Origin: Psilocybe cubensis | Lineage: Eukaryota | Length of the DNA stretch: 64,000 nucleotides | NCBI GenBank assembly: GCA_017499595.2 | Contig: CM039000.1 | Location: 1,984,001-2,048,000 of the forward strand | Direction of reading: 5' to 3' | In this document: in pieces, positions 1 through 64,000 of the stretch | Numbering within the stretch: position 1 is the stretch's first letter | Layout of the letters: the number at the start of each line of letters is the position of its first letter | Notes under the pieces: model-generated | The model's input: the letters and a program-made list of their open reading frames with translations, nothing else | Told to the model about the DNA's origin: nothing | Database searches by the model: none | Translations under genes and position numbers: made by a program

Positions 1-333
1 ATTTGAACAATCTTTTTTTTATTTGTTCAATCTCCATCAAACCGATAGCGACTGATGGTTAAGATCGTATCAAGTAGCGACCTGAAGATTTCAAGACTAT
101 TTAGCATTTACCCTCCCCGGCGGTCGAGCTTCCGTGTCTCCCCTAGAAACCAAAAAACGTATATGTTTGTATCTATGCTTTATTTCTGGTCATGCCCATA
201 GCTTTGACCCATAGCGCAAGTAAAACTTTATAAACGGATATCATTTCAAATACATAGACTAAGAGGATAATACTGTATGTGTAGCGCGGTCAAATAATCC
301 AGTATCGATAATATTAATAAGTAATCAGTACTT

Positions 334-1776
334 TCAGAGGAGGGTTTCGCCTGGGTCAATTTTTTGTGAGTATTTTAAACACAATGGAGATAGTAAGAAT
401 TCCAGACCTAGAGCAGATCGCAACAGGGAGCATCCTACTGCCACCGTCTGTTCTACGCTCGCTTGGTCGGCAAGCGACGGGTTTACTTCCTGAAAGGAAT
501 TCAGTATCATGCACCGAGTGTCTCCTTATTTAGACAATTTAACTCACCATCAAATCAAGGCCGACAAGCAACCCGGTCTCGTAAATAGCCTCACATATGT
601 AGTGTCCTTCACGAAAAGTTAATCCTCCTCGAACCTAGAGCAACACGTAAGCGTAAGGAGCGCAACAAGCCTGTTCTGCGCTTACTGGGGTGCCAGTGGA
701 TGGAGCAACACTAGGATCCAAAGCATCCACATCAAAGCTCAAGTGAATAGGCTTGTCTCTTCCCGGGTTGACATGATCCAAAGCCATTTCAACAACCTTC
801 CCGATGCCATACTTATCAACTTCGTGCATACTAAAAGCCTTGATGTTGTTATCTCGTAGTATCTTCTTTTCACCAGCATCAACATCTCGTAGACCAATGT
901 AAACAAGTCGGTTGGCTTTCAAGATAGGTTTGACCCATGAAAACTCTTCCACTTTGGACCCAATTCCAAGAAGGAACGAAACGGGCATGCCATGTATATT
1001 TCCTGGTGCGGGTATCAGCTTGGCGACTTCAAACATCAAAATGAAAAGCACCAGATTCTGTAGAATCGACGGTATTTATATCCGCGTGGGCGTCGATCCA
1101 TACAACACATGCGTCGGGGTATTTTCTGGTGGTATGTGATGTCGCGATTGAGTCTCGTTTTCAGCGCTAATGGCATACAACTCACGAGAGTGTCCCTGAG
1201 ATTGTTCCCATCGCCTAAGGTATGTATCAGATTGCAGCCCTGTCATTTTGCTTCAAAGATTCGACTTGCCAATGAATGGTCCCCACCAAGAGTTACAGGC
1301 AGCTGCCCCTTGGCGGCATGCTCACCGACTACCTGGGCAACGGATTGGGTGACCCGAGACACGAGCCTCGGATTCTTGAGAATACCAATGGGTGGATCGT
1401 GGAGGGCATTGATTTCTTCGAACTGGTGGTGACCGTCGAAAACTACTTTCCACCCTAGGTTTTCCAATTGACCGATGAGGCCAGCTTCAACGAGATGGAT
1501 GGGTCCCTGATCTACTCCTGCCTTTGGCTTGAAATCGGGACTATTAATATTAAGATATATGTAAGTCGATTCATACACTCACCTGGCCGCCGCTTCAGAC
1601 CGTAAGTGGTCAGGTGTTATGTTGTAGGGTATACGGAGGTTGAGAAAACGCTATCGCATACCTGAAAGGACAACCGACGATCTAGCCCCTCGTTAGTGAT
1701 GCCTAATACGCGTCCGCGATAACAAACATACTGCTAGGGTTTTTGGTTCGGGGATGAAGCGCGATTGAGATGCCAT
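334..1776 (-). CDS. CAR1: Arginase (multi-exon)
   Basis: Spliced product starts [31 protein letters not shown]. Ureohydrolase metal-binding motifs GGDHSL, DAHADIN, GNIHGMP and [17 protein letters not shown] are present; ends GETLL* (TGA 334-336). Includes a GC-AG intron (1215-1269) and a 10-nt exon (1583-1592). Confidence 0.95.
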
Positions 1777-2593
1777 GTCAGATAGATTGAGAAAGGGAGC
1801 AAGAGCAAACCAAGCCGTGCGTTATATAGCAAAAGACAAGATCCGGGAGAATGTATGGTAAGCGCGCAGGTTGAGGTTGAAATTCGGAATTGACTACATT
1901 GCTGACGGTGCATTGTGGTGCAGTGCTCGGCGAACCCAAAGATCGGTATAAGTAAGTGTATCTGATAAGCAGCCACGTAGCATCATCCTGTACATATCAT
2001 CTATGCGAATTGGCGTGGTTCATTGGTATTACATATTCCAGCTTGTCATCTTCAGCGTCAATGTAAGAACCTTTCTCGAGCCTCGCCGGGAGTCGCACTG
2101 AACTTAGCACACTGGTAGTGGCACACAGCGTCTCATATTAAAGGTACTAGTTGGTACTATTTTACCATCACCCCCATCACCCATGTGCTGTTCGGCTCCG
2201 TTGTTGCTGTCTCTTTCAGGCATGGCCGGTCTGCCCTTCTGTTCTCCAATAATCCAAATGTAGACTATGATGAGCTCAGAGCGCTCACATTCACGGCAGA
2301 AATGTATTGGAGCGTGCCAAATATACTCTCGTTTTCTAAAAATAGTCAACTCCTCCCCCTTGCTGCCTGACATTGCCTGCGGCTTTGCTACAACTAATCT
2401 CAACCTGTTTCTCGATTATCACAATCCATATCACAATCGATTGGCTTCCGTCTTCTTTAATCACCCTTATCGTTGATTTAGAGTCATGGCACAAACACAC
2501 ACGCCTGCTGCATCCGGCACGACCACCCCTTCGTTTCAAGATATAGTGCGTTGCAGATCCCCAGGCCTTCTATTATTTCTTTTTCCCTTCTAA

Positions 2594-5027
2594 ATGCACT
2601 TTCATCTTCCCCGCGTTCAATCCTTCACTCACATTGTGGACCAGGTTCGCGATGCCATGAAACATTATAAACACGAAAGGGAGTCAGAAGCCCATCAAGT
2701 ATGTGCTACCAAACCTACAGCGCTCAGCCACTGAAGTTTATTCTCAGATTTTCCGCAATGCCGGAGGGCACAAGCCAAAGGGGATGCCCCAGCTTGTTGA
2801 CCCCGTAAGCGATCTTTGAAGGCATCCTCCTAAGGCTCTGAGACTTTCAATTCTACAGGATGAAGAGACCGTTCCGGGCATTGAACACCCTGGTAGCACT
2901 GGGGTGATTTATTGCTCCGATAGGGCTATGGCCAACGGATTTAGCTACACCAGCTCTCACGAATGGGCAAATTTGGGACAGGGTGCCCCGGAGGTAGGCC
3001 CAATCCCCGATGCTCCAGAGAGGCCAAACTCCATTCCACTTCCTGTTGACTGCCTCGAATATGCACCGACTACGGGCGTTAAAGGTAGTGCAATATTATC
3101 AGAAATGTTTTCGGTACTGACAATGTCTCAAGCTCTTCGTGAAGCCGTTGCCAATCTGTACAATCACACATATCGTCAAGATAAAGTAAGCCAATATACA
3201 TTTGAAAATGTATGCATTGTGCCTGGTGGACGCTCTGGCCTATCCAGACTTGCAGCTGTCATTGGCGACGTCTACACTGTAAGTTTCAATATGTGGTTTC
3301 TTCGAAACTATTAATCCTGAATATTTTACCAGAGCTATCAAGTTCCTGACTACACCGCTTACGACCAAGTGCTAAGCTCTTTTAAAAGGCTAGTACCCAT
3401 ACCCACGACGTGCGTAGCATATATGGTACTATAGTATTATTCCAGCGTTTCATGACAGTTCCACAGCCTTAATTCCAAAGTAACTTTTGTTTATTTCAAT
3501 ATCTAACGACACATGGTACTGACCATTACAGGACAAATACCGCCTTGATATAGAGCAAACAAAGGTTCATACTTCGTAATATCTTTCGATCTCTAAGCGT
3601 TGTTGATTTTTATCCAATATCTCCTCTGTTTCCAGAGGGACATTCGTACACAAGGACTGGCCGTTGTCCTTGCATCTAACCCCCGTAATCCTACCGGACA
3701 GGTTGGAGTTTATTTCTATATTTCTTGAATGCTTAAGTCTTACAACAGTTGACATTTTCAGGTCATCAAGTCAGTCCTCGTTTCAATGTAATTCCATTTC
3801 TAAAGTTCATTCAAATCGTTATCAAGGGGAAATGATCTCAAGGAACTGGTTTCTTTGAGCAAAGAAGGGACTACGATTATCTTGGACGAGGTTATTGGAT
3901 TCTTGAACCATAGCGTTGAAATGATCTAATATTCTCTAGTTTTATTCATGGTATATATACCCCGAAAGCCATAGCGATTATGGCAAATCCATCTCGTCCG
4001 CCAAATACATCGATGATGTCAACGAAGTAGGTACACTTGTTGATTTGCATTGTTAGTACTTACTACTTGGCATATTGATGTTGTGTTATAATAGGACTCT
4101 GTCGTAATCATCGATGGTCTTACAAAGGTACGTTTAATCTAAATCTCTCAGTTAGTCATTCTGAGCCATTTGTTTAGAATTGGCGCCTTCCGGGCTGGCG
4201 CGTCTGTTGGGTCATAGGACCTAAAAATCTAATCACTGCACTCTCCCAGTCGGGTTCGTTCTTGGATGGGGGTGCAAATCATCCGTATGCCGGCAAATTT
4301 CGATTGCTTGCCATGGATCACTGATGCATTTTTACAGATTGCAATTGGCCGCAATACCTCTGCTGGACCCTTTGCACGTTCAACAAGAGAAGGTACTTTA
4401 CGGCTGTTCTTTAGGGAAATTTGTGATGACTAACTTATTATCACCCGTAGATTGCCCTTCAGAAGCACTTCAAGTCTAAACGAGATCATGTTTTACAACG
4501 TCTTAAGGAACTTCATCTCGAGGTCGACATACCCCCAACGAGCACCTTTTATATCTGGCTCAATCTCGAAAAGCTGCCCCCTCCACTTAACAATGGATTG
4601 GTGCGTTTAAACAAATTCGGCAACAGATCATCAGTTATGCTAATACTTTATAGACATTCTTCGAAGAACTGCTAAAGGAGCAAACGATTGTCATCCCTGG
4701 TATCTTCTTTGACATAAATCCTGCACATCGTAGAAACCTATTCAATTCTCCTTGTCATCATTATGTCCGACTTTCCTTTGGTCCTCCTCTCAGAGACCTT
4801 GACAAAGGTTTGCGCGACACCATTGCCACCCTGTGACTTGATATTTATTTACCCTTTCTAGGGCTCGATGCCATTGGTCGCGTACTCAAGAAGGCGAAAA
4901 AGAGCGGCATGGGCGACTTCGGACAGGGGTAAGTTTGGCGTAACCTTCGATTCAACTATTTATTTCCTACTCCATGAACAGGTATAAGACCGCCATTGAG
5001 ATGCCCAAAGAGCCAGCACAGGTTTGA
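2594..5027 (+). CDS. PLP-dependent aminotransferase class I/II (many exons)
   Basis: Motifs WANLGQGAPE, YAPTTG, SNPRNPTGQVI, ILDEFYSWY and the PLP-lysine motif DGLTKNWRLPGWRVCW; YVRLSFG near the C-terminus. Last exon GYKTAIEMPKEPAQV*. Confidence 0.88.
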
Positions 5028-5146
5028 TCCCAAACCAAGGAAACAGGATCAACATCAGTTTTTCAGAGGCGTCAATGCTTTTGATTTGAATGTGCATTTT
5101 TTTGGATATATATATAAATTTCGGGAAATTATGCCTCCTTATAAGT

Positions 5147-7850
5147 TCATAACTCAGGGTTGTAAGGAGCGAAGGCAGATTTAAATTCCTGGGCGTCTGC
5201 TCTGTCTTGCTCCTCAGACAACATGCATGCCTTCCAATCCATTCGGTCAGGTGTGCCCAGTAAGGATACCAATGCCTGTCTGAAAATACCACATCAAGGT
5301 GTAAGCCAAAGGGCAAGAAAAGAAAAGAAAAGAAAAGAATTTGTTGCGAACCTTCCAAATTGGATACTAAAAGGCACTCGATCTTTTATGAGGTGCACCA
5401 TCTTACGCCCATCAGGTAAGTCAACTTTGAAATAGCTCCCTCTACCATTCGCACAGGATGCAAGGGCAGCGTCGGCGTCGTCTTCGAAATCGATGCCCAA
5501 CGGACGGCCTTCCTTGATAAATGTTTCTTCGATCTTGTCTTTCAGACGTACCGGTACGGGGACTGCTTGGACATGTGCATGCCCGCCCTTGGCCGATAGA
5601 CGCCCAACTTCGAAAATGACAGGAACGGTGCCATATTTGGCATACATGGCCGTCAATGCAGCTTTAAACCTGAAATTTGCCTGGTGAGTATAAGCAAAGA
5701 AGGGACAAGGCCGCTAAGTCATTCACTTTTCAGTTTCGTCCAGAATTGGTGGGGCGAGATCGGGCGGTATAGTTGAGTATGTTGGGTAATGTGTAATGGG
5801 CACAATTAGTACATGTCCGCCACCAGGAACGTCAACGTGGTCCGCCGCGGATTGTGTTGGAATAATCTGGCCTTTCGGTAGCGTGACGTAGCATTCAGAG
5901 CCAATGGCGACTATAAGATGTTTGCTAGAAGGGGCGTGAGATAAAGCTAGCCATTATAAGAACCCAAAGAAAGCTCACGCAAGATTGGGGTTGGACAAGC
6001 AAAACCAGCATTCATCGGCTAGCGGAAATATACATCATCAATATCAGTATAGAGATCCAATACACAAACATGCATACTAGAAATTTCCTTGGGTGGCCCT
6101 CGCTTTCCACCTCGTCGTTCGCCCTGAGGAGGTCGTTGGTTCGCAACCAGGCAATCGTCCAAATAGTGGCCCTCGCTCCCGCATGCACGGCATACGTAGC
6201 CTGGTTTTGGCTTTTTACCACCAGTGTCGCCTCTCGCATCCCGAGTCGGACAATCGCGAACAAAGTGACCCACCTGCTCACAGATAAGCAAATGGATTTT
6301 ACATTCGTAAAGAGAGTGCAAGGGAGTATACTTCATTGCAGATTTTGCATATGTAATCGTCCGGTGGCTTAGTACGTTCTGGGCAGTCATTGATAAAGTG
6401 CTAGTAAACAAGTCAGCAAATATGCGCACAAAGCAGGAGGGGTCTTGCCTCCGTAGATTCGCATCGCCTGCACTTGTACCCTGGAGGAGGTTTTCCTGGT
6501 TCACCTTGCTGTACTACAAGCATGAAATGAGTAAAACTTAAATACCCCATGGGACCTAGAAATCGAACCAGTACGACTTCGTTTTGCAGGCTGTTGTACA
6601 TTGTTTCCGAATATAAAATTCTCCCCACTTCCACCATCTTCTAGGGGACGTTTAAACGGACGCGGAGCGGACTCGAGGAAAGGATTTTTCGTGAGATTTG
6701 TATGAAGGGCAGCTGGAGTAGTGGCCGCCACGATGGGACTGATGTTGAATGCGTAAAACCACTGAATGAGCCGCAGAGGTTAATCCAAGTAACAAAGCCA
6801 AAGAAATGACCAAGCCTTACTCTCTGTTTCTTTCCTTCCACCGGGACCCCACCGAAAGCACCTAGGCTCACAAACCTAGACACCCGCCCTTCTTCGTCTT
6901 CCCAAGCGTAGGGTTCTCTCTCCCAAAATCTCGAGGGACCAGCTGCAAAGTGATATCTGGGTTTTATTTTCCGAATAACTTCGTTTAATGGTGGGGCACC
7001 GATTGAGCGGAGCTGGGGATCAGGAAGTGGAACAGATGACAAGTTGGAGATGGAGATCGGCCAAACGTTTGTTAGAAGGATATCCACGAGTTGCGAAGAG
7101 GATGCAGATGCCTGTATCGAGGCAAGGGAGCTGTAGCTTTTCTGACTGGAATTCGAGCTTTTAACAAGAGTGTTGGATAGCAGCCGGTCAATTGTGTGAT
7201 ATGAGAAAAATGGAGACATAAATCCCTGTACGGTTTACAAGTGAGAAACCCATTGTATAATGCATGCTTCAAGAAACATACGGGCGCAGCTTCGGCAGAG
7301 CCAAATATTGCAGGATCATAAGTCCCTCCTAAGCAGGCGATTCGCAGCCCATTTGCAGTCGTAATTATACCCGACTTGCCTGTCCTGACGTGCTCAATAG
7401 ATACGAAAAACGGGAACGAAGAGAACATACTCATTAGAAAGACATTTTTGCACAACTCTCCTCCTGTCTTGGCAAACTTTTCAACGACTTTTGCTGGTAG
7501 AGGTTGATCCCCTTGCATCACGTAGCATTCCAAGGGAGCTGCCATATAACAGCGTAAATATATAATCAAGATCTAGCATAAAAACGTACCCTCAAGACTT
7601 CCGCTTAGTAGAAGGGAAATGTCGTCCTCCTCTTTGGTTTCGTCTCCAGCATCTTTCAGAGGGCCAAAGAAATCCCCTGTACAAAGTACAAGATCAAATT
7701 TGCCATATTTTGCATCTATGGCCTTGATTTTGGAAAACAAATCACGTATTGAACCTGCCGCTGACCCTACCGTCAATCTACGAAGAGAATATGAGATAGA
7801 TAATATATCACTTTGATATAAGCTTACATTTTGGTAGCAGCAGTAGTCAT
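5147..7850 (-). CDS. CWF19-like 1 / Drn1-type lariat-debranching cofactor with three CCHC zinc knuckles
   Basis: N-terminal inactive metallophosphoesterase-like region (KYGKFDLVLCTGDFF, DILLTNVWP, KPRYHF) and C-terminal CwfJ region (CWFCLSNP, GHVLIVPITHY, HAHVQAVPVP, QFGR). Confidence 0.88.
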
Positions 7851-9032
7851 TGCTTCAAACAGAAGCGTGCGAGTCTACGTCGCGTTAACTCGTCGCGTTG
7901 CGATGTCTTCAATAACGCGCTCGCAACTGACACTGCGTCATCATGTTTTTGTTTGGTAACGACGAGTGTACAAACACTAGTTACAACGGTTTACCTAGGT
8001 CACGTGATTGTGGATAACAAATATACTACAGGCCAAGGTCTGGTGTCTTGCACAAGGTTATTTGGTTCGGGCCTGTTTTATTGCTAAAAACACTATGCGT
8101 TGCTTAAATATCTTAGCTGAGTATACCGTTGAGTTGTCGATAAATACCATCGGTCTCTGAATGAATGACGTTCCAGGGCCCCCGACCCTATTGTCTGAGT
8201 TTCTCCGAGCGACTTTAAGCAAGCGATTGTCATTATTGGCGTCCTGTCATGCAGTTTTCCCGATGCTAAAATCCACCTCTGATCATCGACCGGTCAGCCT
8301 TATTCCCAATGCCCATTTGCTGTCAATAACATCCGCATCCTCTTGGTAGCCTTGTCGCTTTTACCAAGAAGTACTAAAATTGCAGATTGGATACACCTGT
8401 GTACATGTGCACAGCTGAATCCTTGTTGAGAATGGGGGTTGCCCAAGGCCTCTGCTGACCGCTAAATACACGCGACTTCAAAGTCTGGATCATTTGTTGG
8501 GAGACATGCATCGGCAAAGGCGGCATCGTTCCTGCTTGTGAATTCAAGTGACTGTGAACAAACCATATCTAGCACAACGACTGTGGGTCGAGCAGAAAGC
8601 GGCAGCAGAACATGGAGATGGAAGAAATCTACGGACAAGTATGCTGCCCACGGCTGCTTGGCAAAACAGAGCAGCCGCCTAAAATGATGCGTATGGTGAG
8701 TGGCCTAGGTACCGCCGCGGGTATGGAGGAAATTGTACAGACCATCAGAAATGAGCGGTATCGTTCTGACAAAAGTGAGTGCGACTTGGAAAAGAGAACA
8801 GCGATTCTGATGAAAAGCAATATCCGGCAGGGCCATCAGCGGACATAGGCAGATGTCCAAAAAAGGAACAAAGTCTAAGCCAAATTTGGATGGACAATTC
8901 CCCGAATAGGACGCCGCTTTCCCTGTCATTGTCCTCAACATGTTTTATTCCTCAATGCTCTCACTCCTCTCTTGTTCTATAAAACACCGTTGACTCGCGA
9001 CACACTTTCTTTGGCAACTCGCTCTCTTCATC

Positions 9033-10971
9033 ATGCGCTCCTTTGCTTTCCTTGCCCTCTTCGCCATCTCCTCTTCCGTTGCTGCAGTGCCCCTTCAGCC
9101 TCTCATTGTTCCCCCGTTTGACCCCAGTAAAATTCTCTGCCAACTTCCTATCCTCAAGAAGTATTTATGTCCGTTGGCAGGCACAGCTGCTCTCAATAGG
9201 GCCACTCCACTAGGGACTGCCAGAGGGGTCGCTGATGTCGATGGTGCTTATAGGTTCCCCGTCAGATATGCTTCAGCGCCTAGATGGGGCCCTTCCACCC
9301 TCGTCTCTTCTTGGGACCTTCCGTACGGTTGTAACTTCTCATAAGCAAGCAGTTTTTGATTGGCTTTTTTAATCTAGAAACGGCTTCACCACCCCTTCCA
9401 GTTTGCCACTTGCTTGCCCCCAAGATGGTGTCGATGAATCAGCGTTCTCCGAAGATTGCTTGTCTATGGTTCTATACGTACCACCATCTTTGACTCTAAC
9501 CAGCAATGCGCCAATTCTTGTCTGGTTTGTTATATGTTCTTCTTGGTGATATTACAGCTCCGTTTTGTTTAGCGGATTTTTCATGTAGGATTCACGGTGG
9601 CTCATTTGTCGTCGGCTCTGCGACCGGTCCCGGTTTGGATGGATCGAAGCTTGCAATTGCCACAGACTCTATCGTCATCGCTGTGCAATACCGTCTGGGT
9701 GTTGTATGTACATTTGATTCTGCTTTCTACTTCATCTCACAGTTCTTTTAGTTGGGCTTTATGGCACCCAATGGCGCGACAAACCTTGCGGTCAAAGATG
9801 TTATCACTGCTCTTCAGTTTATCAAGAAAATTGCCCCGTCATTTGGAGGGAGCAGTTCAAAGATAACGCTGGCCGGGCAAAGTAGTGGCGCCACAATGAT
9901 TAGAGCCCTCCTCGCCACCCCTGCAGCATCCTCTCTGTTCAAATCGGCAATCATACAGTCTGACCCTATGGTACTACATTCTTACCATATTTTATGCAAA
10001 ATGGCTGACAGCCTTTTAGAACTTTGGCTTTTTGAGCTCTCAAACTCAGGCAACCCTTCAAAATTTCTTCAATGAACAAACTGGCTGTGCTTCAACGGAT
10101 TCCAATTGCCTGAATGCCATGTCTCTGGACGATGTTTTAGACAGCCAGGACGCTCTCCTCAATAATGCTTTCGGTCTGGACCCGTCTACTGGTCGCAATG
10201 TTCCTATTAGGCCAGTTCTGGATGGTTCCGTCATCAACACTCCTCTAGACTCTACGAAGCCATTTCCCACGGTCTCTAAACCTGTATTGTTAACTACCGT
10301 AACTCAAGAGGCTGCATTTGCTATCTATAGTGCTTTCACAACCCCTCTTCCGGAACAAGCGCTCATTCCCGTTTGCGATGACACCTTTGGCGAGGAACGC
10401 ACTGACGTCGTTGTCTCCTCTCCTCACTACGCTGTGCCGCCTGGCGTAAATGGCACTTTTGACGCCCGTGTTCAGCTTCAGACAATCGGGACAGATTACC
10501 TATGGAAGTGCTCAGGTTGGACCTTCGCCAGGAATTGGGTTCAACACGGTGGCACTGCTTACGTTGGACAATTTGTTGTTGGCGCCTCTTATCCAGGCAA
10601 CGAAGCTGTCCCATATTGCTTGACACCCGGCGTCGTGTGCCATCAAGACGATATACAGATAGTTGTCAGTTTTATTTTCCATTTCTCATTACCGCTATTC
10701 TGTTTCTTACCTCTGTCTTCTTTAGTTTGGCACTGTGCCCAATCCCACCAGTGCGCAGTCTGCTCTCATTACAGAGATCCAGAAGCGATACAAAGCATTC
10801 TTGAACAACGGTAACCCCAATGCCGCCGGGGTTGCCACCTGGTCTAAAGCCACTAACTCCGATGTGAAGGCCATGGTTCTAGGAGGGACGGGCCAGGTCG
10901 CCGTCGGTGCATGCAGCCCAAACTTCTGGGGTGATGCCGTTCAATACGACTACCAATTTTATAATGCGTAG
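9033..10971 (+). CDS. Secreted type-B carboxylesterase/lipase (alpha/beta hydrolase)
   Basis: Signal peptide MRSFAFLALFAISSSVAA; SEDCL, WIHGGSF oxyanion loop, QYRLG, nucleophile elbow GQSSGA and candidate His motif CHQDDI. Confidence 0.9.
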
Positions 10972-11696
10972 ATATGCAAGGTTTGCCGCCTCTCGACTGT
11001 CTTCATTGTAGACCATCTCCCCTTTCTATGCTCTCTGTACAGAGTGACATCTGTTTTACTCGTCAACTATCTTCTTTATTCCTTTCCTTATACACTAATT
11101 CTTAATACTCATCCTGTAGCCTTACCCGTCATCTCCTTGCGGAGTTCTGTGTAACTTCCGCCGCTGTATCCATAAGTTCTAGTTACCCGTCGTTTAAAAT
11201 TTTGTATCCACAATTAATGTTCAATTACAATTGATCATCTCAGAGTAAAGACATCCTTCTCAGATTATATCCAGAATGATTGAAACTACTTCAATTCATT
11301 TCACCCATTTGTCGCTCGCAGGTATTCTATCTTTCGCTTCGACGCACATGTGCGATACTCACGAAAAATAATAACAGGTGATTAGATATGGCAAGGTTGT
11401 CGTATACAAATCATTCAAAAATCACGAAACATTGAGTGTCAGATTTGGCAAAAGGACACAAGATGATGTTGTCAAAATAGATTACTACTACTACATACTC
11501 ATTGACATTGTCAGAGAGTTGCACATATGCCAACATATTTTCCCCGAACGGTTTTGACAGGGTCAAATGTTCCCTTTGACAGAATTGATACTGTCGAAGT
11601 AAACAGAAAATTGAATAATTGAATATGATTCAGATATTGATAGGATACTGACAAATACTCAGTAAACATTTGAAACTTATGTAGGGCCTGTTGCCT

Positions 11697-13001
11697 CTAG
11701 AGTTTCGCGTCCAAGTGCCCAAATGCCTTAGCTTCGATCTCCGAGAAAATATCAAAATTACGTATCAATGAGATCTCAGTGGCCGACTGAGCAGAGTCAA
11801 ATGAGCAACATCCCTTATCATATCAAAATTGTGCTAGTCAAAATACACTCACTCCGATGTTAAGCTTTACAAGTGCCCGATGCAGGCGGCCTTTGGAACC
11901 ACCTCTTGTCTCGTCGCCCTCATATGTTAGAATCGATCTACCGCTGGAATCTTCGCCAAATTTGAGAGGGTTAATAAGCATACGTCCGAACAGGCCTTCG
12001 GATAATTCTTTAACTTTCGCTCGCTGTTCAGCGTTGTTAATGGGGCCCTCCAAGATATCCGCCAAAGTCGACAGAATATAGTACTGAGGGGGCATGACAC
12101 TTATTTTGCCTTCGCGGCATTCATCCAATGCTTGCTTGGGATGTAAGAAACGCGCTTCAATGACTTCCTGGCCACCATCTGGGTCGCAAATATAACTGTC
12201 AGGGATTCCGGATACTCCAAATATCGCAACAGTAAAACCAAGGCACTGTAAGGAGTAGGCTTACCATGCTTTGGTATCCTTTCCTGTTTGGCTCCCCGTG
12301 AGAAGCCCGATGAGGGCGCCTTTGGCAAAAATGCGACAAAGAATTGGGTATGAAAACGTCTAAGTTGTGGCGATACGTTCACCCATAGTAGTCGGGGAAA
12401 GTAACGGACAGAACTTACTTTGGAGGTCCGACTGGGGTTATCCATTGGGTAAACGGCAACAGTGAACCTACATCGGCTTTGAGGCTCTGAGAAGAGAGAA
12501 ACTGCTGAAATTGCAGTGTCTGCTTGTGTATAGCATGGCGTGCCTCATCTAATAACGAATCACTCGGCAGTTCACCTGAAGCCAACAGTAAACCCGATTC
12601 TTCAAATGTTTCGCGTATAGCTGTCATTGCCAGGGAATCATCTTGATTCTTATCCAAATTTCCACCAGGAAACACCTATGACAAGAACATGTTTGTACCA
12701 TTACAGATTGAAGCGCATGAACCAAATGGACGACAAAAGGGCTTACATGCATCCCTCCAAAGGAACTTGCTTTGGGATTTCTGTGGACCATCAAGACTTC
12801 GTTTCGTTCGTTTACTACAACCAAACTGGCTGAGGGACGGGGTATCGCGGCTTGTCTTGAGGGCACCATTCCTGAGGGTTTGCTTACGGTCGATATGGCG
12901 GCGTAAACGTAATGACTAGGGTTATAAGTTTGTGAAAGAACGCCCCTAAGCAAAGCCCTAGGAGATACAGTTGTTGGAACGCGGGTGCGGATATGGTGCA
13001 T
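11697..13001 (-). CDS. Nudix hydrolase, NUDT19-like (acyl-CoA diphosphatase family), C-terminal PTS1
   Basis: PRPSASLVV, VFPGGNLD, split Nudix box AIRETFEESG, WITP, RFHTQFF, MPPQYYIL; last exon ends HLDAKL*. Confidence 0.85.
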
Positions 13002-13715
13002 TTAATTAAGCCGGTAGCTCTGACATGTTGAAGAATGTGATTATCCCGGAAGCGAGACGACCCTTCAAGTGAATTGATTTAGAAATGACCAATCAATCAC
13101 AATCAGCCGAAGTCATTAAGACTTGACAATTTCGTTGAGAGGCAGCACCCATGGAAATAAGTTATTAGAAGAAAAAGAGTAAAAGATGATGAATCGCTGA
13201 TCGTGCCAAGATAAGTTGTAACTCTTCTACCACTTGGAGTTGCGAATTATGTGTAATCCAGCAATAAGTACCCACCAATTTACTGGCAGCCCCTCTTTTT
13301 TCTGTTACTTTTTTTTCGAAGCGGGCATGGGTTCATGACGGTAAGTATGCTAGGTACTTCCCCCAGCCTCAACCGATTTCCTCTGGCCCTTAGTTAGCAG
13401 ATCGAAAAACCGCATTCTATTTTTGAGCCTCAGCCAGTCACTTATAACCGCCTGGATATCAAGATGAATTATTTGGTAGGAAAATCAGGTTCGGGGGATC
13501 TCAGCATCCAGTTGTGGAAGCTTTGAAGTTTACATTTATACACCCTCATGTAACCTGGGCGCATATCCTTAACCTTTATTGCAGGAGCCGGGGTATACAC
13601 ATAATATATATACTTGATTGATGAACATTTCTGCTTCCATAGGCACGTATTTCGAAAATTCGGACGAAATCGTGCCCGCTTCATCGTGGAACAAAGTCAG
13701 TTACGGATACAACCG

Positions 13716-15441
13716 TCATGAGGGACCTGGTAGTCGTTTTACGACATTTTTCCAATTCTACGTTTCAAAACAACACTGAGTATCCATGTTCAAATAAATG
13801 GAAGGAAGAATTTGACAGACCTTGTGCGAAAGAGTGGTGAAGTCGTCGATATTCGCTATGTAGACCATATACCGAGCCAATTTGTAGAGTTCCCTGTCTT
13901 CCCAAGCTTGTGGAGTGTGGGCATTTTTGAAAGCAGATATCTTGAGGCCCTCCTTTGGGTTCAATGCAAAGTTGCGACTCTGATTCAAATAAGAGATATT
14001 CATCTAACATGGAGCTGTCGTTAACTCACCAGGTCATCAACATGAATGGTGTTTGTAGCGTTGCTATCAATATTATCATGACAGTGATGATAATTGAAGT
14101 GTTTCTGGCTACTCACAATTGAGGGAAATGACTCCAAATGATTTGCAATGCCTTGACTGAGTGCGTCCATGGTTTACTATCTCTCTCAGTAAATACTGTG
14201 AACATGGATGTCTTGTCGAGAACTTCAAGGCAGGTAGATGAGATCAGTCTTAAGGTAAAAAAACCTGGCGTTCGTACCAAATGATATCTGTAAAGAAAGA
14301 GCTAGTTAAACAAGAAGTCGCTGCAGAGACATTACAGCAATACCTGATAGTTTCTCTGAGCACCGATCATGCCTAACTCTACTAATTTAGTTTCTAGCCA
14401 TATCCAACTTGTTTGTGACCTATGACAGATAGTATGCGAAGGGTTTTGATATTCTGATGATCTTGAAGTACCATATGCATACTAGTTCGTTAACATCAGG
14501 CTTCTTGAAAAAAAAAACCACTTTCCGAGTCACTTACTATCATAATAAGGGTAGATAGCTTCCAAAAATTCGTGTAGACCAGGTCTTGCACATTCTGCGG
14601 GCGGAAGGCTACCTGAAGTCAGTGGCTTTGTATCCAGAATTGCTGCATAACCAATCTATTAGGTATTGCTGCTTGCTTTTGCTGAAGGTAGTATGACTTA
14701 CTGTAATCGATATCAAGGACCAAGAGTTTTTTACCCTGACGAAGAGGATGAATAATGTTTATGTTCAAATTTCTGATAGCTTCTTGAACTTTGCGAATAT
14801 TCCTTGTATCGTGTTGGTATCGATTACTTGCCACCATGTTTTCAGTGAAATCGACATCAAGGTCATTGACTACATCGGGTAGCGATTCAAGCTCTTAAAT
14901 CGTAATATTAGCGGCTTAATAAAAATGAGAGGAAACAACCGACGGGATGGATCTTTAATTTCATCTCCCTCGGGAGTTCCGATGAGCGTAAATTTCTTTG
15001 TTGGTAAGATAGTTAGCTCTGAGCTGACGCCAGATAAATGCATTCACCATTAACTGGATGTTTATCGAAAAGTAAAAAAGACCAGGGTAGGTTTACTCAC
15101 ATCCTGACTTCATCTGGAGGTAGCTTTCCTTTGACAAGACCAAGGATCTTTTGGCGCTCGTTTGGGACCTTTGTAAGAGAGTATATGGCTGCCTTGAGGT
15201 CGTACAGTCTTTTGCGGTTTTGAGTAACAAAGTCTGCGCGTTGTATTATTGCAATATACCTGTCTGAGTCTGCAATTTCTACTTTATAAGACTTGGATAT
15301 CCATGTAAACTGCAACTTTGTCCAATGCTCTTCAGCTAATTCGTGCGATATCTGCGAAAAATACATTTTAGAAATGCAGACAATGAAGTTGATGGCACAT
15401 ACCTCTGGTGATTTAATCGTGCCATTCTCGCCCAGCTCCAT
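13716..15441 (-). CDS. UBLCP1: Ubiquitin-like domain-containing CTD phosphatase 1 (HAD/FCP-like)
   Basis: UBL region (LYDLKAAIYSLTKVPNERQKILGL), HAD motif LLVLDIDYT-like, CARPGLHEFL, IWSQTSW, NTIHVDDL-RNFALNP. Confidence 0.88.
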
Positions 15442-15734
15442 GTTTGTCGTAGATACAAGGTCAAAAGGTATAGTTGCCAGTAGAATGATGGTTTCAGTCA
15501 GATTCGTGTGGCTTAGAGAAGACTCCTGAATATCTGCGCTTGCAATAAAGAAATAGTCATTTATACCTCTAGATAGGGACAACAAATACTTTAAAGGTAA
15601 GTAATCGGGTTCAAAGAATGGCCAACCAGAATATGTTGAATCGATAAAGAGTTCAAGTTGAACTGTTTCGAGTAGACTAGTAAGTATGTAACATTGAAAT
15701 GTCACTGCATCTGGTGTTATTAATATTACGTCAG

Positions 15735-16957
15735 CAATGTTGCTGCTTCAACCAAGCGTAAACCGGTTCAAGTACTTCCTCTCCATTTTGAAGGAATTTC
15801 CCAATCTCTGACGAGATGGTATTTCAATAATTTTTTTTTGAAATGACCTCATGATGCGTGAAAGCGTCAGAAGATTGGAGCCACCGCCTTTGGATAATCT
15901 TTGGAGAAGTTCATGGCTTCTGGTGAGTTGCTTTCATTCGCCTTTTTGTGGGCACCTATTTTCTGTTAGTTAACCAATTTTCAGTCGTTGGGTTTGACCC
16001 CGTTTGGGAACAGATACGCAATCAACATATAAACTTATTTTATGATTCTCAAAAACGTCTCCGCACACTTTTCGAACCTGGACAAATTGCTCTATGCAAC
16101 GGGAGCATCGAAGCAGCTTTTTGGAATTTTCTGGTTAAAATGGGAGTTAATCTTGAAGCATCTGAAATGCCTAAATTCGCGACGGAGATGCCAAAGCGCT
16201 GGTGTATCGTTAACAGACATATAACAGGGAAAACTTACGAAGTTTTTCTTTTGACAACTTTCGGTGGCGCTAGAAGTTTTGAAGAGCTAGGCATTATGGC
16301 CCGCATGTTTGGAATGCCCATGGGAGGCACCCAATGGTTTAACGATATCCCTGGTCTAACCACTATTCCACCCATTTTTGGCTCAGAAAAGACAAGCTTC
16401 GTTTTTGCAATTCCAGTTGTCCATGTCATTGGTCCCTCCAGTATTCCTCGTACGACCAGAGTTCCCCCATCTGAATTGGATCGACTGCGCAAATTCTCTT
16501 TTGCAAAATCAAAGGTAAATCAATTTTCTAATGCCCCGTCGTCAGATTCTTATTAATCAATTACCATTAGGTTTTGGTCGAGAGGCAGGAGGAGATTCGA
16601 AAGATGGTACGAAATTGGCGAGACCAGAAAAACTATACCAGAAGATATTCCCCAGAACAAGATCAATTCAAACCCGTGCCTAGATCTCTGCCCATGTCTT
16701 TGGAAGACCCAGAAGAAATGCAAGAATTCACCGCCGATTCCACCGCCATTTCTTCTTCACGCTTCAAACCCTCAAATATCACTATCCCTCCTCGTCATGA
16801 CATCAGTTGGATCTTGCGACATATGGCCAAAGATAGCAACGCTTCAAAATATTTGATTCAACAAAGGCCTGTTAAACCGCAGCCCATGTCCCTACCAAAG
16901 CCGTATTATGCGCCACTACCAATATCAATACCGAGAATAATGCGGTTCATTCGTTAA
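15735..16957 (+). CDS. Uncharacterised protein (5' end uncertain), possible PemK/MazF-like beta-barrel domain
   Basis: Long open exons around 15985-16514 and 16572-16957 joined by canonical introns, plus upstream exons near 15735-15818. No recognisable family; start codon not located. Confidence 0.6.
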
Positions 16958-17018
16958 AATCCTCCACGACAGTAATGGGTACACCCGCGTTACAAGGAGT
17001 TGACGGGTGTAACGTCCG

Positions 17019-18094
17019 TCAACCTTCCAACTTTGCCACGCTATCCGCCACTAACTGAAAAGTGGCCAAGTTTGAAAACCCTAAAAATGTGGGCTAGCCT
17101 CTACCAACCTCAACCTGAAGATATCAGAAAACTTACTTAAAGAATTGCCACCGTCTTCTGATTTTAGTTCGGGGAATTTCGCGGGGCTTAGAATTTGGGC
17201 AGAAGAATCATAGGACCATGAATGTTTCTGCGCCGCTACTGGGAAATTAACAAGTATCCCGCCATGGACAAGAGCAACTTACTTTCGATTACTTGCTCCG
17301 CCGACAAAGCTAGGTAGGAACATGCCAATGACAGAGGTAAGGATGTATACGCCTTGGTTAACAAAGCAAATGTTCTTCGTCGAAAATTATCTAGTAGCAA
17401 TGTTTTAGTTGGAAAACTTAGAGAATGTCATTCATATTTACCTATGAAGACAGAGAGCAATTGGGAGATAACCGCAGACAACTCTTTGTCCACGAAATCG
17501 TGGTTTGCTACAAGTGCATTCAACGTATTCACTTGATCGTAAACATTAGAGTGTTGCCTGTTCATTGTTGCTGTTACCAAAGCAGAAAAAGCTTTCGTGA
17601 CGGGAAGAAAAGCAAGATTCTCTGGTAATCTAAGCAGAGCGTATAGTGCAGCAGGTCTGCAACATCCATCACTAGCTGAGATGGTGACTGAAATTGAGAA
17701 AAATCTTATTGACTCACAGATCATCAAGAATAAGATGACTTAGGACCAAAGGACTAATAACCGACAACCTTGATTGATGGCGGTCGTTTGCAGACTAACA
17801 TTGAGACCCATTATTAGCAACGATGCACCCAACAACATGAAAAGGCCGGCGTACATTGGTATCCGTTCGCTCTGCTATATTGATCAATTCTGTATAATCA
17901 TTCCGTGAAATTGCTTCAGAGATTAGAGGAATTGCATTTCGGTAGGATTCAGGAATGGTGTGTGATGTAATCAATGCGGATGGTGGGGGAGCACTGGAAG
18001 AATCTGTGTCCAGTAAGACCGTAGGCATTACTCGAGCTTCGTCGTGTAATTCTGTTGGGGTGATTGCGGGAGGCGTAGGGGGACCGTTTACCAT
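17019..18094 (-). CDS. COP9 signalosome subunit 8-like PCI protein (CSN8/PSMD8/eIF3K family)
   Basis: Exons MVNGPPTPP..., ALYALLRLP, FRRRTFALLTKAYTSLPLSLACSYL, WSYDS and last exon FSNLATFQLVADSVAKLEG*; size and AYxS..a..YLG / W..D pattern fit CSN8. Confidence 0.7.
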
Positions 18095-18295
18095 AGTTGA
18101 ATTTATGACAGAGAGCAGTTACCAGGCTCACTTGACGATAGAAGGAAAGCACTCAGAAGTTCATTCAATGATAATGAATGGCCAAGAATCGAATTTGAAA
18201 GGCGCTAAAGAACACTGCACTGATCACGTTACTACACTCTTGAGTCTTTCCCCTGTTCAGGTTATCATCTTCATCCAATCCTGTCTCCAAGTACA

Positions 18296-19186
18296 ATGGA
18301 TATCGAAGAAGATATCGAGTCAGTCTTATATATTGGAAGAGAGATATCTGGTACGTTTCTCCCAATCCTGATTTCAAATAATTTCTTGATATTGTTGCGT
18401 CAGTGTACAAGATCCCACCGCTAAATGCTAACGAAGGCTATCGCGCTAACGATTGGGGTGACTTGGCCAAGCCGCTGTGGAAAGGAAGGCTTCGTATCCT
18501 TGAAAACTCCAAAGGCGCTGCACTAAACTTAGAAGATTCGCAAACAGGTGTGTCCTGGCAACAGATATACCGTTATTGTTCTTTACACCATTGGTTTAGG
18601 AGAATGTAGGGCTTCCGCTGGCTTCCTTGTTCCTTCTTGACATTCTCCTAGTATTTGCCAGAGCAGAATACGATCCGATACGACCTTCTGTGGAGGCTGT
18701 ACTAGACTCTTCTCGTTACTTTGTCGTTCGTGTGGAAGATGCTGGCAAGAAAGCATACATTGGCATCGGTTTCGCCGAACGTAGCGATAGTTTTGATTTC
18801 AGTGGGTTTCTTCACTATGACGTATCGCTTATCAACTCATATTTTGATGCTTAAGACGTGGCTCTTCAAGATTATTCGAAGTATGTCTTTGGTATTATAT
18901 CAATTTTATCTAATCTCATGCACTTCTGTTTAGACGCAAGAAAGCGGCATTGAATCCGCCATCTGAAACTAGCCTTGGATCATCACCCCATATCCCTGCA
19001 GGTCCCAAGAAGGACTACAGTCTGAAGGAGGGTCAAACGTTCTCTATTTCTATCCCAGGTCGACCAAAGCCTAACTCATCAAGTAACCTGCTCGGAAATT
19101 CTGCTTCGTCTTCTACATCATCTAGCGGCACTTCTATTCCACTTCTTCCACCCCCTCCCAGTGCAAATAAGAAGCGTAATGTTTGA
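18296..19186 (+). CDS. Adaptin ear-binding coat-associated protein (NECAP, PHear domain)
   Basis: [28 protein letters not shown] (via a 6-nt microexon), [47 protein letters not shown]. Confidence 0.92.
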
Positions 19187-20526
19187 TTTGGGTTATTCTT
19201 TCGTGTTCTAAACTCTAAATTTCCTTTGAAACTCAGGTTCTCCTTGAGAAAATGAAATCCAGAGGAATTCAACATTTACTAGACTTTTGTATTGTGATCT
19301 AAACAATTTTGTCGATTCAACATCATTACAGGAAGCTTGACACCATCTCATATCCATTCTTCGGTCAAGTCCCGGAAAATATACGAAATTATGGATATTC
19401 CAATAGTATACGCTGTCACTCTTTAGGGATCAGGCAGCTCTGACGGCCAACTTTGCCGGGCGGATGTCTGTCTATAGATTATGAGTGAACACAGGTTGGA
19501 TAGTCCCGAACAGACTCATGCAGACGTCTCATTCGGTAACAGCTCGTATACGTATACTTGTGGGATCCGATGCATGGGGCATGCATCAACCTTGTTTCGC
19601 TTCAAATCCCGTTATCAACGAATTGACACCGACCCGAAGCCCCTTTCACTGTAGCTTATTATTTATCACGGTGTTGCGACATGTTGCGAAAGGTTGCGAG
19701 TCGCCTCCACATGAGAATTTGACATGATATATGCGGATCAACGCTCCTAAAGAAGTTCAGTTAAATGGAGCTCAGACGCTGGCCAATAAACTGTATACAC
19801 AACCGTTGTCTCGGGATCATCTTTTTTTCTTTCGTCAGATGAAGTACCTTGCAATGTCTCGTCATCGACTACGCCAACCCCCGGATTCAAGGCAAGAGAT
19901 ACTCGTTCTGAAGGGCAGCTGGTACCCATGTATGTTGTCACCCGCTAGCAACGTTGGCAGGTGACTCAGGGTGACTTAGCAGCGGTGAGAAGAGACAAAA
20001 GGTGCCGTTGAACATGATCACGAGCTTTCGTGCAAGTTGACTACATATGTACACCTGGACAGGAACTTCAAAACTCCACCTCTCTGAATACTTATTCGGA
20101 CGTAATGTTGAGAGTCTACTTACCACGCGATTTTACCGGGACTACTCCAATATTGGAACCATACTGTTCTGTGTTTACTGAACAGTCGTATGGTCAGCAC
20201 TCCTTATCTCAGGTTACACATCTTATTCCTACGTGTCCGACGTTGTCCCGTTCGCTACTAAAAACGCGCAATAATGCTGGAACTCCTATTACTCTGGTTC
20301 CCGTGGTTTCGACCTTCATCGGATGAACCTCGTCTTGTGATTCATGAACTTCAGTGCTCCCTACCACTTCCTTGTGGACTCCGACTTCCTTCCGTAAAGT
20401 CTCTGTCGGCTCAATACCGGAATGAAACCTTTTATGCGACACGACGACACAGTATAAAGATGCAGCCTAATTCAATAAACAAAACCTCAGAACTCAACGG
20501 TCCCCCCAAAAGGTTTCCACCACAAG

Positions 20527-22324
20527 ATGTTCAAGTTTGCCGCTCTATTGGCTTTGGCCTCTTTAATCCCTGCCTTTGTCCAGGCAGCAAGCCCCGTCTA
20601 CGGCCAATGTGGTGGTCAAGGCTGGAGTATGTAATTAAACTCATCTGTGCATTCATTTCATTCAAGTATTTCCCGTTAGGTGGTGACACAACTTGCGCTT
20701 CTGGCTCGACTTGCGTTTACTCTAACCCATACTACTCGCAATGCTTGTAAGGATCTTATGGCAGAAGTGCAAAGATTTACACTTGATATTTAACTGGCGA
20801 TCTCCCTTAGGCCCGGTGCAGCGAGCTCTTCGTCTACTCCATCCAGCACCTCAAAACCAACAACAACCACCGTCAAGCCAACATCGACTAGCAGTGGAGG
20901 AGCTACATCTCCCACTACCACCCCGGATGCCGGAAACCCTTTCGTTGGATACGACGTAAGTTGCATTGGCTTCATCCGAGGACCGCCGTTTCAATAAGTA
21001 TACGCTATAGATCTACCTGTCGCCATACTACGCTGCTGAAGTCCAAGCAGCAGCAGCCCTCATCACCGACTCCACCCAGAAGGCAAAGGCTTTGTCCGTT
21101 GCCAACATTCCAACCTTCACCTGGTTTGATGTGGTCGCGAAGGTTCCTCAGTTGGGCACATATCTAGCTGATGCCAGTGCCAAAGCCAAAGCTGCTGGAA
21201 CCAAGGCTTTGGTTCAAATTGTCGTTTACGATCTTCCAGATCGTGACTGTGCTGCCCTTGCATCCAACGGAGAATTCTCAATCGCCAACAATGGTCTTGC
21301 CAACTACGAGAACTACATTGACCAACTTGTTGCCCAGATCAAGCGTATGTCCCAGCTCAAATAATTCTGATCATGCACTGATGTTTATAAAACAGAATAC
21401 CCTGATGTCCGTGTTGTCGCTGTTATCGAACCCGACTCGTTGGCCAATTTGGTCACCAACCTCAACGTGGCCAAGTGTGCTAATGCCCAAAGTGCCTACA
21501 AAGCTGGTGTTACTTATGCTATGCAGCAACTCAACACCGTGGGCGTCTACATGTATCTTGATGCTGGTCACGCTGGATGGCTCGGATGGCCTGCCAACTT
21601 GACACCTGCCGCTCAATTGTTCGGTGATCTCTACAAGTCTGCCGGCTCTCCTAAATTCGTTCGTGGATTGGCTACTAACGTTGCCAACTACAACGCTCTC
21701 TGTAAGGCCCTTTTCATGTATATAATGTCAACAAGAAATTCTAATGATTATCGTAGCCGCTGCTTCCCCAGACCCGATTACCCAAGGAAACAACAACTAC
21801 GATGAGCTCCATTACATCAATGTAGGCAACATTTCCTTTAATGAAATGAGACTTAGCTAACTATGTCAACTAGGCTCTCGCCCCCATGCTTAGTTCCGAA
21901 GGCTTCCCTGCCCACTTCATCGTTGACCAGGGACGCTCCGGTGTTCAGAACATCCGCTCTCAATGGGGTGACTGGTGCAATGTTAAGGGTGCCGGTTTCG
22001 GAACCCGTCCTACGACCAACACAGGATCCAGTCTCATTGATTCTATCGTCTGGGTCAAGCCTGGAGGTGAATGCGACGGAACCTCGAATACCTCATCTCC
22101 CAGATACGATGCTCACTGCGGTCTATCGTAAGTCGCAAGCTGTCTTTTCTTCGCACAACTCTAACCATGCATACTCCAAAGTGATGCTGCCCAGCCAGCG
22201 CCTGAAGCAGGTACCTGGTTCCAGGTGTGTTCATTTTCAAGTAGTCTCATCGCAACACTGATCGTCGTTTATGAATCAGGACTACTTCGCAACCTTGGTC
22301 AAAAACGCCAACCCAGCTCTCTAA
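20527..22324 (+). CDS. cel6A: Cellobiohydrolase II: CBM1 + Ser/Thr linker + glycoside hydrolase family 6
   Basis: Signal peptide; CBM1 QCGGQGW..CASGSTCVYSNPYYSQCL; GH6 motifs YDLPDRDCAA, IEPDSLANLVTN, YLDAGHAGWLGW, ATNVANYN, WGDWCN, WVKPGGECDG; ends NANPAL*. Confidence 0.96.
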
Positions 22325-23122
22325 TTGCAGACTTATATATACGATCAAAATTGTTGCATCCCTTCTGTTGGATTTTGTTGGGAAGTAATTGACCTATGAG
22401 GTAATGGAATATGGTCGACATTTGCATGTAAAACAGATACAAAATATAACAAATCATACTCTTCACGTATCTATTTTCCAAAGCAAAACCAAAGTAGTGA
22501 GAGTCGAAGCCTTGTTGAATCATCCATTATGGAACGAGTTCACCATGTTGCCCATTATCTTTCGTATGGCGGTACGACTTTTTATTATTCAAGAGTTTGC
22601 TTCAAGGTCAAAATTTCCAGTACCGAGTACTCTCCGAAAATCCAATCTCATGTTGATCTCATGTAAAGGGGTACCAACCATTTCATTCAGAAATCCGACT
22701 TCCCTCAGGTATGGGATCGATAAATATGTGTATTTGAAAGTCTGGCTCACGATAGTGAACAATGCCACCAATGTGAACTATCTACATAAAGTACTTTGTT
22801 AATCGTTGTAATCCTTCGACATTTGTGGACCAATGTTATGTGCATGGATGTTGATCTTGTTCTTCAAAAATTAAGCGCCAAGATGAACCTGCTGAAACCC
22901 GAGGAAAACTCGGAACATTGCGTGAGAACGTTTGAACCAGACACGTGATGATCATGAACGGGGTACTCGGCTCTTCGGCAATGACCCACTTCGTCATTCG
23001 GCGACAGGAATCTCAGGGATTTTTACTCTGTTAATCTGCGCTTTGTATAAGCAACTCCTTCCGGGTTTCCACATCCTACCGTTTTCATTCCCATTACCAA
23101 CTCTCTTCCTGGTTTCTCTGTA

Positions 23123-25110
23123 ATGCTCTCTAAACTGTCTCGGACAATCCCCAAGAGGTCGCTTGCGTCGAAGGTGTCGACTATCAGTAGTTGTCGCACA
23201 TTTGTTCAACCTTCTGGCGCCGACAGAGCAAGTGTAGTGGATGTACCATCTACATATCAGGACGACAACCACTTTGCACCTAGACAAGGTGTGATAACTC
23301 ATTATTTTTGTTCTGTATTTACATGTTGACCTTGCTCCAGATATGCTCGGCTTTAAGCTCGATGCGCCGCTTCGTGAGGGTTCAGTGGAAGCCAAAACTC
23401 GACCAATTTATCTGGACATGCAGGTCTGTTGTTTCCTGCTACGACTTACTGTCAATGAACTTTATATCAACTGTAACCAAGGCCACTACTCCTGTGGACC
23501 CGAGGGTGCTGGATGCAATGCTGCCTTACTTGACTGATCAGTATGGCAATCCGCACAGTCGGACTCACACATATGGTTGGGAGGCAGAACAAGGTGTTGA
23601 GGATGCCCGAAAGGTATGCATGGCAGCTGCTACATCCACCATCTCTAACTGGTTTATATGTAGCACGTCGCCGACTTGATTGGTGCGGACGCGAAGGATA
23701 TAGTGTTTACCTCGGGAGCCACCGAATCCAATAACATGTCTATCAAAGGCATTGCCCGATTTCATAAGGACAAAAAGCGTCACATAATTACAACTCAGAC
23801 AGTGAGTGTTTAGCTGTGAAGCTGACAATCGAATTTGACTTAGAACAATAGGAACATAAATGTGTTCTTGATTCATGCAGAAAGCTCGGTGAAGAGGGCT
23901 TTGAAATCACGTATCTTCCTGTTCAAAAAAATGGTCTTATCTCCTTGCAGGAACTTGAAGCTGCTATCAAACCTACAACATCACTCGTATCGATCATGGC
24001 TGTCAACAACGAAACTGGTGTAATCCAACCTTTGAAAGAAATTGGCGCTATTATTCGAAAACACAGAGGTGTCTACTTCCACACAGATGCCGCCCAAGCC
24101 ATTGGGAAAATTCCTTTGGATGTCAATGAAATGAACATTGATTTGATGAGCATCTCTGGCCACAAGCTGTATGGCCCCAAAGGCGTTGGTGCTTGTTACG
24201 TCAGGCGAAGACCTCGGGTTAGACTGGAGCCAATTCTCAGTGGGGGAGGTCAAGAGCGTGGATTGCGTAGTGGTACTGTCCCCACTGCACTTGTCGTTGG
24301 CCTAGGTGAAGCTGCCCGACTTGCACAAAAGGAGATGGCTGTGAGTTTCGACTTTCATTCCTCGTTCATGATGAGTATCTGCATTACAATTACGCGTATG
24401 CGTTGAGTCAAGTGGTAGACGTGGCAGCAAATTCTTGTTTCCACAAACCAGCTTAGCCATGACCTTTGTGCAGGGGTGCTGATGTTTCTGGGGGTGCCAT
24501 TGATGAACGATTTACTGATGCCCAACTTTTGTTAGAGGGATCACGATCATGTCAAGAGGCTATCAAACAGGCTCATAAGTAGAATCGATGCTGAGGTGGA
24601 GCATGTTGTGCGAAACGGAGACCCCAATGGTTATCCAGGATGCGTCAACCTCAGTTTTTCCTACGTCGAAGGCGAAAGTTTGTTGATGGCCTTGAAGGTA
24701 GGAATGGTCACCGACTTTTGTATGCTCTAATTATGAACTCTTCCAAGGACATTGCTCTCTCATCCGGGAGTGCTTGTACTTCTGCCTCGCTAGAGCCGTC
24801 CTATGTTCTGCGTGCCCTTGGTATGCTCTTTCATGATCACCAAAACTACGAGGACTAACATTTTTTAGGCGCTGCAGAAGATATGGCTCACTCATCACTT
24901 CGCTTCGGTATTGGACGTTTTACGACTGAGGCGGAAGTTGACTTCGTGGTGGCACACATTATTAAGACTGTGCACAAACTGCGTGAAATGAGGTATGACC
25001 CCTCACTTCTGTGCCTTGTTCTGCTGTGTACTAAGTCCTTTTGCAGTCCTCTTTGGGAGATGGTGCAGGAGGGAATTGATATTAATTCGATTGATTGGTC
25101 GCAGCATTAG
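23123..25110 (+). CDS. NFS1: Mitochondrial cysteine desulfurase
   Basis: Mitochondrial presequence; [61 protein letters not shown]; ends IDWSQH*. Confidence 0.97.
24364..24486 (+). ncRNA. Candidate intronic box C/D snoRNA with antisense element to U6 snRNA (SNORD94-like target)
   Basis: Lies in a 195-nt NFS1 intron (24341-24535). Box C ATGATGA 24368-24374, box D CTGA 24479-24482, and upstream CTTTGTGCAGGGGT complementary to U6 GCCCCUGCACAAGG. Confidence 0.65.
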
Positions 25111-25294
25111 TCTGCATATAACTCTGTCGTTCTACATTTCTACATACATAATATATCTCACAGAGTCAGAAATGAAAGGTGGTCCGTGCCCTGAGAAGGC
25201 ATTTTGATGCATGTGTCGAAATTGAAACTCAGATGCAGAGCAAGTTGAATCCCACAACTCACTGCTTTGTTATACACCTCATTCTCTGACCACC

Positions 25295-26732
25295 ATGTCT
25301 AGACGCCTTTATCTTGGCAGTATGCCTCTTCTTTCCAATGTTGTCTGCATAGTTTTATGGCTAATTCACTATCCAGGGCTACCTACCGATGCCCGTTCGG
25401 AGGATGTTTCCAAATTTTTCGACGGTTATGGCCGAATCATCGACTGTCGTGTCATGACTGGTGCGTTCAATTCCTTCAAACTTCGACAGTACAGTATTTA
25501 AAATTATTCTTTTAGGTTTTGGGTTTGTTGAATTCGAAAATGCAAAGGTAGTCAACACTATTCACAGTTGTTCAAATAGACTTCTTAACGCGGTCTTTAG
25601 GACGCCGAGGATGCTGTCCACAACTTCAACGGCAAACCCTTCATGGGTGTCAAGTACGACTGATTTAGTGTCCAGGGTCTTCTTTATTAACTGCTTTTTG
25701 CAGTATTGTAGTCGAGTTCGCCAAGGAAAGTCGTCCTCGTCGAGAGGTTTACGAAGACAGAGGCGGTTATGGGTATGGCCAACGTTCTTGCAAATGCACA
25801 CACAGGGCGTTCAATTGGCTTATAATTCTAGAGCTCCCCGTGCCCGTAGGCCTCCTGGAATCCGCCTGATTGTATCTGGAGTTTCCCGTGACACTAGCTG
25901 GCAGGTACGACCTCTCTCCTAATCCTCGTGTTGAACAGGTTTCTTGGCGAATGCGTGAATCTATCGCAGTCGCCATTGTCATTCGAAGTACCGATACTGT
26001 TCCTTATCGTTGATATATTGGGCTATGGCTATGGCCTTTCCGCACAAAGAAGCCCGCACGGACCTAACCCTTTACTGCCTGTAGGACCTGAAAGACTTTG
26101 GTCGGGATGCTGGCAGCGTCTCTTTCGCTGATATTGATCGTGACATTCCCGGACAAGGGTGAGTTACACATGTTTGTCTCTTTCTGTGCTTATTACTTAG
26201 CTCCTTTCACAGAGTACTTGAGTATCTTTCTAGAGAGGATGCTGATCGTGCTCTCAAGGAACTTGATGGCAAAGAACTTCGTGGACGCCCTGTTCGCGTC
26301 GCTCTTGACGACTCTGTGAGCCAAGCTTGTATGATCTTTGAGCAAATGCTTAACCACTGTCAGCGTTCCGGACCTGATAATTATCGTCGAGACGATCGTC
26401 GTGATGATCGTCGCGATGACCGATACAGTAGGGATGACCGTAATGACAGATATCGCCGTGATCGTTCAAGGTCGCCTCCCCGCCGTGGTGAATACGAAGA
26501 CCGTCGTTCCGCCAGGTCGCCCCCTTCCAGACGGGAGGCTGACGATAAAAGACCTGCAGGGTACGATGATTACCGGCGCGGAGGTTATGATGACCGCAGA
26601 GGGCCTGATTATTATTATGACCGACGTAGGGATGATCAAGATCGTCGTCGAGATGACAGAAGACGCGACGACAAAGAAGATCGATACGACGACAGGCCAA
26701 GGCACGCGAATGGTGAAGGATGGTCTCGTTGA
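25295..26732 (+). CDS. SR-family splicing factor with two RRMs (SRSF4/5/6 / Srp2-like), RD/RS-rich tail
   Basis: RRM1 RLYLG...GFGFVEF; pseudo-RRM signature SWQDLKD split by an intron; C-terminal RRDDRRDD/RSRSPP low-complexity domain. Confidence 0.92.
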
Positions 26733-27179
26733 GGATTTTCGAGGACGTTTGCTGGAAAACGGATGGCATACGAATGGTTTTCTTTCCTTCTATAATGGAC
26801 TTCTCCGCTCTTTGTGGTCTTGTCGTCGTTTACCCGGACCGTGTACTTCTCTTTTGGTTGGTCAACCCGCTCGGAGAGGCTTAAGGCAATCTGCGATGTC
26901 ATAACTAGGACCGTCGCGAGGAGACCATGCAACTGTATAACGGTCGAAGGTTAAGGCTTCACTATTTTCACTCGGATTTAAAGCGGACATCGCACGGTCG
27001 TGGTTCCTTCCTGTCAGGTAGGTTCGATATCACAGGATGGAACTTTCAAGGAACAGCGTCAAGTGCAAATGATTGGCCATCACAAGCTTTTGATTTCATC
27101 GACAGTGTGGAATTCTAGAGGTGTAAGTATGTTTACTTCTGTCTTTGTATTATGGTTGTCTATACATTGTCGACCAATA

Positions 27180-29238
27180 TCACTGGACTTGATACACAAT
27201 TTGTGAACCGCTGTCTACCCCAAGCCAGTCAAGGTCTCTAAGGTCATGCTCTTTGTCAAGTTTCGTGAGAGTGCCGTTTCCCATGTGCAACCAGAATGCG
27301 ACATTAGTTCGACGGTAGTCAACCTTGAGAATCTTGCATATCTTCAGGCGCAAAACACGGAATGACATCGTAGGAAGAACCCGAAGCGTTGTTTGTGGGT
27401 TAGACGCAAAAGCACCGCTGCTTTGTTCCATAGATTTGTCGTAAGGATACACTTGAAGATCTAGTGGCATTAACAATGAGTTAGAAAAAATTGGTTTGGA
27501 AAATTGGGATTGCAAATAAAACCTATTAGATGGTCGCTGAGCTTATTCTGAACATTTTTCTGCTTTTGAACTTGGTCTGGTTTACCATACTCTGCCGAAG
27601 GGTTAATTGTGTTCCATCAGGTTATCGACTTTTTCATAGAATGAAACTGATTCACATACTTTTGCACAAATCAGGCCAACGATAGTGCGTTTTAGCCCTC
27701 ACGTCATCCGCTACATTCCCCTGTTGTATGATGGTCGACATGTAAAAAAGTTCGGAATCTGTGCGTTCCCTTGAAGATATCTAGATCAACGTTTAGCAAA
27801 TTGAGCGTAGTATGTTTCAATCATGACCCACAAACGCCCCATCTAATGTCACAAGAGACGGTACTCTCGCGATCATAAAGGGCCGGGATTGTGTTCCGAG
27901 GTCATTATCTCCACAAAGGCAAAAAAAAGTAAGAGTATATATAATACATTAAAGCAACGTGTTGCCTCACCATTCATAAGCGGATTCCCATTCATCATCA
28001 ATGTCTCCAGAGAAGGTAGCCAACAGGATAAAGCATCGATGGTTTCCCACGAGCTGATGCGATTGTCCGACAATGAGAGATACTTGATACCAGGTAGGCA
28101 GTTCGAGGAAGACTCTGGAAAGGGGATATCTTCGATGTGATTAGAAGTCAAGACAACGCGCTGTAAACTTGACATATGGTGATGATAAAATTCAATTCAG
28201 AATTCAAAAGGTTCAGATTATTGATACATACGAATCGTATTCCCTAAAAGAATCACAAATATGCATCCAGTCGGAGCATGCATTGGTGTCCAGGTTGAGG
28301 GATTCAAGGTTGGGTTTGAATGCGGTACTACGTTTATCACCGCACAGTCTGGAGAGATGGTTATAGCCCAGTTCAATCACCCGAAGCTGTGGCATGAAAG
28401 CTGTTATCGTCTGCATATCAGACCAGCTGATCAGAGTGTCGTTCAACTGAATTTCCGTCAACCTCTGAAAAGCAGTTGCCAAACGATCATAATTCAAGGG
28501 CATCTGAAGACGATTCCGACTATCCTGGAGATCTAATTTGAGAATGGCATGTAATTTTCGCAGCAACTTACCTTAAAGAAAGTCTCTCAAGCAGAAACAA
28601 AGGCCCTGTGATATCAGCTACTGTTTCCCAGTTGGGTAGCAGATTCTGGGAGAGATCCAATCCACGGATGTCTTGCTAACGTTCAGCAACTGATTTTTCG
28701 GGATAGATGGCATGCAAGAGCTTACTTGGACAGGTTTTTGTGATATCAGCCGGGGGATCTCCTTGCACCACAGTGGCCTTGTCTAGGCTGACCTCACGCA
28801 AGCGGTCCAATCGAGAAAATTTATCTCTGATTTTATCCAAGGAAACAGCGGTGACTTGGATGGCGCCTTGAGAAGATCCGAGAGTGACTATCTCGTCTGA
28901 TCCATGCAAAGGTTCAATATATTTTGCTGTGAGAGCGTCCAGAAAGGTTACACCATATTGTATGTGCTGATTAGGCCTGATGAAAGACCCTGCGGATGCA
29001 AAACTGCGAGAGATCACTGTTCATTAGGGCAGTGACGAGAGCAGGAAATGACCACCTACCGACAGGAGAAATATCTGGTGCCATCCTTGGATCCATCATG
29101 TCTGCCGCGGCCTGGGTCATCCCATTCAACACCGAGCCAGATACCTGGTGTATTTCCAACCGGGCCTGTATACCTGATAGTGCCAATGTCGTTGTTGAGG
29201 CTGAAGCGAGTGCCGAGAGAGGGTATACTAGGGCTCAT
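27180..29238 (-). CDS. TBCE: Tubulin-folding cofactor E (CAP-Gly + LRR + ubiquitin-like)
   Basis: CAP-Gly GTIRYTGPV..WLGVEWDDPGRGRHDGSKDGTRYF; leucine-rich repeats (LDLSQNLLP, LSLSDNRI); C-terminal UBL-like exon. Confidence 0.92.
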
Positions 29239-29489
29239 CGCAACTGCATGGGAGCGAAAGCGGATGTGTTTGAAATTGAATAATTAGGTGAATAAGCCCT
29301 AACCTTAACCATAAACTAAGTTCCTCAATCAACTTGTGACCTCAACAGGCAACAAGCTTTTCCGACGTCCGTTTGGCATCTGACTGCGACCGTTTCCCGT
29401 CTTCCACATCCATAATTCGGTCTCCGTCGGAAGCCGTGTCATAATCACGCATTTTCTCGTGCTAGAACAAGCAGAGCTCCAAGTTACTC

Positions 29490-31346
29490 ATGTTGGCTGC
29501 AACCATCCGCAGCAAAATGTCCCGCGGTTCTGCTCGCGCTGCCTACCAAAGAACAACAGCCATAGGTCAACATATGATGTCGACAACAACTACTGACGAA
29601 GTAAGTGGCTTGCCACGCGTATTTGCTCGTACTAATTGGTGTATCTCAGCCGACTGTTCTGTTCGAGTCCAATTCTTCCCTTCGAACGTACATTCTCAAC
29701 AGGCCAAAGAAGCTCAATGCCCTCGACGACACGATGCTGTCTGCTCTTAGACCCAAGATCGAGGTTTGTTTCGTGATAGTCGCGTCTGATGTTTATAATG
29801 ATTGCCATGTGTTAGGAATGGAGTTCCTCCGACCTTTGCGGTACAATCGTTGCACGCGGGAATGGTCGTGCTTTTTGCATCGGAGGTGATGTAGGAAGTA
29901 AGTCTATGCCGGATGAATTGAAGAAGCATGGCTCTTAACATAAACTTCCTCAGGTGTTGCCAATAACGCGGCAGATCCAGCGACCCGTTCACTTGCAACC
30001 GAATTTTTCAAACGCGAGTCAGTCTTCTATATCTCATGATTGATTGTTCACAAGTGTTGACGGATGGGAAAGGTTCGAATTGGACTTCATTCTTGCAGCG
30101 CTCAAGAAACCGTACATTGCCATCATGGATGGCATGACTAGTATGTGGTTCCTTGTACTTTATATAGCCATGCTTTATTGAGTTCATTTCAGTGGGAGGT
30201 GGGGTCGGGTTGGCGGCTAATGCCCCATTTCGTATCGCTACCGAAAAGACTGTCTACGCCATGCCTGAAACAAAAATAGGCTACTGCCCAGATGTTGGAG
30301 GTAGTTATTTCTTGTCGAGGTTGGATGGCGAAATTGGGACATATCTCGCGCTTACTTCCGACACCATATCCGGAAGAGCCGTGTTGTAAGTCCGTTGCAC
30401 TTCTATTGTTTTTTTTGGTATTCAATATCAACATATCTTCCAGCGAACACGGCCTCGCTACACACTATATTCCGTCGAGAAGGATCCCTATGCTCCTTGA
30501 CAGACTTGCTGAGCTAAACCAGCCACACTCTAGCCTGGTGGATCGTATTATTGAAGATCTTTCCGCGGAACGCGAACCCACAGAAACTCCTGCGCCTTTC
30601 ACAGGTGCAAAGCGAGTCGCGCTGGATTATGCTTTTCGCCATAACAAAGTCGAATCCATCATTAATGATTTGGAGATTTTTGCCGCTAGTGATAATGCAG
30701 AGGTAGCGAAATGGGCTTCGGACACGTTGGTCATGCTACACCAACGTAGTCCTACTAGTCTCAAAGTTGCACTTCAAGCCATTCGCCGAGGGTCCAACTT
30801 ATCCCTTCTTCAATCACTGGAGATGGAACTCAAGATTGCCACAGCCTTTTGCGTGAGTTGACATCATTTAAGGTACTTATAGACGTCATCTGACATTAAT
30901 CGCAGCATGGTGCAAGTCCCGATTTTAAAACAGGTGTTGATGCAGTCATTTTCAAGGCCAAGAAAGCCCATGAACGTCCCGAGTGGTCCCCACCGACCCT
31001 CCAAGAGGTCACTCCCGCAATCGTCAACCGATTTTTTGACCCGAAATCGCCTTTCCTGACGTCGGCACCGTCCCTCGACCTCCCGGCGGAACTGACATCA
31101 GGCACCATTTCAAACCCACTGAAATATGCCTTGCCCACAGAAAAAGAGATTGGGTCTGTGGTTACAGGTTCTCACGCGTCGGGCGGAGGACTAGGCCTTC
31201 GATTCGATGAGTTGCTGGACAGATTTGCGGAGCTGCGACCGGGCAAGATGGGAGTCAAGGAAAAACTGCTCGAAGTTGTGCAGCGAAGGTGTGTGCTAAC
31301 CGACAACGCGGATGGCAATCAAGTATGGTTAAAGTGGAAACACTGA
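29490..31346 (+). CDS. EHD3: 3-hydroxyisobutyryl-CoA hydrolase, mitochondrial (crotonase fold)
   Basis: ILNRPKKLNAL, RAFCIGGDV, MGGGVGL, FRIATEKTVYAMPETKIGYCPDVG, RSPTSLKV, PDFKTGV. Confidence 0.93.
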
Positions 31347-32239
31347 AAATGATATGCCTGGTTTTCGTTTACTGGTATGAGAAGTTACGCGAATGTTACC
31401 GGGAATAGAAATATCCGAGCAAGCAGGCATAGCTGAGTGATTGACCTAAAAAGTCAAGAAGATCCACAGATAAAGTATCGTAAGGGTGAGCGCTGTTGAA
31501 CCCTTGAGTGGTCCAGAAGCTCAATGCTCAAACGCGATCGAAACGGGAAAGAGCTGGAGAAAGACGATTGTCTTGTGTCAGCAGGGTCAACTAGAGGACG
31601 GCCGGTCGAAAAAAATAAAAGGATTAGGTCGGATCGTTGTGGGCGCAAGGCTAATCTGGGTTCCTGGCATCACCAATTCTGGGGCAACATGCAAATCGCC
31701 GAGCAAAAACAAACACCATCACTGTATTAAGGACGCTAGACTCAAGATGGCCAACAGTCAACGCCAATGACAAGAAAATATTTTTTCAGATGACGTGCAA
31801 TCAAAAGCTGTGGTAGACCACGTCGGCGGCACTGCATATTCGTTTGTATCTAAGATAAGTCTTTGACACGGCGCAGCAGTTCTGTGTTACCAAGACATGG
31901 TTTATTTCTGGGAAGTCAACACAGGAAAGTAATCAAAAACGACAATTGATTGGGATGGAGGTCGTGCGAATTTTCAATTTATATTGGCCCTTTCTCCTCC
32001 TGATGAAAGATCCAGTCAACAACGGACCTAAGGCCTTTGAGCACAGATTAAATGGATCTCCACCTCTACCAATCGGTCTCTCGAATAGGACATTCCTCCG
32101 ACAAGGGGTAAAAACATGTATCTCAGGGTACAGTTCCATCCCATTGGTGTCATAAAATGATGTGGCGTAAGCTTTTCTTCAATTTTCTATAAGAGCTAAC
32201 CATACTGTCCTTGTACCTCCAACCCCTCCCGTTTCTCCA

Positions 32240-33733
32240 ATGGACGTCGTCAATGTACTCCAGACACCACCTATCTTCTTTCGTTTGTTTATAAAGCTCG
32301 CATTGTCGTTGTTCAGTTCCACATTCAACCTCAACTACAAAGCTATCCCTGAGAGGCGCCAACAGAGCTCATATGACATCGACCCTCGGACTGGCTTTTT
32401 CCCCCCAAAACCTCTCCAGCGCCTGCCATCGGGCTACTCCATCTGGGAGGATGCTTTGCGCGCCGCGAATGGGAATTTGAGTTTGGGTGAAGACGACTCG
32501 GAAGAAGCCTTGTCCAAACGCGCCTTTGGTGAAAGATGGAGATCGAATATCGCGTCTGTTAGTATATTTTTATCCTCCTTAAATGCACTATTACTTATCG
32601 AACGCGACATTTTCGCCCAGTGGCCCGTGTTGGATTGTACCCCACTACAAACTGATCTCCGTTCTTGTCAGCGCGCGCATATGGTTCTTGCATGGCTCGT
32701 CAATTTCTATGTCCATTCAATGCCTCGTCCTCAAGGAACACCGGCTCTTGTGCCAAAGTCCTTGGCAGTTCCATTGACTCAAATTTCTCGTCACCTTGCA
32801 ATGGCTCCTGTCCTTACGTTCGCCGACACAGTGCTGTGGAATTGGGAGCTTGTAAATCCTGCGGAACCCCTATCCATGGACAACATTCGATTCGTTAATC
32901 TGTTCTCAGGGACCGATGACGAAAGGAATTTTTATCAATCTTCTGCGAGGGCCGAGCTGCGCGGGGTAGAGATTTTGCGGATAATTGATGACTATACATC
33001 CCATCCCAATATTAGAGACCTGACCGCCATTTCAAAAGTCGCTCGAGATCTCACTCGTCTTTCGGGGATTGTGGATTCGATCAGTGAAATTATTCAATCT
33101 GTGCGTCCTAATTGCGACCCTCACGTTTTCTATTGGGACATTCGTCCATGGTTCGAAGGCAGCGACGCGAAAGGACCTACGGAGCCAGGTTGGATCTACG
33201 AAGGAGTGGATGTATCTGAACCACTTGACCTCAGCGGACCATCCGCTGGTCAGAGCAGTGTCATGCACGCTCTTGACATTTTTCTGGATATTGATCATAA
33301 ACTTGGCCAAAGACGTTACCCTGCGCCTTCATCAGAGAATAAGCGCGCCGATCTAGGCTTCATGGAGAGGATGAGGCGATATATGCCAGGAAAACACCAG
33401 GACTATCTTCGACAACTTTCCTCGATCTCTCTAACCGTACGCGAAGTGGCACGATCGACTCCTGCTCTTCGTGATCCTTACGACAATGCCGTCACAGCGT
33501 TGAAGCGCTTACGAGACCAGCATATACGTATTGCTTGCCTGTATATTGTGACAATGTCTCGATCCACCCCAGGTTCACGGGCAGGATGTCCAGCAAGTGC
33601 AATGATTGAACGACTCCAAGCTGCTAGGGCGTCCGGGAAGGGGCCCGTTCGGGGGACAGGGGGCAATGAATTGTCTGTTCTCCTCAAGGCGGGGAGGGAT
33701 GCTACTCGGCGGGCAATCTTGAAGTCCAATTGA
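32240..33733 (+). CDS. Indoleamine 2,3-dioxygenase
   Basis: TGFFPP, RAHMVLAWL, DTVLWNW, FYWDIRPW, GPSAGQSS, MRRYMPG, proximal His in RDQH, RGTGG. One probable in-frame 63-nt intron at 32558-32620. Confidence 0.95.
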   Translation: MDVVNVLQTPPIFFRLFIKLALSLFSSTFNLNYKAIPERRQQSSYDIDPRTGFFPPKPLQRLPSGYSIWEDALRAANGNLSLGEDDSEEALSKRAFGERWRSNIASVSIFLSSLNALLLIERDIFAQWPVLDCTPLQTDLRSCQRAHMVLAWLVNFYVHSMPRPQGTPALVPKSLAVPLTQISRHLAMAPVLTFADTVLWNWELVNPAEPLSMDNIRFVNLFSGTDDERNFYQSSARAELRGVEILRIIDDYTSHPNIRDLTAISKVARDLTRLSGIVDSISEIIQSVRPNCDPHVFYWDIRPWFEGSDAKGPTEPGWIYEGVDVSEPLDLSGPSAGQSSVMHALDIFLDIDHKLGQRRYPAPSSENKRADLGFMERMRRYMPGKHQDYLRQLSSISLTVREVARSTPALRDPYDNAVTALKRLRDQHIRIACLYIVTMSRSTPGSRAGCPASAMIERLQAARASGKGPVRGTGGNELSVLLKAGRDATRRAILKSN

Positions 33734-34437
33734 CACTATTCCTAGAGGAGATGGTGTCGGAATGTCAAATGTTTTTTTTTGCTCTGACATGATTTTTTTT
33801 GCTTGCTTTCGATCTGGCTTTCGTACCTTTTGATGTTTGACATTTTGCTACATAATTGTTTTTCCATAGTAACATATTATACATATACGCATATATATTA
33901 GCTATAATTCATAATATAATGATTGAACCTTCCATGCTTACAGTATTCATGCTATAAATCAGAGTTTCAAAATTTACTCCACTTTTTCAATTATGATTAT
34001 CTGGGGAAGTGGCAAAAAGTCGGGTGCGGTTCGGAAGACAATTGCCAATGGATGTCGACTTAAGTTTCGGAATGCTCATGCCACCGCCGAAATTTACAGT
34101 TCTGTCAATCAGGAAAAGGAACGCAACATACAATACTATGTTTTGAAACCGGGAGTCATCAGTAGCCACAGAAATTTTCTTGGTCTTTCCGGTCGAGGCC
34201 TTGAACCGGCTTGAACATAGTCGTCCTAAGCCAACAAAACAATCTCCGGTTGGAGTTCACTGAGCAAGGGACGCAGAAAGCAATATCATATTCTGTGCCA
34301 CGACCTAATTAAATCGTGTTTCATTTCAATCTGATATCACCCTTTGCTGAACCTTTTAGATAGTTTTCAGGGCTGTTTCGCAACTGCTTTGTTGTGTTTT
34401 CCAGTCAAGGTTTATCAGCGTCACGTAAGTATGTCAG

Positions 34438-34453
34438 CACGCGAAAAACGCGT
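34438..34453. promoter_or_regulatory. SCB/MCB-like cell-cycle boxes upstream of RPA1
   Basis: CACGCGAAA followed by ACGCGT about 75-90 nt upstream of the RPA1 ATG; RPA1 orthologues are classic MBF targets in yeasts. Confidence 0.55.
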
Positions 34454-34527
34454 GTAGTCACACTTGGTCACATATCTAGCTCGTTCTTCATTTCAACCAT
34501 CACCAACCTGCTCAAAGAGAAATTGAC

Positions 34528-36774
34528 ATGTCTGTACCAACGCTGACCAAAGGCAGCATCAAAGCTTTGCAGAAAGCGTCTCCTGAAGATATCGACGTCT
34601 TTGATCATGAATATACTCTCCAGTTCCTGTCCATCAAGAAGGTTGGCAATACTGCGAATGCCCCCACACCTGCACCTCCAGAACGCTATCGCTTGATCAT
34701 TTCCGATGGCGAGAACTACATGCAGGCAATGCTTGCAACTCAACTCAACGACCTTGTTCAAAACAACTCGATCACAAAAAATACTGTGGCTGTAATTGAC
34801 AAACTTACATGCAACTATGTTCAGGAGAAGAGGTACGCAGTCGCGTCCGTACGCCGTGTAACGTATATTAATATATGACTAGGCTTATAATTATCCTTGG
34901 CCTTCGTGTCCTTCAACACACGGTTGATAAAATTGGTGATCCACAGCAACTAGAACCTGACCATAGTGAGACACCCACAGCTGTGAACAAACCAACTGCA
35001 TCTTCTTCTGTAGCACCAGCTGCCCACACAGCTCCTGCACCCCGGCCGCAGGCACCTTCGAATAACAGTCGTCATGGTAGCATTTTTCCTATTGAGGGCC
35101 TTAGTCCTTACCAAAATGGGTGGACTATCAAGGCTCGCGTCACTCATAAGTCCGAAATCAAGACATGGGCGAACGCTCGAGGTGAAGGAAAGCTTTTCAA
35201 TGTGACTTTGATGGACGACTCTGGAGAAATTCGTGGCACTGGTTTTAATCTTGTTGTTGATGAATTGTATCCCAAGTTGGAAGAGGGAAAAGTTTACTTC
35301 ATCTCCAAAGCCCGTGTCAATTTGGCAAAGAAAAAATTTTCCAACATCAACAATGATTATGAACTCAGCTTTGAACGAAACACCGAAGTTGAAGAGGCAC
35401 GTACCCTCTTCACTTTCTTTCCGACAAATATTAACATATCTTATCAAGTGTCATGAAACCACAAATTTGCCGACTATAAAATATAACTTTGTGCCATTAA
35501 ACGCTCTTGAGTCTTTGAGCAGGGATGCAATCTGTGGTATGTGATTTCTGTTGAACAATCTCCAATGTGAAATGGTGATACAAACGGACCATCTAGATGT
35601 CATCGGTGTTGTAAAAGAAGCATCTCCACTATCTGAAGTCACATCTGCAAAACAGAATCGTCAGGTACATTAGCCGATTTCTGTCAAATTCTTATTTTTG
35701 CTTATTTTAGCAGCTCATCAAACGTGAACTGACACTGGTCGATAAATCTGAATTTTCCGTTCGCCTGACTCTGTGGGGAAAGCAGGCAGAACAATACAGT
35801 GTTCCTGAGTCGAATCCTGTCATTGCCTTCAAAGGGGTAAAAGTCGGCGATTTTGGAGGTAGACTGTCTGCAATTGTGCCGATCGATTCCATCTAAAGAG
35901 CATTGCATAGGGCGCTCGCTATCTATGTTTAGTTCCAGCACTATGCAGGTCAACCCCGACATTGAAGAATGCTTCAGTCTTCGGGGTTGGTACGACAATT
36001 TGGGTTCCGACCAGACCTTCAAAGCTCATTCAAGCACTGGCGGTGCTTCATCGACATTTGGCTTTAATCGTGCAGAAATTCGCAGCCTGGACGAAATCAA
36101 ACAAACTGGATATGGCATGCCGGACAAACCAGAGATATTTTCCACACGTGCCACGATCATGCACATTAGGAGCGATAACATATCTTATCCGGCATGTCCA
36201 ACACCTAACTGTAACAAAAAGGTAGTAGAAATGAATGGGGCATGGAGATGCGAAAAATGTAATCAAAGCTTCGATACACCCGAGCATAGGTGTGTTCTTT
36301 GATTATGCTTCCTTGATTATTATAAATTCAACCGCTTGCCCAGATACATCATGTCTATGGCCGTTTCCGATTATTCTGGTCAAGCTTGGCTGCAAGGATT
36401 TAATGAGGTTGGGACCGCCGTGTTTGGCATTTCTGCAAATGAACTACTGGAAATCAAGGTGCGTAGACAAGAGTCTAGGCATTTTTTATCAACAACCCTG
36501 GACTTATCAAAACATTAGGCCAATAATCCCGTCGAGTATGATGCAAGGTTACACAGGGCCAACTGTAATACGTTCAATTTCTCGTGCCGCGCCAAACAGG
36601 ACACATACAATGTAACTAACATGCTCATTTGGTGGCATTAGGTTCATTTTGATAACTCTTTTTTTTTAGGAAACGACGCGTATTAGGTACGGTATATCTC
36701 GTATCCATCCTCTGAACTACAAAGAAGAAGCGGGGGCGATGCGAGATTTGTTGTACTCTGCCTGGGCCAGGTAG
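34528..36774 (+). CDS. RFA1: Replication protein A 70 kDa subunit
   Basis: RYRLIISDG..MLATQLN; IEGLSPYQNGWTIKARVT; GEGKLFNVTLMDDSGEIR; LTLWGKQA; zinc finger YPACPTPNCNKKV...CEKC. GC-AG intron at 35397-35448. Confidence 0.97.
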
Positions 36775-37141
36775 AATGACGGTTTATCCTGTTATCTGTA
36801 TGTAGTGTCGAATGTGGTGTCTTTGTATGAGTAATTATCTTGCAATTGATATGCTATGCCAACCATTTTAGTTGGGCCTGACTCTTAGATGCCTCTGTAA
36901 CTGACAACATTGAATTGGGTTGTTTGCACGTGTAATTATTGACGCGACTGTTTACAACCAAAGTCGCGCCAAAAGGCACCGCCTGATCAACCGGAGCCTA
37001 TACATTTTCAGCTCCCTCAAGGCGTCGTTCTCGCTCTGTGGCCCACGTCGTTGCTTTGAACGTTTCCACCAACTCGTTATTCCATTTGCTTTAGACGCGT
37101 TCATTAGCCTTCTTCAACCTGGTGTCAGTCTGGACATTGGC

Positions 37142-40100
37142 ATGCCAGTCTCCACTAATTCGCGCTATGAACCGCCCCTCAGCCCGCCCTCAATGATTTC
37201 TACGCCATCGAGATCAAGTTATTATCGCTCTCAGAACAACAGTACTAGCTATACTCCAACAATTACCTCAGGAGGCATTGCACAACAAAAACTAAATGTC
37301 GTTACCAGAGTGGCAATCGAAGGGAAAGCTAAGCAAGGACAAGACGGTGCCTCCGTCAAAATGTTTCTCAAGGTCTTTAATCTTTTGCTACGTATTCCTT
37401 GTTTATTGAACGTTTCAATACCATCGTGTATAGATTTGTGTGCCTTTGGATTTAGTGACTCCTGGATCAACGATTCCTCTTTTTCCTGGTTAGCAACTAC
37501 TTGTTAAGAAGCTATGTATTTTTGACTTAACCTCTCTCTGCTTAGAGGAAAACGTGAAAATCCATACCTCTCAGGTCCATCCACTCGACCACAACGGCGT
37601 ACCATACAACTTTTCATCAACGGTTTTCCCTCTGCTTCACAATGCTGCCCGGGCGTTGAGTCTCCCTCAACGATCACATGAAGACTTCAACACAGTTGTT
37701 GGATCTTCCAATGTAAATGGAACTTCTACTTCCAATCGTTCACAACATGTTGAAATTGGTGATAAAGCTGCACCAATTGATGCACAATATACTGGCCACA
37801 TTCTTGTCAGCGGATACAGCATATCATTTGTTCTTCCCAGAATTTTTCTTCCACGAAGAAAAGATTTTAGTCAACTGGACACGGGAGGGACACCCGCAAG
37901 TAGAAGAAGACCTTCTATCGGAGAGAGAAACCAAGCCTTGTTTATGGCTGTCATCGATATGTGGGTCCCTTTCTTGGGCAAACCACCACGCTCGCCCTAC
38001 CTGGTATGGACTCGACATTGGTATTGTATTAGCTTCATCCTTACCAGCGCCTTTGTTATAGCTTTCTATTCCTACGCCACGCTGTCTACAAAACTACATC
38101 AGACTCCGTATTTTTCCTCCCCCGGTAAATAACTCCTCCTCATTTGCGTCACTTTCTTCGATGGAAGATGAAAATGCTGCGTGGGACCTCACGTCTGAGC
38201 CTCACGTTACACGGACCCTGTCAAAACCCTCTCGTTCAAGCTCTTACAACAACTTTGCCGACGATGAATCCTCTGATTCTTCCGTGCCACTTACGACAGA
38301 CGCTTGCGTGATTCAGGGTAGCTTCCCCAGTGCAGAGCGAATACGGATACGGTGGGCTAAGCCTACGAAGTATCTGGATATACCAGGTGATGAAAGTGGT
38401 CGAAGAAGGGTTGGGGTCGAAGAAAGTAAGGGAGAGATGACCTGTACAATACGCGGAAAGGGAACAAGTGCAGGTAATCCTCAAGCTGAAGGTGTTCTGA
38501 TGCACGTTGAATATAAAGGGCATTGCCAGGGCATATGGTTTGCTGGCGTTGCAACATTACTTGGTCTTGATGTTGGTCTTGAGGCTAAAGGGTCTGACGT
38601 ATCATGGCCTGACGGATATCCAAGCAGATGGGAGGTTTCCGGGGCGACTGGATTTACTGGATTTGGGACGGGTTCTTCAAGTGAACCTTCCACGATCAAT
38701 TCTAGGACAATATCCTCGGATTCAACTGACTCTCGCCATAAGCCATTACTCTCCTCTCCCAGTGGCCTGATACAAGATTCTGCGCCAGGCTTCTTAAATG
38801 CGAAAACTGATTCATCGGCCTCCTCATTGTTGCGTGCCCCACTTCCTATGTCTAATGTCGGCGAATATTCTTTCGAAGGTTCTGCAGCTACCTTGAACCT
38901 GTCACCTTCCGAAATATCTTCGGTAGCATCAATGACAACACCATCGCATCCTACCTCATCGCAAAGTGTGCTTAAGCCGGTGCATCCTGGCTCTCCTATA
39001 ACGCTCCATTTGAATATGAATGAATTACAAGCCCCTGCCAAAAACATGTTCACTTTTACTATATCCGGTACCATTCTCATAACTTCAAGGACAGTCTTGG
39101 CGCGCCTTAATGGGCCCATCCATGGAAAGTCTACGGAGTTGGAGCCCATAGTGTTGCCCCGGTTCACTGTTCTAGCCGCTGACACCGAGTCGACGTCAAT
39201 TCTAATACGAAATGAAGTCGACGGTGCATCCGTCGAGGTGTTTAACCCAACGGGGGACATTCAACACGATCCACAAACCAGGAAAACGGTACTCCAGAAG
39301 AATGCGTTCACAAAGTGTACCGAGGATGGTACTAGGATCGCACTCAAATTCTTTGACACTCTCTACCCTGGCAACGTGAATAATTCACGACCTCACGCCC
39401 GTCCGCGGACGCCTAGCAATAACATGTCCCACCTTTCGTCCAATTCTTCCAATCCGCGAAAAACCCATCTCACACGCAGTAAACCTGATGGTCCCTGCAT
39501 CATTCCTTCAGTAAAAGTGACGGTGACAGCGCTTGCACCCGATATCAACAATCTCCCTACTGGATACGCTGTCAGGGTCATCTTACAGACACCACCGTTA
39601 GTAGATTCCGAGTGGCTTCATTTTGGGATAGCACACGGGTTACCAGATACTGATCACATCGCAAATTCTGGGGAAACAAATTTTGACGGCAAGGTGCACA
39701 CTATCTGCGCTAGCCTTGACGGCGTCCCTGTAAGATCGGAAACCACAAAACTAGCACAGGTAGCTACAGACGTCACGGCTGGAGCTGCTCCTTTTGAGGA
39801 GCTAAGCGGGAAGGAATGGATATGCTGGGTGAAGGTCCACACTGGGTCGTCAATTGGCGGGACATTGGTGATAGATTATATCGTGAAAGAGGCCCATGTG
39901 TCTTCTGGAAACTACTCTAGAAATTTGAAGGACGTACCGGCACTGGAAATTCTCCTCCCGACTTTCTTCGTGTCCATCGCACGATTAGAAGTGTATGTGG
40001 ACCTTATCCCCGGTAAGCTTCGACTTTCTCATGTTTCAAAATCCTATTCAACTCAAGTTTACTTAGGCCTCGATATCAGCTCATTGCGTTCCAATTTTGA

Positions 40101-40761
40101 TTATCATTATGCATTGCCAGATGGAAATCGGTTGCTGCGTTACTCGGTGAACGAATATAATAAACCACAACTGTTGCTTATGGTCCGCAAATCTATGGCC
40201 AAGCAAGGCCCTCTTCGTCAGAACTGGTACTTCATCATCACATGGTCTATCCTTTTGGTTGTATTTTCTCTCCTTTATCAGTTAATGGCTGATGTGCACC
40301 GATTGCAAATAATCAGTGTTGGCTATTTCGGTAAGATCGAGTCATGGTCGGATATCCCTGTTGTGACTGTCACTTCAACTGTCTACGCCAGCACCAGTAC
40401 CCGATATCACGGCGAGCCGCCCATAGAAACACCGGATGTGATATCTAGAGTCGCGCCAGCCAGCGCTGAACCACCTCCAAATTTGAACCCGATATCTACT
40501 CAGTTGGCAAATGATGCTATCATCACGACTACACAAATGACACAAAAATCTCACGACGACACCTCCGACAGTCATCCTAAAAATTCTGTACCACCATCTA
40601 CCCCAGAAGCATATGGCTTGTTGCCGGTTGAGAACAATTTCTCTTTCGAATGGGTTAAAGGCGGTGCTTTCAAGCATGTCCTACAAGAGTTAGTCGCCAC
40701 AATGGAGGTCGTCTGGGACGTCTTCCGAAAAGTCTATCACTATCCCCTTGATCCTCCATAA
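37142..40761 (+). CDS. Large uncharacterised single-pass membrane protein (roughly 1100 aa)
   Basis: Four short introns at the 5' end, then an 866-codon ORF; one hydrophobic segment WYFIITWSILLVVFSLLYQL, an S/T/P-rich stretch and C-terminus WDVFRKVYHYPLDPP*. Confidence 0.75.
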
Positions 40762-41131
40762 TAGTATCTGTGGACATCAGCATATTTTTTATGACTTTAA
40801 TGTATTCTACTGACTGGTTTGTACGTTGTTTTTTACTACCTGAATCGTTGTAGCACAATTTCATAATTTGTGAATACAATTGGTTCAATCACTCAGGATC
40901 ATTGACAAGGACTTATCCTAGAAGGTTTGTGATGAAGCATCGCGAGTTTAAAGCTTCTAAATCATATTTTAGAGACTCATGTTGGTTTGAAGCCGCAAGT
41001 TGAAAATTTGTTCAGTTCAAAAGGCTTTTACGTAATAAGTCGTGTAATTACATGTCATTGACCGGAATGGTCCTCGGCCAGAGTTGCTAGTTTGGGGCAG
41101 GTTGTGTGTTCAACTACTGCCATTGTTCTGA

Positions 41132-44100
41132 ATGCTCAGGCTTATTCCTGAACTACGACCTGCACCAAGGCTGATCTGCGTCACATTTTCCTTGCGATAT
41201 ACTAGTAGAGCCATAAATCTATCAAAGCACATTGCCCGAAATATGTCTGCGACGGCAGATTGGAGACAGATCGAAAACCCTGGCGCTCAGCCTTATCGCA
41301 TCTTCACTAGACCTATCATCAAATCTGAACAGGATGATAGAGAATATCGGATAATAGAGCTGGAGAATGGCCTCAAGGCTACCCTTGTTCATGACGCTAA
41401 AGCAGACAAAGCAGCGGCTAGTCTTGACGTCGCTGTTGGACATCTTTACGACCCAGTAAGCTGCATTCGTCTTATGGTCGCTTGAATTTTATCTGACATG
41501 TATGCAAGGATGATATGCCAGGACTTGCTCACTTCTGCGAACATCTACTATTTATGGTAGGGACAACCTACTCCTTTTGATTGATTCATCTTGACATGAA
41601 CCTTCTCAGGGAACAGAAAAATTCCCCCAGGAGAACGAATATTCAGAGGTACTATCACTACTAGTTATTTCAGTCATTTGATTGATTTGACCCTTTTCCT
41701 TTCATTTTAGTTTCTCTCAAAAAACAATGGTGGATCGAATGCATATACAGCAACTTCCAACACCAATTACTACTTCAATGTTTCAACGTCGGCATTGTCA
41801 GGTGCGCTAGAGCGCTTTGCCGCGTTCTTTCACTGCCCACTCTTTGCTCCATCATGTACATCTCGTGAATTAAATGCTGTGGATTCTGAGCACAAAAAAA
41901 ATCACCAAGCAGATATGTGGCGTATCTTTCAACTGAACAAACACTTGACGAAACCCGGTCACGTATGGTCCAAGTTTGGTAGCGGAAATAGAGAGAGCTT
42001 GTCAAAAGCGGCCAAGGATCTTAAAATACAGGGCAAACTCGAGGGCGCTACTCTCTTATCTGCCAACTCCTCCCCCGGATCGTCTGGCAAAGCTTCTCCG
42101 GCCCCCTCGACTGTTAGTGAGTCAGACGCGGATGGTGGTGCAGTTGGTCGCGAAACTCGTCGCCGGCTAGTCGAATGGTGGACCAAAGAATATTGTGCTA
42201 GCAGGATGCGTCTATGTATCGTAGGCAAAGGTATACTTCTCAAACTCAACAAGTCTAATATCTTTCACCTATTGTCATCCTTCAGAATCTTTGGATGATC
42301 TTTCCGAACTTGCGACAAGGTTTTTCTCCCCAATCCCTAATCGGGGAAGAGATCCCCTTCCGATGATTTTTGATCATCCATTTGGCACTGGGGAAAAAGG
42401 GGTTAGCTATTTAAAATCGTTAACTTCCAATTATTGCTCAACGCCGTTTTTTGTAGACACTTGTTTCAGTTCAAACCGTCATGGCTTTCCACGCTTTAGA
42501 AATCTCTTTCCCATTGGAATATCAACCTCCATTCTGGAAGCATAAGCCTGCCAACTTTCTTTCGCACTTTGTGGGTCATGAAGGGCCTGGTTCATTGCAT
42601 TCCTATTTGAAAAACAAACATTGGGTCACCTCTTTGAGCTGTGGCCCTCAAAACCTTGGCAGGGGATTTGCCATGTTTAAAATAACTGTTTATCTGACTC
42701 CGGAAGGTTTTGGTACGTGATCTAAGATTGCTTTGGTGTTCTACAATGTCTGACTGGATTGTATTAGCAAATTATAGATCAGTCATACAAGCAGCGTTTA
42801 AATACCTTGCTTTACTTCGATCATCTAAACTGGAATCATACCACCATCAAGAAGTTGTCAATCTTTCTAATATACGGTTCCGATTTGCTGAAAAAAAGCG
42901 CCCCGACGATTATGCGACATGGATTGCGGAGCATATGGCCTGGCCAATTCCTGAGCACCTCCTCCTTGCCGCGCCGCGATTGACCTGGGATTACGAAAAC
43001 GATTTAGACAGGCAAAGAGGCGAAGCCAAAGTTATGGAATATCTGGATAAATTTAGGATACAGAATGGCCGAGTTGTCCTTATGGCTAAAGAGGATGATC
43101 ACCGCAAAATTCACCCTGAACTGGTCTGGGAAAAAGAACCATGGTATGGGACAGGCTACGCTGTTCAAAGATTTGATGATGAATTTGTGGCCGAGGTCGG
43201 TGCTCAGCTCAGCTCCTTGCGCAGTTATCTGATCGTTTGACAGGCCAATAGTTTCAACGACATCTCTGAATTATTCGTCCCTAGACCCAATGAGTTCATT
43301 CCGACTAATCTCGACGTGGAGAAAAAAATCGGGGTTGAGGTGTTAGGTCTTAAATTGATATTCGTCAAGCTTGCTCAATTTTAAATCTAGCCTTTGAAAC
43401 GACCTCATCTTATAAGACAAACTCGGGTATCATCTCTGTGGTACAAAAAAGACGATAAATTCTGGGTGCCAAAAGCGCATGTTGTATTTGATATACGCAG
43501 GTATGATACCCTTGGTTTGTGTTAATATCTTGATATTGACAACAATGGTTAGCCCACTGACAAGTGCATCAGCACGAACCTCAGTGCTTACAAGGTGTGT
43601 GTATGCTACAGTACGAATTGACCTCACGCTTATGATTACGCAGACTATACTCTGACATCGTCAATGACTCACTTACAGAATTTTCATACGACGCTGATCT
43701 CGCCGGTCTGTCATACAACCTTTCATCTACAAATACTGGTCTGTACATTACCATGAATGGATATAACGATAAGATGTCTGTGCTGGTGCGACATGTCCTC
43801 GAGAAGGTGAAAGGCCTTGTCGTCGATGCTCAGAGGCTCGCAGTTGTCAAAGAAGAGGTGCTCTCCTCTGCTTTACCGCTCATTAGATTTTAATTTCCTG
43901 TTACTTAGCTTCGAAGGGAGTACGAGAATTTCTCTCTCGGTCAATCATACTCTCTCTCCGATTATTACGGACGTTACCTCATGGCACAACGCCAGTGGAC
44001 TATCGATGAAAAGCTGGCAGAACTACCTTGTAGGTAAAATCATGCCACGTTCAAAATCTGTGACTGAATAAAAATGTTCAGCCATCAATGCAGACGATGT

Positions 44101-45366
44101 CCGGACCCACATGGAAGAACTTCTGAAGCAAGTGAACGTCAGAATTCTGGTGGCTGGGAACATGTACAAAGATGTCCGTTTTACTATTTCTAACATCCAC
44201 GCAAGCCACTTATATCTAAACAGGAAGCCATCAAAGTAGCAGAGATCGCAGAAGAACGCCTTAACCCGACCAGTCTTTCTCCTTCCGAGCTGAATGAAAA
44301 ATCGCTTCTGCTCCCTCCAGGTTTGATCGTTTTACATTAAAATCGTTTAAAATACCCTAACGCCTTTATAACAGGCTCAAATTATATATACTCTGCGCCG
44401 TTGCCCAACAAGAATCAAGCAAATTCCGCTTTAACTTATTTCACCTACTACGGCCCCGTGGTCAACCAGAAACTGCGGGTTACATCCGCACTCCTTACTC
44501 AAATTTTAAGTGAACCGGCTTTCAATATCTTGCGAACTAGGGAACAATTGGGTTATATCGTCTCTTGTTCGTCTTGGACTCTGCCTGGCTTTAGTGAAAG
44601 AGGCCTACGTATTGTGGTCCAAAGTGAGAAGCGACCAACATATCTGGAAGATCGTGTGGATGCCTTTTTGGAAGAAATGAAAATCAAACTCGAGGATATG
44701 TCTCTTGATGAATTCGATGTCCACAAAAGTGGTCTAGAGAAAAAGTGGCTCGAGGCAGATAAAAATTTGGGGGAAGAGGTTTCCAAATATCTTATCCAGA
44801 TTAACAGTGGGCATTGGGATTTCTTAAGGAGTATGTGCCATTTTCTGTCTAATATCTTTATCTAACCAACAATTCCCGATCAAGATGAAAAAGACGCGGA
44901 AATGTTGAAAGGCATTACCAAACAGGATGTCCTCGATCTTTTCCTTACCAACGTTCACCCATCTTCAACGAAGAGGTCTAAGTTATCAGTTCATATGGTT
45001 TCTCAAAAACCCCGACCCAAGGGGGTAAGTTCTCTCGCAATCGAGGCGTTTGAAGGCATGGTCCGCAAAGAATTCCCTGATATCGATGAAAAGTCATGGA
45101 AAACTTCTTTGGAGAAGGAAAACCCTACCATCGTCGAATTTGGACAACACTGGGCGAAAATATTGAATTCTGAGGAAGGGAGAAAGCTTGTTTCTCAATT
45201 ACCTTCCCTTGTGGAAAAGTATCCGGTTCAGGGCGAAGAAACCGAGTCGCCAAGGGTAGGAGTTACGTATATCGAGGAGAAGAAAGCCTTTAAAAACACC
45301 TTAAGGGCTTCAGTCGACCCCGGTCCAATGATGGAGTGGAACGACCTTCCTGTTTCGAGGTTCTAG
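41132..45366 (+). CDS. Insulysin / insulin-degrading enzyme (peptidase M16A, Ste23-like)
   Basis: DDREYR..LENGL, inverted zinc motif GLAHFCEHLLFMGT, NAYT, RELNAVDSEH, GHEGPGSL, FWVPKA, LRTREQLGYIV. Confidence 0.95.
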
Positions 45367-45658
45367 GTCACAGCCACTTCTAATTACTGAGCCATCACTC
45401 TGGCGTGTCATCTAATATCCGGTTGTAATCCTTAGAAAGCACATTTGTAAGTAGACCCATAGAAGTTGAATTAATGAAAGAGAGACGCCATGTGAAGGGA
45501 TATACAATGAAACAGTGGGGAATTGCGACGAATAACGAGGCGTACAGTTACAAAGCGAACGAAGCGGACGACCTAGAGTGCAACCAAAGTCAAGGAAAAT
45601 AAGGTCACACTACCTACATATTGCAAACTCAGAAGCAGCGAGCAGTTAAGACATAAAC

Positions 45659-46139
45659 TTATTTCCTTCTAGCATCCTTCATACGAGGTTGAGGGGGAGG
45701 CACAAAGTTTATGGCACGGCGGAATAGAAGGACGTGTGGTTCAGGAGCTTTATCCTCTGTCAATATTCATCGTAACGCAACAGCAGACATGATCATACCA
45801 TGAACTTCATAGTGCTCCCATCCAAGGCTTTGCGTAATACCAATACCCCTCCATTCTTGCTCCGTGAGGAGCCGCAAAACGCCAGACTCATCAGGGTTGA
45901 AGTACTCTTTGGGAACCATCTTCAGGAGTTGCTTGGGTAAAATGACGTGACGATATTCATATTCGTCATCCGAGTAGCGATCTGAGTAGTGGATTCTAGG
46001 CTTCAAGCTCAAAGGGCGTGGTAAAGATAACAATTGGCGAACAAACTTACTTTTCGATGTATTCCTCTAGCTTACGAGCCATTTCTTTTTGTTGAGCTGC
46101 TTGCTGAGCTAGTTGTTGGGCAGTAAGATTGCTTGCCAT
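45659..46139 (-). CDS. CKS1: Cyclin-dependent kinase regulatory subunit
   Basis: [56 protein letters not shown]. Confidence 0.97.
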
Positions 46140-46404
46140 TGAGAATGATGACTTTGTTTCTGGGAAAGGGCAAGGATGATAGAAAGATGGCACTGGTTCA
46201 AGGTAAAGATTTGGATTTAACTGTTGTTCACTACAATTTACGCGCCGGTCACGGTCACATTCCAACATTAAATTCACGTGACATATCGCGTTGATGCCTG
46301 TTTGTGTGACTGCCATTTGAAGCGACCCAATTTCTTGGAACCCTTTTTCGATTCTTCTCAAGCACAGAAATATTCACCCTTATTCTCAATTCTTTGACAA
46401 AAAT

Positions 46405-49400
46405 ATGACAGGAAGCTTTAGCGAGCCGATAGACTATTACGGCTCAGAGGCAGATATCTGCATCGAAGATATTGATCGTTTTGATTTGGACAAAGGGACT
46501 CAGGACGTATACGACTCATTTCTGCCACCTGACCATGACGGTTCTTACTACGATGGTGTTGAAACAGGTATGAATTAAGCGTGATTCTATTATATGCTTT
46601 ATATATTATCAAATTCCTCAGAGGTCATGGACACGAACATTGGCCGACTCGGACTCAGAGACGCATATATTCACCCTCGAAGCGAGGAAAATACTTGTGC
46701 AACAGCTCAATGCAACCCTCAACAATTTTCTGCATTGTCCAGAGGACTTGCAAGCAGAAATTATCACATCAGTGAACTCTCAATCTTTATGTCTTCCTGA
46801 TACGAGAGACCTGAGTGAACTGGATAGAAGGCTCTTATCCAGGACATCACGGGCATCTTCCACTCGGTTCTCGAGTACCTGCGGAGGAAAATCTGAATAG
46901 GTTGGCTAACAATGACGTGAATTTGCAGCATAGAGACGCCGATGCTGGTAATCCCGCATTGGAAGATGGCCAGGGTCATCAGGTAGTCACCAGGAACGCA
47001 TCTGGCATGAGATTGCGCCCAGTATCAGACCTGCGTCAGTTCTATTGAAAAGATACAAAACGCGAATACCCTAACCGGAAAATCAGCTGATGTATATCGT
47101 GGAATGTTCAAGTTTGGGGTTTTCAATGCAGTTCAAACCACATGTTTCGATGCGGTAAGTAACGTTACTTCATGCAGCCTCGAAAGTTAAACCGCAAATC
47201 CAACAGGTGGTTTTAGGGGATAAGAACATAGTGAGCGGCCTCTCAACTTCCTTTAACTTTTTGTACTAATATTACCCAGGTAATCAGTGGTAAGCATTTC
47301 AGACTAGCTTTCATTCGAGCAGACAACATGTTTCTTTGTATCAGCTCCCACTGGGAGTGGTAAAACAGTTCTCTTCGAGCTAGCAATTATACGAATGCTA
47401 TGCCGTAGTACGGACACTAGAACTCAAGTCAAATGCGTGTATGTTGCACCAACCAAAGTATATTTTGATTTACTTTGCCTTTGGTTCTTTGTTTATATGT
47501 TATCTTGCCATAGGCTTTGTGTACTGAAAGATTTCAAGACTGGGCAGCAAAATTTGAACCTATTGGACTTAGATGTGAAAGTTCTTTCCCTTTATCGTGA
47601 CATTAGATGTTGAAAGATTTTCAGGTTGTGAGTTAACCGGAGATACGGTTGTGTTTGGCCGTGATACATGGGGCGAAGCCAAAAATGCAACCGTCATGTC
47701 AGTCCAAGCCTGGAGCATACCTTTTCTTCGTACTCTAATGATACATTAATATACAGAGTAACAACGGTATGGATATATATTTCGAGTATTGCTTGCGATT
47801 ATTCCTTTAATTGATCTTTTTAGTGTGAAAAATGGGACAGTTTGACCCGGAACTGGTGAACATTTTTCGCTTACAAGCTTTTGATTATTTTCATGCCCAT
47901 CTTATCAGGCGTGAACATGAGAGCATACTGGCTCAGATTCAATTATTCCTTGTAGACGAGGTACCACGCGAATTGACTTTTAGTTGGAAAACGTTTAGAG
48001 CATGATCATATCACAAGGTCCATGTTTTGAATGAATCTCGGGGGAGTACTTTGGAAGTGGTAACCTCCAGAATGAAGCTTCGAGGTTCATCTGTTCGGTT
48101 CATCCTTGTATCTGCAACGGTGCCAAACATCTCAGACGTTGCGCATTGGATTGGGGAGGACTCTGAAAGCCAGGGGCCCGCCCAAGTTTTTGAAGTAGGT
48201 TTCAGGCCAAATGCTTGTTATATAGTCACTATTTCTAACTATAATTGAACAGTTCGGTGACAATTTCAGGCCGTGTCGACTTACCAAACACGTTGTTGGC
48301 ATCCCTCGTCGAAATGGCTGGAATGATTTTCAATTCGGAAAGGCATTGGATTCCAAACTATTCGCTGTATTGCAACAGTTTTCCACTGGAAAACCTATTC
48401 TTGTATTCTGTTCCACTAGAAAAGGTAAATAATGGGATAATATTGAGCTTCGTCATTTTGAAAATGGGTCCATATATCTCTAGGGGTATTCGAAACTGCG
48501 GAGAAGTTAATGAAAGACTACGGCGACTGTGAACAGAAGAAACTTCCTGTCCCTTGGTCCCATCCGTCGAGGTGAATTTCACATTTACTATGCCTTCTGA
48601 GTGTATATTGAACTTTATCCTCAATAGGATCGACCACTTATTTCAAGACAAACGATTGAATGGCCAGTCATTTCATCTAAACGTTGTTCAATAAACTGAT
48701 GAACATGACTACTTTCAAATTAGAGCTGGCTTCCTTTGGTATTGGGGTACATCACGCAGGTATCACTATGGATGATCGAAGAACCACAGAACAGCTCTTT
48801 ATGAGAAGGATACTGCGCATTTTGATCGCAACGTCGGTAAGGTCACATTCGTACCTTCTATCTGCGTTCGATGTCGCTGATATACCTTCAAAGACATTGG
48901 CAGTCGGGGTGAATTTGCGTAAGAGGTATTCAGCACAATCGCATAAATATCTTCTGAAGCGTTGTTATCATGTGAAGCTGCTCATATGGTTGTTATCAAG
49001 GGCGTTCGGCTTTACCAGAACAATATCTCCAAAGAATATTCGGACTTGGATATAATGCAAATGTTGGGCCGCGCCGTATGATTTTTCTCTCTCATATCAT
49101 GGTTGCTCTGAGTTACCACTTTTCTCAGGGCCGGCCTCAATTTGGTACGGAAAATGCACTATAGATTTGCTTTTAAAACATAGAAACGGATGGTGTTATC
49201 TTCAGACAATGATGGCATTGCCCTCATCCTCTGCGAAAGTGAGCTAGAGCAAAAATACAATGCACTTGTGCAGGGAAAGACTGTGCTAGAAAGCTCCCTT
49301 CACGTCAATCTCGCTGAACACATTAACTCCGAAATCGGGCTGGGAACTATTACAGACATAGAATCAGCAAAAATATGGCTGCGTGGCTCATTTCTTTACC

Positions 49401-52400
49401 AGAGAATGCATAAAAATCCCAAGTTTTATCAGGTAGGATCAGATGGACAAATTAAACCACAGCAACAGGGAGTAGAAGAAATCATCATGGAAAGCGTCGA
49501 CCTACTGAGGCAAACGAAGCTCATCACACACATCGAATATGGTGCTGATGCTGGGAAGCTAGTTTCTACGCAATACGGAGAAATAATGAGCAAAGTGAGC
49601 TAATTTCACAAATTGCCAAAACAAAAATACCAATGCTTTGACAGTACTATATCCGACGTGCTACGGTATAGTTTTATCATCCTGAGTTGTTTGTCTGTCT
49701 AAATTCCATTTCCATTTAGATGGAAATCATTTTAGCTCTGCCAGATCGTGCAAGCCTCAGGGATATTGTGATTATCTCCTGATTTGCTCACTCCTGCATT
49801 AATCATACTAATAGTGTCGGCGTTAGCTGGAACCAATATGTGGAGCAGACGAGTGGGTGATTAGTCCTCACGATAGAGATAATGCCTCCCTATTGCCTCC
49901 AATAGATTCCAGGACGTCAAATTGCGAAACTCTGAGAAACGAGTAAGGTTGTTATTCTATGTCGATGTGTGGTGATTGAATATCATATCCGAAGATTTTC
50001 AACATTCTCAAACAGGACCCTGAAATTCGCTTTCCTGTCAAAAAAGTTGATAAAACACAGGATAAGGTGTTTATTCTTGTTCAGGTGTGCAGAGTGCATT
50101 TTGATGAAAAGGATCGTAACACATTTTTACATGTCAAAAAGGCAGTATTGGGAGGAATCTCGTTAAATAGTGCTGAGTATAGAAGCTCTGACAGCCAACC
50201 CCACATGGAGGCGTTTTCTGTTTTCAAGCACATAGCTAGGATATCGAGAGGTGAAGTCTGTGTCTCGTTCACTACTGCACTCTATTCACAATATAATGCT
50301 ACAGCTGTTTGCGATGTTTCAATCGTCAAAAAAGATGGTCTTCAAATCAAGAACAGCCTGGAACTGTAAGTATTTTTATTATCATTTCTTCGAGAATCTT
50401 ACCAGTATAATTTTAGATTCCGATGCCTCTCAGCTAAATCATGGGAGGACAGAGCCATTGTCTTTAGACAAATTGAGCAAATTGGAGAAAAATCGTGAGC
50501 ATATTGATGATTTATCGATAGTGCAAGCTAACATTGAAGGCAAAACCTATTTTAGAATAAAAGTTCAATCCTTTGAATGCGTTTCCCGAAGGAAGCTCAC
50601 TTTCTCCAACAGGTCCTAGCCGAAAATGGGATTACCTCTTTCGAAAAGTTGAGAAGACAGGACCCTCTCAGGATTGAGACTGTATGTCCACTCCTTACCA
50701 TTATCGAAGCGTATAGATACTTATCATACGAGTGATCTAGCTGCTAAATCGTCGAGCTCCATTTGGAATGGAAGTACTAAGATCCCTTGCAGAATTTCCG
50801 CAGTATATTGTTACTATCAAGGAAATTAGCGTAGAATCAGACGGTGGAAAGAGTCCCGTCCAAGTCGATCTTCAAATTCGCTGTGGGCTAGCTGAAGATA
50901 AAGACAGCGGATTTAAGATCCGCAAGCAGCGGGGACGCTCCTTTAACATGACTTCAATTTTGACTCTGACATCCGATATGGACTTGGTCGATCTTCGACG
51001 CATTCCGTAAGTAGAAACAACTTAACTCTACAGACTTTAATATCAGGATTTCTAGGACATTAGCCCTCAAAACTCCAAAAACGTTTGAAGTGAGGGTTGA
51101 ATTAGGAAAACCCAGCCAAGGCGTTATTGTCATTGCTGCAACTGTAAAGACTGGAACCCAGTTCAATCATTTCTACTCACCCATTTGTCTACGTAGGAAA
51201 CTGTTGCAGGTGTTTCTGTGCAAGAGACATATAAACCAGATATCATGGCTAGTGAATATCCAACATTAGACACCCGCCCCCTTTCTTCGGTGGTATGTTA
51301 TTTACTGCAAACAGCCATTGACTTTTGTTTTGCATTTCTCAATATCATTATCAGGAAAGGGATCTTATCGGTCTTGATGACGATCCAGATTTTTGGAATA
51401 TGGACCTTGATAACAGCGATGGTGTCCAACGTGAATGCTTAACAATCGGCGGTGTGTTACACAGGTTTCGTACGTTTTTCATTGTGTTTCACCCTGACCT
51501 TCCATAGACCAAATCATGGATACACAAAGTCGACCCAAATCTACTGCAAAAGAGATTCGTGGCCGGACTCTGGAATCAAATCCTCGGGCTGATGGGCGGT
51601 TTGAGTGCAATCATTCCTGTAAGAATAAAACCAAATGTCAGCATCTATGGTACGTGGTCCAGGATCGATGGAACAATTACAGAAAAATATTGAAACCATC
51701 TTATAAAGCTGCAATAAAGGTTTATCAGCGCCCCCACCTCCCTCGAAAAAAAGGGGGCAAGATTCAAGCGCCTCTACTGCAAGAAAAGTTGGCCCCTCGT
51801 CGACCTCTGTCACCCAAAAAGAGAGCAAAGTCCTCCGCGAACTAGACAAAATTCACGAGAGAACTCAAATTGTTGACAATCTCTCTATAATACCAGGCAA
51901 AAGACTAAAAACAGAATCACAACGGCCATCAAAAAGAAAACGTGAACACTCCCTCGAACATTCTATCTCTTTTACAGACGTAGTCGATCGAAACGCACAT
52001 AAGATACACACCCCGCCGGAATCCTTAAGCGATTCGGATGAACTTCCCGAAGTTATCCTCTCCACTGAAAAAATTCCACAACTTAACAACAGAGAAAGGA
52101 CAAAAGTATCGCCTAAACCTTTTCAAGGATCCTCCTCAAACTTCAAAAAATACAACCATGGAGGCCACGAGCAAAAAATGAAGCTGTCCACGGGATGTGT
52201 ATCTGATACGTCGTACCAGGACAAGGATGTTGACAGGACATGCCAAAAAAGGGCGGACGATTCGTTATTTCTAGCATCTTCAGACAGCGAAGGATCCATC
52301 GAGATAATATCACGGTCAGTCAGCCCAGCAACCATTCATCGAAACACAGATGCAACACCCAAAGAAGAGAAATGCGACGCGACTTACGAGGTTGCCACTG

Positions 52401-52537
52401 CGGTGATCGAAGAAAAGTCGAAAAGAAACGAAATGCCATTGTTAGTACAGGTTGAGGGGGCGGATGAAAGTTTGGAGCAAGATGATTTCGCCGAGTTAGA
52501 CAATTGGCTTCAAAGCGGCACGGTGGATATTGTCTGA
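46405..52537 (+). CDS. MER3: Meiotic ATP-dependent DNA helicase Mer3/HFM1 (Ski2-like + Sec63 + zinc finger), more than 30 exons
   Basis: FGVFNAVQ, APTGSGKTVLFELA, ELTGD, EKWDSLTR, DEVH..RGSTLEV, SATVPN, GVHHAG, LAVGVNLPAH, QMLGRAGRPQF, LESSLH.NLAEHINSEI, C-terminal CNHSCKNKTKCQHLCC. Confidence 0.92.
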
Positions 52538-52607
52538 ACATTGTGTTGCACAACTTTGCACAAAGGTCGTGTATCAGATTAATATTGTAAATTAATAAAC
52601 GAGTCAA

Positions 52608-54105
52608 TCATGGCGAAGTAGATTCTTGCGGAGGATCTACAAATACTCGCAGCGCGTTTTTGAAACGGGGATCCCAAGTGACACTGGTGGATGGTTTGAT
52701 AATATTCCAGCCGTCTACGTCATTGCGCCATCTTCGTTCCTTTTTTAATCTTTCTGCACGAAGCTCGACCTCTGTAGGAGGTGGGTTCTCAAGCTCAGCT
52801 TTTGTGGGCTCTCGTGTGCCCCGCGCAAGTTCGCGTGCTGTTGCCAGTTTGCCGGCAAGAGATTCGTAATACTTTGTCCTGATTTCTTCAATATCTTTAG
52901 GGAGGTCCTTTAACGATTTTTTGTAGTAGCTTTCGGCCTGTTTGTCAAAGTCCAAATCTCCAAGATTCTGCTCTTGAATATCTCCATCGGGAGCCGCCTG
53001 TTGGTCTAAGCTTTCTGGAACCTCTATCGGACGTGAAATATTCATAACCAGTCGATATCCCGCCTGTGCTCCAGCAAGAACTTTATGCCGCTGGTTGAAA
53101 AAATCCCAAATCATGAGTGGGATTTGAGAGATGCCAATGTAGTCCGTGAATGACACAAGTAATAACGGAGGAAGCGGTGGAATGACAGCTGGAACATCGG
53201 TCGGTAAAGAAGGACTTTGCTGCGAGTTTTGAGCAAAGGAAGGTCGAATTTGCAGCGGTGAAAAGACGGGTGATGTCTGAGCAGACAAAGGCGGGGACTT
53301 CTTCGATGGTTCGTCCATGTCAAAGTCTCTCGGGTCTTCAGGTTCGTCAAAGTGACTGTCGTTCTCTAGTATACGTGCCAGTTCCTCGTCCTCGTCCACC
53401 TTTTCCAGGCCGGAAGTCCAACCTTTCTTGAGCCCGGCCATAAATTCTTTGAAAGTAGGACGGCCGATAATCACAATGCCACCTTCAAGTTCATTCTGAC
53501 GTCTGACAGCCGGGGACCTGTATGTTGGAAGCGCCTTCCTCACGTCCGAGTCTATGTCGATTTCCAGGTCAAGTCGTCTTCTTAACCTAATGTCTTCTGC
53601 AACACGTTTCATAATTTCACCATGCCGCTTTCCGGGAATCATTTCATAGTCAACACCAGCAGCAATAAGTATGGGCTGTTTAGTTGTGAATACAAGTGCA
53701 CAAGTTAGCTGGTCTGATTGTAATACAAGAAGGCATTCCGACCTTGACATACTTCCGGAAGTACCTGAGGCTCTGATCATAGTCCTCATCCGCCGGCCAC
53801 TTCGAACCATACACAGTAACCTTGCGCAGGACTTCAAACGGGTCGGCTGGTACCTCTGAAAGGTGCTTCACTTTTTCGACGTACTCCTGACGGATTTGCT
53901 TGCATCTCCGTCGGTCATACGCATACAGCCCGACAACTGACGAGGTGACGGAGAGAAATATGAGCCAGTTTCTGGAAGGCAATTTCGGGCGCTTGTCGAG
54001 CCATGACGGTGGGATGCCTGTGTATGAAAGGACGGTCCTCACACCCGACCTTCTGACAGGAGGGACAAAAGAGTTGTCCGAGGGTGGTGGTGGAGGAGTT
54101 GACAT
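52608..54105 (-). CDS. TIM54: Mitochondrial inner membrane translocase subunit Tim54
   Basis: KLPSRNWLIF..YDRR, FRKYVKPILIAAGVDYE, IGRPTFKEFMAGL, FFNQRH; one intron around 53678-53742. Confidence 0.93.
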
Positions 54106-54281
54106 AGCGAGTCAACGCGAACGACTACAGCTTTAGGATCAAAACTTTTTTGGAGCGCCAACGCATAGCCGTTTTGGGAAAGGTACTCGGCCCGCTCTTC
54201 CATGGCCTTGCTGTTAAGTAAGGCTCCCCTACTGTGAAATTCGTCCATCAAATGTTGGCATCATGTTTGTTGATGATACTT

Positions 54282-54443
54282 ATGCCAAACAAAAGAATGA
54301 CCGTTCCCCTGTCTAATGGTGCACAAAATGTTCACACGTTGTTTACTCGACCCGACGATGCCAAACAAAAGATTGACCGATCCCCGTCTAATGGTGCACA
54401 AAATGTTCACACGTTGTTTGTCGACCCTCTCACTGCCAAACAA
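54282..54443 (+). repeat. About 76-bp tandem direct repeat (2 full units plus partials)
   Basis: ATGCCAAACAAAAGA..GACCG..CCC.GTCTAATGGTGCACAAAATGTTCACACGTTGTTT starts at 54282 and 54358; a third TGCCAAACAAA at 54434. Confidence 0.9.
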
Positions 54444-54528
54444 AGCCCAGATAGTTTACTGTTGGTTCGCTGCCCATCTAATCTTCGAACGTTATTTGCT
54501 CCATTCCATACCTAGTAAACAAATGCCA

Positions 54529-54592
54529 CTTAGCTACTAAGTTCTACGTCTCTTGAGAGACGTTTGAGAGACGTAGAACTTGAGTAGCTAAG
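54529..54592. repeat. Near-perfect 25-bp inverted repeat (hairpin)
   Basis: CTTAGCTACTAAGTTCTACGTCTCT ... AGAGACGTAGAACTT(G)AGTAGCTAAG, with one bulge. Confidence 0.9.
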
Positions 54593-55290
54593 GAAAACAG
54601 CACAAAAGGGGAGGCACCCTGATTTTATCTTGATTTTATTATACTGATCAATCTCTGTATTCTCTATCCCCAAAGGTTTACCTCTTTTTACTGACTGCTT
54701 GTCTTGCTCTTTTGTGATTGCTGTATGACTTTTTGATGTGTGATGACTTGTATCTACATACTCTTAGAATCACTGTTTTGTGATGTCTCTTTTATAAGTT
54801 GTGCTGATGTGGTCTGTTATATATCTACTCTATGTTCTACAGTCTACGAGTCAGTTGCGACGTGCGTGATAGAACTTTGCTTGAAGGCTTTGTTGGTATT
54901 GGAGTGTGCTTTGTCTATTCTCATTGAGCATAATTTGTTGCTTTGTTTAGGGCCTCTAACCTTATATATTTGCCACAAGTCTAGTCTTTTCTTCTGTCTT
55001 TTCTGTCGGGCAATTAGAAAAAAATTCAGACAGCACAACTTATATAAATTGAGGAAATACCTTAGAGAAAAATAATCAGGAGTTTTTTTCCTGTTGGTGT
55101 TGCTTGTACATGTAGAATAAAGATGGCGCCGTAGGCGGTCAGCAAGGCCCAATTGCCAACGGCAATCTTTGATTACAATTTACAAATAATATTCGACTGT
55201 AACATGAACATAATAGACAAAGGAGAAAACATATAAGTAATACAATACATCTTCAAGTTCCACTGCCAGTGACGCCAGCATGAAGATAAT

Positions 55291-57283
55291 TCACTCTCGA
55301 TCCGAAGCTTTCTCCAGTTGCTGTCGTTTCCGTGAACCACCCCTTGAATAAAGTCAGTAAAACCCCAAGTCAGAAATGCATAGGCACTCACACCCCAGTA
55401 TCCAAGCCCCTCTTTTTACCCGTCTTTGCCTCATCCAGGAATTGGTTCAGGCCGAAGACATCACCCGTGTCCTTCTCAAATTGCACTGGTCCTTCCCTGA
55501 CTTCCTGGTCTTTAGCACCTTCGAAGCCGATTCGTGCCTGACCAAGGTTAAATCGATCATTATCGAGCGCTTTCCCTATGCCTTCGTCTGTACCGCCACC
55601 GAACGAATCTTCATTACCCTCCTCAATATTACCTCTAGCTTTGTAAATTGCGGCGGCAGCAGTCGAGCCGTGGAACAGAGGTCGGTCGTACAGATTGTAA
55701 GAATCATCGTCTGCAAAGTTACCAGACAATGATTCTTGATTGAACAAGCGCGAATCTAGCATTGATTCCTTTGACAAGGTCGGTTTTGCAAGACCCAGTG
55801 CGACCTTCTCTGAAATATCGCGATTCTGTTGCCGAGCGAGCATCTTGGCACGTTGTTCCTGGCCCATGTTGTTCATCCTCAACTCTCGTTCGCGTTCTCT
55901 CCTCTTTTCCTGCCTCATTTCGTCACGGATTCTGCGGGCCTCTTCATCTTCAGCGCTATCTTCAGAAGCATCTGATTCGTCACCACTTTCGCTGTCACTT
56001 CCATAGGCAGCTAATGACGACTTCATAGCAGCTTGGGATTGCGCAGTTGGCTTCTGTGGAACACCTCCACGTTCCTCCCGTGCTCTCTGGGCCAAAAGAC
56101 GAAGTGTTTCTTCCTTGGATTCCTTCTCCTTTTGTGCAAGTTTTTGTTGCATCAAAGATCGTTGGCGCACTTCCTCCCTTGCATGTCGGTCTGCAACAAA
56201 CAAAGCTTCGGAAAACTTTGCAAAGTTGTCGTTGATATGAATCTGCAGCATAGTTTGTGAGCTGTACGAAAGTGTGTAAAGGCAAATAGCTTACATCTTG
56301 TAAACCTCTTCCATCGGCAGCGAGACGCTTGTCAAGAGGGATAGTAAAACCTTTGTTATTCTTCCAATTTGAGATACACGGAGGAATCATCCATTCTTTT
56401 TGCTCTGCGGCCGTAGCCTTTCGGGGAGGGCTTCGCAATACAGGAGGAGGCGGACTGGGTGGTCCTCGAGGAATCTTCTTGTGTTTGAACCTGGGAGGCT
56501 CCAAAGGGTCTTCAACTACTTCCGACATTTTGATTATGCGCTGCTTTAAAGCACCCTGACCATTCTGCTGCCCAGGAGTATACCGAATAAATGATGTCTT
56601 TCCCTGACTGTCCGGGACGTTTTTGGGCTGCGCAGCCTTGATTTTACCATTGACCAACTTTTCAAGGGCCAGACGAGTTTTTTCAGCAGTTTCCTGAACT
56701 TCTTCCTCGGAGGGGCGTTCCATGACCTTGTCTTTATCATCTAAATCCTTCCTATGCGCAAGAGGCACTAGATCCTTGAACTGGGATTGGACCTTCTTCC
56801 CTTCGCGCTGCCCTTGCTGGGCAATAGCATCATATCGGACATTTCCTTCGCTATCGACTTGTAATGCAAGAGTGTTTCCAGATGATGCCTGAGTAAAATG
56901 CCTAAGAAACAGCCAGATATGATGGATGTAGCTGAACGTACCTGCTTCTTACCCATCCCTAGAGGATACTGAGCAACATGACATTCAGGGTAAGCACCAC
57001 CGTCGCCTAAATCAAGTTTAGCACAAGAACGTGAATGAACTCTTGAGCAGTGTACGTACCGAAATCCTCTAACGAAGATGGTTTCCATCCTATTCGTTGA
57101 CCATAGGGTGGGACGACTGCTCGGGTAATGACAGTGGTGGATTGAGAAATAACCTGCTTTGGGATATCTTCTTCGTCATCTGAGACGGCAGGGGCGTGTA
57201 CAGGTTGTGGTAGTAAACTGCCATTGATAAGCTTGCGTTTACATATGCCATTAACAGGGAACTTACGAAGCCAAGGCAGCCAT
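55291..57283 (-). CDS. PRP45: Pre-mRNA splicing factor Prp45/SKIP (SNW domain)
   Basis: FGDGGAYPECHVAQYPL, DPLEPPRFKHKKIPRGPPSPP, WMIPPCISNWKNNKGFTIPLDKRLAADGRGL, RDISEKVALG, DSRLFNQ, GPVQFEKD. Confidence 0.97.
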
Positions 57284-57763
57284 GGTAGATGATAGAATAG
57301 AGAGCAATTACAAGCAGGAACTTCAAAGGTGCTGACTGGATTCTTTGTTTGTCCGTGTTATATTCTAAAGAACATGGACAAATACCCAAATTGGCATGTG
57401 CCATGGAGAGAGCTTCGACACTAAAAATTTATGGTTCACTTTTTAAAACTGAACCTGAAATCTAAACCAAAATATGAACTCGTGATTTTTTCCTGGAGTA
57501 CACATTTTACCCCGAAGTTTAGATTTCTCCCAGGGTTCACATTTATGAAATTCTGCGAGTTCAGATTAAATTTTGGAGTACAGTTTTCAACCTAGAGCCA
57601 CAGTGGGGCACGTGTCCGTCACTAATCACAATGCCACAGTGGGGCACACCTCACCTCGCTTTGAGCTCACCGTTGATCACGATGTGCCATGCAATGGCAC
57701 AGGGCCCCGTCGCAGTTCTTTTTAAGTAGCACATCTGCATAAGTTGTGTTATCTCTTGCCTTC

Positions 57764-58341
57764 ATGTTGTCGCTCTCTTCTCTTGTTGACTGTCTGCACC
57801 GTGATATACTGGACAGCTGCTCTCTTACCGACATAGACCGGTTCATTCGCATATGTTGTAGTCTTTTCTCAGAAATCAAACTATGTGTTAAAGACGTCAA
57901 TCAAGCACCCCATGTCCTCCCGGCATATATCCAAAGTTTGCTGGTTGAGGTTCTCCAGCTCGACAGCCTTCTTGTATCCTATCTATGGAACTCGCTCAAA
58001 GATGTTATCTGGAAAGCTTCACTTGGAAATGATCAATCTGATCACACATCCTTAACTGATAAGGAAAAGGTTTCAATAGATCATGCTGGAAGCAAGCCCA
58101 CAACTCATAAAAATGAGTGCATTGGTACGTAATGTTGCTACCCTTACTGTAACCTGGATCTCATTTTTCTGGTGCAAATCTAGGCTCCGTCATGTTCTAT
58201 CCTCCTATGAGCCATTGCACGGCTTGTAAAGAAAGCCTTTCATCTATTTCCCGCATATCTATTACGTTCTTTTCTTCAAAGAATGGTATACATGCAACGA
58301 AGGGTTACTCAACTTCGCTCAAATGTAAAAAGTGCCGAATA
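57764..58341 (+). pseudogene. 5' fragment of a CxC5/CxC6-type KDZ transposase-associated gene
   Basis: Exon 1 ...RFIRICCSLFSEIKL..PHVLPAYIQSLLVEVL..LWNSLKDVIW; intron 58125-58183; exon 2 FYPPMSHCTAC...ITFFSSKNG...SLKC, resembling the start of the CxC5 cysteine cluster, then truncated. Confidence 0.65.
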
Positions 58342-58620
58342 AGGTGTGTTTGGACTGTTGCCTAGTTTATTGAACGGTAATACTTTATGTGGGGTTCTGG
58401 GCACTTGCAATAGTGCTTGTTGGAATGTTGTTGGTGTGGGAAATGGTAAAACCTCTCCAATACCACGTTCTCGCACCCATCCAACAAAGTGAGAGGTAGG
58501 TGGTGGAGCGGTACATGCTTCGTACCAAAGTCCTTTGTGCTCGGGTACTTTAGTTCCACGACACAGTCGAATGTTGACACTGTAATCACATCCAGGATGC
58601 GGGCAGGGTCTTTGAGCCAT
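58309..58620 (-). pseudogene. 5' fragment of a convergent transposon accessory gene with a GRF-like zinc finger
   Basis: MAQRPCPHPGC...RLCRG...HKGLWYEAC...HFVGW; runs head-on into the CxC5 fragment at about 58330-58340. Confidence 0.5.
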
Positions 58621-59503
58621 GGTAGGTTTCAAGTCTACGTGCAATTTGGACCTGCAAGTAGATGGACGTTGAGAAGAGGGAATAAATAACGACGCCTCAC
58701 ATCATGTATTTAAACCACTGGCCAGTCAATATAGGCATTGTGCCATTTTACTAATGGCACGCGCGTGTCCACGCATGGCTATTGACGCGTTATGGTCACA
58801 TGTGGACAACCGGATAAAAAGTGAACTGTTTAGTAGAAAACTGAACTATGGCACAAAAAGTAAACTTTTACAAAATTTCACCGAGTTCACATTTCAAGTT
58901 CAGATTATTTGGGCAAGTTCACTTTCTGGTTCAGATTTCAAGTTCAGAAAAATATCTGTACTGTAAATTTCTACTGTCGAACTTCTGGCCATGGACGCGA
59001 TTGATTTATACTAACTTACTACGGTCAAAACTTGATATTCCTTATCCTCAACATACAGCAGAATCCTTACCCATAATTCTGAATTCAGGCTTGTCTGGAA
59101 GTAGTGCCACTATACGAGCGTATGATGATATAATCATTCACAAGTTGAAGACCTTGGGGTTTACTTGTTTCCTGTTGTTATAGGCAATGTTCTTCCCTTT
59201 CGAAGAACCAACGCGATACTAAAGTGCTCTCCTGCAATGTTCGTCGCAATGATCTTCGTTCTCTTATGGGTATATTCCAAAACGCCCTTATTTGTATCCT
59301 TGTTCTCCATCATGAGTGCAATCCCAAATGATTAGAGTGACTACTCTTTCATCCCGCTAATCGTATACCCTGATGCAGTTTTCAAGTTGGTGGTTATCAC
59401 GGCAGTCGTAATATATTAACTTATAATTTGTCCTTTAAATCCACTATGGTATCATAAATGTCGTACTTAAATATCAGGATGCATACAAGTCCACAAAGCC
59501 GAA

Positions 59504-61039
59504 TCAAACCTGGACTTCTCTGGCAGATGGCTTTATTTTCAACCACATCCAAGCGCTTAGTCCAAGGAAGAGGTTAAAAACACCAACAATCCCCGAGCCT
59601 GCTCCAAGAAGAGTTATTATCCACCAAGTAATCCCAATGACTCGGTCAAGACTGCGGCCTGTATATCGCTTGAGCGTAGCCTTTGGATCTGCAGTGGGAG
59701 AATACGTAGCCGGCAGAGGGATGGTAGGTATACTTGGAGGTGCATCTTCTGGGCGTGGAGGTAGAAGTAATAACGAAACAATAGGTTTCTTAATAATAAT
59801 ATATATTCAGTCACAGAAGTCCCAGAACAAGTCATAACTGGTGGACATACGTGATCAGAAGTTGTATACGAAGGAATACTGGTATACAACAGGTTGGTAA
59901 TCGACGAATTATTGGGAAGATTCAGGGAGTCTGTATACGTTGCATATAAGATACGGTCCGTCCATGACGGTGTGCGTTTTATGCTGGAGCATTTTGTGAA
60001 GTTATTCTGCAGAAGGGCTGTAATATACTTACCTGTATTTATCGACTTCCCCGAGTTTGTACTTGTAGCTGCATTTAAACTTCCAAAAATCACCCTCATG
60101 GAGGCCAGCGAAGATGGTGCCCTTGCGCTTCTCAATGGTCAATTGGTCGTATTCTTTCAGTTCTTCTCTTATTTTTTCAGACTCTAATGTTTGAGCGAAT
60201 TCGTGAGTAAGGCGCTTAGCATATAATGGATGGGTTTTCGGCAGTTCGATTCGGAAGTTTAGATCCCCTAATAGAAAGAGATGGCTGGTCTCATAGAGTG
60301 TGCTGGGTGATGTTGACAAGGCCTCTGGCGGAAACAACAGAGTGGAAACGATGTGCTTGTAGTCTGCTATCCGATTCTGCAATTTGTGTTGGTGTGCAGT
60401 CAAATGACAGTTCACAAAGCTGGATTTGCGCAACGTATACAGCACATGAGTTAATGAGTCGAATATTGTCAAACAAGCTACACACGTATATGTTTCTCCG
60501 GCAGTACCGTCGGGCCCAGCTACTCGAAAGCGTACGCCGACAGCACCTTTATTGCCCATATATGCGGGTCCGCACCCCGTCCACGAGGTATGTACGTTTG
60601 AAACCTTACGCGCAATGCCATCGTCACGCCCATAAACAAGCAAAGCCACGCCGACGTTCACAACCTTTGCGATGAGAGAGTAAGACTCCTTGTTCGGAGC
60701 GTGGGTCTCAATTTGAGAAAGAATGAGCGTGTCTCTGTCGTTTATGACGGCCTTCGAAAACCCAGAAACTGTGAGAGGTAAGGGAGTCGATGTGAGTCTG
60801 TCCAACAGTTGGACTTATGGGTACATACGTCCAAGGTGCAGAGGAAGTAGTTCCTGGAATCCAACAGCGACAATGTCCGGGGCACGTCTTTCCGGTGAAA
60901 GAAAGTTGGATACTTGCAGCGTTGGAGCCAGCCAATCCACCAAGTCTTGCGGAAGCCCTAGAACACCCTGTAAATTAGTATTATAAGAAGCAATTTGAAC
61001 CAATGTCTGTCCAGAATGAAGATAAGCTTGCTTTGCCAT
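59504..61039 (-). CDS. Inositol polyphosphate 5-phosphatase with C-terminal membrane anchor (Inp54-like)
   Basis: DIVAVGFQE, MGNKGAVGVR, FVNCHLTAH, LFLLGDLNFR, DQL, RTPSWTDRILY, SDHKPI; hydrophobic tail ITWWIITLLGAGSGIVGVFNLFLGLSAWMWL. Confidence 0.92.
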
Positions 61040-61276
61040 TATAAGGAGTGACTGGAATAAGCAAGAGATTGGGGATGACCATCAATTGCAAGTGCGTCCC
61101 CAAAATGAACAGCGCGTGATTACCTTGATCATTGAACAAGGAAACAACCACACTCAAAAAAAAGAAAAATAACATATACACGCGTTTTATTTCTTTATAT
61201 TCTCTTTCTGTTTTTAAAGACCTCTATGTTTATCTATACTGCAATCCCTGAAGCACAATTGACGCCTGCCAAGTAA

Positions 61277-62123
61277 TTATTTCTTGGAGGGGGGTCCTTG
61301 AGAGATGTTAAGGTCCTTCAACAAGCCAGTACTCAAATCATAGACCCAGCCGTGGATCCAGACATTCTGGCCTTTACGGGTTCCCTTCGTCCAAGCATCG
61401 TTGATAGCATGGGTTTTGGCCAAATTGGCAACCTGGGCCTTGACATTCTCCTCGACCAGGATAGGCATAGCTTCCTCATGCGGAATGGAAGACAGCTGGA
61501 GGGACGCCGCCAGCCTAGTCAAGGGCTCCAGCCAACGATTCAAAGAAGAATCTACGGGTAACGAATCGATCGTAGTGATAGGGCCATCGAGAGACAAGTT
61601 AGGAGATTGAGCGGCCCCGAGACAAGCTGCGGCACCTCCGCATCCTGCATGTCCGACAATGACAACTGCCGGGTGGAAAAAAGAAGGAAAACGGTTGGAA
61701 TAATGGCTAAAAAGTTTAAAAAAGAAAGCAAGCACCGTGTTCAACACCGAGATAGTCGACGGCGTATCTGAGAACAGATAGAACGTTGGTGTCGTCTAAA
61801 TGGAGTTGACTAGACGACTAGATGAGATTTGCACATAACACCGATACACCTTGCTTACTTGGCGATATTCCTATGAACGAAGATGTCTCCCGGCTTAGCA
61901 GCTGTGATGACCGAGTCGGGGACCCTGGAGTCGGCACAACCTATCCAGAGTGTCTGTAGATGACGATGAGCTCCTGGACCAAGACCAGCAAAAAGACGCA
62001 TACATGGGGACTTTGACCCTTGGCGGACTCGCGGAAGAAATCTGGCTGGGTCTTGGAGACTGCCTGTGCCCACTGGACGTTTGCATCGAGCAGACGTTCA
62101 ATAGGGTTGAGGGGCTGGGGCAT
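61277..62123 (-). CDS. NCE103: Beta-class carbonic anhydrase
   Basis: [22 protein letters not shown], zinc ligands in [24 protein letters not shown]. Confidence 0.95.
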
Positions 62124-62431
62124 ATCGAGATGGTGGAGAAGAGCAAAGGTGGCGGGCAAAAGAGAACCCGGTAAAGTCTGAATCTAAATACTCAAATACT
62201 CCCGGTCCGCCTGTCCCACACAAATAGCCTCAAACGACGTTGCTCAGCTACCAGATTGTCGCCCATGCTCACTTTTCGTTCTGGTCACCATGGATGCTTT
62301 AAATTTTTTTTGGGGAACCAGCAGACAAGCAAATATCAACGGGGTGGCATAGTTGCAAGTAATGGTAATATGTAGAAATGGCCGAGTGTCTACCCTCACG
62401 CCCATCGCCTCGCAGCTCATCAAATTACAAC

Positions 62432-63667
62432 TTAGTTCATCTGTCTAATGAGCTTGTTGATGTTGCTCTCCCGGTCTCCAAAGTCACCACCCTGGACGTA
62501 GTGTTTGAATTTCCTTGTCCTCCAGCCGCCAGTAGGGTTGGAGAGCTTGAAGGGCCAAAGGAAGTTGGACGCCTGGTAGAAAGCTCAATTAATTCGATGT
62601 CACGCATTTTTACGACGTGTACGCACCTGCTTAAAGTTGGGGCCCGCAGTGATGATTTCGTGGACGAGATCCTCAACGCAAAGGATGTCGAATTTACCGA
62701 GGGCGTTCTCAATGACGCTGTTGTTCGACAGAGGAATGCGCTGCTTGTCGACCTTTCCGTATCCGCGCTTGTAGATAAGCTCGCGAACAGTCTTCAAGTT
62801 GGGTTCACTACACGCAGTACGACTATTAGAGACCAGAAGAATCAGCAGTAACTCAACATACCCATAGGTGATGTAAGGCTCGACCAATCGGAGCATCTGT
62901 TGGGTGGCGCGAGTAGCCTTGACAAAGACACCGTTATTGATCTGGAGGAGGCGAAGAAGTTGCAAAATTTTTCGGGGTTTGGGGGCAATCTCATTGATAC
63001 TAATAGATATGTTAATGTTCTGAAGCGGAAGCACATAGAGACCACAGGCGTACCCTCGGATACGAACAACAAAGTAGACCTTGGGCTGGGCGGGAACATA
63101 GAAGTCACCCGCGGTGCGAGCAGCACGCTTCAAGCGAATTTCCTCCTTCTCCTTAGCAAGGTATTCCTTCACATAAGACTCCGCGCGCTTGAAGATAACC
63201 TTTCGCTTGGCCTTTGAAGCCTGAGGAATAGAAATATGTCAGAAAACAAATCTAAAATGATCAAACACGAAAATATAGTATCAGTCCCGAAAGATGGTTA
63301 ATTGAATGGCATCACTGCAAGTTGTACTCGCTAGCCTTCGAGTCGAAAGAATCGTATGCATCATGCTTATACAGATCGCTAAAAAGTATCTAAAATCAAA
63401 AAATTCGAAGATAATCTCACCTTGCGAGCGGCTGTGGCGGCAGCGACGCGTTCCTCCCGGGCCTTTTCATTTTGTTTTCTCTTCTTGAGGAGAGTCTCCG
63501 GGACTTCAATCGCCTAGCAGACAGTAACTCGAAGATCAGCGTATGTGTCCGACGACGTTTGGTTCAAACTGACCGAAGCACTCGGGACGCTGCACAGAGT
63601 CGACAAGTACCGTCAGAACTATTGAAAGGGTTGCAATGAGAGGGACGTACGTGGTAGAGGGGGCCAT
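62432..63667 (-). CDS. RPL7: 60S ribosomal protein L7 (uL30)
   Basis: [65 protein letters not shown]; ends RQMN*. Confidence 0.98.
63277..63368 (-). ncRNA. Intronic box C/D snoRNA, snR39B/snR39-family, targeting 25S rRNA
   Basis: In the roughly 200-nt RPL7 intron (about 63222-63420): C box ATGATGC, C' GTGATGC, 13-nt guide ACCATCTTTCGGG complementary to 25S CCCGAAAGAUGGU, followed by A-CTGA (D box at 63284-63281). Confidence 0.88.
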
Positions 63668-63821
63668 GGCGGATCTTGAGGACGACGTTAATTTGGGGGG
63701 GCGCTAGCACGACCAACGATCAACAGCGGTGGCTGGAACTATACAGTCTGACTAATAAAATCCCACGATTAGAACTCTTACCTAATAAGGTTATTGTTCT
63801 AGCTTGCTTTAAACGCTCGCC

Positions 63822-64000
63822 ATGATCGAGGCCGCCTGTGCGCTATTTGCTTTGTTCTGTTAATGAATGACTATATTGTTGTCCCCAAACGATTACAGAC
63901 TCTCTCGTCGCTGTTCATGGCCATTTCACCGACATTGACCAACTATCTGCGGTCGAACCACGCGTCCTCGGTCCTGTGAACTGATCAATCATTTTATTCA
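63822..64000 (+). CDS. Possible 5' end of a gene running out of the window
   Basis: ATGATCGAGGCCGCCT|gtgcgc...ttacag| splices to MIEAAYSLVAVHGHFTDIDQLSA; divergent from RPL7; no family recognised. Confidence 0.3.

Follow-up and report, generated by a model that had tools for sequence, protein, structure and literature searches.

A probable conserved box C/D RNA in an intron of the fungal NFS1 gene and its likely role as a guide for 2'-O-methylation of U6

The main finding obtained in this work is that an intron of the NFS1 gene of Psilocybe cubensis very probably encodes a real, conserved intronic box C/D snoRNA, whose most likely job, as indicated by its antisense element, is the 2'-O-methylation of the third cytidine in the CCCC run of the U6 internal stem-loop. 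Taken as a whole, the reading in which this RNA would be released from the NFS1 intron and would guide 2'-O-methylation of the U6 position equivalent to human C62 is given a probability of roughly 0.75. The catalytic RNA of the spliceosome is U6, whose internal stem-loop contains methylated cytidines. Fungi commonly have intronic C/D snoRNAs, and basidiomycete snoRNAs in general are under-annotated. The large comparative inventory of fungal snoRNAs grew from ascomycete seed sets (PMC5824354).

The host intron and the elements within it

The window, that is, the whole stretch of 64,000 nucleotides of Psilocybe cubensis DNA that was analysed, contains at positions 24341-24535 of the plus strand an intron of 195 nt in phase 0, which on inspection of the sequence opens with GTGAGT and closes with TTAG. 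Splicing at exactly these limits is seen in a 1615-nt contig of run X10, which is RNA by guess: position 24340 is followed there directly by 24536, and the 195 nt left out are bounded by GT..AG. The host was recognized as an IscS-subfamily cysteine desulfurase by a profile match of both flanking exons; of the 406 profile positions, the exon 5' of the intron covers 105-266 and the exon 3' of it 268-320. Four further introns, assigned to the gene from its reading frame, measure 50, 52, 48 and 54 nt, and a loose end of X10 at 24698 supports one of them. An earlier sequence-only reading of this DNA had described the 195-nt intron and its boxes, and all of them lie where it had put them, the intron span being that of the X10 splice joint. 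The same reading had held that almost all other introns of the window are 45-65 nt long, a statement that stands for the NFS1 gene (48-54 nt, n = 4), to which the comparison was confined.

The elements recognized are listed below in window coordinates; L018, L019, L020 and L022 are orthologous loci from metagenomes, described in the next section, and A1 and A2 are alignments.

24341..24535, plus strand: intron of the IscS-type cysteine desulfurase gene NFS1 that hosts the element (sequence; X10 splice joint; IscS profile on the flanking exons; same-position intron in the orthologues)
24363..24487, plus strand: predicted mature box C/D snoRNA, with ends placed by inference about 5 nt outside the boxes; 115 nt from C to D
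24368..24374, plus strand: box C, ATGATGA (sequence); GTGATGA in L018-L020 and ATGATGA in L022
24403..24406, plus strand: degenerate box D', TTGA; TCGA in L018-L020 and CCGA in L022; the G immediately 3' of the box is invariant
24407..24457, plus strand: internal helix closing the D'/C' part, with arms 24407-24417 and 24446-24457 (RNAalifold consensus)
24457..24462, plus strand: degenerate box C', CCATGA; CGACGA-like in L022; directly 5' of the guide
24464..24477, plus strand: antisense guide CTTTGTGCAGGGGT, with one spacer nucleotide (G24478) before box D (18-mer of run X13; invariant columns of A1 and A2)
24479..24482, plus strand: box D, CTGA (sequence), at a distance of 53 nt from the 3' splice site; kept in X13 and in every locus
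24362..24510, plus strand: window-specific inverted repeat, TCGTTCAT at 24362-24369 and ATGAACGA at 24503-24510 (MFE fold; flank duplex of -9.5 kcal/mol)
24501..24506, plus strand: second TGATGA (sequence)
24515..24519, plus strand: branch-point-like CTGAT, containing the CTGA (24515-24518) that had been read earlier as a second box D (matching place in the orthologues)

The intron holds a box C, a box D, degenerate internal D'/C' boxes and an antisense element with a D+5 position, all of them features of box C/D snoRNAs. In such RNAs the antisense element is at least 10 nt long and stops 1-2 nt short of box D, and the nucleotide to be modified stands opposite D+5. The box motifs alone are weak evidence, at chance level. 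RTGATGA occurs 29 times in the window, both strands counted, against 25.9 +/- 5.1 in shuffles, and a stretch of 195 nt would carry it by chance on the appropriate strand in about 4% of cases, while the 4-mer CTGA is commonplace. The fold energy of the intron is likewise ordinary when compared with shuffles (z = 0.02). No Rfam family reached its gathering score anywhere in the window, and nothing was found at E up to 10 on window positions 24300-24580 or on positions 3000-3260 of L022; at the gathering score, the metagenome loci L017-L020 and L022 gave no match except a riboswitch in L017. Since the boxes alone do not exceed chance, the case rests on conservation.

The guide, boxes, internal helix and intron position are conserved in three further lineages

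A first body of evidence comes from a comparison in which no pattern was imposed, where four runs aligned to window positions 24100-24760 at an identity of at least 80%. Run X13 represents a relative whose upstream exon is 79% identical to that of the window (50 differences in 241 nt), and the same 1396-nt contig that carries this exon carries an exact copy of 24465-24482 (an 18-mer with 0 differences). This 18-mer corresponds to the guide minus its first nucleotide, together with the spacer and box D, and it lies 132 nt from the exon end in X13 versus 123 nt in the window. The rest of the X13 intron gave no alignment at 80% identity or more, and the sequence past box D differs. Runs X9 and X12 are identical to the window and have no independent weight.

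A second body of evidence was obtained from a metagenome scan with a pattern consisting of TGATGA, then 76-106 nt, then the 17-mer TTGTGCAGGGGTGCTGA. Box C and the guide are present in the resulting loci by construction, because the pattern imposed both and the scan covers only loci that carry them. The location of the matches, on the other hand, was not dictated by the pattern: five of the six loci, comprising four distinct sequences (L018, identical to L021; L019; L020; and L022), fall in one and the same intron of one gene, NFS1, and this is evidence of conservation. The orthologous introns measure 202, 194, 194 and 203 nt and occupy the same position as the window intron. Their exons share a nucleotide identity of 0.73-0.77 with the window in L018 and L019, and of 0.66 and 0.55 in L022, the downstream exon of L020 being cut off; at the protein level, exon 2 is 92, 90, 92 and 74% identical to the window in L018, L019, L020 and L022, respectively. 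Compared with a protein atlas, the L022 protein met bacterial aminotransferase clusters only.

Judged by its sequence, L022 comes from a fungus far more distant than the sources of the other orthologues. In this locus the three upstream exon blocks are contiguous and the blocks that follow lie too close together to leave space for introns, so that two neighbouring introns of the window are absent, while the intron with the predicted snoRNA is kept. The host intron appears to be retained for the sake of the snoRNA. The sixth scan locus, L017, was rejected as an orthologue. It is bacterial and corresponds to a TPP riboswitch (65.8 bits) that precedes a thiC-like ORF on a contig of 344 kb, a chance match explained by the resemblance of part of the search string to a motif of TPP riboswitches.

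Conservation extends to features that the pattern did not impose. The purine before TGATGA and an upstream TTC are conserved in A1 and A2. In A2, the degenerate box D' shows an invariant G48 A49 G50 and the degenerate box C' an invariant G104 A105 together with a conserved GCC..GA. Measured from box C to box D, the element spans 115 nt in the window and in L018, 110 nt in L019 and in L020, and 100 nt in L022, and across the loci a distance of 53-63 nt separates box D from the 3' splice site. The internal helix comprises 11 pairs; in a test on 5 sequences from three lineages, with the structure derived from the same alignment, 90.9% of its cells are paired versus 79.3% in shuffles (a value reached by none of 500), and 5 of the 11 pairs show a change in both partners (3 of 500 in the shuffles). 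Control helices slid along the alignment were 14.5-52.7% paired. By comparison, the stretch from box C to D' has no conservation between lineages in A1 and A2, and for this reason a single guide is proposed, with no second target at D'.

A terminal stem brings C and D together into the kink-turn, although some known intronic snoRNAs lack one, and the loci analysed here are heterogeneous in this respect; where the stem is weak or missing, this speaks against the snoRNA reading. In L022, a stem of 7 bp directly flanks box C and box D (-13.6 kcal/mol); in the window the terminal pairing is displaced and external (-9.5 kcal/mol), and in L018-L020 it is practically absent (-3.0 to -4.2 kcal/mol). 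The pairing of the window is that of the inverted repeat, which takes in the second TGATGA and could fold as an external stem. As the repeat is absent from L018-L022, it was placed outside the conserved element.

In summary of these comparisons, the guide, the boxes, the internal helix and the intron position are conserved in three further lineages. The sequence-only reading had anticipated that box C, the guide and box D would be conserved within an otherwise divergent orthologous intron, and the alignments bear this out in all three.

The predicted U6 target and the alternatives

Nucleotides 24466-24477 of the guide, the part that pairs with U6, are invariant in all lineages, and G24474 is the fifth nucleotide upstream of box D. 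Against human U6 as printed in PMC5467268, positions 24477 down to 24464 pair with G59-G72 in 14 contiguous pairs (11 Watson-Crick and 3 G-U, counted by hand), and by the D+5 rule G24474 stands opposite C62, the CCCC run being C60-C63 by hand count. Against the S. cerevisiae U6 oligonucleotide printed in PMC3177201, 13 contiguous pairs were counted by hand (11 Watson-Crick and 2 G-U). Human and S. cerevisiae U6 differ here at two positions, which face U24469 and G24468, and the guide pairs with either variant. These pairings refer to the human and budding-yeast U6 as printed, and on them both the pairing and the C62 numbering of the sequence-only reading hold. That reading had also named SNORD94 as the guide of human C62, as is indeed stated in PMC6894857. 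In S. pombe numbering the target would be C56, given the 6-nt offset implied by the equivalences A47/A41 and A70/A64.

It could be argued that the intron encodes a genuine box C/D snoRNA whose physiological target is another RNA (rRNA, tRNA or another snRNA site), the match to U6 being coincidental or secondary. U6 alone among candidate targets was compared with the guide, and target predictions made from single sequences have often been wrong for fungal snoRNAs, as noted in PMC5824354. Nevertheless, the nucleotides of the guide that do not vary are precisely those engaged with U6, two divergent U6 sequences as printed both allow the pairing, and the D+5 position falls on a cytidine that is methylated in humans and lies inside a cluster reported as methylated in fission yeast. 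In addition, 12-14 contiguous pairs within a target of about 100 nt would be very unlikely by chance, by an estimate that is not a computed value. We therefore consider another primary target unlikely, and prefer U6 as the RNA that the NFS1-intron guide would address.

Searches for candidate U6 sequences were carried out in two collections with the ACAGAGA box followed by the complement of the guide. In viral_contigs, 11 such loci and one locus with the 18-mer were considered as U6 and rejected as chance matches, since none of the 12 has any Rfam match. In genome_contigs, 4 loci were found, all in bacterial records. No U6 match was obtained in the genome of locus L013, nor in 14 control genomes. 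When the literature was queried with an 11-mer of the guide complement, the hits were, as far as titles and the first lines of abstracts indicate, apparently primers of unrelated genes, and they were discarded.

Less probable than a different target is a conserved cis-acting intron element, for example a regulator of NFS1 splicing or expression or a riboswitch-like structure, with no guide acting in trans, in which the C/D-like boxes would be incidental. Box motifs at chance level and the ordinary fold energy of the intron would be compatible with such an element, and so would the resemblance of part of the conserved string to a motif of TPP riboswitches, to which the chance match L017 is due. 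However, the TPP riboswitch family (RF00059) has no match at the gathering score in the window, in L018-L020 or in L022, other Rfam families are equally without a match there, and in the window intron and L022 this extends to E of 10; a TPP-riboswitch reading of the intron was rejected on this ground. Furthermore, the conserved pieces coincide exactly with C, D', C', guide and D at snoRNA-like spacing, a canonical terminal stem lies beside C and D in L022, and the distance to the 3' splice site, itself conserved, agrees with the processing of an intronic snoRNA, for which constraints of this kind are described in PMC2780460. Taken together, these observations make a purely cis-acting element quite improbable and favor a guide snoRNA released from the NFS1 intron.

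The branch-point consensus is CTRAY. A longer C-D'-C'-D RNA that would use TGATGA 24501 and CTGA 24515, overlapping the branch point and competing with NFS1 splicing, as had been suggested in the sequence-only reading, is very improbable, for although both motifs are present in the window and the inverted repeat joins 24362-24369 to 24503-24510, the interval of 8 nt from the second TGATGA to the second CTGA could not accommodate a guide, the second TGATGA is missing in all four distinct orthologues, the second CTGA appears near their 3' splice sites as CTGAC (L018) or CTAAC (L019, L020 and L022), branch-point-like forms of which CTAA is not a box D, and the terminal stem of L022 directly flanks the first CTGA; as the second TGATGA and CTGA are not conserved as boxes, competition with splicing is left without support.

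Proposed mechanism and comparison with known U6 guides

Based on these findings, we hypothesize that a box C/D RNA of the small nucleolar (or Cajal-body) type, some 115-125 nt long, is encoded within the NFS1 intron. After splicing, the intron would be debranched and exonucleolytic trimming would free the snoRNA, which core C/D proteins bound to the C/D kink-turn would shield from further trimming; in this class of RNA the bound proteins are fibrillarin, Nop56, Nop58 and Snu13. The single conserved guide, directly 5' of box D, would then pair with the 5' strand of the internal stem-loop of the fungus's own U6, and fibrillarin would thereby be placed on the third cytidine of the CCCC run, equivalent to human C62, for its presumed methylation.

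As a class, a C/D RNA in an NFS1 intron is ordinary. Its interest lies in the direct experimental handle that it offers on one U6 nucleotide, since the candidate is conserved, its boxes follow the consensus, its host intron is fixed and its target is predicted to the nucleotide. The NFS1 intron, the invariant guide and box D together also provide a search image for other fungi. Within the titles and opening lines of abstracts searched, supplements excepted, no description was found of an NFS1-hosted snoRNA or of a basidiomycete U6 guide.

Among fungi, the family known as Nc_CD_54 (CD_54) is a box C/D family reported only in Pezizomycotina, for which U6-70 (U6-55 of N. crassa) is the predicted target, with a mean of -18.1 kcal/mol (PMC5824354), and the N. 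crassa RNA is given as 125 nt long and intergenic (PMC2780460). Like the NFS1-intron RNA, it is a fungal box C/D RNA of similar size with a highly conserved U6 guide. The two differ, as described, in that the U6 guide of Nc_CD_54 lies upstream of D' whereas the NFS1-intron guide lies upstream of box D, and in that the N. crassa gene is intergenic while the present one is intronic; they are set apart by these descriptions only.

In S. pombe, snoZ30 (mgU6-47) guides the methylation of U6 A41 and sno530 that of A64, and C55, C56 and C57 of U6 are reported as sites for which the authors found no guide (PMC10484740). Both snoZ30 and sno530 are fungal box C/D guides of U6 2'-O-methylation, as the NFS1-intron RNA is predicted to be, and sno530 acts on the same stem-loop that is predicted for the NFS1-intron guide. 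Their targets are A41 and A64, whereas the NFS1-intron guide would address the C55-C57 cluster; sno530 is moreover described there as having a non-consensus box C and an atypical architecture, in contrast to the consensus C and D boxes of the NFS1-intron RNA. We tentatively advance, as possible but rather doubtful at present, a broader proposal: that the NFS1 intron and the U6 guide are an ancient obligate pair, the intron being kept for the guide even where its neighbours were lost; that this family, or a diverged relative, may be the missing C55-C57 guide of fission yeast; and that methylation of this U6 position may be ancestral to fungi and animals and not a speciality of vertebrates.

Known vertebrate guides for cytidines of the U6 stem-loop are SNORD94 and SNORD67. 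SNORD94 (U94) is, like the predicted NFS1-intron RNA, of the box C/D class and intron-encoded, and the nucleotide that it guides, C62 (PMC6894857), is the one predicted for the NFS1-intron RNA: in the CCCC run, which lies at the base of the internal stem-loop of U6, it is the third cytidine. They differ in host gene and in organism, SNORD94 being found in vertebrates and the NFS1-intron RNA in fungi. Nor is any homology of sequence or structure detectable between them, as neither the window intron nor L022 gave an Rfam match at E up to 10, the SNORD94 family, which has a covariance model in Rfam, included. This relation is probably best described as one of functional analogy, with or without common descent. 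In conclusion, the RNA predicted in the NFS1 intron would be a new fungal element and a functional analogue of SNORD94.

Potential pairing within the predicted intronic snoRNA

In the NFS1 intron of the window, the stretch directly 3' of box C (24375-24390) can pair, in the minimum-energy fold, with positions 24468-24478 of the invariant guide region, the predicted antisense element for U6. The same pairing is possible in the minimum-energy folds of all the orthologues folded (L018-L020 and L022), and although the stretch differs in sequence from lineage to lineage, pairing with the guide is predicted in each. Such pairing could mean that the guide masks itself, or else it could be an artefact of folding.

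Inverted repeat around the predicted snoRNA

24362-24369 TCGTTCAT / 24503-24510 ATGAACGA, arms of an inverted repeat, NFS1 intron of the window

This repeat, which overlaps box C and includes the second TGATGA, may form an external stem drawing the snoRNA ends together; the orthologues L018-L022 lack it, and it is confined to the lineage of the window.

Distant orthologue, unrelated match and neighbouring gene

L022 2674-3986, - strand, distant NFS1 orthologue
L017 748-838, - strand, TPP riboswitch (RF00059), 65.8 bits

The distant orthologue keeps the snoRNA-bearing intron and lacks introns where NFS1 of the window has neighbouring ones. The single unrelated match of the scan, L017, is explained by the TPP riboswitch; the metagenome contig, 344 kb long, has a thiC-like ORF downstream of it.

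In the next gene 3' of NFS1 (~25290-26100, + strand), an intron-interrupted ORF piece gave a weak RRM_1 match (19.9 bits, slightly below the cut-off of 20.7). The gene possibly encodes an RNA-binding or SR-like protein.

Follow-up and report, generated by a model that had tools for sequence, protein, structure and literature searches.

The window, a 64,000-nucleotide stretch of Psilocybe cubensis DNA, contains a complete non-autonomous transposable element. It is 1580 bp long (57408..58987, + strand) and was delimited by its target site duplication (TSD), its terminal inverted repeats (TIRs), sequencing reads, and a chance control. This copy is a recent, polymorphic internal-deletion derivative, because empty sites exist and longer copies continue past one junction. 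It is probably a deletion copy of a two-gene element with a divergent KDZ-type CxC5/CxC6 transposase, and it was probably moved in trans.

Boundaries and insertion site

The element lies between two exact copies of an 8-bp sequence, GCCATGGA. The left copy is at 57400..57407 and the right copy is at 58988..58995. The left TIR (57408..57480, + strand) begins GAGAGCTTCGACAC, and the right TIR (58916..58987, - strand), read from the tip inward, is CAGAAGTTCGACAG. The left tip is GAGAGC and the right tip is CAGAAG. BLAST of the two ends gave 74% identity over 70 columns. The two arms are 68% identical over the terminal 80 nt, and 19 of the outermost 25 bases match when counted on the alignment. 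The sequence-only reading had described this duplication around 1580 bp and imperfect inverted-repeat ends, and both are present; the repeats measure about 70 bp.

The chance control used all 5,690 exact 8-mer pairs that lie 300 to 5000 bp apart in the window. Each pair received a score for the inverted similarity of its inner 80 bp. The GCCATGGA pair scored 32 and the next independent pair scored 15, with a mean of 7.1 (sd 1.36) over the 5,690 pairs. The inverted repeats are therefore far above chance. Chance or faulty assembly is hardly conceivable as the source of the pattern, given this control and the recovery of both the element and the empty site in independent runs of three further samples.

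The element is located about 117 bp 5' of the start codon of an SNW/SKIP (Prp45-type) splicing-factor gene. One 59,046-bp contig of X6, another strain, skips from 57399 to 58988 and contains a single GCCATGGA. The same skip is made by 20 raw reads (17 start places) of X12, a third strain. The gap is exactly 1588 bp, with 8 letters shared. The X6 contig and the X12 reads thus hold precise empty-site alleles of the kind on which the sequence-only reading had staked its claim. The insertion is recent, because the empty site persists in other strains. The element family is still active in P. cubensis, because the insertion is polymorphic between strains.

Both ends are rich in a short motif. NTGAAC/GTTCAN occurs five times in the left subterminal region (57408..57607), seven times in the right subterminal region (58788..58987), and once in the 1180-bp middle of the element. 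The background mean is 0.38 per 200 bp, with a maximum of 3 (n = 1,241 windows). The metagenome loci L001 and L002 contain six and four per 200 bp, respectively. The element also contains two palindromes. GTGCCAT-N3-ATGGCAC (57684..57700) is 64 bp 5' of the plus-strand start codon, and GTGCCAT-N7-ATGGCAC (58740..58760) is 120 bp 5' of the minus-strand start codon. They are the two matches to this box in the window, where 0.01 would be expected. The box was not found in L001 to L003.

Gene stubs

Two gene 5' ends face each other within the element, one on each strand, and both open reading frames exist as first proposed. The plus-strand frame starts with the ATG at 57764. Exon 1 (57764..58124) is predicted, from the open reading frame, its relatives, and a structure model, to encode a helical, homeodomain-like N-domain of a CxC5/CxC6 gene. 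It is probably followed by a GT..AG intron in phase 1 (58125..58183), the removal of which restores an MFYPP motif that is invariant in relatives. Exon 2 (58184..58340) extends to the junction and encodes the first half of the CxC5 cluster. It matches Pfam CxC5 (PF18718) at E 9.5e-07 over profile positions 3-56 of 117. The score of 29.4 bits is above the Pfam cut-off of 26.9 and confirms the CxC5-like fragment named in the earlier reading. The frame ends in a foreign tail, CVWTVA and then a stop (58341..58365).

The N-domain has 29 relatives at E<=0.001. Its predicted structure has a pLDDT of 85.6, and the best structural match to the model is the TGIF1 homeodomain (Z 7.4). Foldseek with the same model returned nothing at E<=0.001; the top match was the Sap1 DNA-binding domain (E 4.4). 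The plus-strand stub combines an N-domain of helix-turn-helix-like type with half of a CxC5 cluster.

The minus-strand frame starts at 58620. It contains the 5' stub of a second gene (58342..58620), in which 92/93 residues are identical to residues 1-93 of P0002, and a foreign tail, YSALFTFERS and then a stop (58309..58341). P0002 has 721 aa and is labelled P. cubensis by its source. The frame has a Cys/His pattern and matched no Pfam family; a zinc finger is plausible. Neither P0002 nor alignment A2 matched sequences of solved structures below E 0.1. The ESM Atlas matches of P0002 were unnamed basidiomycete clusters only (0.83 and 0.77).

Deletion junction and longer copies

Reads and contigs from four runs were used for the copy and empty-site analysis. 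Loose read and contig ends on both sides place the internal deletion junction at 58340..58341. The two frames meet here and not at about 58335, as had been estimated. Beyond 58340, 55 X12 reads and one X1 contig extend the plus-strand gene in frame (..RYYPTYYVV). Before 58341, 50 X12 reads and one X1 contig extend the minus-strand gene (..SCSRSQISVS), and these letters are P0002 residues 94-103. An internal-deletion derivative fits, because the longer copies carry both genes on exactly at the junction. This supports the proposal that the element is a non-autonomous deletion copy that reveals the ends and the two-gene layout of its parent.

The ends are present in more than one copy. X12 raw reads join them to other flanks (46 reads at the left end and 21+44 at the right end), and X12 depth over the element is about 60-95, about twice the 30-40 of the flanks. 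The flank consensuses of the other copies in X12 are mixtures (agreement 0.59-0.68). No single parent molecule with both genes was seen in the reads and contigs of the four runs. The two genes could therefore derive from different copies, and the deleted interior could hold a third. In contigs of X1, the possible source sample, the left 430 bp is covered solely by a contig entering from the flank, and the shared segments exceed single-copy depth by only 13-19, which leaves a full-length copy in X1 in doubt. The CxC5 protein of the parent was sought among longer proteins. The exon 1 query matched 0 of 154 candidates at E<=0.001, and the exon 2 query matched 0 of 4.

The two halves might also come from elements of two related families that were joined by recombination and not by deletion within one parent. 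We consider such a chimera quite improbable. It would agree with the lack of an observed single parent and with arms that are merely 68-74% alike. It would also agree with the X1 contigs, in which the left 430 bp looks single-copy and the right part is shared. However, X12 raw-read depth is even over the whole element, the reads that leave the junction are nearly equal on each side (55 versus 50), and both halves have the NTGAAC repeats and the GTGCCAT..ATGGCAC box.

Full-length relatives

The full-length relatives have 600-740 aa. CxC5 was above the cut-off in 4 of the 16 N-domain relatives scanned with Pfam, and CxC6 is present in P0031 and P0032. CxC4 and SWIM were not found in the Pfam-scanned relatives (the 16 N-domain relatives and P0007, P0031, and P0032). 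PF18758 (KDZ) was undetected at E<=10 in P0007, P0031, P0032, and the L003 frames.

For P0031 residues 270-601, every named feature match in ESM Atlas was a KDZ cluster (best 0.88, with 170 shared features). One structural match (TM 0.59, 230 aligned) has PF18758 as its aligned part. The cluster of this match carries CxC5 (58%), KDZ (25%), and CxC6 (24%). All three sequences that cover the region (P0031, P0032, and L003) contain the motifs VV[TV]DG, [YF]D..C, VDVFHFKSKHK..FCQ.HCNP, and NSSAAEQAN, which may represent D, D, H-H-C, and E. An AlphaFold model of full-length P0031, made with four sequences, had a mean pLDDT of 39.8, too low for use. A VIA search with this model returned long-helix matches alone (Z about 5).

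L001 and L002 each contain a terminus of the window type about 350-450 bp 5' of a CxC5/CxC6 gene. Protein identity between these loci and the window is only about 35%, yet over the terminal 80 nt they match the ends of the element at 64-71%. Ordinary host genes lie directly beyond the terminus at L002. The CxC5/CxC6 gene and the terminus thus appear, from these two loci, to belong together.

hAT elements make 8-bp duplications and have CAG-type tips and subterminal repeats. A non-autonomous hAT element that captured two unrelated gene fragments would account for the 8-bp TSD, for the subterminal repeats, and for the tips CAGAAG and GAGAGC, which resemble the hAT tip consensus. This origin was rejected, and the chance that it is correct is very small. 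Each fragment has its own start codon and upstream region just inside an end, and longer copies continue both fragments at one common junction. The order of terminus and then CxC5/CxC6 gene is repeated in L001 and L002. The 16+2 relatives scanned had neither a hAT dimerisation domain nor a BED domain, and no such family matched P0007, P0031, or P0032 at E<=10.

The sequence-only reading had named a KDZ/CxC5 transposon. CxC5 stands. The KDZ label is putative and is pointed to by ESM Atlas only: the catalytic region is deleted in the window copy, and PF18758 misses the full-length relatives. No TET/JBP link was found.

The element could be a deletion derivative in which the CxC5/CxC6 protein is a DNA-binding accessory. 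The true transposase, a canonical KDZ or one from another superfamily, would then be encoded in the deleted interior or elsewhere. We regard this as unlikely. The failure of PF18758 on the full-length relatives is in its favor. Pleurotus KDZ transposases, in the account of PMC7641404, have CxC2 in front of them and in no case CxC5/CxC6. Against this, the Atlas features and structure place P0031 270-601 with KDZ, the acidic and His/Cys motifs are kept in 3/3 covering sequences, and relatives of 600-740 aa can house a catalytic core. The sole gene reported in PMC7641404 for a 6,792-bp Pleurotus insert is a CxC5/CxC6 open reading frame.

Proposed origin of the copy

The full-length element would contain two convergent genes on one parent, each starting about 360 bp inside an end. 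The left gene would encode a helix-turn-helix-like N-domain, CxC5 and CxC6 zinc clusters, and a C-terminal core that may be a divergent KDZ-type DDE transposase. The gene on the right would encode the 721-aa protein with its Cys/His-rich head. A single deletion would have taken all that lay between 58340 and 58341, probably via interrupted gap repair following excision. The two ends and the two promoters would have survived it, together with a short stub of each gene. Because the copy retains its inverted repeats and its subterminal NTGAAC motifs, it was presumably mobilised in trans by the transposase of a full-length copy. Insertion upstream of the SNW/SKIP gene would have used an 8-bp staggered cut.

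A broader reading is possible and, taken as a whole, rather doubtful. CxC5/CxC6 elements would form an unnamed lineage related to KDZ. Their transposase would be the CxC5-CxC6 protein itself, built from a head that resembles a homeodomain, a pair of zinc clusters, and a divergent DDE core that Pfam KDZ misses. The lineage would be marked by conserved (C/G)AGRR..TCGA tips, NTGAAC subterminal repeats, and 8-bp TSDs, and its second gene would be conserved as well. It, and not Copia, would have produced the MSH4 allele of sporeless cultivated Pleurotus. In the 1.6-kb copy, the facing promoters would damp the family by giving rise to convergent transcripts or to truncated proteins that bind DNA.

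Comparison with known elements

The Ac/Ds elements of maize and internally deleted P elements have one internal deletion, keep both ends, and depend on a full-length element. They belong to other superfamilies, whereas here two facing gene stubs with promoters remain. Mushroom transposons of the CxC5/CxC6 group now have exact ends, a target duplication, and binding-site candidates. For assays of excision or transposition, the 1.6-kb copy provides a naturally occurring minimal substrate. It otherwise reflects ordinary transposon biology.

Published KDZ elements already include some with 8-bp duplications and inverted repeats (PMC11343200, PMC12810828, PMC12730594). The earlier statement that the termini of fungal KDZ elements are poorly defined no longer holds, given the descriptions of Cryptococcus KDZ1-3 (PMC11343200, PMC12810828) and those of Kojima 2025 (PMC12730594). 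KDZ1, KDZ2, and KDZ3 of Cryptococcus neoformans are described as 9-11 kb long, with 139-241-bp TIRs and a transposase with CxC1 and PF18758 (PMC11343200, PMC12810828). They move by cut-and-paste, contain extra genes of unknown function, and were caught moving (PMC11343200, PMC12810828). Shortened non-autonomous KDZ copies were, as reported for C. neoformans, not seen transposing (PMC12810828). The element described here resembles KDZ1-3 in its 8-bp TSD, TIRs, N-terminal CxC zinc cluster, and extra gene. It differs in its CxC5 (with CxC6 in relatives), the undetected PF18758, TIRs of about 70 bp, and a copy of 1.6 kb.

Zisupton and Dileera are described as KDZ lineages with an 8-bp TSD, TIRs, and families in Agaricales (Kojima 2025, PMC12730594). 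The Zisupton-1_AuCo consensus begins CAGA, like the right tip of the element (Table S1, PMC12730594). The canonical Zisupton domain set is CxC4, KDZ, and SWIM, as quoted in PMC11343200. Strict Zisupton differs from the relatives found here, which have CxC5 and CxC6 but show neither CxC4 nor SWIM; the domains of the parent itself are read from these relatives. The element family may already be filed among the Repbase Zisupton families; it is set apart from Zisupton by description only. Kyakuja elements of Agaricomycetes are described with 7-bp TSDs, CA..TG tips, and no TIRs (PMC12730594). They share the superfamily label and the host group, and they differ from the 8-bp TSD, TIRs, and left tip GAGAGC seen here.

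The CxC5/CxC6 cysteine-cluster protein was known before and not understood. In sporeless Pleurotus ostreatus, a 6,792-bp insert with a 739-aa CxC5/CxC6 open reading frame disrupts poMSH4, an insertion that underlies the commercial sporeless oyster mushroom (PMC7641404). This frame is given as 660-739 aa, with 44 to about 60 copies, and the same account reports no KDZ transposase near such frames in P. ostreatus (PMC7641404). Its authors, who could not name the mover of the insert, described neither a TSD nor TIRs for it and connected it with a Copia retrotransposon (PMC7641404). Compared by description, the Pleurotus insert is likewise a multicopy mobile segment with a CxC5/CxC6 gene, and its 6,792 bp fits the expected parent of the element described here.

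Element boundaries and insertion site

The element occupies positions 57408 to 58987 of the window. It lies between two copies of GCCATGGA, at 57400 to 57407 and 58988 to 58995, which are 1,580 bp apart. Its ends are imperfect inverted repeats, and in a BLAST comparison of the element with the window, element positions 1509 to 1574 matched window positions 57480 to 57414 at 74% over 70 columns. The core of the repeat is 32 nt and 84% complementary. Read inward, the left tip is GAGAGCTTCGACAC and the right tip is CAGAAGTTCGACAG. The same BLAST comparison found no second copy within the window. As a chance control, every identical 8-mer pair separated by 300 to 5,000 bp in the window (5,690 in total) was scored for inverted similarity of the inner 80 bp. 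The GCCATGGA pair scored 32, against 15 for the next independent pair and a mean of 7.1 (sd, 1.36). The exact 8-bp duplication and inverted-repeat ends described in the sequence-only reading were confirmed by sequence, BLAST, and this control.

The element is flanked on both sides by ordinary minus-strand genes. Its left neighbor is a SNW/SKIP-domain gene (55388 to 56948 plus further 5' exons; Pfam E value, 4e-47), and its right neighbor is an Exo_endo_phos2 phosphatase-type gene (59617 to 60814). The SNW gene appears to start at ATG 57283, which would put the insertion about 117 bp 5' to that codon. Other ordinary fungal genes around the element encode an indoleamine 2,3-dioxygenase (32171 to 33733, plus strand) and, on the minus strand, Tim54 (52608 to 53867), a beta-type carbonic anhydrase (61277 to 61795), and ribosomal protein L7/L30 (62600 to 63238). 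The window also contains a plus-strand open frame of 899 aa (38062 to 40761) that matched no Pfam family at an E value of ≤0.01.

Insertion polymorphism

Contigs or reads from four public sequencing runs (X1, X6, X7, and X12) were compared over window positions 56900 to 59500. The element is a real, recent insertion. In X6, which has the same species label and comes from another study, a 59,046-bp contig spans 56900 to 57399 and resumes directly at 58988. The joint omits 1,588 bp, with eight letters that fit either side, and corresponds exactly to an empty site carrying one copy of GCCATGGA. Among the X12 raw reads, the same joint was carried by 20 reads with 17 different starts. A SNP in the nearby flank (59038; 14 of 31 reads) is heterozygous in X12, which may also have the filled allele. 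X1, the possible source of the window, contains the filled site inside one unbroken contig.

Truncated genes and the deletion junction

The element contains two gene stubs that face each other. The plus-strand frame is open from ATG 57764 and, after removal of a predicted GT..AG intron (58125 to 58183), runs on into a CxC5 frame. The Pfam match to CxC5 had an E value of 9.5e-07 and 29.4 bits against a cut-off of 26.9, and it covered only profile positions 3 to 56 of 117. The minus-strand frame starts at ATG 58620. Its first 93 residues are identical at 92 positions to the start of P0002, a 721-aa protein that its source lists as a hypothetical protein of Psilocybe cubensis; a 739-aa variant is in the same cluster.

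The match ends at the same point in both frames. In X12, 55 reads depart from the window sequence after 58340 and extend the plus-strand gene in frame (..KCRIRYYPTYYVV), and 50 reads enter before 58341 encoding ..SCSRSQISVS, which is P0002 residues 94 to 103. X1 contains one contig of each kind. In the window copy, each frame reaches a stop within 6 to 10 codons past the junction. The reads and contigs extend both genes at 58340|58341; therefore, longer copies exist, and all sequence between these positions is absent from the window copy. This supports the earlier description of the element as a deletion derivative that is non-autonomous and fully delimited.

A palindrome lies upstream of each gene. 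GTGCCAT-N3-ATGGCAC (57684 to 57700) is 64 bp upstream of the plus-strand start codon, and GTGCCAT-N7-ATGGCAC (58740 to 58760) is 120 bp upstream of the minus-strand start codon. These are the only two such matches in the 64 kb, with 0.01 expected, and none was found in three metagenome loci with CxC5/CxC6 family genes (L001 to L003). X12 reads contain small spacer indels in the right palindrome. The palindrome is a candidate control box that may be common to both genes. The region upstream of the plus-strand gene also contains an exact 15-nt direct repeat, GCCACAGTGGGGCAC (57597 to 57611 and 57633 to 57647, 36 bp apart).

Other copies and relics

The depth of X12 reads was about 60 to 95 over the element and 30 to 40 over the flanks. 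Reads joining the element tips to other flanks numbered 46 at the left tip and 21 + 44 at the right tip. The consensus agreement of these flanks was just 0.59 to 0.68; therefore, there are several insertion sites. At many SNPs, roughly three quarters of the reads in X12 carry a base other than the window's, and the majority base at 58617 encodes Ser2, matching P0002.

An older second relic, about 94% alike, was present in X1, X6, and X12. It joins 57840 to approximately 58283 with 58901 to 58989, so that its left side is truncated and its internal deletion is unlike that of the window copy. It occurs even in X6, the strain without this insertion and without longer copies; at 90% likeness, X6 contained neither the window copy nor a longer copy, just this relic. 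Solo right ends were also seen in the comparison of X1, X6, and X12.

The parent's left end was not seen in the X1 contigs. Across the leftmost 430 bp of the element, the sole coverage came from the contig entering from the flank, and segments common to longer copies were just 13 to 19 over single-copy depth. Contigs drop variants, and this coverage is no proof that the full-length copy of X1 is without this left end. That copy may be present at a low fraction, may have a differing left end, or may have been lost during contig building.

In X7, which has another organism label, 57408 to 57801 was present mismatch-free beside a different 11-letter flank at a depth of 2 to 4. This could be explained by sample mixture, a different strain, or transfer.

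Association of the gene with the termini

A family alignment scan of metagenome contigs retrieved three loci from 197 pattern matches. In L001 and L002, a stretch aligning with the window tips sits about 350 to 450 bp upstream of the CxC5/CxC6 gene. It starts GAGAGCTTCGATGT in L001 and (C)GAGGGCATCGAGAG in L002. The proteins of these loci share only about 35% identity with window exon 1. The terminal 80 nt of the two loci is 64 to 71% identical to the window ends, which are themselves 68% alike. The termini at L001 148 to 350 and L002 5604 to 5800 are unusually conserved for elements so distant. Outside the L002 terminus are host-type genes for a kinase and a JAB/MitMem_reg protein.

With both strands counted, the window element has 5 copies of the hexamer NTGAAC in its left 200 bp, 7 in its right 200 bp, and one in the 1,180-bp middle. 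It occurs six times at the L001 end and four times at the L002 end, against a background of 0.38 per 200 bp (maximum, 3; 1,241 windows). These repeats are probably transposase binding sites. By sequence comparison, the CxC5/CxC6 gene belongs to these ends.

Protein family and predicted domains

The 120-aa exon 1 product had 29 relatives at an E value of ≤0.001 and 5 at ≤1e-10 among 1.84 billion representatives. Named sources were Amylostereum, Auriscalpium, Agrocybe, and Pleurotus. Of 16 relatives scanned, CxC5 was over the cut-off in four and under it in one, CxC6 was also present in one, and two were plainly unrelated matches. P0032, a cluster mate, contains both CxC5 and CxC6.

A structure model of the exon 1 product, built with 29 sequences, was of good quality (pLDDT, 85.6; pTM, 0.78). 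Foldseek found no match to this model at an E value of ≤0.001. The best VIA-align chain was the TALE homeodomain TGIF1 (Z, 7.4; rmsd, 2.6; 64 aligned), followed by many homeodomain and other helix-turn-helix chains at Z values of 5 to 5.8; values below 8 may reflect merely a common helical arrangement. The model hints at a helix-turn-helix-like domain. The window stub would therefore encode the likely DNA-binding head of a transposase, as predicted from the model, with the catalytic part absent.

In the two full-length relatives, P0031 (601 aa) and P0032 (607 aa), CxC6 is followed by about 240 residues. The Pfam KDZ domain, PF18758, did not match P0031, P0032, or the L003 frames even at an E value of ≤10. 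ESM Atlas was queried with P0031 residues 270 to 601, with CxC5/CxC6 clusters barred from the search. Its named feature matches were KDZ clusters only (best, 0.88 with 170 shared features), at the edge of the tool's reliable range. Its structure match was a cluster with CxC5 in 58%, KDZ in 25%, and CxC6 in 24% of its members; 230 residues aligned at a TM of 0.59, over a part that carries a PF18758 annotation. The tool grades this match as a lead, which an AlphaFold model of P0031 did not independently confirm (pLDDT, 39.8). The motifs VV[TV]DG, [YF]D..C, VDVFHFKSKHK..FCQ.HCNP, and NSSAAEQAN are common to P0031, P0032, and L003 (all three sequences covering the region) and may be the acidic triad and His/Cys motif of a DDE core. 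Of the proposed KDZ/CxC5 identity, the CxC5 part held. The KDZ part is probable, based on CxC5, the 8-bp TSD, the TIRs, and the Atlas lead, with PF18758 unmatched in the full-length relatives.

Comparison with known elements

The premise that the ends of KDZ elements are poorly defined is outdated, judging from three papers (PMC12730594, PMC11343200, and PMC12810828). Our literature search on KDZ-group elements and Psilocybe cubensis transposons found no published description of the ends of this CxC5/CxC6 family; Repbase, which was outside the search, may well hold related "Zisupton" families. Kyakuja elements have 7-bp TSDs, CA..TG tips, and no TIRs, and Zisupton and Dileera-type elements have 8-bp TSDs (Kojima 2025, PMC12730594). 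Cryptococcus KDZ1-3 have 8-bp TSDs, TIRs of 139 to 241 bp, and CxC1 + KDZ transposases (PMC11343200 and PMC12810828). Against these descriptions, the 8-bp TSD and TIRs of the window element fit a non-Kyakuja KDZ element.

Closer in content is an insert in sporeless Pleurotus ostreatus (PMC7641404). MSH4 is disrupted there by a 6,792-bp multicopy insert with a 739-aa CxC5/CxC6 ORF. The authors found neither a KDZ transposase close by nor a TSD or TIR; their suspicion was that a Copia element was involved. The likeness to the window element suggests that inserts of this kind may be autonomous TIR transposons of the same family.
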